A stretch of 64,000 bases of DNA, taken from assembly GCA_005223125.1 (NCBI GenBank), contig NJBH01000014.1, forward strand, positions 26,202 to 90,201, in the 5' to 3' direction. Source of the stretch: Promethearchaeota archaeon Loki_b32. Its GTDB lineage: Archaea; Asgardarchaeota; Lokiarchaeia; Sigyniarchaeales; SOKP01. The notes beneath the pieces are model-generated. The model was given only the letters and a program-made list of their open reading frames with translations, was not told where the DNA came from and did no database searches. Of this stretch, positions 1 to 64,000 are shown in pieces. Numbering within the stretch: the stretch's first letter is position 1; every line of letters begins with the position of its first letter. Position numbers and translations under genes: made by a program.

Positions 1-318
1 TAAAAATACATAAAGAAAAAAATTTGGAAAGAAAAATGTCATTAAATTCATTGAATAAGCTTTTTTACAATTACTATAAATAAAAATTGGAATTAATGAT
101 ACCAAAATCCAGCTAGTATATAAAAAGTTAAGACCAAATAAATTATCAAATAACGTATAATTTGCTAAAATTTGTATAATTTTTTCTCGCTCTATTGAAA
201 TATCTTCATCAAGAGATATATCAATCTCATAGCCGATGCCATAAATTAAAAGGCTTAAAAGCAGTATTTGAATAATAAATATAATTATTCTGCTTCTAAA
301 AACTTCAATTATCTTCAT
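1..318 (-). CDS. Hypothetical membrane protein (partial, runs off the window edge)
   Basis: ATG at 318, open frame to base 1: MKIIEVFRSRIIIFIIQILLLSLLIYGIG... with several hydrophobic stretches. Read by hand; not in the ORF track. Confidence 0.7.
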   Translation of the reverse strand, partial: MKIIEVFRSRIIIFIIQILLLSLLIYGIGYEIDISLDEDISIEREKIIQILANYTLFDNLFGLNFLYTSWILVSLIPIFIYSNCKKAYSMNLMTFFFPNFFLYVFL

Positions 319-475
319 TATTATGTAATTAAATTTATCGATACATTAAATTCTTTTTTAAGGCTTTAAAATTTAAAACTTTTGAATTATTGATATTTAA
401 ATCAAAGTTATTGTTAATTTCTGCCATTAAAAAAAAAAAGAAAAGTAAATTAAAGTATTTTCATAATTTGTGTTT

Positions 476-860
476 TCAAGTTATTTTCTGTAATTTCTTC
501 CTCGATACTATGACTATTGTTATTCCAACTATTAAGGTTATCGTTAGAATTTCAACGTAATATCCCGGAATAAAGGGTTATTCTTCACTTGTATCAAAAT
601 ATGCTGTAAATACCGGATCGTGAACGAGTTTTCCTCCCCCACTCTCACCATACTTAGGATAACACGTAATAAAGAAAGCCGCAGTTTCATTTGGATGAAA
701 ACCTTCCCAAGCATCTTCAAATGGTACTCCATGGGTGAATTGGTTTGTTTGATTCACAGCATAACTTATCATTAATCGAGCAAAATCACCCATTAATGGA
801 AGCATCCCGGAGACAAAATTAATGAATTCTGAATCATCATTTACATCTAAACATTCATAA
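476..860 (-). pseudogene. Remnant of a surface protein with an IPGY-TM-basic (Loki-CTERM-like) tail
   Basis: ORF 578..805 continues past the TAA at 578-580 in the same frame as PFIPGYYVEILTITLIVGITIVIVSRKKLQKIT* (stop 476-478). The 5' end appears truncated. Confidence 0.65.
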
Positions 861-1079
861 AGAATCTATTTGAAAATTAAAAGTCCCTAAAACAATAAAA
901 TTTTTAATATTTGCTATCTTTATTTATGTACAGTGGAAGACTTGTACTCTTATTTTTTAAAATTAACATTATATCATTGTTATAGAGGATGTTTTCTCCC
1001 ATGAGTTGTATTTCTTCTTCTAAATTTGTAAAAGAAAGTAAAAATCTTGAGGTATTTTAATTATGGAGGTATTTAGCTT

Positions 1080-4001
1080 ATGAGTTATACATTTTCAAGA
1101 ATGAAAATGATTGAAAAAATCAAGTTTGGGTTATTAAGTCCCAATGAAATCCGTAGAATGTCTGCGGCTCGTATAATTACTGCTGATACATATGATGAGG
1201 ATGGTCTCCCGATCCCGAGTGGACTTATGGACCAAAGACTAGGTACCATCGAACCTGGCCAACGTTGTCAAACGTGTGGTAATCTAGTAAGCAATTGTAT
1301 GGGCCATTTTGGGCACATAGAATTAGCCCGTCCAATTATTCATGTAGGATATGCAAAAAAAGTCTTAAAAGTATTACGGAGTATTTGTCCCGAATGCTCT
1401 CGTTTACTGCTAACTGAAGATGAAAAAGAGAAATTCAGAGAAGAACAATTAAAACACAGAAAAATTTTTTTTGAAGGTGATGAGGATGCGGCTAAAATTG
1501 TGTTTAAAAGAGCAAGAAAATCGAAATTATGCCCATATTGTGGAGCTAAAAAGAAAAAAATAGTAATTGAGAAACCTACTACATTTTATGAAGAAGAAGA
1601 AGGAAGAGGCTCACGGAGAATAACACCTATTGAGATTTTAGAACGATTAAAAAAAATTGGAGACGTAGATCTCAGGATTCTTGGTATTTCACCTGAGAAT
1701 GCAAGACTTGAATGGGTTATATTTACGGTCTTACCAATTCCTCCTGTATGTGCGAGACCATCAATTACATTAGATAGTGGTATTCGTTCTGAAGATGATT
1801 TAACACATAAATTGGTTGATGTTATTCGAATTAACCAAAGATTAAGGGAAAATATTGATGCGGGAGCACCACATTTAATAGTTGAAGATCTATGGGAACT
1901 ATTACAATATCATATTACTACCTATTTTGATAATCAAGTGTCTGGGATCCCTCCTGCAAGACACCGTTCTGGTAGAGCACTTAGAACATTAACTCAGAGG
2001 TTAAAAGGGAAAGAAGGTAGATTTAGAAGCAATTTAAGTGGAAAGCGAGTTGATTTTTCTGCTCGTAGTGTTATTTCACCAAATCCATATATAAGTATCA
2101 ATGATGTTGGAGTACCAATAGAAATTGCGAAAATATTAACAATTCCCACTAATGTTAACGATTGGAATATCGAAGAAATGAAACAATTGGTTTTAAGTGG
2201 ACCTTTTAGACATCCAGGTGCTAATTATATAATACGTAATGATCGCAGAAGAATTGATCTTCGATATGTAAAAAACCGGAAGATTATTGCTGATATGCTC
2301 ACACCAGGTTTTACAATCGAACGCCATCTAAATGAGGGAGATTTAGTATTATTTAATCGTCAACCTTCCCTTCATAGAATGTCAATAATGGCACACGAAG
2401 TAAAAATAATGGAAGGGAGAACATTTCGATTAAATTTGACTGTATGTCCACCATATAACGCTGATTTTGATGGTGATGAAATGAATTTGCATGTACCTCA
2501 AAGTGAAGAGGCTCGTACAGAAGCAGAGTTACTTCTTAAAGTTCAAAATCACATATTATCTCCACGATTTGGTGGGCCAATATTAGGTGGAATTCAAGAT
2601 TTTATTTCAAGTGTATTTCAATTCACGAGTAAAAATTCAATATACAATAAAAAGGATGCATTAAAATTATTATATACTGGAGATGTTTATAAAAATAATC
2701 CTAATTTTAATTTAGATCAACTCACACCGGTAACAGTTGATCCAGAACCAATGTATTCTGGAAAAGAAATTTTTAGCACATTGTTTCCAGATGATCTTAA
2801 TATTAGAGTAAAATCTAAGTTTTGTAAGAAATGCGAAGTTTGTGAAGAAGAAAATTGCTTATACGATGCTTATGTCGTAATAAGAAATGGTAAATTGGTA
2901 ACTGGAACTATTGATGAAAACTCCTTTGGTGCTATGCAATCAAATAGTATATTACAACGCATTATTAAAGATCATGGTAACGCCTTAGGAAGAATATTTT
3001 TAGATAGTGCAACTAAGATGCTCTTATATGTTATTAGACAGAATGGAATGACAATGGGATTGGATGAGGTTTATGTACATGGACAAGCCTATGAAGAGAT
3101 AGAAAAAATATTGGATGATGCTAATACAGAATCTAATAAATTAATTGATGCATTCAACGATAATGATACAACTTTTCTTAGAAGGGCTCCTGGTCGTTCA
3201 ATGAGAGAAACTTTAGAATTAAGAATCAGGCAAGTTTTAGCAGAAGCAAGAAAAAAAGCAGAAGAAACTGCAGCAGGTTTTATTGGTGATGAAGCTCATT
3301 CTGTTATTATGACTAAATCTGGAGCTCGAGGAAATATATTAAATTTAGGACAAATGTCTGCCGTTGTTGGACAACAAGCGATTAGAGGTGAACGAATTAA
3401 TCGAGGATATAGTATGAGAACACTACCACATTTTAAAGTCAATGATCTTTCACCCAAATCTCGAGGTTTCGTTTCTTCTTCCTATAGAAATGGATTAAAA
3501 CCAGTAGAATTTTTCTTTCATGCAATGGGTGGAAGAGAAGGTTTAGTTGATACTGCAGTAAGAACATCCACATCTGGATATATGCAACGAAGGTTAGTAA
3601 ATGCATTTCAGGATATGGTTGTTGAAAATGATGGCACTGTCAGAAACTCGGACAAAAATGTTATTCAATTTCGCTTTGGAGATGATGGGATTGATGCCAT
3701 GCACACTGATCATGGTGCTGCTGTTAATTTAGATGTTTTATTATTGAAGGCTAAAGCTTTGAATGTTGAAGAAGTACGTAAAGAAATTAAAAATATTCCT
3801 ACAGAAAAAAAATCACCTCCTAAGAAAAAAATAGTCTCAAAAGAAAAACCCATCGAAAGTACTACTGATAAAGCTAAAAAAGAAGATGGGGATGAAGATT
3901 CCCTAATGCAGAAATTTGAAGAAGAAACTGGTAAAAAAGCAAAGTGGCGCGGTAAAGAAACTAAAGCTTATTTAAATTGGAAAGAAGAAAAATTGGGATA
4001 A
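1080..4001 (+). CDS. rpoA1: DNA-directed RNA polymerase subunit A' (Rpo1N)
   Basis: Catalytic NADFDGD motif, Zn-binding CQTC...CMGHFGH, GKRVDFSARSVI, bridge helix DTAVRTSTSGY. Confidence 0.99.
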   Translation: MSYTFSRMKMIEKIKFGLLSPNEIRRMSAARIITADTYDEDGLPIPSGLMDQRLGTIEPGQRCQTCGNLVSNCMGHFGHIELARPIIHVGYAKKVLKVLRSICPECSRLLLTEDEKEKFREEQLKHRKIFFEGDEDAAKIVFKRARKSKLCPYCGAKKKKIVIEKPTTFYEEEEGRGSRRITPIEILERLKKIGDVDLRILGISPENARLEWVIFTVLPIPPVCARPSITLDSGIRSEDDLTHKLVDVIRINQRLRENIDAGAPHLIVEDLWELLQYHITTYFDNQVSGIPPARHRSGRALRTLTQRLKGKEGRFRSNLSGKRVDFSARSVISPNPYISINDVGVPIEIAKILTIPTNVNDWNIEEMKQLVLSGPFRHPGANYIIRNDRRRIDLRYVKNRKIIADMLTPGFTIERHLNEGDLVLFNRQPSLHRMSIMAHEVKIMEGRTFRLNLTVCPPYNADFDGDEMNLHVPQSEEARTEAELLLKVQNHILSPRFGGPILGGIQDFISSVFQFTSKNSIYNKKDALKLLYTGDVYKNNPNFNLDQLTPVTVDPEPMYSGKEIFSTLFPDDLNIRVKSKFCKKCEVCEEENCLYDAYVVIRNGKLVTGTIDENSFGAMQSNSILQRIIKDHGNALGRIFLDSATKMLLYVIRQNGMTMGLDEVYVHGQAYEEIEKILDDANTESNKLIDAFNDNDTTFLRRAPGRSMRETLELRIRQVLAEARKKAEETAAGFIGDEAHSVIMTKSGARGNILNLGQMSAVVGQQAIRGERINRGYSMRTLPHFKVNDLSPKSRGFVSSSYRNGLKPVEFFFHAMGGREGLVDTAVRTSTSGYMQRRLVNAFQDMVVENDGTVRNSDKNVIQFRFGDDGIDAMHTDHGAAVNLDVLLLKAKALNVEEVRKEIKNIPTEKKSPPKKKIVSKEKPIESTTDKAKKEDGDEDSLMQKFEEETGKKAKWRGKETKAYLNWKEEKLG

Positions 4002-4015
4002 AATAATTAGTTTAA

Positions 4016-5239
<1,224 letters not shown>

Positions 5240-5347
5240 CCGAAAACTTTTAATTAGGATGAAATTATAGATGTGCTTAAATAAAAAAATTAAATATTAA
5301 AAAAGTATTATTCTTATTAGTTAATATAGATACTGATTGAAAATATC

Positions 5348-5719
5348 ATGGCAAGAAAGAACAAACCTGTTGCAACTAAACTTGATCTCAGTAGGAAAAA
5401 AACCAGAGAATTTGATGTTGATACTAATATCAAAGTTGCTTACAAAACGGGTAAAATTTTATATGGTAAAAATCAAATTTTAAAGAACTTATTTAGAGAA
5501 AATCCGTTCAAGATGCTAATTATGAGCAATAACTGTCCTTCAGAATTGATGACTCAAATTAATCACTTTAATTCTCTTTTAAAAGATAAACTTTTCATTC
5601 ATAAATATAAAGGTTCGAGTTGGGATTTAGGATTAGCTTGCGCTAAGCCATATATGATTTCTGTAATGGGTATAATTGATTTTGGAGATTCTGATTTAAT
5701 CTCTTTAAGAACTAAATGA
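5348..5719 (+). CDS. rpl30e: 50S ribosomal protein L30e
   Basis: KTGKILYG...SNNCP...YKGSSWDLGLACAKPY...IIDFGDSD; conserved position after rpoA2. Confidence 0.95.
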   Translation: MARKNKPVATKLDLSRKKTREFDVDTNIKVAYKTGKILYGKNQILKNLFRENPFKMLIMSNNCPSELMTQINHFNSLLKDKLFIHKYKGSSWDLGLACAKPYMISVMGIIDFGDSDLISLRTK

Positions 5720-5747
5720 TAATAACTACACTTAACAAGATGCTTAC

Positions 5748-6224
5748 ATGTTAAAAAAGAATATTAAAATTGATCGGGAAGCAATGGAACTGATTTCGTT
5801 ATTCAATAACATCTCTGGTGCTATAATTAAAGATTGCTTGATTTTTAAATCACCTGAGAATGGATCCGAAATAATCATTTTTTTAGTAAAAGAAGAGGAT
5901 GTAGGAAAAGCAATTGGAAAAGCTGGTGAACATGTTAAAGATTTAAAATCAAAACTCCAAAAAAAGATAGATGTTATTGCTTTTTCTGAGGATCTTAATC
6001 ATTTCATTCAGAATATCTTACAAACTACTAAAAACTCAATTATAGTTCAAAACATAGAAATTAAAGAAAGTATAAATCAAAAAAAAACCGTTATCATTAC
6101 TGTACGCCCTCAAGACCGTGGAAAAGCTATTGGAAAAGATGGTTCGATGATAAGAAAAATTAAAGAATTGGTGCTAAGGTATTTTGAAGTTGATAATGTA
6201 ATTATCAATACGAAAAATGTCTGA
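5748..6224 (+). CDS. nusA: Archaeal NusA (KH-domain) transcription factor
   Basis: Two KH motifs (GKAIGKAG, GKAIGKDG); synteny with rpoA2-L30e. Confidence 0.95.
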   Translation: MLKKNIKIDREAMELISLFNNISGAIIKDCLIFKSPENGSEIIIFLVKEEDVGKAIGKAGEHVKDLKSKLQKKIDVIAFSEDLNHFIQNILQTTKNSIIVQNIEIKESINQKKTVIITVRPQDRGKAIGKDGSMIRKIKELVLRYFEVDNVIINTKNV

Positions 6225-6288
6225 TTTTATTACCTAAAAATTATACTTATTAACTACGATTAATTTAATCACAAAATTACCCATTAGA

Positions 6289-7545
6289 GTGATTTATATT
6301 TCAAAATTAAAATATTATGATGAACAAACTGCTATAAATCATGTTAAATCATTAGGTTTTACACGACACGCGGCTACTGAGGGTGAAACTAAAACTATAA
6401 ATTATATCCAAAAGCAACTTGATAAAGAGAACGTTGATACTAAAGTTGAGTCTTTTAAATGGACTAAAACATCATCGAAATTCAGGAAATTGATTTTTTT
6501 ATGGGTATTTATTGTTTTTATGAGTACTGAGATATTATTATTATATCCTAATTTAACATGGATAATTCTTCCTCTTGATGGCCTTTTTTTTATAGTATTA
6601 ATGTTGGGAGGGAAATATGCTTTTGATCACTCAAGGATTATATTCATAGGGAAGAAAAACGAGTCAAAAAATGTAATAGCGACCATACATGCTAAAGATT
6701 TGTATCCAAAAAGACCTGTCATTATTTTTTCAGCTCATCATGATTCAGTTTCTACAAATTTTCCATACAAAATGATGAAGATATTACTTTTTTCGGTAGT
6801 ATTTTTATTTCTTTCATCTCTTCTCATAAACTTAGTTCTTTCAATTTGGTCAATTGTAGCATTATTTACTGCAATTCAAATTGATATCATATATTTATGG
6901 ATAAGAAACATATCTTTAATTATTGGGATTATCCTACTAACAGAAATTTTCATCTTATTTATTAGGAAAAAGACTAATGAATCTTTAGGTTCAATAGATA
7001 ATGCTTCTGGTGTTGCTATTCTATTAGAATTAGCGAAATTAATTAAAAAAAATCCTCTCGAAAAAACTGATGTAATCTTTTTATGGTGTGGAGCAGAGGA
7101 ACTGGGTCTCTGGGGATCGAAACAATATTGTTCTAAGCATGTGGAAGAATTAGATAACGATTACGACTTAAATAAATCATATAACATTAACATAGACATG
7201 GTAGGTACCTATATAGGGTTAATTGATGAAACTGGCTTAATTAAGAAGAAGAAATTAAATGAAAATTTAAATGATGTCTTAAAAGCATCAGTTACACACC
7301 AAAAAATCATATCTGAGAACCCAAAAATGGCATTAGGCGCTGGAAGTGATCATTTAATTTTTCGGGCATTTACAAAGAAAGCAGAAAAGAAAGGTTTTCA
7401 AATATCTTGCTTTATATCAAATAAAGATTCAAAATATATTCATTCTAAAAAAGATACTCCTGAATTATGCTCTGCTGAAAATCTAAATGGATGTATAGAT
7501 ATTTGCTATAATGCTATTAAAAGCCTTGATCTCAGAGTAGAATAA
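6289..7545 (+). CDS. Membrane-bound M28-family metallopeptidase
   Basis: SAHHD, GSIDNASG, GAEE, NIDM, GSDH and YIHS motifs, interrupted by two pairs of TM helices. Confidence 0.85.
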   Translation: MIYISKLKYYDEQTAINHVKSLGFTRHAATEGETKTINYIQKQLDKENVDTKVESFKWTKTSSKFRKLIFLWVFIVFMSTEILLLYPNLTWIILPLDGLFFIVLMLGGKYAFDHSRIIFIGKKNESKNVIATIHAKDLYPKRPVIIFSAHHDSVSTNFPYKMMKILLFSVVFLFLSSLLINLVLSIWSIVALFTAIQIDIIYLWIRNISLIIGIILLTEIFILFIRKKTNESLGSIDNASGVAILLELAKLIKKNPLEKTDVIFLWCGAEELGLWGSKQYCSKHVEELDNDYDLNKSYNINIDMVGTYIGLIDETGLIKKKKLNENLNDVLKASVTHQKIISENPKMALGAGSDHLIFRAFTKKAEKKGFQISCFISNKDSKYIHSKKDTPELCSAENLNGCIDICYNAIKSLDLRVE

Positions 7546-7588
7546 CGTGTCTGCATTAAATGGTTAGCAGATTCGGGCTTTTTATTAA

Positions 7589-8017
7589 TTATCGTATTGG
7601 TTTCTCTTTTTTTCCAGCTAAAAGTGCTTCAAGGCTAACACCATTAACTTTAACTACTCTATAACGAACTCCAGGAAGATCTCCTATCGATCTTCCTTTT
7701 GCTCCACCGATTCCTTCGACAATCACTCGATCATGTTCTTCTATGAAGTTAAGTGCCCCATCACCAGGTAGGAACGCTGTAACTCCTTTTCCATTTTTCT
7801 TCAATTGAATTCTCACACATTTTCTTATAGCTGAGTTTGGTTGTTTACTTTCACGACCAACCTTCTGAAGAACGATTCCTAGAGCCTGACAAGAGCCTTC
7901 GAGTGGATCAACCTTCTTCTTTAATTGGAGTTTTCTTCTTTTATATTTCTTTTTTGACCATCGAAATTTTTTTCGATTAGTTTGAAGCTTTCTTGCAGCG
8001 TACAAGCCTTTGGGCAT
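7589..8017 (-). CDS. rps12: 30S ribosomal protein S12 (uS12)
   Basis: [14 protein letters not shown] and GDLPGVRY motifs. Confidence 0.98.
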
Positions 8018-8163
8018 TTTTTCACCAAATTTTTATTATTATTAATAAAGTAAAACATATCTTAGAACTTAAAATTTATGAATAGACGTTTTTTCAGAAA
8101 TCTAAAAAAATTAATACTATTAATAATTTTGTTTAATAATCAAATACTCAACAATAATGGATT

Positions 8164-8781
8164 ATGAGTAAAACAAAGAAAGAAATCAAACTTTTCAATA
8201 AGTGGGCATTTGAAGATATAAAAATTAAGGATAGAACGCTTGAAAACTATATAAATTTAAAACCTATTATAGTTCCCCATTCAGCAGGGAGACATGAGCA
8301 TAAAAGATTTTGGAAATCTTCAAAAGTCTCTGTTATTGAACGATTTTCTAATAGATTGCTTTCTCCAGGTTTTATTGGCAATAAAATTAGAGGACGTAAG
8401 AGTTCTTATAATTCGGGCAAGAAAAATAAGCTTCTAAAGAGTTTGGAAAATGCTTTCACACTAATAGAATTGATAACTGAACAAAACCCTATTCAAGTTT
8501 TAGTAGATGGGATTTGTAATTCTGCACCTAGAGAAGAAACGACGAGAATTGCTCTTGGAGGTATCAGGTACGCGTCAGCAGTAGATATCGCACCGCAGCG
8601 TCGAGTTGACTTGGCTATCAAATATCTCGCTCAAGCAATAGGCGCTAGATCCCATTCAAATGTCAGACAATTTGGAGAAAATCTTGCTCAGGAATTGATG
8701 TTAGCAGCAAATAGCAGTCAAGAATCTAGAGCTATTAAGAGAAAGGATGAAATAGAAAGAATTGCTGTCTCAGCTAGGTAA
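8164..8781 (+). CDS. rps7: 30S ribosomal protein S7 (uS7)
   Basis: KLFNKW, PHSAGRH, NSAPREE, VDIAPQRRVD, ERIAVSAR. Confidence 0.98.
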   Translation: MSKTKKEIKLFNKWAFEDIKIKDRTLENYINLKPIIVPHSAGRHEHKRFWKSSKVSVIERFSNRLLSPGFIGNKIRGRKSSYNSGKKNKLLKSLENAFTLIELITEQNPIQVLVDGICNSAPREETTRIALGGIRYASAVDIAPQRRVDLAIKYLAQAIGARSHSNVRQFGENLAQELMLAANSSQESRAIKRKDEIERIAVSAR

Positions 8782-9309
8782 TTATATTTAATATTTTTAA
8801 CAAATCACTTTTTATAAATATCTTACTAATCATCTCTTTGGATATACAACCCCTTAATTTTTGTTCAAAATTTATTTCCAGAATTTATAATAACTATTTT
8901 TGAAAGAATTTATACTTCAAAAATTTACCATTTTATTTTAAATACCAAACAAGTGCATCATTAACACAGGGATATATATGGCAGTTCTATTTACATATAA
9001 CTTAATTTCACTATTTGTAAGTTAATTAAGGAGGGTATGAAGGATAAGGGCACTGAAAAAATAGGAATGGTTTAATAAGGATGAAAGTATGGAAGAAATG
9101 AGTCCAAAAGAGTAGAATTGCGAAAATTTTAAAGAAATTGTAAAAGAAATTAAAATTAATGAGTCCAAGAAAAAGATTGATTATTTAACTAATTTATAAC
9201 ATAAAAGTATAAAATATAAAGAAATATTGGTGAGAAAGCAAGTAACTTTATGAAACTCATGGTAAATCCTTAATCTAAATATAAAAAAAAGAAAAAAAGT
9301 ATTATCAAT

Positions 9310-10779
9310 TCATTTACTATTCATATAATCCAAAATAGTGCCTACAACCGCAAGAGTAAGAATTATTCCAATAGGAATGAAAGTAATCCAAGCCTCATTC
9401 GGTTGGAGAACACTTACCTGAAGAACCATCATAATAAAAGTCATCAATAAAAAGACCGTCCATAAACTAAGTTTCCTTGTTTTAAGCGGTTTTTTGATAA
9501 TAAAATTGGTTATTAGAGCTATAACAGCGTAAATGAGAATTATCAAAAGAGGTATTGGTACCCATAAGACCTGACCCCAAAGAGTTAAAAACAAGAGCGA
9601 CACATAGATTGTGAACAAGTTAATGGAATATAGCACCCGTTTTAATAAGTTTTTATTGGTGTCTATTTTATACCATAATATTCCGAAAGAGATGAATAGC
9701 AGCCACGCAAAAATCATGTCGAAAATTTTATCAGGTCCAAAACCGACATCTATAGCATAATGTGTACCCCAAAAAGCAAATATCATTCCATATCCTAAAA
9801 TTTGAATGAGTAAAATATGGTATGTTGATTTTCCAATCATAGAAATCGCTCGTGAAATTCGCCCTTCTGATTTTTGAGGTAGGAAATTTATTGCTAGTAA
9901 CACTAAAAATGCTGAATAGAGTACAATCAAGAAATGATAATCACCTCTCATAAGTGGGATCCCATCGACTCTAAATCTAAAGCCATAAAATTGATGTGCA
10001 ATACAAAATGCTAAACTGAATGGAAATAATATCCACATAAATAAATTCCGCTTTTCTTTAAGTTTGCATCCAAAGGAAAACCACATCCCTATGCCAATAC
10101 CAGGGAGAAGAAATAAAACGCTGTTCATTATAAGACTTAGGTAATGAACTTCTTCCCATGTTGTAATTTCTCCAATAAAGAAAAATATTATCAAATGCAT
10201 TATGATTTCTATAACAAAACATAAGACTATAGCCAAGATTGGTTTTTTTGTGAAAGCTTTATAAAGCAAAGGCATAATTAAAATAGATTGGAAAATTACT
10301 GGAAGAAACCAATTTCCCGGACCCCAAAACGGTAATATTCCTACAAATAAGTTTATAATGCCGTGATTTGGATAATATTGTCCATGATACATTGCTGAAA
10401 GATCAAATCCATACATAAATAACCCTATAAAAGTTGATACAGCATATAAAACGAGAAATGGGACAATATACCGTAAAATTTTGCTTTTAAAATAACTCCA
10501 TGAATATAATTCTCTTAGTTTTGTTGTCTTTTTCCTTTGAAATGAGAGACCCATATTAAATCCCATTATCACTAAAAATACTGGAATTGAAATTCTCTCC
10601 CAAAGAGTTACACCTATCTCACTTTTTACTCCCCACGCTACCATATGATCAAAAATTACTAGAAAGATCATAGCTGCCTTTAAGAAATCTACTTGGAAAA
10701 AATGTTCTTTACTTTCCTCTGAAATCTTTTTTTCAGTTTCTACTAATACTAATTCAGCAGATTGCTTTTTATCTGTCAT
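9310..10779 (-). CDS. Acyltransferase-3 (OafA-like) integral membrane O-acyltransferase
   Basis: DFLKAAMIFLVIFDH, IPVFLVIMG, NWFL and GKSTYHILL motifs; many TM helices. Confidence 0.8.
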   Translation of the reverse strand: MTDKKQSAELVLVETEKKISEESKEHFFQVDFLKAAMIFLVIFDHMVAWGVKSEIGVTLWERISIPVFLVIMGFNMGLSFQRKKTTKLRELYSWSYFKSKILRYIVPFLVLYAVSTFIGLFMYGFDLSAMYHGQYYPNHGIINLFVGILPFWGPGNWFLPVIFQSILIMPLLYKAFTKKPILAIVLCFVIEIIMHLIIFFFIGEITTWEEVHYLSLIMNSVLFLLPGIGIGMWFSFGCKLKEKRNLFMWILFPFSLAFCIAHQFYGFRFRVDGIPLMRGDYHFLIVLYSAFLVLLAINFLPQKSEGRISRAISMIGKSTYHILLIQILGYGMIFAFWGTHYAIDVGFGPDKIFDMIFAWLLFISFGILWYKIDTNKNLLKRVLYSINLFTIYVSLLFLTLWGQVLWVPIPLLIILIYAVIALITNFIIKKPLKTRKLSLWTVFLLMTFIMMVLQVSVLQPNEAWITFIPIGIILTLAVVGTILDYMNSK

Positions 10780-11091
10780 TTAAACCTAACATTTTTTTTT
10801 ATTTTTCAAAATTGTTATTATGAATTTTAATTAACTTAATAAAATATAACGAAGAAATAGTCCAATTTTTATAATCACAATAATGTAAAATGATGAGTTT
10901 TAGAAGTCAGATTTCTTTTGAATAAAATTAATTTAAGTATCAGATTAACTCTCTTAGATAATAGTTTCATATCACCTACATATTATCTAAATTCATTTAC
11001 TATTTAGAAAATTCCTAAATTTTTATATAACTGTTAACCATATTATTTAGTTAAGCAGATTTAAAGAAAGAGTATTGAGATAATAAGAAAA

Positions 11092-13083
11092 GTGGATGCC
11101 GACAAAAAACAAACAATTCTAGAAAAGCAACTTAAGACATTAAGTCAAAAGATTAGAATTGATATATTAAAGAAGCTGAAAAATGCTCAAATTCCATTAT
11201 CATTTTCAAAGCTTCAGAAAGAAGTTTTAGGACATAATCTTTCCACTGTTAATTTATCTTTTCATTTAAACACTTTAAAAAAGAGTGAGTTAATTTTTTC
11301 CTCAGAAGAAGGTTATACAATAACATTCTTAGGAGAACAAATAACAGATAAGATTTTATCTATTGAGGAAATTCTTAATAAACAAAAAAAAACTCGTATG
11401 ATCCGGACTTCAAAATATTCTAAAGAATTATTTGATATGAGCAAAATTGAGGAATATCTTGTAATAGAGGGAGATTTAGAACGTCATTTAGCCAGACAAA
11501 TTGCCCACGAAGTAGAAGAACGTCTTTCTAAAACAAATATAGATTATATGACAGCACCATTAATGCGGGAATATATTAATGGTGTTTTACTAGAAAATGG
11601 TTTAGAAGATGTTAGACACAAGTTAACTCGATTAGGAACGCCCCCTTTTGAAGTATTCCAACTATTTGATTCGAAGAATAAAGAATTAACACCGGGAGGT
11701 TTTATTAAACGGCTAGGATCTGATGTTTCTGAACAGTTTTTACTTTTAAATCTTTTACCTAAAAATCTTGCTGATTTATATCTATCTGGAGAAATTGCTC
11801 TATTGTACTTAAATTATTGGAGTTTAAGGCCATTGAGTTTGTATCTAAATACTAGTACATTAATTGATTATCTTTTTAAAAAATATACATACAATCCCCA
11901 AAATAATAGAAATTGGGCTGAAAGTAACAATTTAATTATTCATTTCATGGATCTTTTATACAAGCTAAGCGAATTTTATTCTGAAGATTTACTTCTAGGT
12001 GATTTTAATACTCACTTCCTCTCTTGTTTTGAAATACCGAAAAATAATTCATTCAATTTTGATCCTTTAACATCTCAGTTGCTCAGATTCAATACCCACT
12101 TTAATGATGACAAATCTCACCTGTCATTAGGGTTTAATAATAAGGGAGAATTAACAGAAGATCATTCAATTCTGAATCAAACTGAGAGGCAATTTCTCAA
12201 TTCATTGAACCTCCAGTGTAGAGATCATATAAGGCCACTGCTGATTTTTAAGTGGTCAAATAATTTATCAACAGATTTGGGAACTAGTTTCTTAAAAAGT
12301 TTTATGACAGATTCTATTAATGGAGATCTCTATATTTGTAATAATAATTATTCAAATATGTTAAATTCAACTATTATTCAAATATCAAATCCTAATGAAA
12401 ATAAAATAATTTTAGACAAGATCTTAATGAATTTACATACAATATCAGTAGAGGCAAATCAAAATGATTCTAAATTTCTAGAACTGGTACAAGATAAATT
12501 GAATTCTATATTTGAATTGTTTAAATATAAAGAGAATTTAGTGCAGAAAAAATTAAATTCTCTTAAGCAATGGAATTTTTTTGTTTCAGAGATTTTTGAC
12601 CAAAAATTTGATGAAATATTTAGGGAATCTATAAAATCAATTAGTTTTTTCGGTTTGAACGAAGCTATTCTAAACCATTGCGGAATTGAACTTGATAGGA
12701 CAGAAAATAGCGAAGTTTTTTCACTTAAAGTTTTATCTTTAATGAAAAAACTAATCAAGGAAAGAAATGAAGTTGATAACAACAATTTTATTTTAAGCCA
12801 ACCTCATTACGATTCTTATCTGAAAAATTCATGGCATAATGGTATCTCACAATACAAACAAAGTATAAATCAATATTCCTCAAGAATAATTCGGAGTGAA
12901 TCAAATCTTTCCATTAAGAAAAAAATCGTATTATATCAAAAATTTCAAAAAATTATTAATGGAGGGACTTTATTTATAGAAAAAATAAGCGAAGATGAAG
13001 TATCATTCCAGAAATGTTTAAATTTACTATTTAATTCCAAAATAAGAGCGATATCTTTTAGAGATTGTTTTACTAAAAAATAG
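11092..13083 (+). CDS. ArsR-type wHTH + ATP-cone + degenerate class III ribonucleotide reductase (NrdD-like) fusion
   Basis: N-terminal RIDILKKL...LSFHLNTL HTH; ATP-cone (RTSKYSKELFD...TAPLMREYINGVLLENGLE...LTRLG); NrdD-like SISFFGLNEA. No glycyl-radical R-x-x-G-Y motif or Zn-Cys motif at the C-terminus. Confidence 0.75.
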   Translation: MDADKKQTILEKQLKTLSQKIRIDILKKLKNAQIPLSFSKLQKEVLGHNLSTVNLSFHLNTLKKSELIFSSEEGYTITFLGEQITDKILSIEEILNKQKKTRMIRTSKYSKELFDMSKIEEYLVIEGDLERHLARQIAHEVEERLSKTNIDYMTAPLMREYINGVLLENGLEDVRHKLTRLGTPPFEVFQLFDSKNKELTPGGFIKRLGSDVSEQFLLLNLLPKNLADLYLSGEIALLYLNYWSLRPLSLYLNTSTLIDYLFKKYTYNPQNNRNWAESNNLIIHFMDLLYKLSEFYSEDLLLGDFNTHFLSCFEIPKNNSFNFDPLTSQLLRFNTHFNDDKSHLSLGFNNKGELTEDHSILNQTERQFLNSLNLQCRDHIRPLLIFKWSNNLSTDLGTSFLKSFMTDSINGDLYICNNNYSNMLNSTIIQISNPNENKIILDKILMNLHTISVEANQNDSKFLELVQDKLNSIFELFKYKENLVQKKLNSLKQWNFFVSEIFDQKFDEIFRESIKSISFFGLNEAILNHCGIELDRTENSEVFSLKVLSLMKKLIKERNEVDNNNFILSQPHYDSYLKNSWHNGISQYKQSINQYSSRIIRSESNLSIKKKIVLYQKFQKIINGGTLFIEKISEDEVSFQKCLNLLFNSKIRAISFRDCFTKK

Positions 13084-13114
13084 AAGTAAAAGGTAAAATG
13101 AGTATTCTTAAAAA

Positions 13115-14032
13115 TTATTGGATCATTAACTCCGCTAAGAGAGCTTTCCTCATAGGAATTCCATAATAAGTTTGTTTAAAGTAAATTGCTTTTTCTGAAC
13201 TATCAACACCAGCAGAAATTTCTGTAATTCTTGGTAAGGGATGCAATAATCTGAAATTGTCCTTTGTTCCTTTCAGGTCTTCTTGTTGAAATATGTAAAA
13301 TCCTTTAATCTTTTCGTATTCTTCTAAATCAATAAACCTTTCCTTTTGAATACGTGTCATGTAAAGAACATCTAAAATATTTAATATTTTTCTGTAATTT
13401 GTAATTTCCTTATATTTAACATGGCGCTGTTGTAGGAAATCTCTATCACGATTTCTCATTTTTAACTCTAACGGACTTATGAAGTAAATATTAATGTCAA
13501 AATTTGATAAGAGAATTGAAAGTGAATGGATTGTTCTACCATATTTTAAATCTCCCATTAATCCTATATTCAATCCATCTAAAGCCCCTAATTCTTCAGA
13601 TATAGTTAAAAGATCTAATAACGCCTGCGTTGGATGTTCTCCACTTCCAGATCCTGCGTTAATTATAGGAATTTTAGCAAATTTAGCTGCTAATGTTGCA
13701 GCTCCTTCAAGTGAATGCCTCATTACAATACAATCACTATAATTTTCTACTGTTCTTATTGTATCTGCAATACTTTCTCCTTTTTTAATCGAGGAAACAT
13801 CTCCAGAATGGAATCCAATAACACTACCTCCTAACCTATACATAGCAGATTCAAAACTAAGTCGAGTACGAGTAGATGGTTCAAAAAATAAGGTTGCTAA
13901 GATCTTCCCCTGAAGAAGATTTGAGTTTTTAATTTTAATCATTTCTTTGCCTTTCTTTAGAATGTACTCAATATCTTCTCGATCAAATTGCTTAGCACTT
14001 ATGATACCTTCGCTAAATTTATCTTTGAACAT
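13115..14032 (-). CDS. pyrB: Aspartate carbamoyltransferase catalytic subunit
   Basis: FFEPSTRTRLSF, HPTQALLD, MTRIQKER, HPLPR. Confidence 0.98.
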   Translation of the reverse strand: MFKDKFSEGIISAKQFDREDIEYILKKGKEMIKIKNSNLLQGKILATLFFEPSTRTRLSFESAMYRLGGSVIGFHSGDVSSIKKGESIADTIRTVENYSDCIVMRHSLEGAATLAAKFAKIPIINAGSGSGEHPTQALLDLLTISEELGALDGLNIGLMGDLKYGRTIHSLSILLSNFDINIYFISPLELKMRNRDRDFLQQRHVKYKEITNYRKILNILDVLYMTRIQKERFIDLEEYEKIKGFYIFQQEDLKGTKDNFRLLHPLPRITEISAGVDSSEKAIYFKQTYYGIPMRKALLAELMIQ

Positions 14033-14193
14033 TTAAAATCTCATTCAATATGTTTTTATTAACATTATGTAAATAAGATTTAAATTATTTTTTATTATGC
14101 GATGGTTATTCAAAAAGAACCAACAGAACTAATAAAATTTAATATTTATAAATAATTATTAAATTTAATCTTAAAGTTAAAGGTCACTGATTA

Positions 14194-14475
14194 ATGAAGT
14201 ACCCAAGAACTATCAATAGATATTGTCCAAACTGTAGATCACATAAAAAGCATAGTGTCTCTCTATACAAAAAAGGCCAAGAAAGAGCTATGAATCATGG
14301 ACGCAGAAGACTAGAAAAAAAGAAGCGGGGTTATGGTAGTTTTCCGAAACCGATATTTCACCGCAATTCGAAGATAAATAAGAGATCTACTCCATTATTA
14401 GAATGTAGTGAATGTGGCAAGAAACAGTATGCCAAGTCTTATCGTGTAAAACGACTCGAATTACAAGAAGTTTAA
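14194..14475 (+). CDS. rpl44e: 50S ribosomal protein L44e (eL42)
   Basis: YCPNC...H.V..YKKG...GYG...ECSECGK Zn finger. Confidence 0.95.
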   Translation: MKYPRTINRYCPNCRSHKKHSVSLYKKGQERAMNHGRRRLEKKKRGYGSFPKPIFHRNSKINKRSTPLLECSECGKKQYAKSYRVKRLELQEV

Positions 14476-14490
14476 AAAAAGTGAGCAATT

Positions 14491-14697
14491 ATGGTACATA
14501 AAAGAGAAGAAAAAGAACTTATTCCATATCCAAAAAGTAGATTTTTACGTGTAAAATGTTTGAATTGTGGAAACCAACAAATCATTTTTGGCTGTTCTGC
14601 AACAGATGTAGAATGTTTAGTTTGCGGAAAAACTTTACTCCAATCCACTGGGGGTAAAGCCAGAATTTTAACTAAAATACTGGAAGTTTTATCCTAA
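14491..14697 (+). CDS. rps27e: 30S ribosomal protein S27e
   Basis: [13 protein letters not shown]...CLVCG...TGGKA. Confidence 0.96.
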
Positions 14698-14814
14698 AAA
14701 GTTAAATTTCTCCAATATTCTATTATATTTTTCATCCGGTTATATTTTAATCGTGAGAAAATTCTATCACATAATTACTCTGCTCTTTACTTATTATATA
14801 AATAAGAAAAAAAA

Positions 14815-15621
14815 TTAATTAAATCCTTTAAAGTGTTTGAATGGACGAGGGGGCGTGCGATAGAAAGTTTCATCAGGATAACCGATAGTAAATGCACCCA
14901 ATTGTTTAGCTCTTATTCGTGCTAATTTCATAATTTTAGGGTCTAATTCCATACCAACTTGGGTCCATCCATTCCAGCAGGTACCTAATCCAAGTGAATG
15001 TGCTGCTAACCGACCATAAGTAACTATATTGGCGATATTTTGAATCCCAATTACGTTATATAGCTGTGAATATACAATAATTACATGAGGTGCATCAAAA
15101 TAAACAGGAACTTCGAATTCTTTAGCAAGGTATGCAAGTCTCTCACCATATAACCAACCCCAAGCTTTATCGTTTGTAATTGTTTCTTGAATGGTATCCG
15201 ATAATATTTTCATTTGTTCTTTATCAGAAATAATCATAAAGGATTCCGATCGCATATTTCGTCCAGTTGGAGCGCATTGCATCGCAGTGAATACTTTTTG
15301 TAATAAATCACTCGATACTTTTTCTTCTTTATATTTTCTTATTGATCGATGTGCTTGAAAGAAAGGATACAAATTATCATAAGATATTATTTCTTCAGGC
15401 TTGTTTATCCCTTTAAATTCATAAATTTCGCCCATATCTTCAAAAAGAACAGCATCTTCAGGACATATAGCAATACAATGACCACATCTTATGCACATTA
15501 GGTTTGGATCTTCATATTTAAGATTTTCTCCCCCATCAACTTTAAATAAGCGTCTAGGGCATGTAGTTATGCAAATATCACATCTATTACATTTTTCATA
15601 ATCAATACCTAGTATTGGCAT
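14815..15621 (-). CDS. 4Fe-4S ferredoxin-domain nitroreductase family protein
   Basis: Two CxxCxxCxxxCP motifs followed by RSIRKY, APTGRN, LGLGTCW, IGYP. Confidence 0.9.
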   Translation of the reverse strand: MPILGIDYEKCNRCDICITTCPRRLFKVDGGENLKYEDPNLMCIRCGHCIAICPEDAVLFEDMGEIYEFKGINKPEEIISYDNLYPFFQAHRSIRKYKEEKVSSDLLQKVFTAMQCAPTGRNMRSESFMIISDKEQMKILSDTIQETITNDKAWGWLYGERLAYLAKEFEVPVYFDAPHVIIVYSQLYNVIGIQNIANIVTYGRLAAHSLGLGTCWNGWTQVGMELDPKIMKLARIRAKQLGAFTIGYPDETFYRTPPRPFKHFKGFN

Positions 15622-15993
15622 TTATCACTCACTTCTAAATTATTTAATAAGAATTAAATGTATTTTCTTAAATAATTATCATCTTCTAACAAAAAGAAAA
15701 AGGAAAAAAATTGTATAAATTTAAATTAAATTCATTTTTTTCTAAAAATTCCTTTGCATTTAAAAATGAGAACGCTGATTAAAGGAGTATTCCAACCAAA
15801 ATTTGTACATGGGTTATTTGGTACCTTACTTGCTGGCATGCAAGTCAATGATATAATGCTCGATCGTAAAGTAATGGATGGAAATGCGAGATTGAAAATA
15901 TAACTTAATTATTTTATTTATATGTTCGTGAAACCGCTCTTTCACGTAAATTCTTTAATATCTCAGTAACATAGAATTAATTATTAAATTCAA

Positions 15994-16332
15994 TTAATAT
16001 TCGCGCCAAGTATATTTACATTTAGTACATCTAAAAAAATGAGTACTTGGTTCGTCAGCACTCCTCATCTGTTTCTGCCAAGTTTCAGCTTCCTTATTAT
16101 TACACTTTGGACAATACTTTTTTGCTTTAGGATATACTGAAATTTTATCCTCTTCTGTGATAATTACTAAATTATTTTCTAACGCCTGTTTCTTTTTTTG
16201 AACATTAATTTCTATTTTTTTATTATCTGTTAATACTTCTCTTTGATAACCACAGTTGCACATTAAAAAGGATTTATCACTATCTATTCTCTTACGCAAC
16301 AAGTTTGAACAATCAGGGCAAAACTCAACCAT
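15994..16332 (-). CDS. tfs: Transcription factor S (TFS / RpoM family)
   Basis: FCPDC...CNCG N-terminal ribbon; CPKC...QMRSADEP...CTKC C-terminal ribbon with the acidic DE pair. Confidence 0.95.
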   Translation of the reverse strand: MVEFCPDCSNLLRKRIDSDKSFLMCNCGYQREVLTDNKKIEINVQKKKQALENNLVIITEEDKISVYPKAKKYCPKCNNKEAETWQKQMRSADEPSTHFFRCTKCKYTWREY

Positions 16333-16553
16333 ATTGATTTTATTCCTTTTTTTTCTGTAATTATATCCTTTAAAAATAACAATATTTAAAAAATTTTATC
16401 ATATCGATAAATACTTAGAATATATATTAAAGAGAATCCGAAAACCAATCCCAAGTTTAATATTTATCATTTTTTCTTTAAAGATCCTAATGGATATACA
16501 ATTGAAATTCAAAGGTTTTTAGATTAATAGTAGAATCTTGAAAAGAAAAGCTA

Positions 16554-16880
16554 TTATACTAAATCTAATTCTTTTTTAAGCTGATATAATTTTTGATAAT
16601 ATTCGAAATTTAATGTATTCATATCTTGGACTATATCCGCATTAATTACCTTTTCTCCAGTAGCTTGGAGTTCTAGGTCTCCTATAACATTGATTAAATC
16701 ATCTTCTTTAAAGTTAAAGTCACCAATGGTTTTGAGACTAACATTTATATCACCAGTTTTATCTTCTAAAATAATATGACTATCATTAACTCTATTTTTA
16801 ATATATCCAGTTACTTGGATTCGCTCATCATCTATAGTTATATCCTTAATTATTCTTTGCTTCGCATACTGAAATGACAT
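16554..16880 (-). CDS. Small OB-fold protein, RPA3/RPA14-like ssDNA-binding subunit
   Basis: IQVTG...LEDKTG...INVIG OB-fold pattern with a C-terminal NFEYYQKL helix like RPA14; divergent from PCNA. Confidence 0.7.
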   Translation of the reverse strand: MSFQYAKQRIIKDITIDDERIQVTGYIKNRVNDSHIILEDKTGDINVSLKTIGDFNFKEDDLINVIGDLELQATGEKVINADIVQDMNTLNFEYYQKLYQLKKELDLV

Positions 16881-17068
16881 TTTTTTTTTTTAAAAATAGG
16901 AATCATTCAATTATATAATTAATACAAATTTGAAAATTTAAGATAGGTATAAATAATTAATTTAAAACCTAAAATTGGTATTATTAAAAGACTAATATCA
17001 AACATTATTAATAATCCGAATTAAACAATATTATCTTATTTATAATGGAATAAAATTAATGAAAGAAT

Positions 17069-17872
17069 ATGACTTTTACGTTAAAATTAGAAAATAGTCG
17101 GATTTTGAAAGGGATAGTCGAAACTCTAGCGAGTATTATTGATGAAACTGAATTTCGAGTTACTCCTAAAGAGTTTACAATTTCAGCGATGGATCCTAGT
17201 AGAATATGTTTACTTAAACTATCAATTAAAAAGGAGAATTTTGATGAATACCAATGTGATAAAGATTCAAAAGTTGGGTTAAACTTGGATGATTTAGATA
17301 AGATTTTAAAACGAAGTGCAGCAAATGATTCTGTAGAAATTGATTTTAATGAAGCTGAACAGAAAATAAAAATAAAAATGGCACGAGAGGGTATGACTCG
17401 TACACGAACCTTTAGTTTAGCTTTGTTGGATATCGATATTGAAGAAATTCCTATGGATAATTTATTGAGAATTGAATATCCTTCAAAATGGGTAATTGAA
17501 CCGGAATTCTTAGTTGAAGCAATAAAAGATGCTGAAATTTATTCTGAAATTCTTAATATGATTGCTGAAGAGGGAAAAGGATTGGTGTTTAGTTCAACAG
17601 GTCAAATTGGTGAAATGGAATATGATCTTAGCGAAGATGATTTAATAGAGACGGATATTAATGGAAAGAGTAGTGGAGCATATTCATTAACATTTTTAAA
17701 AGCAATCTTAAAAATAGCATCTATCACAGAAAAGTTAGAAATCTCTTTAAAGACGGATCATCCCTTAAAAATGATCTTTAATCTTCTTGAGGGTGGCGAA
17801 TTAAGTTACTTCTTAGCACCGAGAGTCGAAGAAGCTGAATTTGCAGATGAAGATGATATGGATGAATTTTAA
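17069..17872 (+). CDS. pcn: PCNA sliding clamp
   Basis: AMDPSRICL, YSLTFL, YFLAPRVE; acidic tail. Confidence 0.97.
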   Translation: MTFTLKLENSRILKGIVETLASIIDETEFRVTPKEFTISAMDPSRICLLKLSIKKENFDEYQCDKDSKVGLNLDDLDKILKRSAANDSVEIDFNEAEQKIKIKMAREGMTRTRTFSLALLDIDIEEIPMDNLLRIEYPSKWVIEPEFLVEAIKDAEIYSEILNMIAEEGKGLVFSSTGQIGEMEYDLSEDDLIETDINGKSSGAYSLTFLKAILKIASITEKLEISLKTDHPLKMIFNLLEGGELSYFLAPRVEEAEFADEDDMDEF

Positions 17873-18251
17873 TTTTTTTTATGTAACTGTAACTACAACG
17901 AAAAAATCGAAAATACGATAAAATAATGAAAAAACTTTTTATATTTTTAAATTATTGAATCATCTAATTTCGATGTTTTTTGAATTTCCTTAACTTTCTT
18001 TCTTAATAAATTCAGTATCATTAAGGGAGTTAAATAAAAAAGTAATGTTAAATATTATTAACATCCCATAGAAGCTTATTATACACCTTATTCCTTTTGT
18101 TTTTTGATCAATTCGAAACTTTTAAATACCCATGTTAAATATAGTAACACAATGAATGATCATTTTTTAAATCGATTGGTTAGAAAGATAATACCCCCCG
18201 ATAAAAATGATTTTCAGAATTTAACATTTAAGAAATTGGTGAAAAAAAAAA

Positions 18252-19097
18252 ATGAGTAAAGAAAAAAATTCATATAAAGGTAGTATTTCTAGCTCTTATA
18301 AAACCAAAGAACTGCTAAAAAACACAATTTTACTTGGTATTATTGCTACCGCAGGAGCGTTTTTTACATGGTGGATCATGCTTATGATATTTACTGACGG
18401 TCTTGAGAAAAGTGTTGTGGTTCCTATTGAAGTGACATATTTAGTCTTCATAATCGTTTATAGCGTATTTATAACGATAATAGTTCTCATATATCTCTAT
18501 AATACGGCGTATGTCAAGAATTTTAGCTACAAAATTTCAGAGGATCACATTGTCATAAAACATGGAGTTCTTACTAAAATAGTCGCTACCATCCCCTACA
18601 GTAGAATTCAGAATATTAACATCGTTAATGGGGTGTTTGACAGGATGTTTAAGACTTTTACGGTGAAAATCGAGACTGCGGGTTCAAGTGCAGCAGCAGC
18701 AAGCGCTAAGAGCGGTCATGTCAAGCCTGAGGGCTATATTCCTGGCTTAAAGGATCCAAAGACCATCGAGAAGAAGATTAAGGAGATGATGACGAAGTAT
18801 TCAGCAGTTCCAAGTAGCCTTGAAGACAAAATCTTTAAACCTGAAGAGTTGGCGTTTGATAATTTTATCAGCTATATCCTTTCGAAGATGCGGGAAGGCG
18901 AGAAATTAAAGACCAGTATAACGGAATTACGCGAAAAAGCTAATCTTTCTGCTGCTGACTTAGCCGAGAAGGTTGGTGTTCCACTTCAGACGATTAATTA
19001 CTTAGCTGAAGGGCGATATAACCCAAGCCTAGCATTGACCTATAAGATTGCGGAAGTATTACACTGTAAAATAGAAGATTTGTTTAAATTAGTCTAA
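18252..19097 (+). CDS. Membrane protein with a bacterial PH (bPH_2-like) domain and a C-terminal XRE HTH
   Basis: Two TM helices; GVL...TIPYSRIQ...VKIETAG; C-terminal LAEKVGV..QTI...YNPSL.L..KIA..L....EDLF. Confidence 0.8.
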   Translation: MSKEKNSYKGSISSSYKTKELLKNTILLGIIATAGAFFTWWIMLMIFTDGLEKSVVVPIEVTYLVFIIVYSVFITIIVLIYLYNTAYVKNFSYKISEDHIVIKHGVLTKIVATIPYSRIQNINIVNGVFDRMFKTFTVKIETAGSSAAAASAKSGHVKPEGYIPGLKDPKTIEKKIKEMMTKYSAVPSSLEDKIFKPEELAFDNFISYILSKMREGEKLKTSITELREKANLSAADLAEKVGVPLQTINYLAEGRYNPSLALTYKIAEVLHCKIEDLFKLV

Positions 19098-19170
19098 AAA
19101 TTCAATATTTTTTTTAATTATTATTACAATTATTAAGATTCTGGAAAGAGTAATGGATTGGTGAGACAGC

Positions 19171-19590
19171 ATGAAATTTAAGAAAAAAATCACTTCAAGA
19201 ATAAAGCAATTCAGGGAGGAGTTAGAACTGCCCCAGTTAGAATTAGCGAAACTTGTAGGGGTTTCTCGCCAGACGATCTATTACTTAGAGCGGGGTTCGT
19301 ACAATCCATCCTTGACGATATCCTTTAAAATATCGGAAATCTTGAAAAAACCGATCCATGATATATTCTATCAGGAACCAGTTATTAAGGATATACTAGA
19401 GGGTAAATCATTGGCAGAATTAAGGGAAGTTGCCGAAATAGCGGGGATCAGCCTTGAAAAGCTGGCTTCCTTAAGCGAAATAGACGACGAACACCTAACA
19501 AAAGATTTTAAGGAGGATACGTTGATTAAAATCGCGTTAGGACTGGGAATAGACTTCGAAGATCTATTTGAAAAAGAAGCCGAAAATTAA
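19171..19590 (+). CDS. XRE-family HTH transcriptional regulator (tandem HTH)
   Basis: LAKLVGVSRQTIYYLERGSYNPSL plus a second degenerate HTH. Confidence 0.88.
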   Translation: MKFKKKITSRIKQFREELELPQLELAKLVGVSRQTIYYLERGSYNPSLTISFKISEILKKPIHDIFYQEPVIKDILEGKSLAELREVAEIAGISLEKLASLSEIDDEHLTKDFKEDTLIKIALGLGIDFEDLFEKEAEN

Positions 19591-19786
19591 AAATCTATAA
19601 AAAAATAAAATTAAAAAAAATCTATCCGATTCTGAAAAATTACAATTTTCTTTAAATTTATTAGCAAGTTAATAGTTTAATAAAAATTATCAGTAAATTA
19701 ATTTACTCTTAATCTATTAAAGGCTAGTACCATCATTAATTTTTGATTATAAATATTTAGATTTAAATTAAAGAAATTTTTGGGCA

Positions 19787-20974
19787 ATGAGCGACATTTA
19801 CGACTTAGTGAAACGGTACCCTTGGCTTCCTTCTTTAAAAACATACTATTCTGATATAGCATTAAAAAATCCTTTAGATTTTATTAGTGAAATCTTTTCA
19901 TCCAACAAATCTGAGGAGCTAGAAAGTAGAGTATTGAACCTATTCAATGATGCATTTAATAAAATAGAACATTTATCGGAATATGAACTCGATGAGATTA
20001 ATATTTATGTTTATTTAATTCTAAGAATTTTACTTTATATTATAAATGATAAAATTCTTTCTAATCGTATAGCAAACATATATTCCAAAACTACTTACAA
20101 TGAATTAAATAAAGAAAATGAATATAATTTATATTATATTTACCAGGATTTAAATTTAAAAGTTATTTATGAAGAACAGCCATTTGTCTATAAGAAATTT
20201 GTTGTAAAAGAGCAAAAAGAAATTTTTAAAACCAATTTCAAGATTTCTTTTTTGGACTATTTAAAACTTGCATCTAATTTAAAGGATGAATATCGAAAAT
20301 TAGTGAATAACGCTCTACTTCAAGGTTATGTATATATTAAACCTGAAAATATTAATAGATTGTTACAAGAACATGTAAGAAAGAAATTACTAATTCAAAA
20401 TAACGAAGTTTCTTCCGATTTTGAGAAATTTAAGGAAAGATTATTTGAAATCCATGAATTTAAAAAATTATATACCACCATAACAAAGATTTGGGAATCA
20501 AAAAAAGAAGAATTTGAATATTCAATTGATATAACTTTTAAGGAAGGTAAAGATTATTCGGGAATTTTGCCTCCTTGTATCAAAGAAATACTCTCCAAAG
20601 CACAAGAGGGGCAGAATTTAGTGCATACAGAGAGATTATTTATATTATGGTTTTTAAATTCACTTAAATATCCTGAGGATAAAATAATTAATGTGTTTTC
20701 AACACTTCCTGATTTTGATAGAGAAAAAACAGCATATCAAGTGAAATATGCTATGAAAAAAGGATATACTCCCTATTCATGCAAGTCATTAAAATCATAT
20801 AATTTATGTTTTGCAAATGAATATAAAGATCCAATTTGTTTAGAGGGTTATTATTCAAGGATGCAAGATGAACAAAAATTTATTTCACATCCTCTTAAAT
20901 ATATAGAAGTCAAAGAATATCGTGATTCTAAGAAATTAAAAAAGACAAAAAATCAATCTCAAGATCAAAAATGA
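19787..20974 (+). CDS. priL: DNA primase large subunit
   Basis: YPW N-terminus; Fe-S domain PPCI...H.ER...PDF...YQ...YSC...C...C...HPL; ATGA overlap with priS. Confidence 0.93.
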   Translation: MSDIYDLVKRYPWLPSLKTYYSDIALKNPLDFISEIFSSNKSEELESRVLNLFNDAFNKIEHLSEYELDEINIYVYLILRILLYIINDKILSNRIANIYSKTTYNELNKENEYNLYYIYQDLNLKVIYEEQPFVYKKFVVKEQKEIFKTNFKISFLDYLKLASNLKDEYRKLVNNALLQGYVYIKPENINRLLQEHVRKKLLIQNNEVSSDFEKFKERLFEIHEFKKLYTTITKIWESKKEEFEYSIDITFKEGKDYSGILPPCIKEILSKAQEGQNLVHTERLFILWFLNSLKYPEDKIINVFSTLPDFDREKTAYQVKYAMKKGYTPYSCKSLKSYNLCFANEYKDPICLEGYYSRMQDEQKFISHPLKYIEVKEYRDSKKLKKTKNQSQDQK

Positions 20975-22254
20975 AATCTTTTGAGTATCTAAAACGCCGA
21001 TTTAAGGAATATTATAAAGATAATAAAGAGAAGATACCTTTAGTTAGTTTATTCGATCAAAGAGAATTTGGCTTTATTCCATGGGATCAACAAATAAGGA
21101 TGATTAGACATATGGGTTTTGCAACAAGGGATAATTTAATAAAACATTTAATCAATAATGGACCCAGACATGTATATTCGAGTGGATCACTTTATTTAAA
21201 TCCAGAAAACAAAGATATGAAGAACAAGAGTTATCTAGGTTGCGATATAATTATCGATATTGATGTAGATCACTTTTACACTCCCTGTAAGGAGGATCAT
21301 GATATATGGTATTGTAAAGAGTGTGGAAAAAATGGAAAAGGAATGGTAGAAAAATGTCCAAATTGTAAAAAATCAAAATTGAAAAAATTAAATTGGATAT
21401 GTGAAAAGTGTCTAAATGTAGCTAAAAAAGAGATAATTAAGTTAATTTATGATTTTTTGATACCTGATTTCAATATTGATATTGAAAAAATGAAAATCGC
21501 TTTTTCAGGACATAGGGGATATCATTTGAAAATTGAAGATAATGACCTAAGAACATTATCAAGTGATGAGCGTAGGGAAATCATTGATTATATTACTGGG
21601 GAAGGAATTTCTTATGAAATTTTAGGCTTACGAAAAATGGGAGATAATATTTTTGGTTTTTCAAGAGAAACCATTGGCTGGTCTCAAAAAATTAATAGAA
21701 AAATTGAAGAAATTTTAAAAAAAACTAACATCGAAATCGAAACTCTATTATCAGATAAAAGAACATTTAATCTAAATAAAAATTTTATAGAAAATCTTCT
21801 AAACTATAAAAATAATTTTCTTAATATTATTGAAAGTGACAATATGAATAATTGGACTCTTGTAAATTCAAATTTAAATACGTGGTATAAATTTCTAGGG
21901 GCTATTGTTGAAGAAATTGGAATTGAAGTTGATGTACCAGTAGCGATAGATATTCATAGACTTATTAGATATCCTGGATCTTTACATGGTAAAACAGGAT
22001 TTAAGGTTCAAGAACTAAATCCTAATGATCTTGATGATTTTAATCCTTTAGATGAGCAAACTGAGAAATTAGATCCTATTGTATTTGTTAGCAAAGTACA
22101 AACTATTCAAAAATTAGAAATAATTGAATCTGATGTACCAGCAACAAAAATTAAAGGGGAAACGTTTGGACCATATAAATTAGGTGATAAAATTGAGATT
22201 CCTCATCATATTGCGGTTTTTTTATTATGTAAAGGAGTTGCTAAGTCCATATAA
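20971..22254 (+). CDS. priS: DNA primase small (catalytic) subunit
   Basis: REFGF, DIDVD, FSGHRGYH, RLIRYPGSLHGKTG. Confidence 0.96.
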   Translation: MKSFEYLKRRFKEYYKDNKEKIPLVSLFDQREFGFIPWDQQIRMIRHMGFATRDNLIKHLINNGPRHVYSSGSLYLNPENKDMKNKSYLGCDIIIDIDVDHFYTPCKEDHDIWYCKECGKNGKGMVEKCPNCKKSKLKKLNWICEKCLNVAKKEIIKLIYDFLIPDFNIDIEKMKIAFSGHRGYHLKIEDNDLRTLSSDERREIIDYITGEGISYEILGLRKMGDNIFGFSRETIGWSQKINRKIEEILKKTNIEIETLLSDKRTFNLNKNFIENLLNYKNNFLNIIESDNMNNWTLVNSNLNTWYKFLGAIVEEIGIEVDVPVAIDIHRLIRYPGSLHGKTGFKVQELNPNDLDDFNPLDEQTEKLDPIVFVSKVQTIQKLEIIESDVPATKIKGETFGPYKLGDKIEIPHHIAVFLLCKGVAKSI

Positions 22255-22314
22255 GTTAAAAAATTTAATATTAAGAACACTGTTTACTATATTAAACTGA
22301 AAAGTTCGATATTT

Positions 22315-22983
22315 ATGGATTTAAAAAAGGATTATAAGAAACTTTATCAGCAATGGCATAAAGAATTCAAACAAATTAAACTAACAGAGTTAAATCAAGA
22401 TCTTTTTAATCATTACAAAAAAATATTGAATTTCATCAATGAGTATAAGGAAGACAACTCGAATGAACTTAAGAATCTTATATTAAATTCTTATAAAGAA
22501 AATTTTAACTTCTTATTTGATGATTTTTTAAAGCTTCGGGAAGTTAAAATCATAAATTCTGCCTTAGCACTTAAAGAAATTAATTTAAATAATGTCATCG
22601 AAGCAGAAAAATTGTTTTATCAAAATTTAGTAGGTACAATCAAGGGATTTAAGAAAGTAAAAACACTTTCCCTTTACCAAGGAGAAAGCGAAATAAATCT
22701 TGAAGATCTAATTAAATCAGAAGTAAAAATAAAAGAAGATATTAAAGAAGTATCAATCTCGAATAAAAAAGAGAAAAGCCTAATTTCCGAATCTAACGAT
22801 TTAATTGATGAAGTGAAAATAGATTATACTCTCGTGAGATTTTTAAAAGAGACTCCTCCGTTAGTTGGGATTGATCTTATTAATTACGGGCCTTTTGAGA
22901 AAGAAGATATTGCTAATTTACCCCAGAAAAATGCTAAAATTCTTATGAATGAAAAATTTGCTGAAAAAATAGAACTTAATTAA
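22315..22983 (+). CDS. GINS complex subunit (Gins15/Gins51 type)
   Basis: LREVKI in the A domain; B domain VRFL...GIDLINYGPF..EDIANLP..NA; follows priS. Confidence 0.85.
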   Translation: MDLKKDYKKLYQQWHKEFKQIKLTELNQDLFNHYKKILNFINEYKEDNSNELKNLILNSYKENFNFLFDDFLKLREVKIINSALALKEINLNNVIEAEKLFYQNLVGTIKGFKKVKTLSLYQGESEINLEDLIKSEVKIKEDIKEVSISNKKEKSLISESNDLIDEVKIDYTLVRFLKETPPLVGIDLINYGPFEKEDIANLPQKNAKILMNEKFAEKIELN

Positions 22984-22985
22984 CT

Positions 22986-23171
22986 TTATTTAAATTTCTT
23001 TTCAAACTCTTCTTTAAAATATTGTAATCGATATTTTCCATATTTATCTATTGGAGAATACTTTGGAGGTCTTGGATTTACTAATTTATCTCCGCAATAA
23101 CGACACTTTGATTCTTGATTCTGCAGTCCATATCTATTACAATTCTTACACTTTTGGAGGTATTTAGTCAT
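22986..23171 (-). CDS. nop10: H/ACA RNP protein Nop10
   Basis: CKNC..Y.L...CRYCG...PPKYSPIDKYGKYR; downstream of aIF2a. Confidence 0.93.
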   Translation of the reverse strand: MTKYLQKCKNCNRYGLQNQESKCRYCGDKLVNPRPPKYSPIDKYGKYRLQYFKEEFEKKFK

Positions 23172-23237
23172 TCTTATGTCATATAATTAATTTTGAATTA
23201 GTATTGAATTTTGCTAACAATCCTACAGAATTATAAA

Positions 23238-24059
23238 TCAATCGCGTTCAAACGAAAAACTACCATTATATTTTTCAACTTTCTGTTCTATAATTTCTAA
23301 GGCATCTGATAAAATATTCTCTGCATCTAAATAATCCTTTGAAACTATTTCTAATCGATAAAATGGAGCTGCTATATAATTAATATTAATGCTTCTCGTT
23401 TCTTTTTCCTCTATTATCTTCAGTGCTTCTAATAATGACTCTTTAATTTGTTCTATCCCATTCTCTGAGTTGAATGAAAGCCTTACTCTCCCAGATATAC
23501 TTACTGTAGAAATGCTTACATTTTCTTCGATTATTTTCAATAAAGCTTTTTTGATATCTTCTGTCATACCATCTAATTTCGATAGTAATTCCACTCCATT
23601 TTCTTTAAGATTTTCGATAGTCTCTTGATATGAATCAAAAATCTCTCGAACTGGAAAACCAATTAATTCATACGCTTTATCAAGCGTAATATTAATTCCC
23701 TCTGTTTCTGTAAGAAATTGAAGCAAGTTTTCATATTTTAAAGCATATTTCCATTCCTTTATTCGATTTTCCTTTTGAGCAGAATTAACTCTTCGTAATG
23801 ATAAATCTACATGTCCTTTATCTGCATCTACTCTTAATACTCGCAGAACTATTCGTTGACCAATTCGAACATAATTACGAATATTTTTAATCCATCGAGA
23901 ACTTATTTCTGAGATATGTATCATACCTCTAGCACTCGCATCATAATCCAGTCCTTCAAAATCAATTAAATCAACATATACATATTGCTTTTGAACTTCT
24001 GTTACTTTTGCAACCACAAATTCTCCTTCCCTAGGGAATTTTGATTTACTTTTTACCAT
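23238..24059 (-). CDS. eif2a: Translation initiation factor 2 alpha subunit
   Basis: S1 domain FPREGEFVV...HISEISSRWIKNI...VLRVD..KGHVDLSLRRV; C-terminal AAPFYR. Confidence 0.96.
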   Translation of the reverse strand: MVKSKSKFPREGEFVVAKVTEVQKQYVYVDLIDFEGLDYDASARGMIHISEISSRWIKNIRNYVRIGQRIVLRVLRVDADKGHVDLSLRRVNSAQKENRIKEWKYALKYENLLQFLTETEGINITLDKAYELIGFPVREIFDSYQETIENLKENGVELLSKLDGMTEDIKKALLKIIEENVSISTVSISGRVRLSFNSENGIEQIKESLLEALKIIEEKETRSININYIAAPFYRLEIVSKDYLDAENILSDALEIIEQKVEKYNGSFSFERD

Positions 24060-24248
24060 TGTAGTGATAAAACTATAGATTATTATTTAATTTTTATAAA
24101 ATCTTATTTTTATTTAATGAACTATAATTTTTTATTTTTTTCATCTTTCAAATAAAAAAAGAAAAAAAACAGTGATTATAAAATTCCTAATTGGTTTATT
24201 CATAACAAATGGGCTAAAAAAGCAGGCATAAAAACAAATATAGCGAAT

Positions 24249-24659
24249 ATGGTAAATAGAACTCTAGATTACGGGTTCAATTGGACCCTATATCAAGAAG
24301 ATGACGCAACTATTGAGGATTATGATGATAGTATTATTTCTCTACAGTTGAAGCATTTTACTGAAAAAGAAAAAAATAAGAAAGGGTATATTAAAGCACT
24401 TTACTTACATCATCTTCTGGATTTCTTCAAGGAAACATATGTCAATATTTATAACCTTGAATTAGTTTTTGAAAAATTTTTACAGAATAAAGTTTTAATT
24501 GAAATAACTGATACAGAAGGAAATCACATTAATTTTCAAGAAGAAATACAAGAAATATTCCAATTATTAAGAGAAAATAAGGAAGAACTATATATTGATC
24601 TTAAAGGACAATATTTACCTGAATTAGAAAAATCAAAAAATAGAAAACATGAAAATTAA
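24249..24659 (+). CDS. Hypothetical protein
   Basis: 136-aa ORF with plausible composition; LHHLLD motif; family not recognised. Confidence 0.5.
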   Translation: MVNRTLDYGFNWTLYQEDDATIEDYDDSIISLQLKHFTEKEKNKKGYIKALYLHHLLDFFKETYVNIYNLELVFEKFLQNKVLIEITDTEGNHINFQEEIQEIFQLLRENKEELYIDLKGQYLPELEKSKNRKHEN

Positions 24660-24686
24660 TAGATTTATGTCAAGAAATTTCATATT

Positions 24687-26552
24687 TTATAGATATTGAG
24701 AAACCCACTCTACATCTAATTCTTGCAATTTAGTTTTTGTAGGGATCCCTTCTTCTGTCCATCCCATCATCTTATAATACATTAGTATCGCGTTTTTTAA
24801 CTTATCTGGTTCAATTTTTGTTTCTGCAAGTGCTCCTGATGTATGAGGTTGGAAAAATCTTTCAGGCAACCAATCTTCATTTTTAGAAAAACCCTCTCTT
24901 ATATTAAAAACCCTAGCCATCGTGGTAATCCTCTCTCCTACCTTCATCAATTCCCAAGATGAAGTATACCAACCAGTCACAGCCCTAACAATCTCGGGTA
25001 TATCAATATAATCCCAAGGCAAAAAATAACATATCAGTAACGCATTAGATAAATTTCGCCAATTACTATAGTATGTTAAAATTCTAACCTTCTTTGCTCC
25101 TAAATCATCCATCTCTAATGGTTCTAAAATACCTAAAGCACTATGAAGAGCTATAGCTCTTTCACTTATAAAAGAAGTATCGTGCATATTTGCCATATGT
25201 TCCGCGCCAGTAGGTGAAATTGTATAGCCAACACCTAATCCTTGTTTTAATCGAGGTTCATGCATTGGAATTTCCTGACCCTTTACATGCATAGCAAACT
25301 TATCTGCTCCCATCTTTATTTTTTCAGCGGCCCTTTTAACACCTTCTGCTAAAATATCACCTAAACCTTCACGTTTAGCAATCATTTCAACCATCTGGAT
25401 CATAGCTTCAGCATTTCCAAAATTTAATTTTATACCGTTAGTATCTTTATCAGTTAAAATTCCATTCTCATAACATTCCATTGCAAATCCTATAGATACT
25501 CCTGTTGAAATTGTATCTAATGAATTTTTATTACAAAGCTCATTTGCCTTGCAAACTGCTTTTATATCATCTATTCCACAATTGGAACCGAAAGCACCTA
25601 TTGATTCATATTCAGGACCTCCGTAGAGAGGGTCGACTTCCCAAGGCTCTTTAATCTCTACAACTTTTTTACACCTAATTGAACACGCATAACAAGCATC
25701 CATTGTAAGGTTAATTTCCTCTTTCATAATACTGGGATCTAAAGCTTTAGCTCCAGAAAAATTACCATCTCTAAAATTTCGAGTTGGAAGATTACCTGAT
25801 TCAGCAAACATTTCCATTATCCCTCCTCCTGTACCATGCTCAAAATAACCTGCATATGTTTTATACGCCACATCGTGATACTCTTTAATTTTCACTCTTA
25901 ATTTTTCTTTATTATTGACTTCAAGCTTCTTATGACCTCTAACGGCAACTGCTTTTAGATTCTTTGAACCCATTACAGCACCCAACCCACCACGGCCAGC
26001 AGCATTTCGTAAATCATTAATAATACATGCATAACGGACTAAACGTTCTCCTCCTGGCCCGATTTGAGCTACACGGACTAATTTATCACCCAACTCTTTT
26101 TGTATAATTTCTTCAGCTTTACCAGTGATTTTCCCCCAAAGATGAGTCGCATCCTTAATCTCTGCTTTACCATCATTGATCCACAAATATACAGGATTTT
26201 TGGCCTTTCCCTCTACTATAATAGCATCAAATCCAGCATGTTTCAATTCAGCCCCCCAATGACCTCCAACTTCAGCTTCACCAAAACCGCCTGTTAAAGG
26301 AGACTTAGCACCAACGCTGTTTCTACCAGTACCTGGTATCGCAAATCCAGTTAAAGGACCAGTAGCAAAAATAAGCTTATTTTCAGGACTTAATGGGTCA
26401 ATCCCAACTTTTAATTCCTTTAGAAGAAAATATGCTACGAAACCTTCTCCACCAATATATCTTCTGCAAAAAATCTCATCTAAATTTTCAATTGAGATTT
26501 TTTCTTTTGTTAAATCTACTCTAAGAATATTACCAGTGTATCCATTTACCAT
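24687..26552 (-). CDS. aor: Tungsten-dependent aldehyde:ferredoxin oxidoreductase family protein
   Basis: GY.G.ILRVDL, KSPLTG, AAGRGGLGAVMGSKNLKA, CYACSIRC, GPEYE, LDTIS. Confidence 0.95.
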   Translation of the reverse strand: MVNGYTGNILRVDLTKEKISIENLDEIFCRRYIGGEGFVAYFLLKELKVGIDPLSPENKLIFATGPLTGFAIPGTGRNSVGAKSPLTGGFGEAEVGGHWGAELKHAGFDAIIVEGKAKNPVYLWINDGKAEIKDATHLWGKITGKAEEIIQKELGDKLVRVAQIGPGGERLVRYACIINDLRNAAGRGGLGAVMGSKNLKAVAVRGHKKLEVNNKEKLRVKIKEYHDVAYKTYAGYFEHGTGGGIMEMFAESGNLPTRNFRDGNFSGAKALDPSIMKEEINLTMDACYACSIRCKKVVEIKEPWEVDPLYGGPEYESIGAFGSNCGIDDIKAVCKANELCNKNSLDTISTGVSIGFAMECYENGILTDKDTNGIKLNFGNAEAMIQMVEMIAKREGLGDILAEGVKRAAEKIKMGADKFAMHVKGQEIPMHEPRLKQGLGVGYTISPTGAEHMANMHDTSFISERAIALHSALGILEPLEMDDLGAKKVRILTYYSNWRNLSNALLICYFLPWDYIDIPEIVRAVTGWYTSSWELMKVGERITTMARVFNIREGFSKNEDWLPERFFQPHTSGALAETKIEPDKLKNAILMYYKMMGWTEEGIPTKTKLQELDVEWVSQYL

Positions 26553-26932
26553 TTATAACCCATTTTCATAATAAATTTTTAAATATTATATAGTTAAATT
26601 TCATCAAACTTATATAACTTATTCATGTCAAAACTCAAAATTCAACTTATTTTAGTTTTATTTCATAATTTAGTTTTAAACCAAATGTCACTATATTTGA
26701 AAATTGAAGATTCGAGGTAATAATTATTAAAATGAAATTTGATATTAGTAAAGAAGAGTTCATGAAATGGGACATTCATTAAAAAATAAAGGTATTAAAA
26801 ATTCCAATATCATTCATACTGAATGCTAAAATATAGTAAAAAATATAAATTCATAGACATTCACAATTAACATCTAATAAAAATTAATTACATTTAATAT
26901 TTTAAAAATTATTAATTAATGAATGATTAAAA

Positions 26933-28255
26933 ATGAGTTCAAAACAAAAAGACCATTTAAATTTGGTAATCATTGGGCATATAGATCATGGAAAATCAAC
27001 CATGATGGGAGCCTTACTCATCGAAACTGGGGCTGTATCTGATAGGGAAGCACGAGAATTAGAAAAACTCGCAAAAGAATACGACCGAGATTCTTGGTCT
27101 TATGCTTTTGTTTTTGATAGATTAAAAGAGGAGAGACAGCGAGGCATTACGATTGATTTAGCTTTCCGTAAGTTTGAAACCAAGTCAAAGTACTTCACAA
27201 TCATCGATGCACCAGGTCATGCAGACTTCGTAAAAAATATGATTACCGGTGCGTCTCAAGCTGATGCTGCCATCCTAGTTGTTTCTGGTAAGAAAGGAGA
27301 AATGGAGGTTGGAATCGCAGCTAATGGACAAACTCGTGAACATGCTTATTTAGCACAAACTTTAGGTGTAAAACAATTAGTTGTCGCTATCAATAAAGCT
27401 GATGTTTACAATTATTCTGAGGAACGATTTAATGAATGCAAGGATTCAGTTGGTGATCTTCTTAAAAGCATTGGTTTCAAGGATGTAAATTACATTCCAA
27501 CCTCAGGAATGGCCATGGATAATTTGTCAAAGAAGAGTGATAAATTATCTTGGTATGATGGTCCAACTTTAATTGATGCAATTGATCAATTTGTCCTTCC
27601 TGAAAAACCAACTGGTAAACCATTAAGGCTTCCTATTCAAGACTCCTATTCAATCAAAGGGACAGGTGTTGTCCCGGTTGGTAGAGTAGAGACCGGAATT
27701 TTAAAGCAAGGAGATAAAATAGTTATTATGCCAACTGGTTTTGAAGGAGAGGTTCGAAGCATAGAAATGCATCATGAAGAGATTCCACAAGCAATTCCTG
27801 GAGACAACATAGGTTTTAGTATTAGGGGTATTACCCTTCAAGATGCGAGTCGTGGCGATTGTCTTGGCCATCCTAAGGACCCACCTACTGTAATTACACC
27901 TAATGGAAAATGGACAGGACAAATCATTGTTATTTGGCATCCTACTGCACTTGCTCAAGGTTACACACCAGTAGTTCACGCTCACACAGCACAAGTAGCA
28001 GCAAAGTTTACTAGTCTATTAAAGAAGCTTGATCAAAAAACTGGAGCTGTTATTGAAGATTCTCCAAAGTTTCTCAAGAAAAATGAATCTGCTATTGTTG
28101 AACTACAGCCGATTAAAAAAATGTGCCTTGAAAAATATAACGACTTTCCAGAAATGGGTCGATTTGCTGTACGCGATATGGGAAGAACCGTCGCGGTTGG
28201 GATTGTAAAAGATATAGAAGTAGGTATCGTCAAAGATATTGACACAGACGCATAA
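26933..28255 (+). CDS. tuf: Elongation factor 1-alpha
   Basis: GHIDHGKST, ERQRGITID, DAPGH, NKAD, GRFAVRDMG. Confidence 0.99.
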   Translation: MSSKQKDHLNLVIIGHIDHGKSTMMGALLIETGAVSDREARELEKLAKEYDRDSWSYAFVFDRLKEERQRGITIDLAFRKFETKSKYFTIIDAPGHADFVKNMITGASQADAAILVVSGKKGEMEVGIAANGQTREHAYLAQTLGVKQLVVAINKADVYNYSEERFNECKDSVGDLLKSIGFKDVNYIPTSGMAMDNLSKKSDKLSWYDGPTLIDAIDQFVLPEKPTGKPLRLPIQDSYSIKGTGVVPVGRVETGILKQGDKIVIMPTGFEGEVRSIEMHHEEIPQAIPGDNIGFSIRGITLQDASRGDCLGHPKDPPTVITPNGKWTGQIIVIWHPTALAQGYTPVVHAHTAQVAAKFTSLLKKLDQKTGAVIEDSPKFLKKNESAIVELQPIKKMCLEKYNDFPEMGRFAVRDMGRTVAVGIVKDIEVGIVKDIDTDA

Positions 28256-28504
28256 AAAAACTTATATTTGAAATTTTTTATTCTATTATTATTTTTAATT
28301 GACTATTTTTTTAATTCTATCAAAATTTTCCGTCAAATTAGGCTTTCTGCATATTTGATAGAATTTTAGTTCATAAATTTTAAATTAAAATTACATTTTT
28401 TTTACATTCTATTGAAATATTCCCATGATACACGAATATTATTTTCTTTTTTGTAGCTTTATTTGCCTTTTCTACATAAGAAGGTTGTATTTAGAAAAGG
28501 TTGA

Positions 28505-28984
28505 TTTAAAGTTCATACAACAAAACAAAAAATTTGCCTATTGGGATTAAGTAGCGTTGGAAAATCATCACTAGTATCTTTACTTCAAGGACGAGAAAGA
28601 CCGAAAGAAAGAAATCCGACAGTAGGATTAGATATTGAGAATTCTGTACTCAATGGGAAAAAGGTGAATATTTGGGATTTTGGAGGCCAAGAACGTTATC
28701 ACTTTATGTGGCAAGATTTCTTAAGAGGTGCAGGCTTGACTGTTTTAGTATGTGATTCTACAGAAGATAATATTGAAAAAACTAAAGACATAATTAAGAA
28801 GTTTTCACGATATATGGATACTAAAATTATTGCTATAGCAAATAAACAAGATCTCCCAGGTGCGTTAAAAGCAAAGAAAGTTCAGAAAAAATTAGGTATT
28901 CCAACATATGGAATGTCTGCCATCAGATTGGACTTACGAGATAGAATGCGTGAAATTTTGGAATATGAAATTGAAAAAGATTAG
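28505..28984 (+). CDS. Small GTPase (Arf/Rab-like, Asgard type); start codon unresolved
   Basis: KICLLGLSSVGKSS (G1), PTVG (G2), WDFGGQ (G3), NKQD (G4), SA (G5). The frame opens after a TGA at 28502 and has no start codon before the G1 strand. Confidence 0.8.
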   Translation, partial: FKVHTTKQKICLLGLSSVGKSSLVSLLQGRERPKERNPTVGLDIENSVLNGKKVNIWDFGGQERYHFMWQDFLRGAGLTVLVCDSTEDNIEKTKDIIKKFSRYMDTKIIAIANKQDLPGALKAKKVQKKLGIPTYGMSAIRLDLRDRMREILEYEIEKD

Positions 28985-28999
28985 ATAAACTTTAAACTC

Positions 29000-29560
29000 T
29001 CAAAAAATTTTTCCAATTAAGTGTGCCATTCTCACTGATTCTGGTAATTTGGAATCTATACATATTTTTTCTAAAAGAGACTCGACTTTTTTAACGCTAA
29101 TACCCTTGCAATGAAAAAATAATTTTGATATACCGCCTGCTGTATTTATATCTGTTTTATATAAATTTCCCGCATCAATAATATACCTTAATTTATTATC
29201 ATAAGTATTAGGAAATTTACTTTTTAGAGCATTTTTCACAGAATCAAAATTCACTTCTCGTTCTGTTATAGCGATAATAGGCTTTCCTGTTTCAGTATAA
29301 ATATCAGTTAAATTAACAAGATTAAACCCACCAAAAGTGATTGTATGGGTTAAAACATATTGTACGTGTTTTTCATTGTCTCTAACTAGTTTTATTAATT
29401 TTTCAGTCGCATCGTCACCATCTATCTTTATATCATCTCTTACAACTCTTACCATTCTTGTTCCTTGACAGACTACCCCAATTAATTGAGTTTTTTTAAC
29501 GTCTGTTTTTAACTTAAAAGTTGCATCGTCAAATCCAATTGTTATAGGATTATCTTTCAT
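29000..29560 (-). CDS. DUF99 family protein (endonuclease V-like fold)
   Basis: IGFDDA, DGDDAT, ITFGGFN, LPESVRMAHLI; usual neighbour of rpoL in archaea. Confidence 0.88.
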   Translation of the reverse strand: MKDNPITIGFDDATFKLKTDVKKTQLIGVVCQGTRMVRVVRDDIKIDGDDATEKLIKLVRDNEKHVQYVLTHTITFGGFNLVNLTDIYTETGKPIIAITEREVNFDSVKNALKSKFPNTYDNKLRYIIDAGNLYKTDINTAGGISKLFFHCKGISVKKVESLLEKICIDSKLPESVRMAHLIGKIF

Positions 29561-29564
29561 TTTT

Positions 29565-30017
29565 CTAATTTTCAGGAAGAAATTTTTTAATATACTTCAA
29601 AAGGTTAGTAAATGCGATTGTAACTTTTTCGATTTCTTCAGCTCTATTATATAGATCGCCCGAAAGATTGTCTACTAAGAAATTAATAATGTCAGATAGT
29701 GTCATTTTATTACTAAGCCACACATAAGCCAATATAGCTTCAACAGTATCAGCAAGATCATGAGCATTAGCTCTAGTTTTTGCAAATCTTTTCATATCTG
29801 CATTTTTTAGGGCGGACCCTAAAATTATTTTACTTACTTTTTTTCCTGTTCTTATAATTTTATCGTTTTGATTATTATTTGTCAAATAAATGGATTTTGC
29901 CACAGAGTAAGCTAGGTTTACTATTCCATCACCAATTTTTGCCAAACCTTTGTCAGTTCCGATAACCTTTTGCGATTTATTCAAATTTAAATTGTTAATT
30001 AAAAACTTATAATCCAT
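29565..30017 (-). CDS. Archaeal ribonuclease III-like (mini-III) domain protein
   Basis: DKGLAKIGDGIVNLAYS...ADTVEAILAYVW RNase III signature. Confidence 0.82.
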   Translation of the reverse strand: MDYKFLINNLNLNKSQKVIGTDKGLAKIGDGIVNLAYSVAKSIYLTNNNQNDKIIRTGKKVSKIILGSALKNADMKRFAKTRANAHDLADTVEAILAYVWLSNKMTLSDIINFLVDNLSGDLYNRAEEIEKVTIAFTNLLKYIKKFLPEN

Positions 30018-30087
30018 TAAGATAAACCTTTTGCGATTTATTCAAATTTAAATCGTTAATTAAAAACTTGTAATCCATTAAGATAAA
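29965..30087. repeat. 61-bp tandem duplication covering the start of the RNase III-like gene
   Basis: accttttgcgatttattcaaatttaaat(t/c)gttaattaaaaactt(a/g)taatccattaagataa occurs twice, period 61, two mismatches. Confidence 0.92.
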
Positions 30088-30089
30088 TT

Positions 30090-30578
30090 TCAGGTGAGTT
30101 TTTTGAACAATTTTTGGACTTCAATAACCTCTTTTCTTAAGGATTCAATTCCTTTATATAAAATATCTTTAATTTTGTAATCCTTTGAATTTTCAAGACG
30201 TATAAAGACTGTTGGTGGTTCTATATTAGTTACCTTATAAGCAGCAACATTAACACCCTCTATTAATAGAAGATGTTTGACAAGAATATTAAGTAATCCA
30301 TGTGATTGTCCTTCAAGAAATATTTCATAATCATTTTCGCCTTGAATTTTCTTTATTTCTACATTGAGATATTTATAATCAGGAAATTTTGCTTCTTCTT
30401 CAATCTCAAATTCTTCTTCTTCCTCTTCCATTGTTTCTTCGAGAGATGCGGGTGCTGATACAGACTCCTCTTTTTCTTCGATCTTAGGATAAACACTTTC
30501 AATTTCTTCATCTTCTAATAAATCATCAATATCATCTTCTTCAGTATCTTTTGTTTTGACTGCTTTTTTTTTAGCCAT
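30090..30578 (-). CDS. rpoL: RNA polymerase subunit L (Rpo11) with an acidic N-terminal extension
   Basis: GQSHGLLNIL...V..AAYK...P core; csl4-rpoL synteny; ~65-aa Asp/Glu-rich leader. Confidence 0.88.
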   Translation of the reverse strand: MAKKKAVKTKDTEEDDIDDLLEDEEIESVYPKIEEKEESVSAPASLEETMEEEEEEFEIEEEAKFPDYKYLNVEIKKIQGENDYEIFLEGQSHGLLNILVKHLLLIEGVNVAAYKVTNIEPPTVFIRLENSKDYKIKDILYKGIESLRKEVIEVQKLFKKLT

Positions 30579-30672
30579 TCTTTAACTCCAAATGATTAGG
30601 ATTTGATAATCTTAATTAAAAATATACAAAATCAAATAAATTTTTTTTGGTTTTATAAAAAAAACTATTTTC

Positions 30673-30891
30673 TTACAAGTAACGATTTGCTAAATCTTTT
30701 AATCTTTCAGTTGCTAAATACTGGAGATCTCTTGAGCCAAAAAGTGTAATTTTTATGCTTTTTCCTTCAACAGAAACATTTAGATTAAGATAATTTATTT
30801 TTTTCTGAACATCTTCAAGAAATCGAATTACATTATCCAAATTACCGCTATTATTATAGAAATGAATTACTTTTTTACCAGTTTTTCTCAC
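30673..30891 (-). CDS. Small conserved hypothetical protein (possibly DUF2067-like)
   Basis: 72-aa ORF between csl4 and rpoL; family guess rests mainly on synteny. Confidence 0.55.
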   Translation of the reverse strand: MRKTGKKVIHFYNNSGNLDNVIRFLEDVQKKINYLNLNVSVEGKSIKITLFGSRDLQYLATERLKDLANRYL

Positions 30892-30928
30892 TAATACACA
30901 CTTAATTTTTGCACAATAAAAAGGGCAA

Positions 30929-31540
30929 TTAAAATCTTAAATTATCACTTACATTTTCAAAATCATTGGCTAATTTCCTTGTTTCTTGGTTTCCACATCT
31001 TTCACATCGGAGCTTATTATACCCTATTTTTATAAGGGGTTTTCCACAGATTACACAATCGGCGTAGATAACTCCAAGATTTTTTCCCGTTGTACTTAAT
31101 TTGTATTCATTGTAATTTTGTTCTACTACACGAGCACGTACGATATCTGTTATTTGAAAGGCATCACGGATTTTTTCAACATATCTGTCTGAAATCTGAG
31201 ATACATGAATATTACCAAAATAATGTGAATTAAAATGAATTTTATTATTTATAGTATAAAAACTAATACCAACTGAATATTGACGTGAAAAAAGGATAAC
31301 CCCAATAACCATATCTCCAACTTTAACGATTTTTCTTTCCTTTTCTTGATGGGTACTTATCTCGATTTTTCTTTCTTGCTTATTAATTGAAATCATACCT
31401 GTTTTAGTAGCATAGATTTTTCCTTCTTTAGTAAAGGTAGATTGTTTATCAGGGAGAAATTCCTCTACAACACCGAGATATTCACCTGTAACTGTAATAT
31501 CCCCATCCTTTAGAGATTTTTTACTCAAATATATCAACAA
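30929..31540 (-). CDS. csl4: Exosome RNA-binding cap protein Csl4
   Basis: GEYLGVVEEF, S1 domain IHVSQI...DIVRARV, LGVIYADC..C...CERCG..ETRKLA. Confidence 0.93.
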   Translation of the reverse strand: MLIYLSKKSLKDGDITVTGEYLGVVEEFLPDKQSTFTKEGKIYATKTGMISINKQERKIEISTHQEKERKIVKVGDMVIGVILFSRQYSVGISFYTINNKIHFNSHYFGNIHVSQISDRYVEKIRDAFQITDIVRARVVEQNYNEYKLSTTGKNLGVIYADCVICGKPLIKIGYNKLRCERCGNQETRKLANDFENVSDNLRF

Positions 31541-31643
31541 TAGTTTTTTAATTTCTCAAACTCTTTTCTAACTTAAGTAAATAGTATTAAATAAGATAAA
31601 TAAATTTGATGTATCAATTTTAAAAGAGTAAACATTTTTTCGG

Positions 31644-32288
31644 ATGAAATTTAACAAAAAAGAGTTAATTTCTATTATTCAGAACACTGAGACATTCACT
31701 AGCCCTATAATCGAGTTAGAGCAGTACTCTGTAAATGCTTCCTGTGCTGTAGATATTATATATTATGCTGGTTTTGAATTCAATGACATTAATCAAGCAT
31801 TTGTTTATGATTTAGGTGCTGGAACAGGAAGGTTATCTATTGCAAGTGCCTTTTTCAATGCAAGTTATGTTCTTAGTGTAGACATCGATATAAACGCTTT
31901 AAAAATTTTAAAGAAAAATGTTCATTCTCTTGAATTAGACAATATAATATTTCCCTTATGCGCTGATATTGAGTTCTTTGAAATTTCACAAAGAGCCTTT
32001 TTAAAAAAGGTGAAAGTAACAACTATCATGAATCCTCCTTTTGGAGTGCAAACTAAATATGCAGATAGAATTTTTTTAAAAAAAGCATTTAAATTTTCTG
32101 ATATTGTTTATTCTATTCATTTAGCAAATAAGAAAGTCTTTAATTTCATTTCAACCTATATTAACAAGCTAGGCTGGAAAATAGACAATGTACTTCCTTT
32201 CAATATGATTTTAGAAAAGACTTTTCCATTTCATACTCAAAAAACTAAAAAAATTGATGTACATATTTACAGATTTATCAAAAAATAA
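31644..32288 (+). CDS. METTL5-like N6-adenine RNA methyltransferase
   Basis: LEQY, DLGAGTGRL, NPPFG, YSIH, FPFH. Confidence 0.9.
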   Translation: MKFNKKELISIIQNTETFTSPIIELEQYSVNASCAVDIIYYAGFEFNDINQAFVYDLGAGTGRLSIASAFFNASYVLSVDIDINALKILKKNVHSLELDNIIFPLCADIEFFEISQRAFLKKVKVTTIMNPPFGVQTKYADRIFLKKAFKFSDIVYSIHLANKKVFNFISTYINKLGWKIDNVLPFNMILEKTFPFHTQKTKKIDVHIYRFIKK

Positions 32289-32311
32289 AAAAAGGGATTA
32301 ATTAGTTAAAA

Positions 32312-33616
32312 TTATATAAATTTTTTCCACGAATCTAAATTTTCTGGGTAAATCGCATTATCTCCTAATATTTCTTCTATTCTTAGCAATTGATTGAACT
32401 TGCATGTTCGATCTGATCTACATGTAGCACCTGTCTTTAACTGTCCGGTACAGAGTCCAACCGCTAAGTCAGCTATAAATGTATCTTCAGTCTCTCCCGA
32501 ACGATGTGAGACCATTATATTAAATCCGTTATCAAAAGACATTTTTGCTGCTTTTATAGCTTCAGTTAATGAACCTATTTGATTCGCCTTGAGTAATAGT
32601 GCATTTCCTGCTTTTTCTTTTATTGCTTTTTCAAGAATTTTAATATTTGTCACAGTTAAATCATCATCAACAATTTGAATACTTTTATCGACTTTAGCGG
32701 TTAAATTTGAGAAGTTTCTAAAATCCTTTTCATCGAAAGGATCCTCAATAGATTTAAATGGATATTCATGGATTAAATCCATATAAAACTCCAGTAATTG
32801 TTCTTCAGAAAGATTTTTACCATCAATATTGTAAGTTCCCTCTTCATAGAATTCGCTTGCTGCAGCATCCATTCCTAACACAAAATCTGTCCCTATAAGA
32901 AATCCTGCGGACTCAATTGCTTCTATTATTATCTCCACAGCTTCTGAAGTTAAAGATAAATTGGGTGCAAATCCTCCCTCGTCCCCAACATTAATCGCAG
33001 AAGGTCCATATTTCTTTCCTAATAATTTCTTTAAATTTTGATACACTTCAGAAGCATTTTGTATAGCTTGGGAAAAAGAATTAGCACCAACAGGTAGAAT
33101 CATAAATTCTTGTATTGATAAATTGTTACCTGCGTGTTCTCCTCCATTTATGATATTACAACAAGGAAGAGGGAGTAAATAATTGTCTCGAGTTTTATTA
33201 TATGCTAAGGTATGGATATGAGCAAAGAGAGGTATTTCCATTAATTGAGAAGCCAATTTTGCAGTAGCTAATGAGACAGATAAAATTGCATTAGCACCTA
33301 AATTACTCTTATTTTCAGTACCATCTATAGAAATCATTTCTTCATCGATCACTAATTGTTCCCTGACATCAAAACCAATTAATTTTTTACCTATTATTTC
33401 ATTTACGTTAGATACGGCTTTTAATACATGTTTTCCCATGAATGCTTTTCCACCATCTCGTAGTTCAAGTGCTTCTAAAACTCCCGTGGATGCTCCTGAG
33501 GGAACAGCAGCTCTGGAATAATTTTTTCCTACGAATACATCAGACTCAACAGTAGGATTTCCTCGTGAATCTAAAATCCACCGTGATTTAATTTTAGTAA
33601 TTTTAAAATCAGTCAT
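32312..33616 (-). CDS. eno: Enolase
   Basis: [30 protein letters not shown]. Confidence 0.98.
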
Positions 33617-33720
33617 ATAAATCTCATTGTTTTTTTATGGATATGAATATTAATAAAGAATTAAGCAAATTTAATTCTTAATATATACTAATATAAAAAT
33701 TTAAATCATATTTAAATAGC

Positions 33721-34692
33721 ATGTCAATTGAGAACCGACCATGGGTTGAGAAATATCGCCCTAGATTACTGGATGAAGTAGTAAATCAGCTTGGTATTAT
33801 CAGACGCTTAAAACAATTTATAAAAGATAAGTCTATGCCTCACCTTATTTTTGCGGGGTCCGCAGGAACAGGAAAAACAACTTCTGCTTTAGCTATGGTC
33901 AGAGAATTATATAAACGAGAGATGGTTGTCAATAGGACATATTTAGAATTAAATGCCAGTGATGCTCGTGGTATAGATGTAATTAGAACCTATATAAAAG
34001 ATTTTGCAAAAGCACGTCCTCCCGTAAATATTCCATTTAAAGTATTAATTTTAGATGAAGCTGATAACATGACTGCTCCTGCTCAACAAGCTTTAAGAAG
34101 AACTATGGAAAAGTACACAAAGAATTGTCGAATGGTTTTGATATGCAATTATTCAAATAAAATAATCCCACCAATTCAATCTAGGTGTGTAGTGTTTAGA
34201 TTTGCTTCTTTAAATGATAATGATTTAAAAAGTAGGGTAAGATTTGTTGCAAAACAAGAAAATATTACTTTAGCTCCTGGAGGTCTAAATGCTATAATAG
34301 AAGTTTCTCGGGGTGATTGCAGAAGAGCAATAAATTATCTGCAATCCTGTGGCACAATTTCTAAAAAAATTGATCAAGAGATTGTATTTCGTGTTGCAGG
34401 AGAAGTTCCTCCTGATAAAATAAAAGAAATTTTAAATACTGCAATAGAAGGACAATTACAACTATCTATCAAGTTACTTGATGATTTAATTAAAGAATAT
34501 GGGCTTTCAGGTCAAAATATAATAAAAAATTTGCATAGAGAAATTTATGATCTGAAAATTCAAGAAACTTTAAAAATAGAATTATCAAAATTACTAGCTG
34601 AATTTGAATTTCGTTTAAGTCAAGGGGGCACAGAAGAAATTCAGCTACAAGCATTATTGGCTAAAATTGTCTTGTTGCAAAACTCTGAATAA
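33721..34692 (+). CDS. rfcS: Replication factor C small subunit
   Basis: PWVEKYRP, Walker A GSAGTGKT, ELNASD, LDEAD, QSRC; no intein. Confidence 0.97.
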   Translation: MSIENRPWVEKYRPRLLDEVVNQLGIIRRLKQFIKDKSMPHLIFAGSAGTGKTTSALAMVRELYKREMVVNRTYLELNASDARGIDVIRTYIKDFAKARPPVNIPFKVLILDEADNMTAPAQQALRRTMEKYTKNCRMVLICNYSNKIIPPIQSRCVVFRFASLNDNDLKSRVRFVAKQENITLAPGGLNAIIEVSRGDCRRAINYLQSCGTISKKIDQEIVFRVAGEVPPDKIKEILNTAIEGQLQLSIKLLDDLIKEYGLSGQNIIKNLHREIYDLKIQETLKIELSKLLAEFEFRLSQGGTEEIQLQALLAKIVLLQNSE

Positions 34693-35511
34693 ATGACTTT
34701 TAAGACCAAACTTTAAATGTTTCCTTGAGAAAAAGTTATTCATTCTTTCCTTGGATTTTAAATCTTCCACAAATTCGATTTTCTCATTATACATAATATC
34801 CCATAAAATTAAACCTTCAGGATCAGCTGATTGATAAGAAATTACTTTTGATGTATCAAATAACTCTATGAAATCCTCATAAAGCATCTTTCCTTGACCG
34901 AGATCTAAAATTTTTTTAACCATTCTTCTAATCTGTTGCCTTAAAAACGATTGACTTTTAAATTGAAAGATTAAATAATCATTGTGAATCGAAAATGTAA
35001 CAAAATTCATATCTCTTATAGTATTTATTACGTCCCTTTCTGATTTTGAGAAATTTAAAAAGTCATGACGGCCTTCTAATTGTCTACAAGCTGTTTTTAA
35101 CATTTCTATATTTATCCCTGAAGTTTTTTGAAGATGAGATATTGGTACTGATACAATATATACATAATGTCTCAAAACAGCATCAAATCTAGAAGAGAAC
35201 TCTAAAGGTACCCTTGCATATGCCCAAATACCAATTTCACTTGGTAAAACACTATTAATTTCCATTAATATTGGTTCTTTTTCTAAAATGCATGTGAAAC
35301 AAGCTCCCCGAGCAGATACAAATCGATCAGTTCTGCTGGCAAATTCAAATTCTGAATTTTTAAGCGTACGGATATATCCTCTATTTTCTAACGCACTTAA
35401 GAGTGATTGTTCTATTGTCAAGAAACTAGGTTGTCGTTGCGATCCATAAAATTTTTTTTTTCCTATATAATAAATTTTAAATAGAAACTTAGATTTTGCC
35501 ATGGACATCAT
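34654..35511 (-). CDS. truA: tRNA pseudouridine(38-40) synthase
   Basis: YGSQRQP, SRTD..VSA, HDF.NF, FLRQQIRRMV. Confidence 0.92.
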   Translation of the reverse strand: MMSMAKSKFLFKIYYIGKKKFYGSQRQPSFLTIEQSLLSALENRGYIRTLKNSEFEFASRTDRFVSARGACFTCILEKEPILMEINSVLPSEIGIWAYARVPLEFSSRFDAVLRHYVYIVSVPISHLQKTSGINIEMLKTACRQLEGRHDFLNFSKSERDVINTIRDMNFVTFSIHNDYLIFQFKSQSFLRQQIRRMVKKILDLGQGKMLYEDFIELFDTSKVISYQSADPEGLILWDIMYNEKIEFVEDLKSKERMNNFFSRKHLKFGLKSHLFRVLQQDNFSQ

Positions 35512-35684
35512 ATCTTTAATTTTTTAATAAAAATTCCAAATCACACAAACTCTTTTCATATTATATTGAATTTTACAAAATGTTAGATTAAAGAAAAAGA
35601 TTTTAATCTTAAGCATTTTTTTTATATTCAAAATTTAATTATGGTTATTAAATTAGTTCATCATAAAATTTTAAAAGTTTAATC

Positions 35685-38600
35685 ATGGTCAAGATCTCTG
35701 CTTCACTAAGGAATTTCCGCGATCGCATCAGAACATCAATATCCGTGAAATCACGTAATATACTTTTTTTTCTGGCATTATTTTTAGTAGTAACTCTAGC
35801 TATTCTTATTAGATTAAGCCCACTTATAAGAGGGATAACACTTATTAAAGCATTTGATCCTTGGATCCAATGGTATAATGCGGAATATTTAAATGAACAT
35901 ACACTTTTTGAATATTTTAATTGGGTCGATTATAAAAGCTGGTATCCTGAAGGATATTATAGAGGAAGTCTACGACCGGGATTAACTTTTACAGTAGTAT
36001 ATATTTATAAAATATTTCATTTTTTTGGATTACCAATTTCATTATACGACATTTGCTTTATCTTTCCAGCTATTATGGGGGGAATAACTGTACTAGCTAT
36101 ATATTTTTTAGGAAAGGAAGTACTTAATCGTGCTACTGGATTATTCGCAGCATTCTTTTTAGCATTCAATCCAGGATATTTACAGCGTACCACTGCAGGA
36201 TTTTTTGATAATGAAACTATTGGTGTTTTTGCTACTTTAATGACATTTCTATTCTTTATAAAGGCAGTAAAAGAAGGAAAAGTTTCACATTCAATAATTG
36301 GAGGTATTTTTTTAGGTTATTTATCATTAAGCTGGGGAGGATATCAGTTTGTCTTTTTAATAATCCCTCTTATTAGTATAATTCTGATTTTAACAAATAA
36401 ATATAATGAAAATGTTTTATTATCTTATGCTGGAGTGGAGGGTACTGGATTACTAATATTTTCTTTATATAACAGATTTAGTTATCAAAGTTTATTCTCA
36501 GATCTAAGTATAGGAGGGCTCTTTCTTTTTACGATTATTTTAATTATTTTTCACATCATTTATACAAAAAAAAGTGAACACCCAAAATTTTATGATAACT
36601 TAATAAATATTATAAAATGGGGTTTTATTCCCACTACCCTAATATTTGCCGTAATAATTTGGGTTGCACCTGAGCTTATTCCTTTTGGATTTGGCTCACG
36701 GTTTTTGACAATTCTCAATCCTCTATTTCGTGAAAATGTTGCCCTTGTTGCTTCAGTTGCAGAGCAAATGCCGAGTGCATGGAGTGTGTTTTATTATAAT
36801 ACATTAATTCCGTTATTACTTGTACCTTTAGGTGTTTATTTCTGTTTTAAAAGGTTAAATGTAGCAGATATTTTTTTAATTGCATTTATTATCCTTATGT
36901 ATTATTTTACCGGAAGTATGATTCGTATTATTTTAATTTTTGCTCCAGCAGCAGCATTAGCAGGAGGTTATGGCGCAGCTCGAGTTTTAAACATTTTTGG
37001 GAGCTTTATAGGAGAAAAAAAGGTGGGAGTTAGTAGAAAACGGAGAAGACAGTTAAAAGGAACATTAGGAAATTCAGAAGTTTTTGCTGTATATCTTGTT
37101 ATAGGTTTCTTATGCATTGCACAAGTAGTTCATACATCTAATATTGCTATTAAGCAAATGTCGTATGCACAGATGATGCCTGGTGGTGCTCTTCATGATT
37201 GGGAAGAATCGTTGACATGGATGAAAAATAATTTAGATGGAACAGATGTTGTTGTTTCTTGGTGGGATTATGGGTATTGGCTTACTCCAGTGGGAAATGT
37301 AACTACGGTAAATGACAATGCAACGAGGAATTCAACTAGAATAGGTTTAACAGGTATGGCCTTGATGCAAACTAATGAACTCTATAGTGCGAAAGCATTT
37401 CGAAAACTTTATGCCGATTATGTGTTAGTATATTTTGGATATCTTATAACGGGAATAGGTGGCGATGAAGGAAAATGGACATGGATGCTTCAGATTTGTA
37501 ATGATAATTATGCAAAATATAAAAAAATGGGAATGGAAGAAGATAATTGGGCTGAAAATGCTGTATTCGACGAGAGCCAATATCATAATTTAACAACAGG
37601 ATATGTAGAAGATAAATGGTTTAAAAGTATGTTAGTTAAATTGATGTTTGCTGGAGAGCCCACCGATACTGAATCCGCTCAAACTGATCTTCAAGAAAGT
37701 TATGTTAGGGCCATAGAGAACAGATATACTGCCAATGGAGATACATGGAAATCTCAAATACCTGTTGGTGGGGATTATAAATCCATGGTATTCATTCCAG
37801 AATATGTTTCGAAATACCACCTCGTAAAGATATATAGGATTGATTATACTATATTAGATTCCAGTTTTATGATTAAGGATGCGGAAGTATTTGACAGTGG
37901 ATATGCTACATTTAAATTGAGAAATACAGGAAAAAAAGATTTACTCATCCAAAATATAGAAATCAATGGAGTTGAGTATCCTTTTGTTGTAGGGAGTGGA
38001 AATAATACTATTGCTGATGGAAATGAAGAACTAGTTTGGATTGATACAGTAAATTCAAGTCTCCAAATAGATGATGTTGTAAAAATAAACGTCACGGCTC
38101 AATCAGAAGCTTTATATGATAGAACCTACGTTTTCAATAATGGAACAAGCAACTTTTTCGTTAAAGAGGCCCCCGAAGGTGAAATTAGAATTAATAAGGA
38201 AAACAGCATAGTAATTTGGAAGGATGATTCCACCGTTGATTTGTATCTAGAAGTGGAAAATGTAGGAGACTCAATTGTGATTTTAGATAGGTTTTATGTA
38301 AATAATGATACATTAGAAAATACAATTACCAATGAAAAAGTTCAATATTTAAGTGGTTCTTCTATCCTTGAACCAACAGATAAGGTTAATGTTCTTATAT
38401 CAAATGCAATAATAGATTTTGACCCTATTAGAATATATAATAAGATCGGTATAGCTACTCCAAACAATATATATGACGAATTATTATTCACATCAAATAA
38501 AGAAGGCTTTTCCCTTTCAATATTGAGTGAGGATCGGATTATATCTCCAGAAGAATTAGCAACTCTTAATGGACATTTTAGGAAACATATTCCAATCGAT

Positions 38601-39560
38601 TTAGACACATCATTTGCTTACATTTACGACAATGGAAGTATGATTTTACAAATTACTGTAAAAAATACAGGAGATATAATATTTATTCTTGATTCCGTGT
38701 ACTTAACGGAGACTTTAGAAAAAGTTAGCTTTGAAGGTGGAGATTTAATAGACAAGAATGAAGAGAAAGTAATTATTGTAGATATTGCAGATATTTCAAG
38801 TGTTAACGGTGTTGCTGGCGATGTTAACGAAGAAATATTAGTTTGTGTCACTGGATATTTTGATGATACTGTTTCTTCCGATATTGGATATATTCATACA
38901 ATTAGGGAGGAACCAGATATCCAAATTATTGAAACCGTCGAAGATAATACCGTGTCTTATATATATGCAAATGAAACAGGAAGATTGGTAATTAAAAATA
39001 CTGGAAACGAATCGGTTAATCTTGATAGTATTTATGTTAACGGTACTTTAGTGGATAATATTGAATATGTGTATGGAGATTCTTCACTAGATATTCAAGA
39101 ATGTGCTTTAATTTCTTTTGATATTCCAACTCTTAAAATAAATAAATCCGATGATATTGTAGTGAATATTACAACTATTTCCAATACTTGGTATGAAACA
39201 AAACTTAGTGCAATAGTTGATAATGAATTTTACAATATTACAATTGATGCTGAAATTACTAGAATCGACCTTAGTGATAATGAAGTCAAAATAAAAATAG
39301 TAAATAATGGACTGTTGAATTTAACAGTTGATTCAATATATATTAACGAAACTTACATCCCCCTTGATAGTTTTATTTTTGAAGATGGAGCCTTTTATGA
39401 AATTAGTAATCTTGGTGGTTCAATTACTATTACAATGTCCGTTGATGATCTAAAAATATTAATTGGTGTTGACCCTCTCAATTTTGACGATAAATTAATA
39501 ATATTTGTCCGTACTGTAGAAGGTGCTGAAGATACTCAAGAAGAATTTGTAAAGAACTAA
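35685..39560 (+). CDS. aglB: Oligosaccharyltransferase AglB/STT3 with a long C-terminal repeat extension
   Basis: FDPW, FDNE, SVAE, WWDYG, DEGK..WM motifs and many TM helices. Confidence 0.95.
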   Translation: MVKISASLRNFRDRIRTSISVKSRNILFFLALFLVVTLAILIRLSPLIRGITLIKAFDPWIQWYNAEYLNEHTLFEYFNWVDYKSWYPEGYYRGSLRPGLTFTVVYIYKIFHFFGLPISLYDICFIFPAIMGGITVLAIYFLGKEVLNRATGLFAAFFLAFNPGYLQRTTAGFFDNETIGVFATLMTFLFFIKAVKEGKVSHSIIGGIFLGYLSLSWGGYQFVFLIIPLISIILILTNKYNENVLLSYAGVEGTGLLIFSLYNRFSYQSLFSDLSIGGLFLFTIILIIFHIIYTKKSEHPKFYDNLINIIKWGFIPTTLIFAVIIWVAPELIPFGFGSRFLTILNPLFRENVALVASVAEQMPSAWSVFYYNTLIPLLLVPLGVYFCFKRLNVADIFLIAFIILMYYFTGSMIRIILIFAPAAALAGGYGAARVLNIFGSFIGEKKVGVSRKRRRQLKGTLGNSEVFAVYLVIGFLCIAQVVHTSNIAIKQMSYAQMMPGGALHDWEESLTWMKNNLDGTDVVVSWWDYGYWLTPVGNVTTVNDNATRNSTRIGLTGMALMQTNELYSAKAFRKLYADYVLVYFGYLITGIGGDEGKWTWMLQICNDNYAKYKKMGMEEDNWAENAVFDESQYHNLTTGYVEDKWFKSMLVKLMFAGEPTDTESAQTDLQESYVRAIENRYTANGDTWKSQIPVGGDYKSMVFIPEYVSKYHLVKIYRIDYTILDSSFMIKDAEVFDSGYATFKLRNTGKKDLLIQNIEINGVEYPFVVGSGNNTIADGNEELVWIDTVNSSLQIDDVVKINVTAQSEALYDRTYVFNNGTSNFFVKEAPEGEIRINKENSIVIWKDDSTVDLYLEVENVGDSIVILDRFYVNNDTLENTITNEKVQYLSGSSILEPTDKVNVLISNAIIDFDPIRIYNKIGIATPNNIYDELLFTSNKEGFSLSILSEDRIISPEELATLNGHFRKHIPIDLDTSFAYIYDNGSMILQITVKNTGDIIFILDSVYLTETLEKVSFEGGDLIDKNEEKVIIVDIADISSVNGVAGDVNEEILVCVTGYFDDTVSSDIGYIHTIREEPDIQIIETVEDNTVSYIYANETGRLVIKNTGNESVNLDSIYVNGTLVDNIEYVYGDSSLDIQECALISFDIPTLKINKSDDIVVNITTISNTWYETKLSAIVDNEFYNITIDAEITRIDLSDNEVKIKIVNNGLLNLTVDSIYINETYIPLDSFIFEDGAFYEISNLGGSITITMSVDDLKILIGVDPLNFDDKLIIFVRTVEGAEDTQEEFVKN

Positions 39561-39690
39561 TTTTCTAATTTTTTATTAATCTTTTAATAAAAATCTTAAG
39601 TTATAGAATATTAGAATATCATAAGTCTTATCTCCAATAAATTGACTTTACTTTTATATTAAATAAGTGTAAAATTGATCTTTTATACTC

Positions 39691-41697
39691 ATGATAGTCG
39701 AATTTAAATTAGAATCCAAATTTATTCCTACGGGAGACCAACCCAAAGCTATAAATGCTCTATCTAATAATATTTCTAAAGGTAAACGATTTCAAACATT
39801 ATTAGGAGCTACCGGTACGGGAAAAACTTTTTCGATTGCTAATTTAATTCAAGAAATTCAGAAACCAACTTTAATGATGGCTCCAAATAAAACTCTAGCT
39901 GCTCAATTATATAATGAATTGAAAGAGCTTTTTCCTCATAACTCGGTTCATTATTTTGTAAGTTATTACGATTATTATCAACCTGAAGCTTATATGCCCG
40001 TATCTGGTTTATATATTGAGAAAGATTTTAGTGTTAATGAGGAAATTGAACGATTAAGGCTAGCAGCAGCGCATGCTATAAGAACAAGAAGAGATGTAAT
40101 TATTGTAGCATCTGTATCCTGTATTTATGGACTGGGAAACCCAGATCTCTGGGAAAAAATAGCTCTATATTTAGAAGTGGGTATAACCATAAAAAGATCT
40201 GAAATGTTAAAGAAACTTGTAAAAATGAATTACGAGAGAAACGATATTGAATTTAAACCTGGAAATGTACGAGTAAAGGGAGATGTAATTGATATCTATC
40301 CGGCATATCTAAATAATGCCGTAAGAATCTCTCTCTTTGGAGATGAACTTGAATCAATTACAGAAATCCATCCTGTCTCTAATAATCCAATTAAAAATGT
40401 GCCGAATTATAGAATATTCCCTGCTACTCATTTTATTATTCCAGATGAGAATAAAGTGAAAGCACTTGAACTCATAAGAGAAGAGTTGGAAGAGAGAATC
40501 ACATTTTTTAAAAATCAGAAGAAGTATGCTGAAGCGGAATGGATTGAGAAGAGGGTTAAATTTGATTTAGAAATGATGAAAGAAATGGGGTGGTGTAAAG
40601 GTATAGAAAATTATTCTAGACCTCTGGATGGTAGACCGAAAGGTACACCTCCTATGACTTTAATTGATTATTTTCCAGATGATTTCTTGATTGTAGTTGA
40701 TGAATCTCACATAACTATTCCACAAATTCATGGAATGATTGGTGGAGATCGCTCCCGTAAAAAAAATCTCGTAGATTTCGGATGGCGTCTACCAAGTGCT
40801 TATGATAATAGACCTCTTACATTTGAAGAATGGGAAAGTAAAATTAAGTATATAATTTTTATGAGTGCTACACCAGGAAAATATGAATTAGGAAAAAGTG
40901 GAGGGATTTCTGCAGAACAAATAATACGACCAACTGGTCTTGTTGATCCGATGGTAGAAATAAGGCCTGCAGAAAATCAAATTGATGATTTATTAGGAGA
41001 AATCCGAAAAACTATCAAAAAGAACGGTAGGATTCTTGTAACAACTCTCACAAAGAGAATGGCTGAAGATATTGCAGAGTACTATAATGAACTTGGATTA
41101 AAAATAACGTATTTACACTCCGAAGTAGATACGATTGAAAGGTTTGAGATTTTACGTCAATTGAGAGATGGAACTTTTGATGTTTTAGTAGGTATTAATC
41201 TTTTAAGAGAAGGTTTAGATCTCCCAGAAGTCCAATTGGTTGCTATTTTAGACGCTGATAAACTAGGGTTTTTAAGAGATACTCGTTCTCTAATACAAAC
41301 AATTGGTAGGGCTTCTAGAAATGTTGAAGGAAAAGCAATATTATATGGAGATAGAATTTCACCCGCAATGAAAGCAGCAATTGATGAAACAAATAGGAGG
41401 AGAAATAAACAGATTAAACATAATGAAGAAAATAAAATTACACCTCAAACAATTAAAAAAAATATTTTAAATTCTCTTTCAGAAGAACAAGAATTTAAAG
41501 AAAGAGACGTCAAAAAGCTAAAACAAAAAGTAAAAAATCAAATTGAAGAATTAGAAAAACAAGGGGATATTGAAGTTGTAATTCAATATCTTGAAGATAA
41601 GATGTTCATGGCAGCGAAAGAACTTAGGTTTGAAGATGCTGCTTACTTGAGAGATAAAATAAAAGAAATTAAAAAATCTAATGAAATAACAGCCTAA
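39691..41697 (+). CDS. uvrB: Excinuclease ABC subunit B
   Basis: GATGTGKT, YYDYYQPEAY, DESH, GINLLREGLD, C-terminal FEDAAYLRD. Confidence 0.99.
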   Translation: MIVEFKLESKFIPTGDQPKAINALSNNISKGKRFQTLLGATGTGKTFSIANLIQEIQKPTLMMAPNKTLAAQLYNELKELFPHNSVHYFVSYYDYYQPEAYMPVSGLYIEKDFSVNEEIERLRLAAAHAIRTRRDVIIVASVSCIYGLGNPDLWEKIALYLEVGITIKRSEMLKKLVKMNYERNDIEFKPGNVRVKGDVIDIYPAYLNNAVRISLFGDELESITEIHPVSNNPIKNVPNYRIFPATHFIIPDENKVKALELIREELEERITFFKNQKKYAEAEWIEKRVKFDLEMMKEMGWCKGIENYSRPLDGRPKGTPPMTLIDYFPDDFLIVVDESHITIPQIHGMIGGDRSRKKNLVDFGWRLPSAYDNRPLTFEEWESKIKYIIFMSATPGKYELGKSGGISAEQIIRPTGLVDPMVEIRPAENQIDDLLGEIRKTIKKNGRILVTTLTKRMAEDIAEYYNELGLKITYLHSEVDTIERFEILRQLRDGTFDVLVGINLLREGLDLPEVQLVAILDADKLGFLRDTRSLIQTIGRASRNVEGKAILYGDRISPAMKAAIDETNRRRNKQIKHNEENKITPQTIKKNILNSLSEEQEFKERDVKKLKQKVKNQIEELEKQGDIEVVIQYLEDKMFMAAKELRFEDAAYLRDKIKEIKKSNEITA

Positions 41698-41733
41698 ATA
41701 GCTATCATTAAAACATTACCATAAGGGTATAGA

Positions 41734-44607
41734 ATGAGCGAAAATTCAATTATTATAAAAGGAGCAAGACAAAACAACTTAAAAAACATTGATGTTGTTA
41801 TTCCACGTAATAAATTGGTTGTTATTACGGGGATAAGTGGGAGTGGAAAGTCATCGTTAGCTATGGACACCCTGTATGCGGAAGGTCAAAGAAGATTCTT
41901 AGAATCATTATCAAGTTATGCTAGACAATTCTTGGGCGAAATGGATAAACCTGATGTTGATTCTATTGAAGGATTATCTCCAGCAATTGCAATTGAGCAA
42001 AAATCTCTTTCAAAAAATCCGAGAAGTACGGTTGGTACTGTAACTGAAATATATGATCACTATCGATTGTTATTTGCTAATATAGGCATCCCACATTGCC
42101 CCAATTGTGGTAAAGAAATAAAACCTCAGACACCACAACAAATTATTCAACAAGTATTAGATTCTATAGAAGAGAATCAAAAATTTATGGTTAAAGCTCC
42201 CGTTATACGAGATAAAAAAGGAGAATACAAGGAACTTTTCCAAGATTTAAAGAAACAAGGATATTTAAGAGTAGAAGTTGATGGTATTCAATACACTTTA
42301 GATGAAGATATCTCTATAGAAAAAAATGTAAAACACAATATCAATGTTATTATTGACAGAATAGTAATGCGTAAGGATATTAAGACAAGATTAGCCGATT
42401 CTATAGAAACAGCATTAGAATTAGCAGAAGGTTTAGTTATTGTTGAGATTGTAGAAAAAGGAGAACAGATTTATTCTGAACATCTCGCGTGTATTGATTG
42501 TGGAATATCATTTCCTCCATTAGATCATAAAATGTTTTCATTTAACATTCCTCATGGAAGTTGCAAATATTGTAATGGTTTAGGTAATGTTATGGAATTT
42601 GATTATGGATTGTTACTCGGAAATGATTTAGACGTACCGCTGCAAGAGACATCCATCAGAGATATCCCTGGATTTGGATCACTAAATGGGTATTCCTGGC
42701 AAACTATAGTACAAGTCGCGAAATATTATGGGTTCAACACTACTAAAACACCAATTAAAGATATTGACCCAAAGAAACTTCACAAAATATTGTTTGGGTC
42801 TGAAAATGAATCTATTGATTTTCATTTTGAAAGTGATAATAATGACTATAGAAATCATAATGGTGATTTTAAATCTTCTTGGCAAGTAGTAAGACCTTTT
42901 GAAGGTATAATTCCAATACTTCAGAGAAGATATATGGAGACTCGTTCAGAATGGGCCCGTGATGTTTATGAGAGTTTCATGAATCGGATAGATTGTCCTC
43001 AGTGTGATGGTAAAAGGTTAAAACCAGAAAGTCTAGCTGTGACTATAAATAATCTTAATATTGCTGAATTATCTAACTTGGCTGTTAAGGATTCCCTAAA
43101 ATTTTTCACTCAATTACAATTAAATGAAACTGAAAAGACAATAGTTAAAGACGTGTTAAAAGAAATATTAGATAGATTATCTTTTCTTGAAAATGTTGGT
43201 TTAGATTATATTTCATTAAACCGTCGTTCAGGTACTTTATCTGTAGGAGAAGCAGAAAGAATACGATTAGCTACACAATTAGGGTCTAGCTTAGTAGGTG
43301 TATTATATGTTTTAGATGAGCCTAGTATCGGGTTACATCAAAGAGATATTTCTCGTCTTATTAATATGCTGAAAAAACTAAGAGATTTGGGTAATACTGT
43401 AATTGTAGTTGAACATGATGAGGCAATAATGCGTAATGCGGATCATATCATTGATTTAGGACCATTAGCCGGCGAAAGGGGAGGTGAAATAGTAGCTGAA
43501 GGGTCAATAGAAAGTATAATTAATTCAAATACTTTGACTGGAGATTATTTATCAGGTAAGAAAAGAATTGAAATTCCAAAGAAAAGACGTGAAATCAGTG
43601 AAAATGTTGTTGAAATAAAAGGAGCAGAAGAAAATAATTTAAAAGAAATTAATGTTAAGATCCCTTTGGGTATATTCACATGTATAACAGGTGTTTCAGG
43701 AGCCGGAAAAACTAGCTTAATTATTGATTGTTTATATAAAGGACTCCATAATTTAATCAATACTCGAAGTTCAAAGGTTAATCAAGGGAAATTTGGAAGA
43801 ATAATTGGTTTTGAGAAAATAGATAAAATCATAAATATTGATCAATCACCAATAGGAAGAACTCCAAGATCAGTCCCTGCTACTTATACGAAAGCTTTAG
43901 ATTATGTCAGAGAAATTTTTGCCAAATTACCTGAATCTAGAGAAAGAGGTTATAAAAAAGGAAGATTCAGTTTTAACACTAAAGCTGGACATTGTAAAAA
44001 GTGTAAGGGTACAGGTTATATACTCAAAGAAATGTATTTTTTGCCTGATGTATATATAAAGTGTGATTTATGTAAATGTAAAAGATACAATGCTGAAACA
44101 TTAGAGATCAAGTATCATGGAAAGTCAATCTATGACGTATTGAAAATGACTTTCCATCAAGCTTTAGAATTCTTTGATAGTATTCCGAATTTAAAAAGAA
44201 CAATTAAAACAGTAGTAGATGTTGGCTTAGGGTATTTAGAATTAGGTCAATCTTCAACTACTCTAAGTGGAGGAGAATCACAACGCTTAAAAATTGCCAG
44301 AGAATTGAGAAAGACAAGTACTGGAAACACACTATATATTTTAGATGAGCCTACAACTGGACTTAGTTCTTTTGATATTAATTATTTGTTGAATGTTCTT
44401 CAAAAGTTAGTAGATAAAGGTAATACTGTGATAATAATTGAACATAACATGGATGTTGTAAAATCTGTTGATTACATTATCGATCTTGGTCCTGAAGGTG
44501 GTGAAAAAGGAGGAGAAATTGTTGCTCAAGGCTCACCTGAAGAAATTGTTAAAAGTGATCACTCTTTTACCGCTCAATATTTAAAAAATTATCTTAACTC
44601 CAAATAA
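41734..44607 (+). CDS. uvrA: Excinuclease ABC subunit A
   Basis: Two ABC ATPase modules (GISGSGKS, GVSGAGKT, LDEP twice), Zn fingers, YAEGQRR. Confidence 0.99.
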   Translation: MSENSIIIKGARQNNLKNIDVVIPRNKLVVITGISGSGKSSLAMDTLYAEGQRRFLESLSSYARQFLGEMDKPDVDSIEGLSPAIAIEQKSLSKNPRSTVGTVTEIYDHYRLLFANIGIPHCPNCGKEIKPQTPQQIIQQVLDSIEENQKFMVKAPVIRDKKGEYKELFQDLKKQGYLRVEVDGIQYTLDEDISIEKNVKHNINVIIDRIVMRKDIKTRLADSIETALELAEGLVIVEIVEKGEQIYSEHLACIDCGISFPPLDHKMFSFNIPHGSCKYCNGLGNVMEFDYGLLLGNDLDVPLQETSIRDIPGFGSLNGYSWQTIVQVAKYYGFNTTKTPIKDIDPKKLHKILFGSENESIDFHFESDNNDYRNHNGDFKSSWQVVRPFEGIIPILQRRYMETRSEWARDVYESFMNRIDCPQCDGKRLKPESLAVTINNLNIAELSNLAVKDSLKFFTQLQLNETEKTIVKDVLKEILDRLSFLENVGLDYISLNRRSGTLSVGEAERIRLATQLGSSLVGVLYVLDEPSIGLHQRDISRLINMLKKLRDLGNTVIVVEHDEAIMRNADHIIDLGPLAGERGGEIVAEGSIESIINSNTLTGDYLSGKKRIEIPKKRREISENVVEIKGAEENNLKEINVKIPLGIFTCITGVSGAGKTSLIIDCLYKGLHNLINTRSSKVNQGKFGRIIGFEKIDKIINIDQSPIGRTPRSVPATYTKALDYVREIFAKLPESRERGYKKGRFSFNTKAGHCKKCKGTGYILKEMYFLPDVYIKCDLCKCKRYNAETLEIKYHGKSIYDVLKMTFHQALEFFDSIPNLKRTIKTVVDVGLGYLELGQSSTTLSGGESQRLKIARELRKTSTGNTLYILDEPTTGLSSFDINYLLNVLQKLVDKGNTVIIIEHNMDVVKSVDYIIDLGPEGGEKGGEIVAQGSPEEIVKSDHSFTAQYLKNYLNSK

Positions 44608-44733
44608 TTTTCAAACTTTCTTTTATGATTTCTTTAGTTTGAAAATAAAATTCTAAATCTATGTTAAATAATTTTATACTATAGATATTAGTAAGATAAC
44701 ATTAAAAGTATAAACTGAGTTTCGTGACAAACC

Positions 44734-46539
44734 ATGACTGAAACTGAAGAAAAGATAATCAGAGCTCCGATTATCTGCATTCTTGGTCATATAGACCACG
44801 GAAAAACCACTATATTAGATTATATTAGAGGAACTGTTGTTCAACAAAGAGAAGCTGCAGGCATTACACAACATATTGGTGCTTCTTATTTTCCAACCAG
44901 AGATATAAAAGAATTTTTAAGAAAATCTAAACAAGAATTTGCTGAAAAAGAAATAAAGCTTCCAGGATTATTAGTAATAGACACACCAGGCCATGCGGCC
45001 TTTTTGAATCTACGAAAAAGAGGAGGCGCGGTAGCAGATATTGCAATTTTAGTTATAGATGTCACCTCTGGAACGATGCCTATAACTTGGGAATCTCTTC
45101 GGATTTTAAGAGAGAAAAACACACCTTTTGTCATTGCTGCTAATAAAATAGATAGAATTTCTGGATGGAAATCAAAAAAGGACGCTGATTTTCTCGATTC
45201 TTATAAATCACAAAAACTACATGTTAAAGATTTCTTAGATGAAAAAATATTAGGGATAATTGTAAATTTCTTAGAGGAAGGGGTCAAAGGAATCGATAGA
45301 TATGATAAAATAAAAGATTTTACTAAAAAAATCGCAATTGTACCTACTAGTGGAAAAACAGGTGAAGGAATTTCAACACTATTAATGATTTTAATGGGAT
45401 TAGTCCAGCAATATTTAACTACAAATCTTAAATATTCTGAAGGATCTGCCAAAGGAGTTGTATTAGAAGTTAAAAAGGAGAAAGGTCAAGGAAAAACAAT
45501 GGATGTCCTTATATACGATGGTCTTATTAATAAAGGTGACGAGTTTATTGTGGGTGGATTAGAAAAACCTATTAAATCAAAAGTAAGAGCATTATTAATT
45601 CCTAAACCTTTAGATGAAATACGAGACCCTAGACAAAAGTTTGATTCAGTCGATGTTATCAGTGCTGCAGCGGGTATTAAAATTCTTGCTCCAAATATAG
45701 AGGATGTTGTAGCTGGTTCACCATTCAGAGGGATTGCAGATTCTTCCGAAGAAAAAGTGGTTTATAGTGAAATTGAATCTGAAGTAGAAAGTATTAGGAT
45801 AAAAACTGATAAAGCAGGAGTAGTCTTAAAAGCAGATACTTTAGGTTCACTTGAAGCACTCGAAAACTACTTCACAAAAAATGGAGTAAAAATCAGTATT
45901 GCTGATGTAGGACCAATTAAAAAAGAAGACATTATTAACGCAAATATTGTCAAAGAATTAGACCCATATTCTGCAACAGTTTTAGGATTTAATGTTCCGA
46001 TATTACCTGAAGCTAATGAACAAGCTTATAAATATAATATAAGAATCTTCACGAATAATGTTATTTATCGATTATTAGAAGAATACATTGAGTATGCAGA
46101 AATAAGAAAAGCAGAAGATACAGCTAAAGGTTTAAGTGAACTTATCTTGCCTGCTAAAATTAAAATGTTTCCGGAATTTATATTCAGAAATTCAGATCCC
46201 GCTGTTTTTGGAGTATATGTTGAAGCTGGAACACTTTATCCTAAAGTTCAACTAATAACTGATAAAGGTAAAAGAGTAAGGAGAGTTCATCAAATTCAAG
46301 ACAAAGGTCAAACAGTTGAAAAAGCTCCTAAAGATTCAGAAGTAGCAATATCTATTCGTGGCATTGAAATTGGGCGAGATATCGAAAAAGATGAAACCCT
46401 ATTTGTTAATGTCCCAGAATCTCACGTTAGGCAACTAATGGGAAGATTTATAGATGAACTAACTACAGATCAAAAGCAAGCTTTAAGAGAATTCATCATT
46501 TTAATGCGTAAGTCAACACATCCTTGGTGGGGGATGTAA
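44734..46539 (+). CDS. infB: Translation initiation factor aIF5B (IF-2)
   Basis: GHIDHGKTT, GITQHIGA, DTPGH, NKID, DTLGSLEAL. Confidence 0.98.
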   Translation: MTETEEKIIRAPIICILGHIDHGKTTILDYIRGTVVQQREAAGITQHIGASYFPTRDIKEFLRKSKQEFAEKEIKLPGLLVIDTPGHAAFLNLRKRGGAVADIAILVIDVTSGTMPITWESLRILREKNTPFVIAANKIDRISGWKSKKDADFLDSYKSQKLHVKDFLDEKILGIIVNFLEEGVKGIDRYDKIKDFTKKIAIVPTSGKTGEGISTLLMILMGLVQQYLTTNLKYSEGSAKGVVLEVKKEKGQGKTMDVLIYDGLINKGDEFIVGGLEKPIKSKVRALLIPKPLDEIRDPRQKFDSVDVISAAAGIKILAPNIEDVVAGSPFRGIADSSEEKVVYSEIESEVESIRIKTDKAGVVLKADTLGSLEALENYFTKNGVKISIADVGPIKKEDIINANIVKELDPYSATVLGFNVPILPEANEQAYKYNIRIFTNNVIYRLLEEYIEYAEIRKAEDTAKGLSELILPAKIKMFPEFIFRNSDPAVFGVYVEAGTLYPKVQLITDKGKRVRRVHQIQDKGQTVEKAPKDSEVAISIRGIEIGRDIEKDETLFVNVPESHVRQLMGRFIDELTTDQKQALREFIILMRKSTHPWWGM

Positions 46540-46547
46540 TCAACTAT

Positions 46548-48005
46548 ATGTCCTCAATTAGTGAAATCTTTAATGAAATTATCAAAGAAATTACTCCAAC
46601 TCAAAAAGAAGTCATTTTTATTAAGAGAATTACAGAAAAATTAAAGGAGTTATTAGATAAAAGAGCAAAAGATTTAAACATTGATTATACAAAAATAGAA
46701 CCTCAAGGTTCAACTGGTATCAAACAAACACAATTAAAAAATGATTTTGATATCGATCTTTTCATAGGTTTAGATTATAACCAATTTAAGACAAAGTATG
46801 AAGGACTTAGTAAAAGTAAGCTAAAAAAAGAGTCAAAAAAAGACTTCTTATCACTATGTAACAATTGGATTCTACACAGTTTGACTTTAGATGAATTCTA
46901 TAATCCTCGTCTCTTATACGCAGAACATCCATATGTAACGGTAGATTACCTTTTAGATGATATTAAAGTGAAGATTGATATCGTTTTATATTTTGATCTA
47001 GATTTAGAATTCATTAAAAAGAATGGGCCTATCACTGCAGTTGATAGATCTCCTTGGCATGGATGTTTTATAAGAGATGAATTAAATTCTGACCAAAAAA
47101 ATAATGTAAGGCTTTTAAAACAGTTCTTTAAGTCTTGTTATAGTTATGGTGATAAAAGCGCAGTAGGTAAAGTTGGTTTTATAGGTTATAGCGCTGAGTT
47201 ATTAATCTATTACTTTCATAATCTTATAAACCTATTTGAGAATTTTAATGAATTGTACAAGAAACCACTAGATTACTATAACAGAAATGAGAAGGAATTA
47301 AGTAAAATTGTCCATTTTCAGAATGATTATCTCATTATAATAGATCCAATTGATAAAAATCGAAATGTTGCTTCTGCAATATCTGAAAAAGCATATAAAT
47401 ATTGCAATCAAAAAGTCAGTGAATTTTTAAAACATCCAAGTCCCGATTTTTTTAAAATTAAACCAATACCGGAAATAAATCTAGCAAATAAAGAAGATCC
47501 CCTCCTCTCAAAAATATATATTATCGAATTACAAAACACTAATATAAAAATCCATTATACAATTAATAGAGATAAATTATATTCTTTGGGAGAAAGTATT
47601 AAGGCTAATGGAGAAAAAGAATTTTCTCATGTTGATCGCTTTGGAAAAATAATATTTGAAGTGTATTTTGAAGATGAAAAGAACCAGTATAATCTAGCTA
47701 TTTTTTGTGAAAAACCTTACATCTCCGAGACCTATATTCGTAAAGGTCCCCCCATTACAGAAGAAAAACATACTGTTAATTTTAAAAGAAAAAATCCAGA
47801 ATATTTTGAAAAAGATGGTTATTTATGGGTAGAAACTATGAGAGATTATAGCAATTTCTCTGATTTCTTAAAAAGATTTGTTAAAGATAAAATTCCTGAT
47901 AATTTTGATGTTTTAAATATCTCAACCGCATTTAATACCCTAAGTTCTTCAGGAAAAAAAGCAATACACATATTGAAAAATATTGTTTTACCTTTCTATA
48001 TCTAA
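46548..48005 (+). CDS. cca: Class I CCA-adding enzyme (tRNA nucleotidyltransferase)
   Basis: GST...DFDID, YAEHPY, AVDRSPWH, GYSAELL, IDPID..RNVA. The in-frame ATG at 46548 is preferred over the TTG at 46524. Confidence 0.93.
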   Translation: MSSISEIFNEIIKEITPTQKEVIFIKRITEKLKELLDKRAKDLNIDYTKIEPQGSTGIKQTQLKNDFDIDLFIGLDYNQFKTKYEGLSKSKLKKESKKDFLSLCNNWILHSLTLDEFYNPRLLYAEHPYVTVDYLLDDIKVKIDIVLYFDLDLEFIKKNGPITAVDRSPWHGCFIRDELNSDQKNNVRLLKQFFKSCYSYGDKSAVGKVGFIGYSAELLIYYFHNLINLFENFNELYKKPLDYYNRNEKELSKIVHFQNDYLIIIDPIDKNRNVASAISEKAYKYCNQKVSEFLKHPSPDFFKIKPIPEINLANKEDPLLSKIYIIELQNTNIKIHYTINRDKLYSLGESIKANGEKEFSHVDRFGKIIFEVYFEDEKNQYNLAIFCEKPYISETYIRKGPPITEEKHTVNFKRKNPEYFEKDGYLWVETMRDYSNFSDFLKRFVKDKIPDNFDVLNISTAFNTLSSSGKKAIHILKNIVLPFYI

Positions 48006-49316
48006 AATTCCATACGCTTCAGGAATTAGGATAATAATTTTACTTCCTTTTGAATAATCACCTGAGACCTTATCTTCAACCCATATTTTACCAGAAAAAC
48101 TTCCTACTACGGCATTAACAAGCAATAATCCTAATCCTATTCTCTTAAAATCTTTAGTCTTCTTATAAACGGGCTGAAAAATAGCTTTTTTCATAGCATC
48201 GGGGATTCCAACCCCATTATCTATGAATTCTATTCTTATATTAGAGCCGAAATCTTTAACTTCCTTAGAAATTTTAATTAAAATTTCTTTAATTGGGTTA
48301 TCATTATATCTTACTGCGTTATTTAATATAATTCTGAATATATCTTTTAAAAGTGCGTTAGCAATAACTATTATTTTATCTTGATTATCAGTTATATTAA
48401 CCTTGATTTCTTCTTCAGAGAAGTTTGTTTTAATATCATTGACCGCTTGTTCCAATATATTATATAAATCGATTGGTTCACTCTTTATTACCCCTATCTC
48501 TAAATCAGATAACTTTTTTACGTTTAATCCTAATTCAGCCCCTCGTTTTACTTGTAACTTCGCAATCTTTACCAATTCATCTAATTCCTCTTTTTTTTCA
48601 TAACTCTCCATATTTTGAGACATAATTTCTAAAGAAAACTGCAAATTTTGAAGAATATTATTGATGTCATGAACAAATAGATCTTTATAGAATTCTGCTC
48701 TACTATATGCTAAGCGATATTTATTTTCTGATCTAAGAATTTTCTCTTCAATAATAGCAACCACTCCTGTAATGAGCATCACAGTAGCCATAACAATTCT
48801 AGAGAATTCCATAAATTCATTTGCTCTAGGGAATCCTTGATCTCTAAAAATACTTGCAATTAATTGCAGTAATCCTGTTATTAAAATGAAACTCATAAAT
48901 GCATGTGTAGGCGTTTTCTTTTTTAAATAAATTCTTATACTCAAGAACAATGCAATAAATAGAAAAAAAGCAATTATTACTTGGAGCCCTAAACTAGCAA
49001 TTTCCTGACCAGTAGCAAATAAACTTATAGTAATTGTTATTACTTTAGTGGTTTTTGAAAAAGTTTGAAAATATTCTTTAGATACCGCAATTATAAATAT
49101 CAAGACGCTAAGAGCTGAAAATGTGATTGCAACTAATTCTAAAGAATCATATTGTTCTTGAGAAAATAACCTAAATACTTCGGATAAAGTAGCTGATATA
49201 TATGCCAAAAGCCATGAGAATAAATCCCTTCTTTTAAAGCATACACTAGCAAAAATTAATGTAGCAAGGATAATCACTATTGTCGTTGATAGATGCATTA
49301 CAAAATATTCGCTCAA
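47988..49316 (-). CDS. Membrane sensor histidine kinase
   Basis: About six N-terminal TM helices; H-box HDINN, N-box NNAVRY, DNGVGI, GLGL. Confidence 0.92.
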   Translation of the reverse strand: MSEYFVMHLSTTIVIILATLIFASVCFKRRDLFSWLLAYISATLSEVFRLFSQEQYDSLELVAITFSALSVLIFIIAVSKEYFQTFSKTTKVITITISLFATGQEIASLGLQVIIAFFLFIALFLSIRIYLKKKTPTHAFMSFILITGLLQLIASIFRDQGFPRANEFMEFSRIVMATVMLITGVVAIIEEKILRSENKYRLAYSRAEFYKDLFVHDINNILQNLQFSLEIMSQNMESYEKKEELDELVKIAKLQVKRGAELGLNVKKLSDLEIGVIKSEPIDLYNILEQAVNDIKTNFSEEEIKVNITDNQDKIIVIANALLKDIFRIILNNAVRYNDNPIKEILIKISKEVKDFGSNIRIEFIDNGVGIPDAMKKAIFQPVYKKTKDFKRIGLGLLLVNAVVGSFSGKIWVEDKVSGDYSKGSKIIILIPEAYGILDIER

Positions 49317-49512
49317 CTAAATAACCTTAGCCTTTCTCAATTTTAGCAGTTAAGATCTTAATGGAGTTAGATATTATAAATTTGTACTTATAGTAAAATG
49401 TTATAATCTAGCGATTTATAGCTGAAATTCATAAAATTTTTATGATTTCCCGAATTCCTTTCTTCAATTATATCATGATGATTAATTAGAATTTGTATTA
49501 AGTGAATTAATT

Positions 49513-51795
49513 ATGGTGAAGGTAAAGAATGCTGAAGAAATAGCTAAGCTCGTAACTACCGGATCATATGAGAAAAAGAGGTTGTTTACAATCACCGCGC
49601 ATCTATAGTGAGCCTTCCTTACTATAGCGTAAATTGACCATGGAAAAACAACCGCTACTGATTATCTGCTCCGCAGGGCGGGATTAATGCGACCTGAAGA
49701 TGCCGGCCAGCTCCAGATGACCGATTCAGATGACGAAGAACAGGAGCGAGGCATAACAATTTTCACAAGTGTAGTACTCCTTGCTTTTAATGACTCAAGA
49801 AAACTTGATGATGAAGAACCTTATATCTTACAGATAAATGATACTCCCGGGCATATAAGCTTTACAGGTGAAGTATCTCGAGCTCTCAGAGGGTCGGATG
49901 GAGCTATAATTCTAGTAGATGCACTTGAAGGCGTTATGACCCAGACCGAGACAAATATACGTTTATCAGTTGGTGAAGAACTCTGCAAGCCAGTTCTATT
50001 TATTAATAAAGTCGACCGACTTATTAGTGAGCTAAAGTTAAGTCCACAAGAGACTTTTGCTAAAATTGATAAAATTACAAGAGAAATAAATGATTTAATT
50101 AAAAAGATAAGACCTGAAGGATCAAATTGGAGTATTGATTTTGCTAAAAATTCCGTTGCGGTTGGCTCAGCTAAACATGGATGGGGTTTTACTTATGAAA
50201 TTTTAGTTGAAAAAGGTATGAAACCTCAAGATGTGTTCGCGAAATACAATGAGGGGGATATTCAATGGCTAAGGGACAATTTACCATTAGACGAACCGAT
50301 GTTAAGGATGGTCGTTGATCATCTACCAAATCCTATTGAGGCTTCCAAGTATAGAATTCCTCATATATGGGGAGGTGACCTAAACTCTGAATTAGGTCAA
50401 GCTCTACAGAAAAGTGACCCAAACGGACCACTGTACGGAATCATTTCGAAAATCTTTTTGGACCCCAAGAGAAATTATCAAGCAACTCTTATAGGTCGCG
50501 TTTTTTCTGGTACGTTTAATCAAACTGATTCAATTTATCTAATAAATAGTGGTTCGAGCAATCGAGTGAAGAGATTAGGCGTTATGGAAATTACGGACAT
50601 TTTAGACATTCCAAAGGTCCCAGCAGGAAATTTATTTGCAATATTTGGTTTTATTTGCCCTTCTGGAGAGACATTTATGTCGACCAATGATGTACCTAAA
50701 GATAAAGAAGAAAGGAAGAGATTACCTTCTTTCGAAAAAATTAATTATGCTTGTGAAGCTGTTGTTTCCAGAAGCATTAAACCAAAAGATGCGCATGAAA
50801 TCGATAAATTGGATGATGTTGTAAGCAAATGGATCAAAGCAGACCCAACAGCAGAATATCGGAGAGATGAAGAATCAGGAGAATTTATTCTTTCAGGAAT
50901 CGATCCGTTACAAATCGAAATTTTAGTGAAGAGGATAAACAATCAAGTTAATATTAATATTGGAGAACCAATAATCGTTTATAGAGAAAAAATTACTCAA
51001 AGGAGTCCTAACTATTATACCAAATCAGCAAATACTCATAATCGTATTTTATTACATATTGAACCTTTAGATGAAATAACTGAACGCTTAATTGAGACGG
51101 GTAAAGTGAATGATTTACAAAATGAGAAAGATCGGGCTCAAATACTAAGAGAGGAAGCAGGATGGGATGCAAAAGAAGCAAAGCGTATTGTTGATGTATA
51201 TCAGGGAAGTGCCCTTGTAAACGGGACTTCTGGATTACAGAGGTTTGATCGTGTTAAATCATATTTGAGTGCTGCTTTTAGGGATTGGTTAGGTAATTGT
51301 ATTATAGCAAAAGAACCTGCTGCTGGAATTAAAATAATTTTTACAGATATGACTATTCACGAGGACACACGTCATACGTCTTACGGACAGATTGCGGGAA
51401 TGGCTTTCTCTGCTATGTCCTTGGCCATGTTAGAAGCAGAACCACATCTCTTTGAGCCAATCCAGAAAATAGACATAAAATCACCACAAGGAACAGAAGG
51501 AAGTGTCACAGCTATCATATCAAAGCGACGAGGTCGAATTACAAATGTAATCCCAGAAGGAGAATATGTAAGAATACAAGGACAAATTCCAGCAGCAGAG
51601 ACAATAGGAATAGCAGACGATATTAGAGGAACTACTCAAGGAAGGGCATTCTTCGGGTATGAATTTAAAGGTTTCGAGAAAGTACCTCCGAGTATAGAGG
51701 AGGATCTTATAATGGAAATTCGAAAGCGTAAAAATATGCCATTAGAATTACCGAACCGAAAAAGTTGGGAGCGGTTTATTTACAAACGAACATAA
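49513..51795 (+). CDS. fusA: Elongation factor 2, split gene: exon 1 49513-49602, exon 2 49633-51795 (750 aa after joining)
   Basis: Exon 1 MVKVKNAEEIAKLVTTGSYEKKRLFTITAH joined to exon 2 IDHGKTTATDYLLRRAGLMRPED... restores G1 AHIDHGKTT. Also EQERGITI, DTPGH, NKVD and the domain IV/V motifs. Confidence 0.95.
49603..49632 (+). other. Putative 30-nt bulge-helix-bulge/loop (tRNA-endonuclease-type) intron in EF-2 mRNA
   Basis: CTATAGTGAGCCTTCCTTACTATAGCGTAA has three in-frame stops and an internal hairpin. A 4-bp central helix GCGC/GCGU is flanked by 3-nt AU^C and AA^A, which puts the cut sites at the exact exon junctions. Confidence 0.85.
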
Positions 51796-51998
51796 AACCT
51801 TTTTTTATTGTTATTTTTTTCATTAAAACTACATGTATTAATATTATATAGAGTTATATATAGCATCATTCTATTTACCTGGTTTTTAAAACTACATTAT
51901 CTCATATTATTAAGCACGTTGTATGGATATTAATGATGATTTTTAAAAGATTTAAAAGAAAGAAATAATAAAAAATTATATGTAAAAAACTATTTTTG

Positions 51999-52124
51999 GG
52001 CTTTGAGAAGGTACCTGCTTCTTTAGAAGAAAGTCTCATTATGGAAATTCGTAGAAGAAAGGGAATACCTGAAGAAATGCCTTCTGAAAAGAGTTGGGAG
52101 CGATTTATTTATGAACGGACCTAA
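51999..52124 (+). pseudogene. Orphan second copy of the EF-2 C-terminal 41 codons
   Basis: GFEKVPASLEESLIMEIRRRKGIPEEMPSEKSWERFIYERT* versus the EF-2 end GFEKVPPSIEEDLIMEIRKRKNMPLELPNRKSWERFIYKRT*; no upstream start codon. Confidence 0.9.
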
Positions 52125-52169
52125 ATTTTTTTAATAAACTTTTTATTAAAATGAAATCTTTAAAATAAT

Positions 52170-55100
52170 ATGGGCTGGAAGAAAATAGATAAGATAATCT
52201 CAAAATCTGTTGCTATTATAATAATTGGACTTGTAATATGCTCTTTTTCTATAATCAAAATCAATATTAATAGAAATAGAGGTGATTATTTTTCAGAAAC
52301 ACCGGATAATTTGAAAATCTCGTCGGATACTGAACCTAACAATGATTTCAATAATGCTGTTGAGGTTTATTCGGGAGATGAGTGGAGTGGTTCTGTAGAT
52401 TATACTGATGATCCTAATGATTATTATAAAATATATTTAGAATCATTACAAATTTTAGAAATTATTTTTGATTCCAGTGACTATCATAACTTATATATCT
52501 ACAATCCAGATTTAGAATATGTTTATTCTACCATGTGTGATCATTATTCTTTAGCAAATATCAGTTGGACGGCAAATGATGACGGATATCATTACATAAG
52601 GATTGGTTATGATATTGGCAATAGTTATACTATGAATGTCTCGATACCTGGTTTTGAAGTTGGTATTACACATCCAAAAGATATAAGTTATAAATATGGT
52701 AATGTTGGTAATGTTATCACTTGGAAAATTATTGATTATGATATAGGAACCACAAACTACACCATTAAGTATAATAGTGTTGTTAAAGAATCAGGTTCTT
52801 GGTCATCAGGAGTTATAATTAATCATAGTATTGATGGACTACTTTGTGGAATATATAATATTACAATTGAAGCTAATGATGGAAAGGGGGATCTTTATTC
52901 TGATAGTGTAGATGTTTATGTAGGTTTTGATATTGAAAGTAACGATAACTTTAATGAGGCTGTTGAAGTTCTTCCTGATATTGAGTGGTCAGGAGAAGCA
53001 AATTATGATGATTATGATTATTATAAGATTTATCTAGATCTGCTACAAATTCTTGAATTAAGATTTGAATATAAAAGTGGAATGGATCCTGTTGAGATTA
53101 TGATATATGATCCAACTCAGGAGTTATTAAATGAGACAATTGTTAGTTCCGGTAATGCAAGTCTGAAAATCGTGGCTATTCTGGAAGGATATTATTATTT
53201 TAGGGTATTTCCTTGGTATGAGGTTTATTATAATTTAACAGCTATAATCCCGGGTGAGGTTAATGGGCTCATTATTCCAGCTGAAAGTTTTTCTTATGAA
53301 TATGGGACTGAAGGAAATACCATAATATGGAAGATAATAGATAAAAATGTGGGAGGAACAACATATTCTATTAAGCACGACAGTATAATCAATGAGACAG
53401 GTTCTTGGACATCAAACGTTGATATAGTTCATGATATTGATGGACTGAGTTTAGGAAGCCATAATATTTCAATCGAGGCTAATGATGGACAAGATGATTT
53501 TTATTTTGATAATGTATCCGTTAATGTATTTAATAAGGCTCCAATGATAGATTATCAAGGCAATACCACAATAATTAAAGGAAGTCAAGGAAATTATCTA
53601 AAATGGAACATTTCTGATTATAGTATTAATCCTTCTAACGCTTCTTACGTAGTATATCAAAATTCAAGTTTAATATTGAATAACACATTACAAAAAGGGA
53701 TTAATATCATTACATACCCAATAGATAATTTAACTGTGGGAAATTACGAGTTCAATTTAACTGTAAATGACGGATTAGGGATTCATAACGAGTGTGCTGA
53801 GGATATAGTTAATATCCAAATGATAAAAAATACCAATATTTCAATTAATTCTCCTAGTAATATAACATATGAACACTATGATACAGGAAATACTATATTA
53901 TGGAACATTACAGATGTTACAACAATTAACCCCACATTTATAATTTATCATGAAGGAATAGAAAATCAATCAGGAACGTGGCAATCTGGTGTAATTGTTG
54001 AACATTCCGTAGATGGATTTGATATTGGAGTCTATAATATTAGTATTAGTGCATTCGATGGGTGCGGATTAAATATAACTAGCTGGGTTTTAGTAAATGT
54101 GACTCCTTGTATTGATCCGATTTTATTCCCTCCAGTACCTGAAGAGGTGTATTTACTAGGAAAACCATTGAATTTGCAATGGACTGTAATAGATGATACT
54201 ATAAACTCATCGTATACAAATTATAGTATTTATCACAAAGGAATCTTGAATAAGACAGGATCTTGGCAATCCCAGGACATTATTATAGATGATGGTTATA
54301 TTAATACTCCTGGAATATGCAATATTACTATAATTGTTTTTGATGGATTAGGAAGAAATGCTTCTGATTCATTTAATGTCACCATACTTCAACCAAATAA
54401 TAATCAATGGCAATATTTAACTGCTGGGAGCCATGTATTATGGTGTGCTGATTCTAATAAAATATATATAAAAATGACATTAACAAGTACTGGTTATTGT
54501 TCAGTTAAAATTAATGGAAGTATATATGATCCATTTTCAACTTCTTTTGATAATGGATTGCTCTATTTTTCAGTAGAAGTGATTAATTCCTCAAATTTGG
54601 TTTTTCCAGTAACGACACGATTTTATATCCCAGCATCGATTTTAGGTAGTTATCCCCGAGGAAATCTTACATTATATCACTATAATGGAACTGATTGGGA
54701 AGGGATTCCCGATATTGAACTAAATTTTCCTTCTGATGAGAACTGGATGGAATACAACTGTCCTTCATTTTCTGTTTATGCATTAGGATTAAAATCCTCC
54801 ACTTCAAATGGGGATGGGGATGGAGATGATGATGGGGATGGAGATGATGATGGGGATGGAGATGATGATGGGGATGGAGATGGAGATGGAGATGGTTTAG
54901 CTGCTTTTTGGAATAATTATGGGGGGATAGTTTTAGGATTGTCTATCAGTATAGGAATTGGTTGTGTAATTGGCATTATTGTAGTAATTAAAACAGGTGC
55001 AATAGCAACATCGAACATAGACACAGCAAAAAGGTCATCAAAGAAATTGAGGAAAATCAAACATAAATTTGATATTAATAAATTAAAAAACTCTATACAA

Positions 55101-55397
55101 AAAATAAATGAGATAATTGATGAACTTTCAGAAGAACAAATAATTAAATTAACAAGGCAAATAAAGAAGATAATCAAAAAAATTATTGAAAAAGATAAAA
55201 AATCAATAGAAGAACTAGCTGGAGAATTAATTAAAAGTCATTTGTTAATCAAGAAGGATAATATAAAGAAAGCAGAAAAAAGAGCTAAAAAAGTCTTAAA
55301 GATTGCTGAAAAAGAAAATCATGATGTTATAATAAAAGAAGCAAATAATATAATTGAAAAGATTCATAATATATCAGAAAAGAGAGGCAAAGTATGA
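52170..55397 (+). CDS. Large cell-surface glycoprotein (PPC-like and Ig-like repeats, GD linker, C-terminal TM and Lys-rich tail)
   Basis: N-terminal signal anchor; EPNNDFNNA/ESNDNFNEA...DYYKI repeats; repeated GN.I.W.I.D...GSW...DG domains; many N-x-S/T sequons. Confidence 0.8.
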   Translation: MGWKKIDKIISKSVAIIIIGLVICSFSIIKININRNRGDYFSETPDNLKISSDTEPNNDFNNAVEVYSGDEWSGSVDYTDDPNDYYKIYLESLQILEIIFDSSDYHNLYIYNPDLEYVYSTMCDHYSLANISWTANDDGYHYIRIGYDIGNSYTMNVSIPGFEVGITHPKDISYKYGNVGNVITWKIIDYDIGTTNYTIKYNSVVKESGSWSSGVIINHSIDGLLCGIYNITIEANDGKGDLYSDSVDVYVGFDIESNDNFNEAVEVLPDIEWSGEANYDDYDYYKIYLDLLQILELRFEYKSGMDPVEIMIYDPTQELLNETIVSSGNASLKIVAILEGYYYFRVFPWYEVYYNLTAIIPGEVNGLIIPAESFSYEYGTEGNTIIWKIIDKNVGGTTYSIKHDSIINETGSWTSNVDIVHDIDGLSLGSHNISIEANDGQDDFYFDNVSVNVFNKAPMIDYQGNTTIIKGSQGNYLKWNISDYSINPSNASYVVYQNSSLILNNTLQKGINIITYPIDNLTVGNYEFNLTVNDGLGIHNECAEDIVNIQMIKNTNISINSPSNITYEHYDTGNTILWNITDVTTINPTFIIYHEGIENQSGTWQSGVIVEHSVDGFDIGVYNISISAFDGCGLNITSWVLVNVTPCIDPILFPPVPEEVYLLGKPLNLQWTVIDDTINSSYTNYSIYHKGILNKTGSWQSQDIIIDDGYINTPGICNITIIVFDGLGRNASDSFNVTILQPNNNQWQYLTAGSHVLWCADSNKIYIKMTLTSTGYCSVKINGSIYDPFSTSFDNGLLYFSVEVINSSNLVFPVTTRFYIPASILGSYPRGNLTLYHYNGTDWEGIPDIELNFPSDENWMEYNCPSFSVYALGLKSSTSNGDGDGDDDGDGDDDGDGDDDGDGDGDGDGLAAFWNNYGGIVLGLSISIGIGCVIGIIVVIKTGAIATSNIDTAKRSSKKLRKIKHKFDINKLKNSIQKINEIIDELSEEQIIKLTRQIKKIIKKIIEKDKKSIEELAGELIKSHLLIKKDNIKKAEKRAKKVLKIAEKENHDVIIKEANNIIEKIHNISEKRGKV
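54810..54896 (+). repeat. Gly-Asp tandem repeat (GGGGATGGAGATGATGAT x3 plus shorter GD units)
   Basis: Directly visible; encodes the GDGDGDDD... linker before the TM helix. Confidence 0.95.
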
Positions 55398-56107
55398 TAT
55401 CTAAAGCAGTAGATTATTTCCAAACAATCATGCAAACATTGGGAAAGTTAGAAAAACATTGGGATAAGTTGCCAGAGAAAGAGAAAGATCAAATAAAACA
55501 GACACTTAGTGGGTTAAAAAGTATTGCATTTAAGAAGATTCTTGAAAAAGTTAAATACAAGAAAATACAATTTGATAAATTATCTCTAGAGATCATTAAT
55601 TTAAAACAAAATAGAGAGCTCTCTTATGAACAATTGTTATCTCTTTTAAAGCAAATTATAGAAAATTCAAAAAAGAAGGAACAAAAGAAGATTATCGATT
55701 ACTGTCGAATTTTGATCTATGAATTATTAGCTAATATGAATATTGAAGGAATTGAAGCTCATAGAAAAGCTGTTGAAATAGATTCAGATTATATTGATGC
55801 TTGGAATGATTTAGGAACTGCGTGTACCCTTATTGGAGAATATGAAGAAGGATTGATAGCATTTAAAAAAGTATTAGAAACTAATTCCGAAGATAAGGAA
55901 CTATGGTATAATTTAGGATTAATTTATGATAATATTGAAGATTACAATGAGGCGATAAAATGTTTCAAAAAAGCCTTAGAGATAGATCCTAACAATAGAG
56001 CCATATGGAATAATATATCAAAAACTTTTGAGAAAATGGGTAATTTTAAAGAAGCAAGAAAGGCATACTTGAATAGTCTTGAAAGTAATACTTCTGATAA
56101 TCCATAG
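55394..56107 (+). CDS. TPR-repeat protein
   Basis: AWNDLG, LWYNLG...A...F.KALEIDP, IWNNIS; ATGA overlap with the upstream gene. Confidence 0.88.
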   Translation: MISKAVDYFQTIMQTLGKLEKHWDKLPEKEKDQIKQTLSGLKSIAFKKILEKVKYKKIQFDKLSLEIINLKQNRELSYEQLLSLLKQIIENSKKKEQKKIIDYCRILIYELLANMNIEGIEAHRKAVEIDSDYIDAWNDLGTACTLIGEYEEGLIAFKKVLETNSEDKELWYNLGLIYDNIEDYNEAIKCFKKALEIDPNNRAIWNNISKTFEKMGNFKEARKAYLNSLESNTSDNP

Positions 56108-56326
56108 ATTAGTGAATAATAATAATTTTTAATTGAATTTTATAGATCTACTAATTTAATTTAATAAAGAATAGATATCCTTTTTTTTACTCTTTTCATT
56201 GTAAAAAATGTTTTAAAATTCTAATTTTATTAAAGGATTAGAGCTACTTTATTATAATAAAGAAGAAATAAGAAAAATCATGTGTAAAAATCGAGTAATA
56301 ATAATGATAAGAGTAATAAACTAAGT

Positions 56327-56578
56327 TTAAGAGAAACTAGAGATCTTAGCTTGAATTACAGCATATTGAAGGTTCTTTAACATAGTACAAATTACCTCAT
56401 CATCATCGATTATACTAATTGAATTAAACTTATTGGAACGGTGCGGGTCGTTGATATATTCCACTTTCTTAATCCAATATTCAATAAGAAACGAATTCTC
56501 ACGGTATTTGGAATTTATCTTAGGAATCGAATGATTGTAATAGGAAAATACTGGCACATCAATTTTATAGCCTTTCAT
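56327..56578 (-). CDS. Hypothetical protein or gene fragment
   Basis: 83-aa ORF with no recognised motif. Confidence 0.3.
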   Translation of the reverse strand: MKGYKIDVPVFSYYNHSIPKINSKYRENSFLIEYWIKKVEYINDPHRSNKFNSISIIDDDEVICTMLKNLQYAVIQAKISSFS

Positions 56579-56708
56579 AGAAAGGAGTTCGAGAATTAAT
56601 TTTATTTATAAAAAAGATATGGGTGACCTTGTAATTTACAGCAAAGTTTGAGGTCTGGAGTCTCAAAAAATTAATTACAATTTTCTATAAATTCTACTCT
56701 CTTGAAAA

Positions 56709-56927
56709 TTATTTTGTGTCAATTCTTTTAATGCCACCTGATTTTTTGCCAAGCTCTTTATAAGAAACTCTCAAAAGGCTATCAACATAAAATGTTGATA
56801 ATTTATTACAAGATTTACAAACAATATACACTGGAGCAGGATATTGGCTAGAATTAATATCTTCCATTTCAATATCAAAAATAATTCTCTCTTCACAATG
56901 AGGACATGTGTTAAATCGAATTGGCAT
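56709..56927 (-). CDS. Small Zn-ribbon protein
   Basis: CPHC...YPAPVYI.CKSC...YVDS. Confidence 0.7.
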   Translation of the reverse strand: MPIRFNTCPHCEERIIFDIEMEDINSSQYPAPVYIVCKSCNKLSTFYVDSLLRVSYKELGKKSGGIKRIDTK

Positions 56928-57024
56928 AAAAATCAGATAATTCTCTTTTATAATAAATAGATTCTTATTTTTAAATTCTCATCTCCTATAATAATATAAA
57001 GCCAAAAAATTTTATATAAACTTA

Positions 57025-57618
57025 ATGTTTATGGAGTCGTTAGCAAGATTTTGCGAAAATTGCGGAAAATCTTTTACTCCACATAATTATAGGCAAAGAT
57101 ATTGCGATGTGAATTGCAGAAATAAGAAATACTATAATGATAATAAAGAAAGAATAAGTGAACAAAAAAAAAAATTTAGGGAAGATAATAAGGAAATCTT
57201 AAAAGAACAGAGAAAAAAATATACGAAAGATAATGAGGAAAAAATACGAGAATATCAAAAAAAATATTGGAAAGACAATAAGGAAAGATTAAAAGAATAT
57301 AATAAAAAATATTGGGAAGACAATAAAGAAAGAATAAAAAAACAAAAAAAAGAGTATATAGAAAATAATAAGGAAAAGATACGAGAACATAATAGAAGAT
57401 ATTATAGTGAGAATAAGCAAAAGTTAAGAGAATATCAAAAAAAATATAGGGAAGATAACAAGGAAAAAGTACGAGAATATCATAAAAAATTTAGAGAAGA
57501 CAATAAGGAAAGATTAAAAGAATATCATAAAAAATATTGGGAAGATAATAAAGAAAAAATACGAGAATATCAAAGAAAATATTATCATGAGAATAAAGAA
57601 AAAAATAATAAGAATTGA
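57025..57618 (+). CDS. Zn-finger plus 15-aa charged helical repeat protein
   Basis: CENCG.SF.P....Q.YC...C, then about 10 repeats of KKY(W/R)EDNKE(K/R)(I/L)(R/K)EY. Confidence 0.8.
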   Translation: MFMESLARFCENCGKSFTPHNYRQRYCDVNCRNKKYYNDNKERISEQKKKFREDNKEILKEQRKKYTKDNEEKIREYQKKYWKDNKERLKEYNKKYWEDNKERIKKQKKEYIENNKEKIREHNRRYYSENKQKLREYQKKYREDNKEKVREYHKKFREDNKERLKEYHKKYWEDNKEKIREYQRKYYHENKEKNNKN

Positions 57619-57786
57619 CTTTAGAATTGAATCTATATTTGAATTTTGTATTAAAAATCTTGATAAAATTACGGTTTTATCTTTCTTAAATATGGTACCA
57701 CAGTCAGGACAATGAAATTCTTCTAACTTGGAATTATAATGTGTATGCTTATGATTACAACTTGGGCAAAATACGTCTTTTTTTAT

Positions 57787-59934
57787 TTACGTTAATTTTT
57801 CAATCTCTTTGACAATACGAGAATATTTTTGTAAGCCATGAAATAGACTGAAAACAGAGATTCCTATAATTGCAACAATCATAACACTGGATGAAATAAG
57901 TATATAATCCATCATAGGTTTAGGTACTGAAAAATTAAAATCAGAATTATTAAAAGTATTTATATTATTAGCATAATCCCTTGTAACAATAAAGCAAGAG
58001 TAATCACCTGGAGTTAATTTCTCAGTGCTAATGGGAAATAATTCTTTATTTTCTTCAATACCATTTGATAATCCATAGTACTTATAATCGGTAAAATCAT
58101 TTTTAGATAAAAGAATATATACACTTTCTATCCCTGACATATTATCATGAGCTTCGATATTGAAAGTTGTTATATCCGAAGTTTTAGGATTCTTTGGGTT
58201 ACATTCTACGCCAAGCAACTGAGGTTTATTGTTATCTGGGAGTGAAGTAAAATTAAAATTTGATTGTATCAGATTATGTCCTGTAATTGTTACATTATAG
58301 AGTTCATTTGGTAGGGCAGGAAGGCGAAAACCCGCCAAACCACTTTCATCTGCATATACTGTTTGATATTTTCCATCAGGTCCTCTGAGATTTACTCGTG
58401 CATAAGGAACAATTATGCCATCAATATCTCTTATAGTTATTGAAACTAATTGACCTTCATAAATACTTTCAGTAAACGGATTGAATGCTGGTTTTGGCTT
58501 ATTAGTATAGATATCAAGTGAAGGATCGCCCAAAAGACAATAGGTTAAAATGTTTTTCCTTTCAAAATCAAAATCTGTTGATCCCTTTAATATGTCATTA
58601 CCAATTTTATAATAATCACTATTTATATATGAGACTTTAGAATCATAGAGAGCTTTCCCTTGCCGAAACTTTTTATTAAGGAAAAACTCTTTCCAAAATA
58701 ATTTTGCATTTCCACGATTCAACATTTCAAGATTAACATCATCAGTAAAATACCATGTAACTCTCAATGCTCCAATTACTCCAATCGCACCCCCAAGCTC
58801 CCTTTTCATGAGCCTTTCCCCTATATTATTATCGTTATAATCATAGCTAGAGGTTGAGCAAGCATCTAAGTAGACTAAAGACGGGCGATGTGTATTATTG
58901 CTTTTTATCGCATCATCGGAATAATAAGCTACTGTAGAAGGATTTTTATAATAAGCTGTTGGATTTCCATGACCTGCCATTAACACTGCGCTATAGCCCA
59001 TACCAAAAGATTCATTAAGTCTGTCTCGATTAAGAGTACCATCTTCTTCAACCAAATGAGTATAATTCACTTCATTTTTCGCATAATTGTTTATGATATA
59101 ATTTGTTAAACGACTCTCATATTCTCCATCAGGATCACCACCACTGGGATAATCAGATATTCCTCCCGCTAGTAGCATCCTATTCATCCAATCACCTACT
59201 TCTGGATTAGACTCATATTTCAGTGTTTTATTTACCATAATTTCGAGTTCATTAACATTATCTGCTGGAAGTCTCCCCACATAGACTTCGGGGATCCATG
59301 ATATTTCATCTAACCCATACAAGTTGTCTTGCGGAGCTTCTCCCCAATTTCCATCTCCATCACTATCCCAAGTACCATCAAGATCGGCATAATAATAATC
59401 TGTGGGTTTATATTCTTCCCCTCCAACAGTTTCAGTTCTGCTATCTCCCCATATTAAGACATCGGGATTATATACTTTTCTAATAGGAATTAGATCATCT
59501 TGAGCATCTCCTGCTAAAAGAACCCATCGAATATTTTCCTTGTCATAATATGATTTAATCATGTCTCGAATTCTTTCAGCATCGTCAACCCCTTCATATA
59601 AAGAGAAATTGCTTAAAATAATAGTTTTTACACCTATCTCATTTTTCCATTCCATCAATGGCTTAACAGCATCGATAAAATCAGTTCTATTTGGAGTTAT
59701 AATTAGCATTTCGATTTTGGGATTATACCAGCTATCGTTTAGTGTAGTATAGTCGATTTCCGGTAGAAATGATAAATCGATATCAGAAATATTATCAGAA
59801 GCTTTAATATTATAAAAGGGAGTAAATTTCTTGGTATTAGTCTTGACTGTTTTAAAATTATTACCAATTAATGAAAATAGAATTATTAGACCGATAATAA
59901 AACAAGTAATTTCTTTTATCCTAATTCTCTTCAT
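57787..59934 (-). CDS. Membrane-anchored C25 (gingipain-like) cysteine peptidase
   Basis: WVLLAGD, TDYYYADLDG, VGRLP, catalytic GHG and DACST, LLGDP; signal peptide and C-terminal TM. Confidence 0.92.
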   Translation of the reverse strand: MKRIRIKEITCFIIGLIILFSLIGNNFKTVKTNTKKFTPFYNIKASDNISDIDLSFLPEIDYTTLNDSWYNPKIEMLIITPNRTDFIDAVKPLMEWKNEIGVKTIILSNFSLYEGVDDAERIRDMIKSYYDKENIRWVLLAGDAQDDLIPIRKVYNPDVLIWGDSRTETVGGEEYKPTDYYYADLDGTWDSDGDGNWGEAPQDNLYGLDEISWIPEVYVGRLPADNVNELEIMVNKTLKYESNPEVGDWMNRMLLAGGISDYPSGGDPDGEYESRLTNYIINNYAKNEVNYTHLVEEDGTLNRDRLNESFGMGYSAVLMAGHGNPTAYYKNPSTVAYYSDDAIKSNNTHRPSLVYLDACSTSSYDYNDNNIGERLMKRELGGAIGVIGALRVTWYFTDDVNLEMLNRGNAKLFWKEFFLNKKFRQGKALYDSKVSYINSDYYKIGNDILKGSTDFDFERKNILTYCLLGDPSLDIYTNKPKPAFNPFTESIYEGQLVSITIRDIDGIIVPYARVNLRGPDGKYQTVYADESGLAGFRLPALPNELYNVTITGHNLIQSNFNFTSLPDNNKPQLLGVECNPKNPKTSDITTFNIEAHDNMSGIESVYILLSKNDFTDYKYYGLSNGIEENKELFPISTEKLTPGDYSCFIVTRDYANNINTFNNSDFNFSVPKPMMDYILISSSVMIVAIIGISVFSLFHGLQKYSRIVKEIEKLT

Positions 59935-60069
59935 TATAATATAATTAAAATAAAAAATTATTAAAATATAATAATTCTCACTAATATTTAAAAGAAAATA
60001 ATGTTATTTAATTTAGGAGCATATTAAGTAAACATCAAAATTACCAAAGAGATTTAGCTGAGAAATTAA

Positions 60070-60493
60070 ATGGAATCTATTATTATAACTTGTAATTATT
60101 GTGGAACAGCTTTTAGTCCCACATATAGACATCGGAAATATTGTTGTGATGAATGCAGAATAAAAAAAAAATCAAAATTATCATAAGAATTACCAAAAAA
60201 AGTACAAAGATAAATTAAAAAAATATAGTAAAAACTATTATGAAAAAAACCAAGATAAAATTTCCAATTATCTAAGAATTTATTACGAAAATAATAAAGA
60301 TAAATTTAAAGTCTATTATGAAAAGAACAATGAAAGGATAAAAGAACAACATAAAGATTATTATGATAGAAATAAAGATAAAATAAAAGAGAATAGCAAA
60401 AACCATTACGAAAAGAATAAGGAAAGGATAAAAGAACAACATAAAGACTATCGTAATAGAAATAAAGATAAAATAAAAGAGAATAGTAAATAA
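60070..60493 (+). pseudogene. Frameshifted paralog of the 57025 Zn-finger/charged-repeat protein
   Basis: MESIIITCNYCGTAFSPTYRHRKYCCDECRIKK, then an A10 tract (60162-60171). Removing one A continues NQNYHKNYQKKY...YYEKNNERIKEQHKDYYDRNKDKIKE... to TAA at 60491-60493. Confidence 0.85.
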
Positions 60494-60762
60494 ATCTTGA
60501 GTAGGATTAATTTTACAAATTCGGCAAATTAAGAGTCATTCTTTTACTGAGTGGGGTCTATTAAAATCATCATCGAATATTTATTTTCCGTCTACTACTC
60601 TTTTCATTTTGAATAGATAATAAAGTTTCTTAATTTAAATTTTGCGTATGGGAAGCAGCACTTAGAAAACGTGGGTTTTATATACTTTTTTTAAGTATTT
60701 AAATCTGGCTTATCTTCATCATTTTGATTCGAGTTTCTTACATTTGTCATTTTTAATTCTAA

Positions 60763-61206
60763 TTATACCTCCTGTCTATCTGTATAAACTTGTATATAAG
60801 AATGAAAAATGAAAACATCATAAATCTTGGATGTGTCCACACAAACAGTAATAAGTGAAATATCTCTATAATGGAACTCATCAAGGATTGAATCTTCATA
60901 CGCTCTCTCAAGTTGAACATTCATAAGATAATTCTTATCCCCATAGGCTTCTTCTAACTGCTCTTTTGTGAGAAAATAATTTTTGGTGCTTAAATCACTC
61001 CAATAATCTGAGTTCATTCTATATCTTTGTATATACTCCTCATGAGGTACCTTTTCAAAGACATCATCCACATCCTCTAGAACTAGTACTCCAACTGGAA
61101 TATCTGAATTTGTAACAGGGGCTAGATTCTTTACTGCTTGCAGTATCAAGGTCACCAATATCTTTTGGTGATACAGTTCACATTCAGATAAATCAATACA
61201 TACCAT
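60763..61206 (-). CDS. Hypothetical protein, probably a 5'-truncated fragment
   Basis: The frame extends upstream of the ATG (SLDLPEWLRQWENGK); Walker-B-like VLVLED but no Walker A. Confidence 0.45.
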   Translation of the reverse strand: MVCIDLSECELYHQKILVTLILQAVKNLAPVTNSDIPVGVLVLEDVDDVFEKVPHEEYIQRYRMNSDYWSDLSTKNYFLTKEQLEEAYGDKNYLMNVQLERAYEDSILDEFHYRDISLITVCVDTSKIYDVFIFHSYIQVYTDRQEV

Positions 61207-61290
61207 CTTTCCGTTTTCCCACTGTCTTAACCACTCAGGTAAATCTAAAGAAATCCATAAAATTCTTTTATAATTAAAATCTTTATATAT

Positions 61291-61378
61291 CTTTTCTAAT
61301 AGGCATACAAGTAGGTCTACAGGTTTTTATCGAAATATGAAAAAAATTATGCCTTGAGCTTTTTCTTTTCCGTAATAT
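61291..61378. repeat. ~88-bp dispersed direct repeat, copy 1
   Basis: Shares ttctaat..atacaagtaggtcta.ag.ttttt.tcgaaat.tgaaaaaaattatgccttgagct with 62831-62918. Confidence 0.85.
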
Positions 61379-61517
61379 GAATATACCGATTTTTATTTCA
61401 AATATCAATATGTATATATATCTCAATATTATTTTCCTGTAAAAATAATATATAATTTTATAAACTTTAAATTTATAGATGTTATTTTAGATATCAAGGA
61501 GCAAAAGTCAGTTAGAT

Positions 61518-62606
61518 GTGAACAAAATGAATTTAAAGGAACTTAAAGAGGTCATAAAGAAACATGAAGCGAAAGGAGAATATGATAAAATCATTCAGAT
61601 ACTTCAAGGTGTTTTAAAAAATAAAAAAATTGAAAAAGAAGTTAAAGAATTTGCAGACAATCAGATTAAAGAATTATTGTATGATCTTGCACAGGATAGT
61701 TTTGCTGATCTCGAATATGAAAAAGCTTTAGATTTCAGTTTAAAAGCCAAAGTATTTGATGAGAATTCTCAAAAACTTAAGAAATTAATAGGAAATTGTT
61801 ATTTTGAATTAGAAAATTACTCTGACTGCCTAGATTATTACCAGGATTATTTAAAAGATAATCCAAATGACGCTGAAATATTAAGAAATACAGGAATTTC
61901 AATTTTAGAGCATGGTCAGCTTGATAAGGCAAAAAATATCTTAGAAAGAGCTATTAAATTAGATCCTAATGATAGTTTAACTCTAGCTAAACTAGGAAGT
62001 TTATATTTAGATTTAGATGATTTAAAGAAAGCTATCAAATATTATGAGTTAGCATTAGAAAAAAGTATTAACAAATTTCCCATAGAATGGAGGAACCTGG
62101 GATATGCCTATCTTTCCTATGCGTTGTCTTTACTATTTATTGATGATGTAGATAAACCAATAGATATCTTAAGCAGAGCAAAAAAATACTATGATAAAGC
62201 TTTCGAAGAAGAGGAAAAGTGGCCTCATTCTATTGACCCAGACTTTGACACTTGGTTTGAATATGGCGAAATTAATTTCTATCTCGGAGATAGAGATACT
62301 GCAAAAAAATCATTCCTAAAAGCAAAATCAATAAGTCCTAATTTATGGGAATATTTCGAGGGTGATAAATTTTTTGATATGATGAAGGCTGATGAGAAAA
62401 TTATTCAAAAATTAATTCCTAAATATAATAAGAGCAAAAAAAAGAAAAAAAGATGTATATATTATTGTAAATTATGTAAAAGATCATATAAACCTTCAGA
62501 TTCTCTACAAAGAACATTTGATGGAAAATATCTTTGTCCTAAGCATGGAAATGAACTGGAAAAATATAATAATATTAGTTTCTTGCCAAATTTAAAAAAG
62601 GGATAG
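61518..62606 (+). CDS. TPR-repeat protein with a C-terminal Zn finger
   Basis: Multiple TPR units (LIGNCYF, LERAIKLDP, WRNLG, WFEYG); CKLC...CPKH at the C-terminus. Confidence 0.85.
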   Translation: MNKMNLKELKEVIKKHEAKGEYDKIIQILQGVLKNKKIEKEVKEFADNQIKELLYDLAQDSFADLEYEKALDFSLKAKVFDENSQKLKKLIGNCYFELENYSDCLDYYQDYLKDNPNDAEILRNTGISILEHGQLDKAKNILERAIKLDPNDSLTLAKLGSLYLDLDDLKKAIKYYELALEKSINKFPIEWRNLGYAYLSYALSLLFIDDVDKPIDILSRAKKYYDKAFEEEEKWPHSIDPDFDTWFEYGEINFYLGDRDTAKKSFLKAKSISPNLWEYFEGDKFFDMMKADEKIIQKLIPKYNKSKKKKKRCIYYCKLCKRSYKPSDSLQRTFDGKYLCPKHGNELEKYNNISFLPNLKKG

Positions 62607-62830
62607 AAATCTAAAATAATTAGGTTCATTAGTATAATATTTTATATGAAGTTTGTATCCTAGTCCATTTATAAAAATATGGACAAGATCTAATTATGAA
62701 TTCCTTAAGAAAATTATAAAATCACCAATATTCCGTTCTCAATATTTATAATCATAATCAACAATATTGAAAAATATACATGCTGAAAAAAAGTATTCAT
62801 ATATTTACATTAATTTTTATCTACATACCT

Positions 62831-62918
62831 CTATTCTAATCGTTATACAAGTAGGTCTATAGTTTTTTTTCGAAATTTGAAAAAAATTATGCCTTGAGCT
62901 GTTTCCTTTACGTATTCT
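62831..62918. repeat. ~88-bp dispersed direct repeat, copy 2
   Basis: Matches 61291-61378; the copies are 1540 bp apart. Confidence 0.85.
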
Positions 62919-63242
62919 GAGAAAAAAATCCACATATAATTACATCATCTTATAGCTATATTTATTAAATTTATAAAAATTTATTATCCAAGAGGGGGAA
63001 AATATTTTAAATGGGATAAAACCATAATCTTCTGCCATTCTCAAAAATAGAATTCTGTTTAAAAATAAATATGCTGCTTCCAAGGCAAATTTCAGATTGA
63101 TTTTAGTGAATATGATTGTGATCCAAATTTTAAAATTAGAATATTTTGGGATAAAATTCCAAATATTTACCTATTTGATCTCGAGAAATCATTTGGTTCC
63201 CCAAGATACTTAAAATCCTTTGAGAAATTAAAAACAAATTTA

Positions 63243-63764
63243 GTGGATGTAGATGAAGAACAAAAAAAAAGTGATTTTAAATTAAAATACGAAATTATTA
63301 TCGATCTTGACATTGCTATTAAAGAAGTTTATAGGGAGATTGTCGGTGATATTAATAATGCTTATGGAAAAGGACTTTTTGATTGCGTGTATATTTTAGT
63401 AAGAAAATTACTCGAAAATTTAATAATTGATTGTTTAAGAAAGTATTATACAATGCAAAATAGTATTAAATTTTATAATCGGAATAAAGAAAGATTTCAT
63501 TCATTTAGCCAACTTAGAAAAAATTTCAACGAAATGATAAACGATCAAGAGTTCAAGGGATCAGTGGGACATATTCCACAAGTTGTAATAGATTATTTAG
63601 AGGTTTTTAGAGAAACTGGTAATGCAAGTGCTCATTCATTCTTCAGTGTAAATCATCATCATCTAATAGAGGATAATCGAGACAAGTTAATAATCCTCAT
63701 AAAGCAATTAGTCAAGATTTATAATAATATAGATCAGAATAACAGAGGAGATATGGTAAAATAA
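63243..63764 (+). CDS. HEPN/DUF4145-like domain protein, possibly 5'-truncated
   Basis: RKLLE...RETGNASAH (R..GN..AH pattern). The frame is open back to 63069 without a start codon. Confidence 0.6.
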   Translation: MDVDEEQKKSDFKLKYEIIIDLDIAIKEVYREIVGDINNAYGKGLFDCVYILVRKLLENLIIDCLRKYYTMQNSIKFYNRNKERFHSFSQLRKNFNEMINDQEFKGSVGHIPQVVIDYLEVFRETGNASAHSFFSVNHHHLIEDNRDKLIILIKQLVKIYNNIDQNNRGDMVK

Positions 63765-64000
63765 ATTATGAATCTAATAATCCAACATGAATATTATAAA
63801 GAAGTCTTAAGTGAAAAATGGCTTGGTCGAGATATTGAATTGGATGCAATCGATGCAGACCAAGAGGAGGAAAAAAAATACATTATGGCTGAAATCTATA
63901 TTCGAAATTTTTTCTCAACGATTTTTTTTTTTTTTAATTTATTAAATTCCAGATCCAAAAACTTTTTACCATATTTTTCTCTTGGTATATAATTATTTAA

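Follow-up and report, generated by a model that had tools for sequence, protein, structure and literature searches.

A candidate EndA-type mRNA intron in the elongation factor 2 gene of a Loki-type Asgard archaeon, with like inserts in other genes of the genome

The window, that is, the whole stretch of 64,000 nucleotides analysed here, comes from a Loki-type Asgard archaeon and carries a gene for elongation factor 2 (EF-2) whose G1 P-loop is split by a 30-nt insert. The insert starts with CU and ends with AA, and TAG, TGA and TAA all stand in frame within it. The main parts of the gene are as follows.

49513-49602, plus strand: exon 1 of aEF-2, 30 codons from the ATG, with Ala-His of G1 as last residues; conserved in all homologs
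49603-49632, plus strand: putative EndA-type intron, 30 nt, with the three in-frame stops
49633-51795, plus strand: exon 2 of aEF-2, 720 codons and the stop; gene callers begin at 49687 and give 702 aa without G1
51358-51381, plus strand: domain IV loop HEDTRHTS, with the His kept, R-to-T and G-to-S, the signature of bona fide Loki aEF-2

When the 30 nt are removed, an ORF of 750 aa with AHIDHGKTT is obtained which resembles 77 uninterrupted homologs, and the product predicted without splicing is a peptide of 31 residues. Does the protein fix the junction? The 30-nt deletion was slid from -4 to +4, and among the nine registers AHIDHGK came back only at the one given above, while the slides of -3 and -4 lead to a stop. 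A preliminary description of this DNA had read the frame from the ATG at 49513 through the stops and had proposed that removal of these 30 nt restores AHIDHGKTT; its coordinates all check, and the register it chose is the sole restoring one. It had also expected gene callers to truncate such genes, and 702-aa entries are indeed found: databases hold EF-2 entries of 702 and 673 aa without G1 or switch I. A length of 702 aa does not always point to an intron, since L123 and L128, two of these entries, come from intact genes whose start codon is non-standard. An apparent ATT or ATA start is seen in the aEF-2 of L123, L128, L125, L126 and L097 (GTG in L083), and these genes too are shortened to 702 aa by gene callers. 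Just 3' of the gene in the window, at 51993-52124 on the plus strand, a short stretch repeats the C-terminus of EF-2 with 72% identity over 43 codons; it is probably the remnant of a duplication or replacement.

The minimum free energy fold around the insert has -22.5 kcal/mol (z -3.43), and one of 200 shuffles was equally good. The combination of four of four pairs in the central helix and nine of nine in the stem at this register appeared in none of 20000 shuffles of the insert. The predicted elements are listed here, with the place of this insert called site 1.

49580-49653, plus strand: exon-exon clamp of 8 bp (49580-87 with 49646-53) which closes the fold; lineage-specific
49597-49600, plus strand: 5' exonic strand of the central helix, 4 bp, pairing probability 0.71-0.90
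49601-49603, plus strand: bulge 1, 3 nt, predicted cut 49602/49603
49604-49626, plus strand: intron hairpin, 9-bp stem (49604-12 with 49618-26) and 5-nt loop; two-sided changes at 2 pairs among 7 sequences
49627-49630, plus strand: 3' intronic strand of the central helix, invariant in the 7 distinct site-1 sequences
49631-49633, plus strand: 3' bulge (AAA) within a 2x4 internal loop, the relaxed form, predicted cut 49632/49633

How should this fold be classed? All four pairs of the 4-bp central helix are present in all 7 distinct site-1 sequences, and the 3-nt bulge at 49601-03 is closed by the 9-bp stem inside the intron. The canonical hBHBh' form is not reached, with none of five strict outer pairs here and not one site-1 host that has a strict outer helix. 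Because the 3' 'bulge' forms part of a 2x4 internal loop and a strict outer helix is missing, the motif belongs to the relaxed HBh'/BHL form, in which the helix and one bulge are intact and the other bulge is opened to a loop; the EndA paralogs described below fit this form. Thus the helix, bulge, stem, clamp and AAA of the preliminary BHB/BHL proposal are reproduced by the minimum free energy fold, and the motif is not a canonical BHB. The clamp recurs with compensation in L008 and is not preserved in more distant hosts. EndA cuts between bulge positions 2 and 3 (PMC2738675). Applied in silico, a cut behind base 2 of each bulge (AU^C and AA^A) gives the only deletion that restores G1, so that the proposed coincidence of the enzyme's rule with the protein-defined junctions holds. 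A Group I, Group II or spliceosomal intron is ruled out by the length of 30 nt, the lack of GU-AG ends and an Rfam search in which the insert had no match. A sigma-70 promoter scan stayed at chance level, with a model that is unsuited to archaea.

Is the insert found in relatives? An identical insert is present in two other, independent assemblies, whose identity over the gene is 99.3% and 97.9%; an assembly error is thereby excluded. Among homologs from GTDB-type genomes (79 informative, mostly labelled Promethearchaeota), 77 are uninterrupted and the other 2 are interrupted by 30 nt at this very place, and a class-wide pattern search found the site-1 intron in 4 of 161 genomes, all of the genus of the window genome. 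Same-site inserts of 30 nt are present in the genomes G058, G059 and G105, to which metagenome contigs and a protein index add L095, L096, L099 and L127. Beyond the near-identical assemblies, six more divergent sequences carry the insert with compensatory changes in the stem, so that the structured inserts with covarying stems which the preliminary description had proposed to look for do exist. The stem is 90% paired over the 7 distinct site-1 sequences, as against 26-52% in slid controls. Two of its pairs are altered on both sides, with 4 cells showing two-sided changes, a result seen in 5 of 500 shuffles; since the 7 sequences are related, this covariation gives modest support, and the central helix adds none because it never varies at site 1. 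The intron differs between hosts at 3-8 of its 30 bases, while fourfold-degenerate sites of the same hosts differ at 45-68%. The Ala codon that forms the helix is GCG in every site-1 host, compared with 7 of the 77 intron-less homologs. The window genome has no second copy of the intron sequence. A search for the joined product of the window genome's exons gave no match among database proteins, the best being 27 of 30 within exon 1. Two contiguous metagenome junctions (L097 and L098, from a pattern allowing 0-30 nt) are 76-77% identical to the window and represent intron-less alleles of other lineages rather than cDNA. Several records (L033 and some DZ, QM and H3 records) are titled Nanopelagicaceae, Hodarchaeota, Thorarchaeota, Odinarchaeota or Hermodarchaeota, yet their EF-2 groups within the Loki clade with 86-94% identity; their titles are probably wrong or the contigs mis-binned.

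The EF-2 gene is interrupted in relatives at three further sites. At site 2, in switch I, a 30-nt insert with a stop is present in 19 of the 161 genomes of the class, distributed over three genera. Its inserts have a four-of-four helix of different sequence which pairs with its own exon flank, together with the same 3-nt bulge and 9-bp stem. The window has this site empty.

49726-49734, plus strand: empty site 2, in switch I between the Asp codons at 49731/49732, with the helix-forming bases as in the 19 carriers

G1 itself has two more sites, 1b and 1c, at distances of two and four codons on the 3' side of site 1. Their inserts measure 30, 31, 33 or 43 nt, and those of 31 and 43 nt are frameshifting. 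The carriers at these two sites are L121, L122, L124, L130 and L131 for the first and L125, L126 and L129 for the second; in the first group, a comparison of L130 with L131 shows covariation between the central helix and the Ile codon, and some copies have 2-3 of four pairs. At all three of these other sites the 3' ends of the inserts pair with their own, differing exon flank; the central helix is complete in all site-2 and site-1c cases, and only 2-3 of four pairs are formed in some site-1b inserts. Do inserts at separate sites share an origin? The hairpins of sites 1 and 2 have 14.9 of 23 positions in common, compared with 7.6 +/- 2.6 for shuffles that keep the structure, which suggests that they do. 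When site-1 occupancy is mapped onto the tree of EF-2 proteins, 5 changes are required, of which strong branches force 3, and the carriers are not monophyletic. A single origin without loss is rejected (AU p 1.8e-8), and the pattern is to be read either as repeated gain or transfer, or as one gain followed by many precise losses.

Inserts of this kind are not confined to EF-2. The preliminary description had proposed a scan of the genome for other genes with BHB-flanked interruptions, and at least seven other genes contain like inserts with a four-of-four helix whose removal restores conserved motifs:

C57:12438: uL11, 28 nt
C46:9968: RNase HII, 30 nt
C56:37059, minus strand: gyrB, 53 nt
C45:47178: cdhD, 33 nt
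C4:22685: psmA, 29 nt
C30:11080: E2, 31 nt
C27:38088, minus strand: histone, 30 nt, with a near-identical intact paralog 900 nt away at C27:37223 on the minus strand

Related inserts of 28, 29, 31, 43 and 53 nt shift the frame. The list is restricted to cases whose junction is set by a motif already known or by a paralog. An ab initio scan of the genome recovered the uL11 and histone cases; the ab initio scans gave 4945 candidates, which are mostly chance, and for this reason no genome-wide intron count is offered. Two other places, C36:188607 on the plus strand and C20:13225 on the minus strand, have 30-nt inserts with a four-of-four helix and a 9-bp stem, each between two protein pieces in the same frame, and would form putative junctions. 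In two relatives, matches to translational GTPases (G058, C173:12081-12470, and G145, C76:12645-13091; EF-1A-like and aIF5B-like by frame length) contain one internal stop each and possibly hold further introns. The tRNA genes of the window genome carry introns of about 30 nt of similar build. ARAGORN reported only 15 tRNA genes, several of them mis-called, in this 95% complete genome, which is consistent with heavily interrupted tRNA genes.

The enzymes named in the preliminary description, EndA and RtcB, are both encoded in the genome, RtcB once and EndA as two paralogs, in the regions C18:184510 and C2:78506. One paralog, EndA alpha, can be aligned with its A. pernix counterpart (E 2e-35), and the match takes in both the specific loop, Lys included, and the catalytic His, the residue which is mutated in 3ajv. 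The second paralog is without the catalytic His, as would fit a beta subunit. Asgard archaea are reported to have an (alpha-beta)2 EndA with this loop, and relaxed motifs are cut only by EndA enzymes which possess it, either (alpha-beta)2 or epsilon2 (PMC5829648). The ability to cut relaxed motifs matters here because site 1 is without a strict outer helix.

Could the gene in the window be a recent pseudogene, interrupted by a small MITE-like hairpin while an intact paralog does the job? There is one other EF-2-family gene in the genome, on C22, which is intact, and most relatives are without the insert, so that this explanation has something in its favour. Against it stands the identity of the two copies. 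In bona fide Loki aEF-2 the domain IV loop keeps its His, with R-to-T and G-to-S/Q, and in aEF-2p that loop is lost (Narrowe 2018, 10.1101/262600). Judged by this loop the gene in the window is bona fide aEF-2 and the C22 copy, which does not have the His loop, is aEF-2p, and the idea of a dispensable paralog as host is rejected by that signature. That aEF-2p is unable to translocate is a published inference and not an experiment. The TIGR00490 scores are 612-616 bits for exon 2 of the gene in the window and 662 bits for the C22 copy against an equivalog cut-off of 738, which no Loki copy tested passes. Dph1/2 had no match in the genome, and such genomes are reported to be without it (Narrowe 2018, 10.1101/262600). 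Selection, too, speaks strongly against a pseudogene. The dN/dS of exon 2 is 0.025-0.135 against intron-bearing relatives and 0.04 against intron-less ones; exon 1, with dN about 0.1 and dS at least 0.9, has few nonsynonymous and many synonymous changes. Purifying selection acts on both exons, in a set of hosts with nearly saturated synonymous sites. No full-length host has a further stop or frameshift across the 750 codons, the insert itself is conserved, and in G059 (98% complete) the one full EF-2-family match bears two stop-containing inserts, with no second copy. A pseudogene is thus extremely unlikely. The preliminary description had named an intact EF-2 elsewhere, combined with relaxed selection on this copy, as part of what would overturn its reading; the other copy is of the aEF-2p type and this one is constrained.

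Might the RNA remain uncut and the ribosome skip or read the insert, by programmed bypassing, stop readthrough or recoding? In favour of this, the 30 nt at site 1 keep the frame, their hairpin lies past the take-off region and a GCG codon stands at both ends of the insert. However, landing on the matching GCG would bring TAA as the next codon (the slide of -3), so that no usable take-off and landing pair is present; site 2 is without matching codons of this kind, and the related inserts listed above include lengths that shift the frame. Readthrough would have to pass three different stops and would leave ten extra residues in the P-loop, and the EndA geometry would go unexplained, which makes decoding of an uncut RNA very unlikely. 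It is still harder to believe that translation restarts at the Met at 49687 to give a 702-aa protein, or that the products of the two exons act in trans. Gene callers do predict the 702-aa ORF, but the protein would be without G1, which GTPases require for GTP binding, and codons 31-48, from the intron to that Met, are conserved in all hosts. Precise excision from the DNA of some cells in the population, or splicing by an enzyme other than EndA and RtcB, would suit the patchy presence among relatives and the relaxed motif. Against removal from DNA, all three near-identical assemblies carry the insert and its ends have no direct repeats; against another enzyme, the junctions obey the EndA cut rule at every site. 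We regard both as very improbable.

The best explanation, with a probability of about 0.9, is that the insert is an mRNA intron of relaxed form, spliced by EndA and RtcB, in a bona fide aEF-2 gene. For this we infer the steps from transcription through cleavage and ligation to translation of the joined RNA, as well as the route of spread, as follows. In the nascent RNA, the last codons of exon 1 would form the 4-bp helix with the 3' end of the intron, followed by the 3-nt bulge and the 9-bp hairpin. The (alpha-beta)2 EndA with the loop for relaxed motifs would cut after the second base of each bulge, at 49602/3 and 49632/3, and RtcB would ligate the exons, so that a 750-aa EF-2 with an intact P-loop could be made. 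The intron would be a member of a family of hairpins of about 30 nt which has entered both tRNA genes and protein genes of the lineage on repeated occasions, and it would be tolerated because the tRNA machinery removes it. The preliminary interpretation as an EndA-type intron in EF-2 mRNA stands, on sequence evidence, with its junctions, relatives, enzymes and truncated gene calls. It had also envisaged a link between elongation and tRNA-processing capacity resembling XBP1 splicing. A tolerated, spreading intron family fits better than such an EF-2-specific switch, because site 1 is occupied in 4 of 161 genomes and not monophyletic and because like inserts occur in unrelated genes; the patchy distribution argues against a regulatory, XBP1-like reading.

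Then why do introns persist in the most invariant motifs? One explanation may be that conservation of the codons preserves the helix and only a precise loss is viable. It may also be that introns are easiest to detect in such motifs. On a wider scale, we think it probable that non-spliceosomal mRNA splicing is routine and genome-wide in Loki-type Asgard archaea, where mobile EndA/RtcB introns of about 30 nt would keep invading conserved motifs in essential genes (four sites in EF-2, together with uL11, gyrB, proteasome, E2 and histone) and moving between sites and lineages. Core translation would then depend on the tRNA-splicing machinery, and the rate of splicing may, hypothetically, tune expression. 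If these RNAs are spliced, then an organism related to the eukaryotic host lineage routinely uses its tRNA machinery to splice mRNAs of essential genes. Life with many mRNA introns would have a prokaryotic precedent, and the spread and tolerance of introns could be tested directly. By itself the finding says nothing about the origins of the spliceosome. Asgard annotations are systematically truncated at such inserts, and phylogenomic markers and claims of gene absence are affected.

How does this compare with known systems? In XBP1/HAC1 a short mRNA intron is removed without the spliceosome under stress regulation, IRE1 cutting at two stem-loops, and XBP1 is ligated by RtcB in animals. The likeness to EF-2 lies in the short, non-spliceosomal mRNA intron and, for animals, in RtcB ligation; the difference lies in the cut, by IRE1 at two stem-loops there and, as predicted, by EndA at a bulge-helix motif here. 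The host gene agrees with the Asgard aEF-2 accompanied by aEF-2p of Narrowe 2018 (10.1101/262600) in the kept His, R-to-T, G-to-S, the lost Lys of the second loop, the presence of the paralog and the absence of a Dph1/2 match, and that paper reports no introns in these genes. The non-canonical tRNA introns of Asgard archaea and Thermoproteales share the motif, the enzyme type and repeated independent gains; the EF-2 host differs in being an mRNA, and its intron helix is therefore constrained by codons. The preprint on Asgard tRNA introns makes no mention of mRNA or cbf5, and no Asgard intron has yet been demonstrated as spliced (bioRxiv 10.64898/2026.10.13.758758). A literature search for Asgard mRNA introns, which covered few subscription journals, found no paper. 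The mechanism is known, and its use across many essential Asgard coding sequences is not in the literature searched. Haloferax HVO_1309 likewise has an mRNA as EndA substrate, but its BHB intron lies in the 5' UTR, outside the coding sequence, where no reading frame is at stake; beside it, cbf5 is described as the only case within a coding sequence (PMC7714728). Splicing of the BHB intron in cbf5 pre-mRNA of Crenarchaeota was shown by experiment (Watanabe 2002; Yokobori 2009, PMC2738675), and introns in other archaeal protein genes are predicted only (PMC2738675). The likeness to cbf5 is close, with a short intron in a catalytic motif, a relaxed BHB, cuts between bulge positions 2 and 3, a hetero-oligomeric EndA, and patchy gain and loss. 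The phylum and the gene are different, and splicing, experimentally shown there, is predicted here from sequence; cbf5 is the sole gene concerned in that system, whereas here EF-2 has four sites and no fewer than seven other genes of a single genome carry like inserts.
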